A stretch of 6,807 nt of DNA from a virus, in IMG/VR virus record IMGVR_UViG_3300045988_005780, positions 1-6,807 of that record; one strand, 5' to 3'. Of this stretch, positions 1-6,807 are shown in pieces; position 1 is the first letter of the stretch; every line of letters begins with the position of its first letter. The notes below the pieces were generated by a model that was not told the origin of the DNA, did no database searches, and saw only the letters and a list, made by a program, of their open reading frames with translations. Position numbers and translations under genes: made by a program.

Positions 1-1835
1 ATTTTTTTGTTCCTTTCCAGTCTCTTTGGAAGTATTTTGAGCAACAGGTTAATAATATGACCATAGGTGATGCGGGGCAGAATATTTCTAAGTTTGCTGG
101 TAGTTCTACGGAAGCTTCGAAAATTTCTACTTCTTTGCCTTATATTTCTTATGTTGATTTGGGTAATTGGTTATCTGCTATGGTTGACCATGCACTTTCC
201 GCTGTTTCATCTTATATTCGTTCTAAGTCTAAACTTGAAGACCGTTCTGCTGCTGATTTTGCTATTTACTGCTCTTCAACTCAATATAACAGTGATGTCT
301 TTGTTTGTGACGGTTATCGTTATTGTCGTGCTGCTAAATTGCTTATGGCTTTAGGTTATGGTAATTTTGATACTGTTGTTCAGTATGATATTTATGCTAT
401 GGCTGAACGTTATATTGCAGACGGTAACGAATGGAATGCTCTTAACTTTAAAACTTCACATTATTTCCTCAAATTCAATTTGTTTGAATCTTCTGAAATT
501 TTGAATAGTCCTAATCTTTCGATTTTGCCTTTATTGGCTTATCATAAGATTTGTAACGACCATTACAGAAATGAAAAATGGCAGCCTTTCGAGCCTTGGA
601 CGTGTAACATTGATTATCTGAGTCCTTCGGACAACATGGACGCTTATTCATTTATAGCGTCTAGTACGTTTACTTCGTTGTCGACTTGTCTCATTGATTT
701 GGAAAATTCTAATCTTCCTATCGATTATTTTACTTCTGTTTTGCCACGTGCTCAATATGGTGATGAATCTGCTGTTCCTATTGGTAGTACTGGTTCTGAT
801 GTCACTATGCGTCTTAATGACCCTGCTGATAAAACTATTGGTTTCATGTTTGGAGGTTCTTCACATAACGCTAATGATAACCTTCGTAGAGTTGATGCTG
901 ACCCTGTACCTTATGATGGTTCCTATGTTTCAGGTATTGATACAGTTTCTACTGGTCTAAGTTTTGTTGGTTTGCATGGTAAACTCACTAGTGGTTCTTC
1001 TTCTTCTTCTCTGAAAATTTCTGCTTTGCGTTCTGCTACTGCTTTACAGAAATATAAGGAGATTCAGAATAGTAATGATCCCGATTTTGCTAATCAAGTT
1101 TTGGCACACTTTGGTATTAAGCCTATAGTTGATACTCGTACCTCTGTATTTATTGGTGGTGACGATAAAACGTTGAGTATTAACCCACAAGTTAACACTA
1201 ACTTTCAAAATGGTGGAGAACCCGAAATTAAAGCTATTGGTGTAGGTGATTTGTCTGCTGGCTGCAAGTTTACTTCGTCTACCTATGGTATGATTATTGG
1301 AATTTATCGTGCAGTTCCTCAGCTTGATTACTCTCGTGTTGGTATTGACCGTAATTTGTTCAAGTCTGACGCTACTGATTTCCCTATTCCGGAATTAGAT
1401 AGTATTGGTATGCAGACGCAATACCGTTGTGAATTATCTGCGCCTTTAATTGGTCTTTGTGATAAGCTTATTCCATATGAGTATTCTAAAAATTCTTTGG
1501 ATATGGCTGTTACTTATGGTTATGCGCCACGTTATGCTGAACTTAAGAGTGCTCGTGATTACTTTGAAGGTGGTTTCTGTGGTACCTATAAGTCATGGGT
1601 TACAGGTTATGACCAAGCTTTTCTTTCTCTTTGGCGTCGTAATCTTGGTTCTCAATCTCTTGCCAATTATGGTAGTATTGATGACTTATTTAAGTGCCGT
1701 CCTTCTTTGCTTTACCCTATCTTTGTAAATCAGTGGTCGGGTACTGTAAATGATGATAAGTTGCTTATTGGTAGTGTTAACACTTGTGTAGCTGTCCGTC
1801 CATTTAGCATGTATGGTTTGCCTTACTCAAAATAA
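1..1835 (+). CDS. VP1: Major capsid protein VP1 (F-like), remainder of the CDS. The window starts 5'-truncated mid-codon. The full protein is 686 aa starting at 6463 on the circle.
   Basis: A 592-aa ORF from internal Met 57, with open frame upstream to the window edge. Bases 1..119 duplicate 6689..6807, so the true start is ATG 6463. Codons are strongly T-ending, typical of a highly expressed microvirus capsid gene. Stop is TAA 1833..1835. Confidence 0.9.
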   Translation, partial: FFVPFQSLWKYFEQQVNNMTIGDAGQNISKFAGSSTEASKISTSLPYISYVDLGNWLSAMVDHALSAVSSYIRSKSKLEDRSAADFAIYCSSTQYNSDVFVCDGYRYCRAAKLLMALGYGNFDTVVQYDIYAMAERYIADGNEWNALNFKTSHYFLKFNLFESSEILNSPNLSILPLLAYHKICNDHYRNEKWQPFEPWTCNIDYLSPSDNMDAYSFIASSTFTSLSTCLIDLENSNLPIDYFTSVLPRAQYGDESAVPIGSTGSDVTMRLNDPADKTIGFMFGGSSHNANDNLRRVDADPVPYDGSYVSGIDTVSTGLSFVGLHGKLTSGSSSSSLKISALRSATALQKYKEIQNSNDPDFANQVLAHFGIKPIVDTRTSVFIGGDDKTLSINPQVNTNFQNGGEPEIKAIGVGDLSAGCKFTSSTYGMIIGIYRAVPQLDYSRVGIDRNLFKSDATDFPIPELDSIGMQTQYRCELSAPLIGLCDKLIPYEYSKNSLDMAVTYGYAPRYAELKSARDYFEGGFCGTYKSWVTGYDQAFLSLWRRNLGSQSLANYGSIDDLFKCRPSLLYPIFVNQWSGTVNDDKLLIGSVNTCVAVRPFSMYGLPYSK

Positions 1836-1852
1836 TTTAAAATTGTTTGATT

Positions 1853-2302
1853 ATGAAAGCTAAAAATAAAGTAGTTTATGTACCACCTGTTTATGAGGAA
1901 GTACAACATGAAGTAACATCTGTTGATGATAAGAACAACCCTTTGCGTACATCTTTCCATACAGATATTTCTTTGTTGCAGCGTATAGATAATATGCGTG
2001 CCGACGCTCAGACGTTGCGAGAAATTAAGGAATCTTTGCAGCCTATGATTGATAGTTCTAATTTCCGTTCTCAGTTTGAAGAAACATTTGGCTCTTTGAC
2101 TGATGATGAGCTTATCAATTCTTGTCCTTCTCGTTATGTACAGACGGCTAGTGAAAAAATGTCTTATCTTCGTGAACTTGCCGCTAAGGATAAAGAAGTT
2201 CGTGATAAGGCTGCTGTTGCTCTTAAGGAGAAAGAGGAAAAAGAAAAGGCTGAAAAAGAAAATGCAGATTTTCAGTCTCGTTTAATGGATATTTTTAAGT
2301 AG
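1853..2302 (+). CDS. Hypothetical 149-aa acidic protein with a Lys/Glu-rich predicted coiled-coil C-terminus. Possibly an internal scaffolding (VP3-like) protein.
   Basis: ATG 1853 lies 18 nt after the VP1 stop (MKAKNKVVYVPP...). The ORF track calls 1847 from a TTG. The ORF fills the VP1-VP2 gap with no overlap. The C-terminus reads KDKEVRDKAAVALKEKEEKEKAEKENADFQ. Size and charge resemble gokushovirus VP3, but that function is inferred, not recognised. Confidence 0.65.
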   Translation: MKAKNKVVYVPPVYEEVQHEVTSVDDKNNPLRTSFHTDISLLQRIDNMRADAQTLREIKESLQPMIDSSNFRSQFEETFGSLTDDELINSCPSRYVQTASEKMSYLRELAAKDKEVRDKAAVALKEKEEKEKAEKENADFQSRLMDIFK

Positions 2303-2310
2303 TTTTGCCT

Positions 2311-3765
2311 ATGTTGTCTAATATAATTTTAAGGAGTACTGCCGCTTTTGGCGGTGCTCCTTTTCGCTTAAACAAATGTACTGCCTTAACATCTGCTGCC
2401 ACTGGTGCTGCTGGTGGTTCTGTTGCTGGTGGTGTTCCTGGCGCTTTAGTTGGTGGTGCTCTCGGTGTTGCTAGTTCATTACTTAGTGGTCTTTTTGGTA
2501 GTCACAATACCAATAAGGTTAACCAAATGAACTATCATATCATGCAGGAGCAGAATCGTTTTAACGCTGAAGAAGCTAAGAAAAATCGTGATTGGCAAGA
2601 ATTGATGTATCGTATGTTTGGCACTTCATCTGCTAAAGCTAATGATATGCGTGCAGCCGGTCTTAATGCTCTTCTCGGTGATGTTTCTGCCAGTGGAAAT
2701 GTTGGTAGCGGTGCTGCTGCTACAGCTGCTGAATCTGCTCAAATATTGCCTACCGATTATTCATTTATTGGTGATGCTGCTAATCATGGTTTGGCTGCTT
2801 ACAATAGTACACGTTCCGTTGATGCGTCTGTTTCTTTGCAGAAATCGCAAGAGAACGTTAATAAATCTATTGAGGGTGTTAATATGGCTCAGAAAGGTCT
2901 TATGGAATCTCAAACAGATATGCAAAAAATGACCTATAAATTTGCCATGGATACTTATAAGAATCGGTTATTGCAAGAACAATTTAAGGCAGAGTTGGCA
3001 AACTGGCAAGGCTTTGATGCGATGTATGATGCGCGTTTAAAGGCTTTTAGTCTTTATAATGTTATGCCACAAGAGGTTGAAAAAAATGTTGCTCAAACAA
3101 TGTCTTTTTATGCGTCTGCCTTTCGTGATATTGCTGCGGGTAAATATACCCTTAAGCAAACCGAAAATTACGGTAAGTGGTTATCTATTCAGCAGACGTT
3201 TGCACATGCTGCAACTGTTCAAGGTCAAGCCGCTTTAATGCAAGGTCGTGCTGCTATTACTAATGCAAATGCAAATGCAAGTTATCTTAAGCAGTTAGGT
3301 GGCTATTATGGTGCTTTGACTACGAGTCAACACATGTCTAATGATATGCAACGCTATTATACTAATTTTATGCTTGGCAAAATGCCTATTGGTAAGGCTG
3401 AAAGTATCTTGCGGCAAACTCCTTATAAGCACTTGCTAGATTTGAATATTCAGCAAAATGAGTGGTCTCTAAACAAGTTAATGCAAGAACCCGATTTGAT
3501 ACGTTCTCTGAGTGGTATGTATAAATCCGAAACGTCTTATACTAATAAGCTCGTTGATAGTTATGATACCGATAAAATCTTTGAGCGTGGAGAATCTGTC
3601 ACTCGTATGTTTAAGAATGTTTCAGACGGTATTAGTAACTTTACCCCTAAGCCTAAGTTTAGCAAAGGTTCTTCTTCTGGTGGTGAACCTACTCCGCCTA
3701 GCGGTAAATCTTGGCTTGATGCGTATCGTGAAAATCCTAATTATAGCCCTACTGGCTACAAATAA
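2311..3765 (+). CDS. VP2: Minor capsid / DNA pilot protein VP2 (H-like).
   Basis: 484/486 aa. The N-terminus is Gly/Ala-rich and hydrophobic (TGAAGGSVAGGVPGALVGGALGVASSLLSGLFG). This is followed by the core conserved in Microviridae VP2: MQEQNRFNAEEAKKNRDWQELMYRMFGTSSAKANDMRAAGLNALLG. First ATG is 2311; the track's 2305 is a TTG. Stop is TAA 3763..3765. Confidence 0.85.
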   Translation: MLSNIILRSTAAFGGAPFRLNKCTALTSAATGAAGGSVAGGVPGALVGGALGVASSLLSGLFGSHNTNKVNQMNYHIMQEQNRFNAEEAKKNRDWQELMYRMFGTSSAKANDMRAAGLNALLGDVSASGNVGSGAAATAAESAQILPTDYSFIGDAANHGLAAYNSTRSVDASVSLQKSQENVNKSIEGVNMAQKGLMESQTDMQKMTYKFAMDTYKNRLLQEQFKAELANWQGFDAMYDARLKAFSLYNVMPQEVEKNVAQTMSFYASAFRDIAAGKYTLKQTENYGKWLSIQQTFAHAATVQGQAALMQGRAAITNANANASYLKQLGGYYGALTTSQHMSNDMQRYYTNFMLGKMPIGKAESILRQTPYKHLLDLNIQQNEWSLNKLMQEPDLIRSLSGMYKSETSYTNKLVDSYDTDKIFERGESVTRMFKNVSDGISNFTPKPKFSKGSSSGGEPTPPSGKSWLDAYRENPNYSPTGYK

Positions 3766-3771
3766 CAATTT

Positions 3772-3804
3772 GGGCGCAAAGGTTATCCCCTTGCGCCCTT
3801 TTTT
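3772..3804 (+). terminator. Rho-independent terminator downstream of VP2.
   Basis: Perfect 8-bp GC-rich stem GGGCGCAA (3772..3779) pairs with TTGCGCCC (3791..3798). The loop is 11 nt. A TTTTTT run follows immediately (3799..3804). It starts 7 nt after the VP2 stop. Confidence 0.8.
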
Positions 3805-3997
3805 GTTACTTTTCTACTTTTATTAATATTTCTATTATTTTTCTCCGATACTACCAAATACTTTAGTTAAATATCTGTTAATTGTACGTTAAATAATGCA
3901 AACACGTTTTAGATAATTCTCATTCAACTTAAAATACCTTCCGTAAAAATCCATATTTTTTTATGAAATAATAAAAATTTTATATTATTCTATTAAT

Positions 3998-4064
3998 GTA
4001 TCTGTTTTGTATTTGTGTGCGTGCGCATTTTATACGTATGTACACAATTTAACTAAACAGATAC
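3998..4064. repeat. Inverted repeat / stem-loop: 10-bp perfect stem enclosing alternating purine-pyrimidine tracts.
   Basis: GTATCTGTTT (3998..4007) is the exact reverse complement of AAACAGATAC (4055..4064). Enclosed are GTGTGCGTGCGCAT (4015..4028) and TATACGTATGTACACA (4031..4046). Both are strictly alternating Pu/Py and partly complementary to each other (about 10 of 14 positions). Confidence 0.6.
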
Positions 4065-4122
4065 TTTATATTGGTTTGTCTGTTAGAAAAACCTTAGCTT
4101 TGCGCGGAAAAGTCTGTAACTT

Positions 4123-4239
4123 CTTAGTAACTACCTTTTTATGAAAATTTTCTCCCGAAAATTCCTACTCTCTTGTTATAGGTAGGCAAAAGTGGGAATA
4201 CACTTTCCTAATTACTGCACTTTTGTTCCTTAGTAACTA
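4123..4239 (+). repeat. 11-bp perfect direct repeat CTTAGTAACTA, two copies 106 bp apart.
   Basis: Copies at 4123..4133 and 4229..4239, each followed by a T-rich run. Between them lie CAAAAGTG (4187..4194) and its reverse complement CACTTTTG (4218..4225), plus the AAAGTG/CACTTT hairpin at 4189..4206. Confidence 0.55.
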
Positions 4240-4262
4240 TTTTACTAATTAATGTTAACAAA

Positions 4263-4295
4263 TTTGGTTGTTTCAAAAACTTTTCCTTATCTTTG
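4263..4295 (+). promoter_or_regulatory. Candidate Bacteroidetes-type promoter: -33 TTTG and -7 TAnnTTTG.
   Basis: TTTG at 4263..4266 and TAtcTTTG at 4288..4295 are separated by 21 nt. This matches the Bacteroides primary-sigma consensus TTTG-N19-21-TAnnTTTG. The predicted transcription start is about 4299-4301, at the ATG 4300, giving a leaderless mRNA. A weaker second match is TTTG 4075..4078 / TAgcTTTG 4095..4102 with 16-nt spacing. Confidence 0.3.
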
Positions 4296-4299
4296 CACC

Positions 4300-4509
4300 A
4301 TGAAAAAGGAAATTATAAAAATTATCATCAAAGTAGCTTTGTATGCACTTGGTTTGATAGCTGCTTATTTTGGTGTCTCTACTATGTCATCATGCAGTAC
4401 GTCTCACAATATAGTTGCAAGTGGTCGCACTACTATTGTATCAGTTGATACCACAATTGTTAAACATAACGGCTTTGTCCGTTCTAAAAATTTTAAGCCT
4501 TATGAATAA
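4300..4509 (+). CDS. Small predicted lipoprotein: 69-aa precursor, about 38-aa mature peptide. Candidate lysis or superinfection-exclusion protein.
   Basis: MKKEIIKIIIKVALYALGLIAAYFGVSTMSSC^STSHN... has a basic n-region and a hydrophobic h-region of about 20 aa. A lipobox-like TMSS-C places Cys at residue 32 with no charged residue in the 10 positions before it. This is consistent with a signal peptidase II substrate. The track's longer ORF from 4252 (MLTNLVVSKTFPYLCT-) adds a non-signal-like extension. This is the first ORF after the non-coding region. Stop is TAA 4507..4509. Confidence 0.55.
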   Translation: MKKEIIKIIIKVALYALGLIAAYFGVSTMSSCSTSHNIVASGRTTIVSVDTTIVKHNGFVRSKNFKPYE

Positions 4510-4681
4510 AATTTCATCTCGCTGTTTTATCGTTGAAGTTAACGGTGTTCAGTATGTTGTTAAGTATGGTAAGATTGACGAATTTCTTTGTCTGTTTTTG
4601 CCTTCAGTTGTTGTTGTTTCTAGTATGACAACTTCACCTGTTTCTTGGGAACATGATTATCAATGGTATAAACGTATTTAG
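4502..4681 (+). CDS. Hypothetical 59-aa protein, translationally coupled to the upstream lipoprotein ORF.
   Basis: Its ATG (4502) overlaps the upstream stop in ATGAATAA. The product MNKISSRCFIVEVNGVQYVVKYGKIDEFLCLFLPSVVVVSSMTTSPVSWEHDYQWYKRI has one short hydrophobic segment (FLCLFLPSVVVV). The track's 4415 start lies inside the +1 frame of the upstream gene and is probably an artefact. Confidence 0.45.
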   Translation: MNKISSRCFIVEVNGVQYVVKYGKIDEFLCLFLPSVVVVSSMTTSPVSWEHDYQWYKRI

Positions 4682-4691
4682 TTTTTAGCTT

Positions 4692-4901
4692 ATGACTGCC
4701 AAAGATTATTTGACCGCTCTTAAGGTTATTCGTGAAATTCAGCGTAAGCAAGCATACTGTTCTGGTCATTCTAAACCTTATCTTGCCGATACGTTGAAAG
4801 AAATAGAAATGTATTGTCCCTTGGATTTTTCTAAAAGTGGCGGTCGTGTTACAGAAAAGACTATTTTAAGTAGTTATAATGGTAATTTATTTAGTACATA
4901 G
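4692..4901 (+). CDS. Hypothetical 69-aa slightly basic protein immediately upstream of rep. Possible VP5/gene-C-like accessory protein.
   Basis: ATG 4692 lies 10 nt after the previous stop. Stop TAG 4899..4901 lies 2 nt before the rep ATG. The product MTAKDYLTALKVIREIQRKQAYCSGHSKPYLADTLKEIEMYCPLDFSKSGGRVTEKTILSSYNGNLFST has no recognisable motif. The functional guess comes only from position and size. Confidence 0.45.
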   Translation: MTAKDYLTALKVIREIQRKQAYCSGHSKPYLADTLKEIEMYCPLDFSKSGGRVTEKTILSSYNGNLFST

Positions 4902-4903
4902 TT

Positions 4904-6457
4904 ATGGCTCTCTTTCCTCGTTGCAATAATCCCGTGCCCGTTGTCGGTCGACATGGTTTGACTCTTGTAGGTTGTCACTCCTGCATACAATGTCGTGTTG
5001 CTGCTCAAGAGCATTTATGTAAGATTTTAGAGGTAGAATCGTCTAAACATAAATATGTTGAATTTATTACTAATACGTATGACGATTTACATTTACCCTA
5101 CATTGATACTTCTTATTTGTACCCATTTGGTTATGCTTTACGCATTCCTAATCGTGTTATTAAAAAGTATAACAGGAAAACTAAAAGTTTCTTCTTTGTT
5201 GAGGATAAAATATCTAAGTCGTTTCAACTTACGGATTTTTCTACTATAGATACTGCTTCTATGTTGCGTGATTATTATACACGTATTGATAAATATTATA
5301 GTAGATTTCCTTCTCGTTCTCGTGGTATTCGTAATAACTCTGTTATTCCTATACTATGGTATGATGATATTAGAAAATATATAGGTCGTTTAAGAAAATG
5401 GTTTTTAAAAGAATATGGTGAAACAATACGGTACTACGTTATTTGCGAGTACGGCTCACAATCATTCCGTCCGCATTATCATATCCTATTATTCCACGAC
5501 TCGCCTAGAGCGAGAGCAGATTTTAGGATTGTTCGAACTTTGCCCCAATCCACCAAAGAAAATCCCCGAGAAATTTGTGTTCAACTCGATTTGGCTGATT
5601 TATGGGTCTACGGTGATACGACTACAAAGGTTACAGACGGCAACATGCAGGAATATGTTAGTAAATATCTTACACAACATTCTGACTTCCCTCGAGTGCT
5701 TGACAAGTTTCCACAAAGGAGTTTTCACTCCATCTTATTGGGTTCAAAGAACAAATCAGAGGTTATTGAATTATTCAAGGCTAGAGATTTCGAAACACTT
5801 ACAACTGATTATGTTGTTAACAAAAAAGGTGTTCGAAGACCTGTTTCCATGTCCGATGCGTATTACTCTCAATTTGCCCTTAGATTTACAGGTTCTTCCG
5901 TCTTTAATGTTGACGAAACTTCTTCCCTTTTTCGTTCGGTTGTATTCGTTGCCCGCCGATTCTTCACTTCTCAAGGAGAAATTTATGACGATTCGTCCGT
6001 AAGAGAGTTTCTTTTGTGGTTGTTCAAGCCTTCCACTATCGAGTTATATAAACATTTATATCAGTTTCGGGCTGTTCATTGGTACGCTGTTACTTATGCA
6101 AAACCGATTTATAATAGTTCGAATTCTGTAAACCCTTTAAAATCGTTGCTTTATGCTGCCCACCATCACTATACGCTATCCTCCTATTTAGGTTTGGATT
6201 TTTTTGAATGTCTCAAGTTACGTTTTGACTTCATAGCTTGGCTTGATTATCAAAATATGGTTCAGTATTTCCAAAATTTGGAAAATGATAAATTATTTGC
6301 TTATGAAAATTATGCAAGTATTTCATTACATACTGGTACGTATGATTTTAATAGTTTAAAAACACGGTCTATTTTTCAGTATCAAGTTCAAAAAGCTAAT
6401 ATGGCTTTTATTGAGAATGTTAAACACCGTGATGTTGTCGATTCTTATAAAAATTAA
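4904..6457 (+). CDS. VP4: Rolling-circle replication initiation protein VP4 (gene A-like HUH endonuclease).
   Basis: 517 aa. The N-terminus has a Cys-rich CNNPVPVVGRHGLTLVGCHSCIQCRVAAQEHLC motif, as seen in microvirus Rep N-termini. It carries three Rep motifs: motif I EFITNTY, motif II RPHYHILLFH (HUH) and motif III MQEYVSKYLTQ (catalytic Tyr pair). Stop TAA 6455..6457 lies 5 nt before the VP1 ATG. Confidence 0.9.
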   Translation: MALFPRCNNPVPVVGRHGLTLVGCHSCIQCRVAAQEHLCKILEVESSKHKYVEFITNTYDDLHLPYIDTSYLYPFGYALRIPNRVIKKYNRKTKSFFFVEDKISKSFQLTDFSTIDTASMLRDYYTRIDKYYSRFPSRSRGIRNNSVIPILWYDDIRKYIGRLRKWFLKEYGETIRYYVICEYGSQSFRPHYHILLFHDSPRARADFRIVRTLPQSTKENPREICVQLDLADLWVYGDTTTKVTDGNMQEYVSKYLTQHSDFPRVLDKFPQRSFHSILLGSKNKSEVIELFKARDFETLTTDYVVNKKGVRRPVSMSDAYYSQFALRFTGSSVFNVDETSSLFRSVVFVARRFFTSQGEIYDDSSVREFLLWLFKPSTIELYKHLYQFRAVHWYAVTYAKPIYNSSNSVNPLKSLLYAAHHHYTLSSYLGLDFFECLKLRFDFIAWLDYQNMVQYFQNLENDKLFAYENYASISLHTGTYDFNSLKTRSIFQYQVQKANMAFIENVKHRDVVDSYKN

Positions 6458-6462
6458 TTATT

Positions 6463-6807
6463 ATGGCTAATAAAGTTTTAGGTATGCACCGCCTTAAAAA
6501 CAAGGTAAATCGCAATGCGTTTGATTTGTCCCATCGTCACATGTTTACCGCCCAAGTTGGCGAACTGTTGCCAGTTTTTACTCAGTGGGTTAACCCAAAT
6601 GAGACCTTTAAGATTGGTTATAACGGTAAAACTCGTACCGCTGCCCTTAACACTGATGCGTTTACTCGTATTCGTGAAAATATCCAGTATTTTTTTGTTC
6701 CTTTCCAGTCTCTTTGGAAGTATTTTGAGCAACAGGTTAATAATATGACCATAGGTGATGCGGGGCAGAATATTTCTAAGTTTGCTGGTAGTTCTACGGA
6801 AGCTTCG
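6463..6807 (+). CDS. VP1: Major capsid protein VP1 (F-like), N-terminal 115 codons. The CDS continues across the circular junction into 1..1835.
   Basis: ATG at 6463 lies 5 nt after the rep stop. The translation MANKVLGMHRLKNKVNRNAFDLSHRHMFTAQVGELLPVFTQW... carries the Microviridae VP1 N-terminal FDLSH..FT...GEL(L)P signature. It reads in-frame into MTIGDAGQNISKFAGSSTEAS, which is identical to bases 1..119 of the window. Confidence 0.85.
   Translation, partial: MANKVLGMHRLKNKVNRNAFDLSHRHMFTAQVGELLPVFTQWVNPNETFKIGYNGKTRTAALNTDAFTRIRENIQYFFVPFQSLWKYFEQQVNNMTIGDAGQNISKFAGSSTEAS
6689..6807. repeat. 119-nt terminal redundancy, identical to window bases 1..119. A circular-permutation overlap of the assembly, not a biological repeat.
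   Basis: Compared by eye, 6689..6807 and 1..119 appear identical, from ATTTTTTTGTTCCTTTCCAG to GGAAGCTTCG. The repeat lies inside the VP1 reading frame, which is continuous across it. Confidence 0.9.

Follow-up and report, generated by a model that had tools for sequence, protein, structure and literature searches.

A small conserved lipoprotein gene upstream of Rep in an Alpavirinae-like microvirus, a candidate lysis factor of Bacteroidota phages

The lipoprotein gene and its surroundings

The window, i.e., the whole stretch of 6,807 nt analysed here, is a circular assembly with a 119-nt terminal repeat, which gives a true length of 6688 nt. The phage proved to be Alpavirinae-like with a Bacteroidota host, and the gokushovirus-like affinity considered in the sequence-only reading was abandoned. 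Alpavirinae-like microviruses rank among the most abundant human gut phages. A plus-strand ORF from the ATG at 4300 to the TAA at 4507-4509 encodes a protein of 69 amino acids (translation MKKEIIKIIIKVALYALGLIAAYFGVSTMSSCSTSHNIVASGRTTIVSVDTTIVKHNGFVRSKNFKPYE). It is the first ORF behind the control region, as originally read, and is preceded by a non-coding stretch of 534 nt (3766-4299). An Rfam scan of the window returned no matches. The features of the locus are listed below.

3772..3804, plus strand: GC-rich hairpin GGGCGCAAAGG-ttatc-CCCTTGCGCCC followed by TTTTTT, an inverted repeat directly after the VP2 stop
4263..4295, plus strand: sigma-ABfr-type promoter with a -33 element TTTG (4263-4266), a 21-nt spacer and the -7 box TATCTTTG (4288-4295)
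4300..4509, plus strand: predicted lipoprotein precursor gene, 69 aa, stop included (ORF translation, homologues, dN/dS)
4300..4332, plus strand: n-region MKKEIIKIIIK, four Lys and one Glu (sequence reading; dN/dS 0.33)
4333..4392, plus strand: h-region and lipobox (VALYALGLIAAYFGVSTMSS), predicted helical (dN/dS, AlphaFold, lipobox statistics)
4393..4395, plus strand: Cys32 codon TGC, predicted lipidation and cleavage site (+1), invariant in 61/61 members
4393..4506, plus strand: predicted mature lipopeptide of 38 aa (family alignment)
4502..4681, plus strand: ORF59, a small gene conserved in 39 clade genomes
4692..4901, plus strand: ORF69b, a second small gene conserved in the clade, between the lipoprotein gene and Rep
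4904..6457, plus strand: replication initiator VP4/Rep, the anchor of the conserved slot (Pfam REP_ORF2-G2P, E 6e-14; PHROG 942)

The -7 box ends 4 nt before the lipoprotein ATG, which implies a leaderless or near-leaderless mRNA. The pattern TTTG-N17-23-TAnnTTTG, for which the sigma-ABfr promoter consensus was taken from the literature (PMC7366714), has a single full match in the window against 0.63 expected and is therefore not significant alone. In 37 of 38 clade genomes, however, TAnnTTTG occupies -12..-5 relative to the ATG (-13 in the other one), with variable adjoining bases. The proposed placement of the gene directly behind the main promoter was thus borne out, as a conserved Bacteroidota-type promoter abuts it. 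A sigma-70 scan of the window gave no more matches than shuffled sequence, sigma-70 being irrelevant for a Bacteroidota host. The hairpin at 3772..3804 is likely the terminator closing a genome-length transcription unit that begins at the lipoprotein gene.

An in-frame ATG lies upstream at 4252 and yields an 85-aa form that many gene callers choose. This is probably not the true start, since its 16 added codons vary, apart from 'YLC', whose codons form the -7 box TATCTTTGC. On the downstream side, the ATG of ORF59 overlaps the lipoprotein stop (ATGAATAA), suggesting translational coupling. ORF59 showed no Pfam or PHROG matches and no N-terminal transmembrane domain (TMD), and Pfam and PHROG searches of ORF69b returned no family matches.

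Signal, mature peptide and family

Homologues of the 69-aa protein were found in 851 protein clusters at 90% identity, with 87 representatives at 50% identity (E<1e-3), nearly all of 55-75 aa. The ORF recurs in a conserved frame in hundreds of related genomes, and its dN/dS is 0.26. These data show a genuine gene that is kept by purifying selection.

The position of the cysteine and the 38-residue mature peptide were read correctly from the sequence, codon 32 being TGC. The lipobox was analysed over an alignment of 61 divergent members (29% mean column identity), all of which carry the Cys. Position -1 is S (56), G (4) or A (1), position -3 is L (25), F (10), V (9) or M (7) in 51 of the 61, and 52 match the core of the PROSITE pattern PS51257, {DERK}(6)-[LIVMFWSTAG](2)-[LIVMFYSTAGCQ]-[AGS]-C. 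By inspection, the window protein agrees with this rule: the uncharged AYFGVS (22-27) is followed by T-M, S, S and C, the n-region MKKEIIK has K2, K3 and K7 among the first seven residues, where a K or R is expected, and the Cys at 32 falls within residues 15-35. Its M at -3 lies outside the narrow consensus [LVI][ASTVI][GAS]C (PMC6139136) and inside the PROSITE pattern. Across the family, the Cys has a median position of 32 and extremes of 10 and 51; it lies beyond 35 in those podovirus copies that have a long n-region. Distant members carry short classical signal peptidase II (SPII) signals, e.g., MKKIIVLLMVVLTVSAC, and the retention of the lipobox in these short signals indicates that the Cys is maintained for its place in the lipobox rather than as a residue of a particular transmembrane helix. 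Lipobox-like ORFs are not rare by chance (4 of 59 related genomes on the non-coding strand, 6 of 37 M15-type genomes on the coding strand), so the motif alone proves little and conservation carries the case. The PROSITE rule and the family-wide lipobox support the SPII-type signal first proposed, and together they argue strongly for assignment of the predicted product as a lipoprotein.

The mature peptide has the conserved core C-[ST]-x-x-[RHK]...G-[KR]-x-x-I-[VI]-x-x-D-T-T-x-[IV]-x-H-x-G, in which G42 and D50 are invariant and T51 and H56 nearly so among the 61 members. Family-wide, the mature part measures 32-43 aa, with a net charge of about +2 and no acidic cluster after the Cys. AlphaFold, run on the 61-sequence alignment, returned a helix at residues 2-30 (pLDDT about 85-96) and no confident fold for the mature peptide.

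Compared with the mature peptide, the N-terminal helix is the better conserved part within the clade. A simple signal peptide would not be expected to behave in this way, which hints at a membrane segment with a function of its own. The h-region and lipobox are the most constrained segment of the gene (dN/dS 0.12, with the highest dS, 0.51). The protein might accordingly be an uncleaved signal-anchor membrane protein with a functional helix of 20 uncharged residues and an incidental or secondary lipobox, possibly a holin-like or membrane-depolarising peptide or a replication or assembly anchor comparable to phi29 p1/p16.7. The proximity of the gene to Rep in microviruses, and to the terminal protein and DNA polymerase genes in podoviruses, would suit such an anchor, as would the matches of some members to short Bacteroidota proteins through the helix only (see below). 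However, members differ widely in the length and sequence of their N-terminal segment, down to the short classical signals, while the invariant residues are the lipobox Cys and the periplasmic G, D, T and H. Moreover, the mature part alone is significantly homologous between virus types, and a C-terminus in the periplasm has no access to DNA or capsids in the cytoplasm. We consider a signal anchor, with all its variants taken jointly, very unlikely.

Searches of the window protein and the 61 aligned members against Pfam, PHROGs, NCBIfam and PADLOC returned no significant match to characterised families, the weak matches being driven by the transmembrane segment. A few members matched DUF6486/smalltalk, which comprises Bacteroidota proteins of about 30 aa. 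P0178 (33.2 bits) and P0183 (25.1) exceeded the Pfam DUF6486 cut-off of 22.7 bits, P0195 reaching 22.5, and P0178 (31.4) and P0195 (25.1) exceeded the 24.7-bit cut-off of NCBIfam NF033879, 'smalltalk protein'. All these matches are confined to the N-terminal ~30 residues; the models, of 29-31 positions, describe the N-terminal membrane segment only and omit the lipobox Cys and the mature peptide. The window protein itself matched neither model. A padded profile of the N-terminal part only, seeking free-standing smalltalk genes of ~30 aa, returned full-length family members only, and PDB sequences, searched with a profile, yielded only chance matches to antibody light chains (E>0.3). Smalltalk genes may be neighbours of amidase genes. 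Our literature search found nothing on the lipoprotein family and nothing beyond one table entry on smalltalk. The proteins match no characterised family and plausibly constitute an uncharacterised, lysis-associated lipoprotein family.

The phages carrying this family infect Bacteroidota, as indicated by the sigma-ABfr-type promoter, by prophage copies with SusC/SusD neighbours in bacterial chromosomes and by a further prophage copy in the isolate Xylanibacter rarus strain 109.

The slot upstream of Rep and the podovirus homologues

In the comparison suggested by the sequence-only reading, small ORFs with SPII signals recur in the same slot upstream of Rep in other large microviruses. In a census of 59 microvirus loci collected by Rep, all outside the clade of the window, this slot held the lipoprotein family in 12, another small lipobox ORF in 3, a Pfam-verified Peptidase_M15_3 in 37 and neither in 7; no locus held both. 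An earlier study had suggested that M15_3, encoded by an insertion between VP2 and VP4, serves these phages as endolysin (Roux 2012). The mutual exclusion of lipoprotein and M15 gave a Fisher p of 4e-9, uncorrected for phylogeny, and the complementarity rests on few independent events, namely one large M15 clade and L122. The Rep tree, from which L107 and L125, with fragmented Rep ORFs, were left out, shows two or more gains of M15. The VP2-Rep region is a general hot spot of accessory genes. The other lipobox ORFs, in L126, L136 and L140, gave a probability of 9% for homology and were treated as analogues.

In the clade of the window, the lipoprotein gene is present in 19 of the 19 Rep-collected contigs that cover the region (21 in total, two being truncated there), and it also occurs on deep branches of the Rep tree. 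Pfam and PHROG searches of the window revealed no peptidoglycan hydrolase, and the precomputed Pfam annotation of the other family-positive microvirus contigs showed none either. One microvirus clade carries neither lipoprotein nor M15, which indicates that other unrecognised lysis routes exist, and the window could use one of them, e.g., an overprinted ORF.

Homologues were also found in phi29-like podoviruses. Microvirus and podovirus copies are homologous at 53-56 bits with a profile built from microviruses only, and the mature peptide alone gives 44-45 bits. In most podoviruses of ~11 kb, the homologue is the first gene of a left-end operon together with the terminal protein and DNA polymerase genes; this operon is not a classical late lysis cassette. 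In the contigs L041 and L045/L160, the homologue begins 4 nt inside the end of an M15_3 gene, and L045-type podoviruses have no second lipoprotein copy at their other end. Queries with the M15 and tail proteins of L045, which required near-exact peptides, found few podovirus loci. The complete podovirus genome L166 carries a PHROG holin and a lipoprotein homologue and no recognisable endolysin.

As L045 carries both lipoprotein and M15, the lipoprotein does not merely stand in for an endolysin and could have an accessory role, e.g., in the outer-membrane step. It would then be a spanin or disruptin equivalent acting after peptidoglycan damage and not sufficient alone. Its place directly after the M15 endolysin in L041 and L045 is the usual one of an o- or u-spanin, and with the holin that these podoviruses also carry, holin, endolysin and lipoprotein would make a complete three-step system; the cationic mature peptide is likewise compatible with this role. 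Larger Bacteroidota-type phages (L153 and L157) have lipobox proteins of true u-spanin architecture beside the same type of M15. The candidate homology between our family and these u-spanin-like lipoproteins of ~150 aa was rejected, as the hhalign probability was 58% over 21 columns limited to the lipobox. An accessory role is also hard to reconcile with the alternation in microviruses, which would leave family-positive phages without peptidoglycan activity and M15-positive ones without outer-membrane activity, and with L166, which lacks a recognisable endolysin. Finally, with no i-spanin partner in any frame and no C-terminal TMD, the protein cannot span the periplasm as known spanins do. We regard a purely accessory function as unlikely.

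The same distribution bears on superinfection exclusion or receptor masking of the T5 Llp/Cor type, in which the lipoprotein would close off the receptor or entry pathway that the phage itself uses. It would thereby shield an infected cell or lysogen and could also spare progeny from inactivation on cell debris. The lipoprotein is small, is encoded by a first cistron and is thus probably early; it is present in prophages and opens the early-side operon of most ~11-kb podoviruses. One of the 61 members weakly matched the PHROG Cor family, but its E-value of 0.0016 is not significant for 61 x 38,880 comparisons, and Pfam, NCBIfam and PADLOC returned no match to any exclusion or defence family. 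Exclusion genes usually have a patchy distribution, whereas the present gene is effectively core, both in its clade and on the deep Rep branches. It is co-transcribed with Rep and the capsid genes and not from a lysogenic promoter of its own, and its replacement in the same slot by a cell-wall peptidase would be hard to explain for an exclusion gene. Its sharing by microviruses and podoviruses, which have unrelated receptor-binding machineries, fits a host-envelope function and argues against receptor-specific exclusion. Exclusion appears improbable on these grounds.

Of the two functions originally put forward, lysis or exclusion, the comparative evidence thus favours the former, and nothing specific supports the latter. 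Lysis is indicated by the complementarity with M15 in the slot, by the adjacency to M15 in podoviruses and by the sharing across unrelated virion types, and a lysis role of the lipoprotein family is plausible.

Proposed role and comparison with known systems

On this basis, we propose that the 38-aa lipopeptide may act as the phage lysis effector or as an essential part of the lysis system, to which we give a little less than an even chance. The product of the ORF would be a Sec-exported precursor processed by signal peptidase II. Its K-rich N-terminus would remain cytoplasmic while the 20-residue helix enters the inner membrane; Lgt would lipidate Cys32 and LspA would then cut before it, after which a cationic peptide of about 38 aa would stay tethered by its lipid to the periplasmic face of the envelope. 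The peptide lacks the acidic export motif that routes Bacteroidota lipoproteins to the cell surface and would hence be retained in the periplasm, from where it would compromise the envelope, taking the role of the M15_3 cell-wall peptidase of sister microviruses. We infer the lipidation and cleavage, the periplasmic retention and the lytic activity. As the first cistron of a genome-length transcript from the promoter abutting its ATG, the lipoprotein would accumulate throughout infection, as phiX174 E does. Its molecular target is a matter of speculation and might be a step of peptidoglycan synthesis, host autolysins that become deregulated, or the envelope itself, damaged in the manner of the colicin lysis proteins.

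A bolder form of the proposal, which we hold tentatively and put well short of even, is that a periplasmic lipopeptide of ~35 residues alone lyses Bacteroidota, replaces an endolysin and has passed horizontally between the ssDNA microviruses and the phi29-like podoviruses with their dsDNA genomes. Such a peptide may block a periplasmic step of peptidoglycan synthesis or unleash host autolysins. If so, it would represent a new class of phage lysis effector, with a gene shared across viral realms. Peptidases and methyltransferases have so far been thought the sole imports into microviruses (PMC9239249). If lytic, the peptide would establish a single-gene lysis mechanism of the lipoprotein type, point to a new weak spot of the Bacteroidota envelope and attest to gene exchange between phages with ssDNA and dsDNA, and it would offer a compact lysis module for the engineering of gut Bacteroides. 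The candidate is a synthesisable gene of 69 codons, for which sister phages with M15 in the same slot are the natural comparison, and phiHBP1 (PV598014), of the M15 type with an M15A gene, is a cultivable microvirus of B. fragilis. Even if the peptide is not lytic, the gene is mis-started or unannotated in hundreds of genomes, and the analysis provides a leaderless-type promoter architecture and a family definition that extends DUF6486/'smalltalk'.

Among known small phage lipoproteins, T5 Llp and Cor resemble the present protein in size and in their probably early expression. They are linked to siphoviruses that use FhuA, Llp adjoining the receptor-binding gene, whereas the present family shows no significant sequence match to them, adjoins Rep or M15 and crosses virion types.

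The spanins (o-spanin Rz1 and u-spanin T1 gp11) share with it the status of phage lipoprotein with a consensus-like lipobox and, in two podovirus contigs, the position directly after the endolysin gene. Its periplasmic part is rich in the beta-branched residues T, I and V, and the periplasmic domain of u-spanins is predicted to be beta-sheet-rich (PMC6139136). Unlike an o-spanin, the lipoprotein has no i-spanin gene embedded, overlapping or adjacent to 4300-4509, and L045 likewise lacks one; the overlapping ORFs 4293-4448 and 4415-4681 (ORF59) show no N-terminal TMD and no coiled coil. The mature lipopeptide is not Pro-rich, with one Pro near the C-terminus, and has no extra Cys for disulfides. 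Unlike T1 gp11, it ends in a polar, charged stretch (…RSKNFKPYE; …KFKSK in relatives) and lacks a second hydrophobic segment. In its mature form it is too short to bridge the periplasm, and it occurs in microviruses without any endolysin.

PhiX174 E and the single-gene lysis proteins (Sgl) of ssRNA phages are, like the present protein, small and membrane-targeted products of tiny genomes without a holin-endolysin cassette. By analogy, the lipoprotein may share with them expression throughout infection and a candidate ability to lyse without a muralytic enzyme. To our knowledge, the mechanism of lysis by microviruses other than phiX174 is essentially unknown. PhiX174 E is overprinted, has an N-terminal TMD, inhibits MraY from within the membrane and is not a lipoprotein, whereas the present gene is free-standing and encodes a lipobox and a conserved periplasmic peptide; the two share no sequence similarity, and no match to the E families of Pfam or PHROG was obtained.

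The colicin lysis proteins, or BRPs (Lysis_col; pCloDF13 BRP, ColE1 Kil), differ from the present family in belonging to enterobacterial plasmids rather than Bacteroidota phages and in having no counterpart to its G...DTT.I.H motif, and none of the 61 members matched Pfam Lysis_col (E<0.01). They are tiny SPII lipoproteins with a precursor of some tens of residues, a mature lipopeptide of about 30 aa and an unusually important and stable signal peptide, and as single genes they permeabilise the envelope and cause quasi-lysis from the periplasmic side without an endolysin. The window lipoprotein, with its predicted 38-aa mature lipopeptide, is similar to them in size and architecture and, by analogy, may be similar in activity.

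Genome layout and transcriptional context

The first 119 bases of the window are identical to the last 119 (1-119 = 6689-6807), and this exact terminal direct repeat shows that the assembly is circular and that its actual length is 6688 nt. Every gene lies on the + strand, arranged as follows.

Features of the window (coordinates, strand, description)
6463 to 1835, split across the ends, +, major capsid protein, 686 aa (Pfam Phage_F, PHROG 514)
1847-2302, +, ORF151
2305-3765, +, DNA pilot protein VP2 (PHROG pilot families)
between VP2 and the lipoprotein ORF, non-coding stretch of 534 nt
4300-4509, +, lipoprotein ORF under study
4502-4681, +, ORF59, small ORF of 59 aa
4692-4901, +, small ORF of 69 aa
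4904-6457, +, replication initiator, Rep (Pfam REP_ORF2-G2P)

A 592-aa ORF listed from position 57 is merely the C-terminal part of the major capsid protein. The lipoprotein ORF is unannotated in the two closest GenBank records, both uncultured Microviridae (PV067919 and MG945894, identity 85% and 82%), and in most of the 23 GenBank microvirus records encoding it. The two small ORFs that follow it are both conserved across the window's clade and matched no family; the ATG of ORF59 overlaps the lipoprotein stop, within its last codons (ATGAATAA), which suggests translational coupling.

Bacteroides sigma-ABfr promoters carry TTTG around -33 and TAnnTTTG at -7 (PMC7366714), and the sole full match in the window, with 0.63 expected by chance, spans 4263-4295. 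Four nucleotides separate the end of its -7 box from the lipoprotein ATG, and the box occupies positions -12 to -5 relative to the ATG in 37 of the 38 clade genomes and -13 in the remaining one. If the box is positioned as usual, the first transcribed base would be the A of the ATG or one adjacent to it, implying a leaderless or near-leaderless mRNA, a rare condition in B. thetaiotaomicron, where 5'UTRs shorter than 10 nt account for just 3.7% (PMC7366714). In most metagenome gene calls the ORF begins further upstream, at the ATG at 4252 (85-87-aa forms), and the promoter lies inside this extension, which is variable save for 'YLC', simply the DNA motif TATCTTTGC. Directly 3' of the VP2 stop, an 11-bp GC-rich hairpin followed by TTTTTT (3772-3804) probably serves as terminator for one genome-length transcription unit. 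With a promoter abutting its ATG and a probable terminator after VP2, the lipoprotein gene looks like the first cistron of this unit.

Conservation and lipoprotein character

The sequence-only reading was confirmed exactly as to the ORF and its translation, the Cys at position 32 and the mature peptide of 38 residues. Lipobox-like ORFs also occurred on the non-coding strand of 4 out of 59 related genomes; since such an ORF in one AT-rich genome is not very improbable, the motif alone is weak and conservation decides. Homologous ORFs in a conserved frame are indeed present among relatives. A word-indexed search returned 851 family clusters at 90% identity, and a profile search run exhaustively against 1.84 billion representatives returned 87 clusters at 50% identity (E<1e-3), nearly all of 55-75 aa. 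Within the window's clade, 34 distinct nucleotide sequences gave a dN/dS of 0.26 for the lipoprotein frame. The minimum, 0.12, fell over the h-region and lipobox, where dS reached its maximum (0.51), indicating that constraint acts on the protein and not on the DNA. ORF 4300-4509 is thus a real gene with near certainty. Rearranged or frameshifted variants (family proteins P0169 and P0124, the latter at 3982-4173 of contig L040) also exist. In one the N-terminus of ORF59 is fused to the lipoprotein C-terminus, and another copy breaks off after residue 46; either assembly errors or defective genomes may account for them.

By inspection, the window protein fits the PROSITE lipoprotein rule. An alignment of 61 divergent members (mean column identity 29%) left only C32, G42 and D50 invariant, with S31, T51 and H56 near-invariant. 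Counting from the Cys, position -1 is S in 56 members, G in 4 and A in 1; L/F/V/M occupies position -3 in 51 of the 61, S/T position +2 in 51, and R/H/K position +5 in 56. The PROSITE core pattern at the conserved Cys was fitted by 52 of the 61 members; the generic lipobox consensus is [LVI][ASTVI][GAS]C (PMC6139136). Some N-terminal segments are short, classical SPII signals (MKKIIVLLMVVLTVSAC, MKPLILILISFLSSC); others are long, as in the podovirus copies described below, where the Cys falls at 42-51. A variable N-terminal segment with a retained Cys context argues for a lipobox rather than a fortuitous Cys ending a transmembrane anchor.

AlphaFold modelled residues 2-30 confidently as a helix but gave the mature part no confident fold. 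The unusually strong within-clade conservation of the N-terminal helix suggests that it does more than targeting. Across the family the mature peptides have 32-43 residues, carry a net charge near +2 and contain at most one acidic residue at positions +2 to +6. Judged by the Bacteroidota lipoprotein export signal, they are predicted not to be surface-exposed. By every sequence criterion available, the 69-aa protein is very probably a lipoprotein.

Occurrence upstream of Rep, in podoviruses and in prophages

Eighty microvirus loci were gathered via the Rep protein, independently of the lipoprotein. Within the window's own clade the gene was found in 19 of 21 loci, the remaining two contigs being truncated in the region. 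In 59 more distant genomes the position just upstream of Rep held a family member (12), another lipobox ORF (3), a Peptidase_M15_3 (37) or neither (7), and the lipoprotein and the M15 peptidase never occurred together. The peptidase, an ORF of about 103 aa confirmed by Pfam (E 1e-10 to 1e-19), lies directly 5' of Rep just as the lipoprotein does. Fisher's exact test for this exclusivity gave p = 4e-9, which exaggerates the strength of the evidence because the genomes are related. On a rough Rep tree the lipoprotein occupied deep, diverse branches, and M15 formed one large clade plus an independent case (L122), sister to a lipoprotein-bearing prophage (L087). M15_3 peptidases have been proposed as horizontally acquired Alpavirinae endolysins inserted between VP2 and VP4 (Roux et al. 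2012), and phiHBP1, the sole cultured Bacteroides microvirus, encodes an M15A peptidase.

The other lipobox ORFs (L126 1611-1802, L136 1763-1954, L140 398-604), directly upstream of Rep, carry a lipobox (…LCVSC…, …LVSSC…) and a Ser/Thr-rich tail and have no detectable homology to the family. In one clade with neither gene (L117, L119, L128, L130, L138, L139) the position holds a 64-aa acidic, non-membrane ORF (MLFKVLKHPKTQDPQ...). Some M15-type microviruses contain a conserved ORF of 69 aa in which two segments are hydrophobic (MKTKLYYIMLGALLG...; L135 2560-2769, L144 4688-4897, L148 1912-2121), a possible holin-like partner of the peptidase.

In divergent microviruses the family gene always lies just upstream of Rep, with 0-2 small ORFs around it. 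Unexpectedly, the family also occurs in small phi29-like podoviruses (Phi29_MCP, Gp16, protein-primed DNA polymerase B, connector protein). Against a profile built from verified microvirus copies alone, the podovirus copies reached 53-56 bits, with E values of about 1e-10 to 1e-9 when scaled to 1.8 billion sequences. The mature peptide alone scored 44-45 bits, showing that the homology is no artefact of hydrophobic signal peptides. In contigs L041 and L045/L160 the family gene lies at one end of the genome and shares 4 nt with the 3' end of a Peptidase_M15_3 gene; in about 33 other podovirus contigs of about 11 kb it is the first gene, at the opposite end. This latter layout is shared by L166 (IMGVR_UViG_3300045988_017386, 1-11472), a complete phi29-like genome of 11,472 nt with 99-nt inverted terminal repeats, in which a protein of 68 aa matched a PHROG holin family (E 2e-10) and no endolysin was recognised. 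L166 comes from human-gut-type samples and belongs to a sizeable clade of about 11-kb phages (L052-L086).

Integrated microvirus prophages, too, carry family members; SusC/SusD-type and other chromosomal genes flank these prophages, and the contigs reach 209 kb. One copy adjoins an integrase in a contig from a cultured strain, Xylanibacter rarus 109. These contexts place the hosts in the phylum Bacteroidota, in agreement with knowledge of Alpavirinae (PMC3394797, PMC9239249). An identical lipoprotein (P0134, 9001-9204 in each of L161 and L162/L163) accompanies nearly the same prophage at different Bacteroidota chromosomal sites, a SusC/D locus in one and the leu operon in another.

Putative role in lysis and comparison with known families

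The family alternates with a putative endolysin in the same position, is physically coupled to an endolysin gene in phages of another type, occurs almost throughout its own clades and crosses unrelated virion architectures. All four features suit a host-envelope function needed for release, and on their account a lysis-associated lipoprotein is the best-supported reading of the sequences. The sequence-only reading had proposed either lysis or exclusion; its first half is favoured, whereas receptor-specific exclusion fits the same four features poorly, and a superinfection exclusion lipoprotein appears unlikely.

Some role in host lysis is reasonably probable. Included in that estimate, at somewhat under even chances, is a principal, endolysin-independent lysis effector, which would resemble a colicin lysis protein in its action or would interfere with peptidoglycan synthesis or with the control of autolysins. 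Alternatively, the lipoprotein could supply a single lysis step, such as that at the outer membrane. The simplest model, a plain endolysin substitute, is at odds chiefly with the co-occurrence of the family gene and M15 in L045 and with its left-end, replication-side position in most podoviruses. The family is uncharacterised, and an experimental test of its putative lysis-associated role is well defined and cheap.

We found no description in the literature of this family or of any lipoprotein in microviruses. A few members pass the thresholds of Pfam DUF6486 and NCBIfam 'smalltalk protein', models of 29-31 positions that cover the N-terminal segment only and assign no function; the window protein falls below both. 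Larger phage contigs contain a three-gene cassette (L153 3201-4794, L154 868-2461, L157 1689-3433) coding for a protein of about 150 aa with a lipobox and a C-terminal TMD, an architecture of unimolecular spanins, then a protein with a TM segment and coiled coil, and an M15 peptidase. The DTxxV / HDTTIV-like repeats of the first protein resemble the family core, but homology is unsupported. Unlike spanins, the family has no i-spanin partner, C-terminal TMD, or Pro or Cys features, and a spanin identity was rejected. By sequence it belongs to none of the colicin-lysis, Llp, Cor or phiX174 E families; in size and architecture its nearest likeness is the colicin lysis protein.
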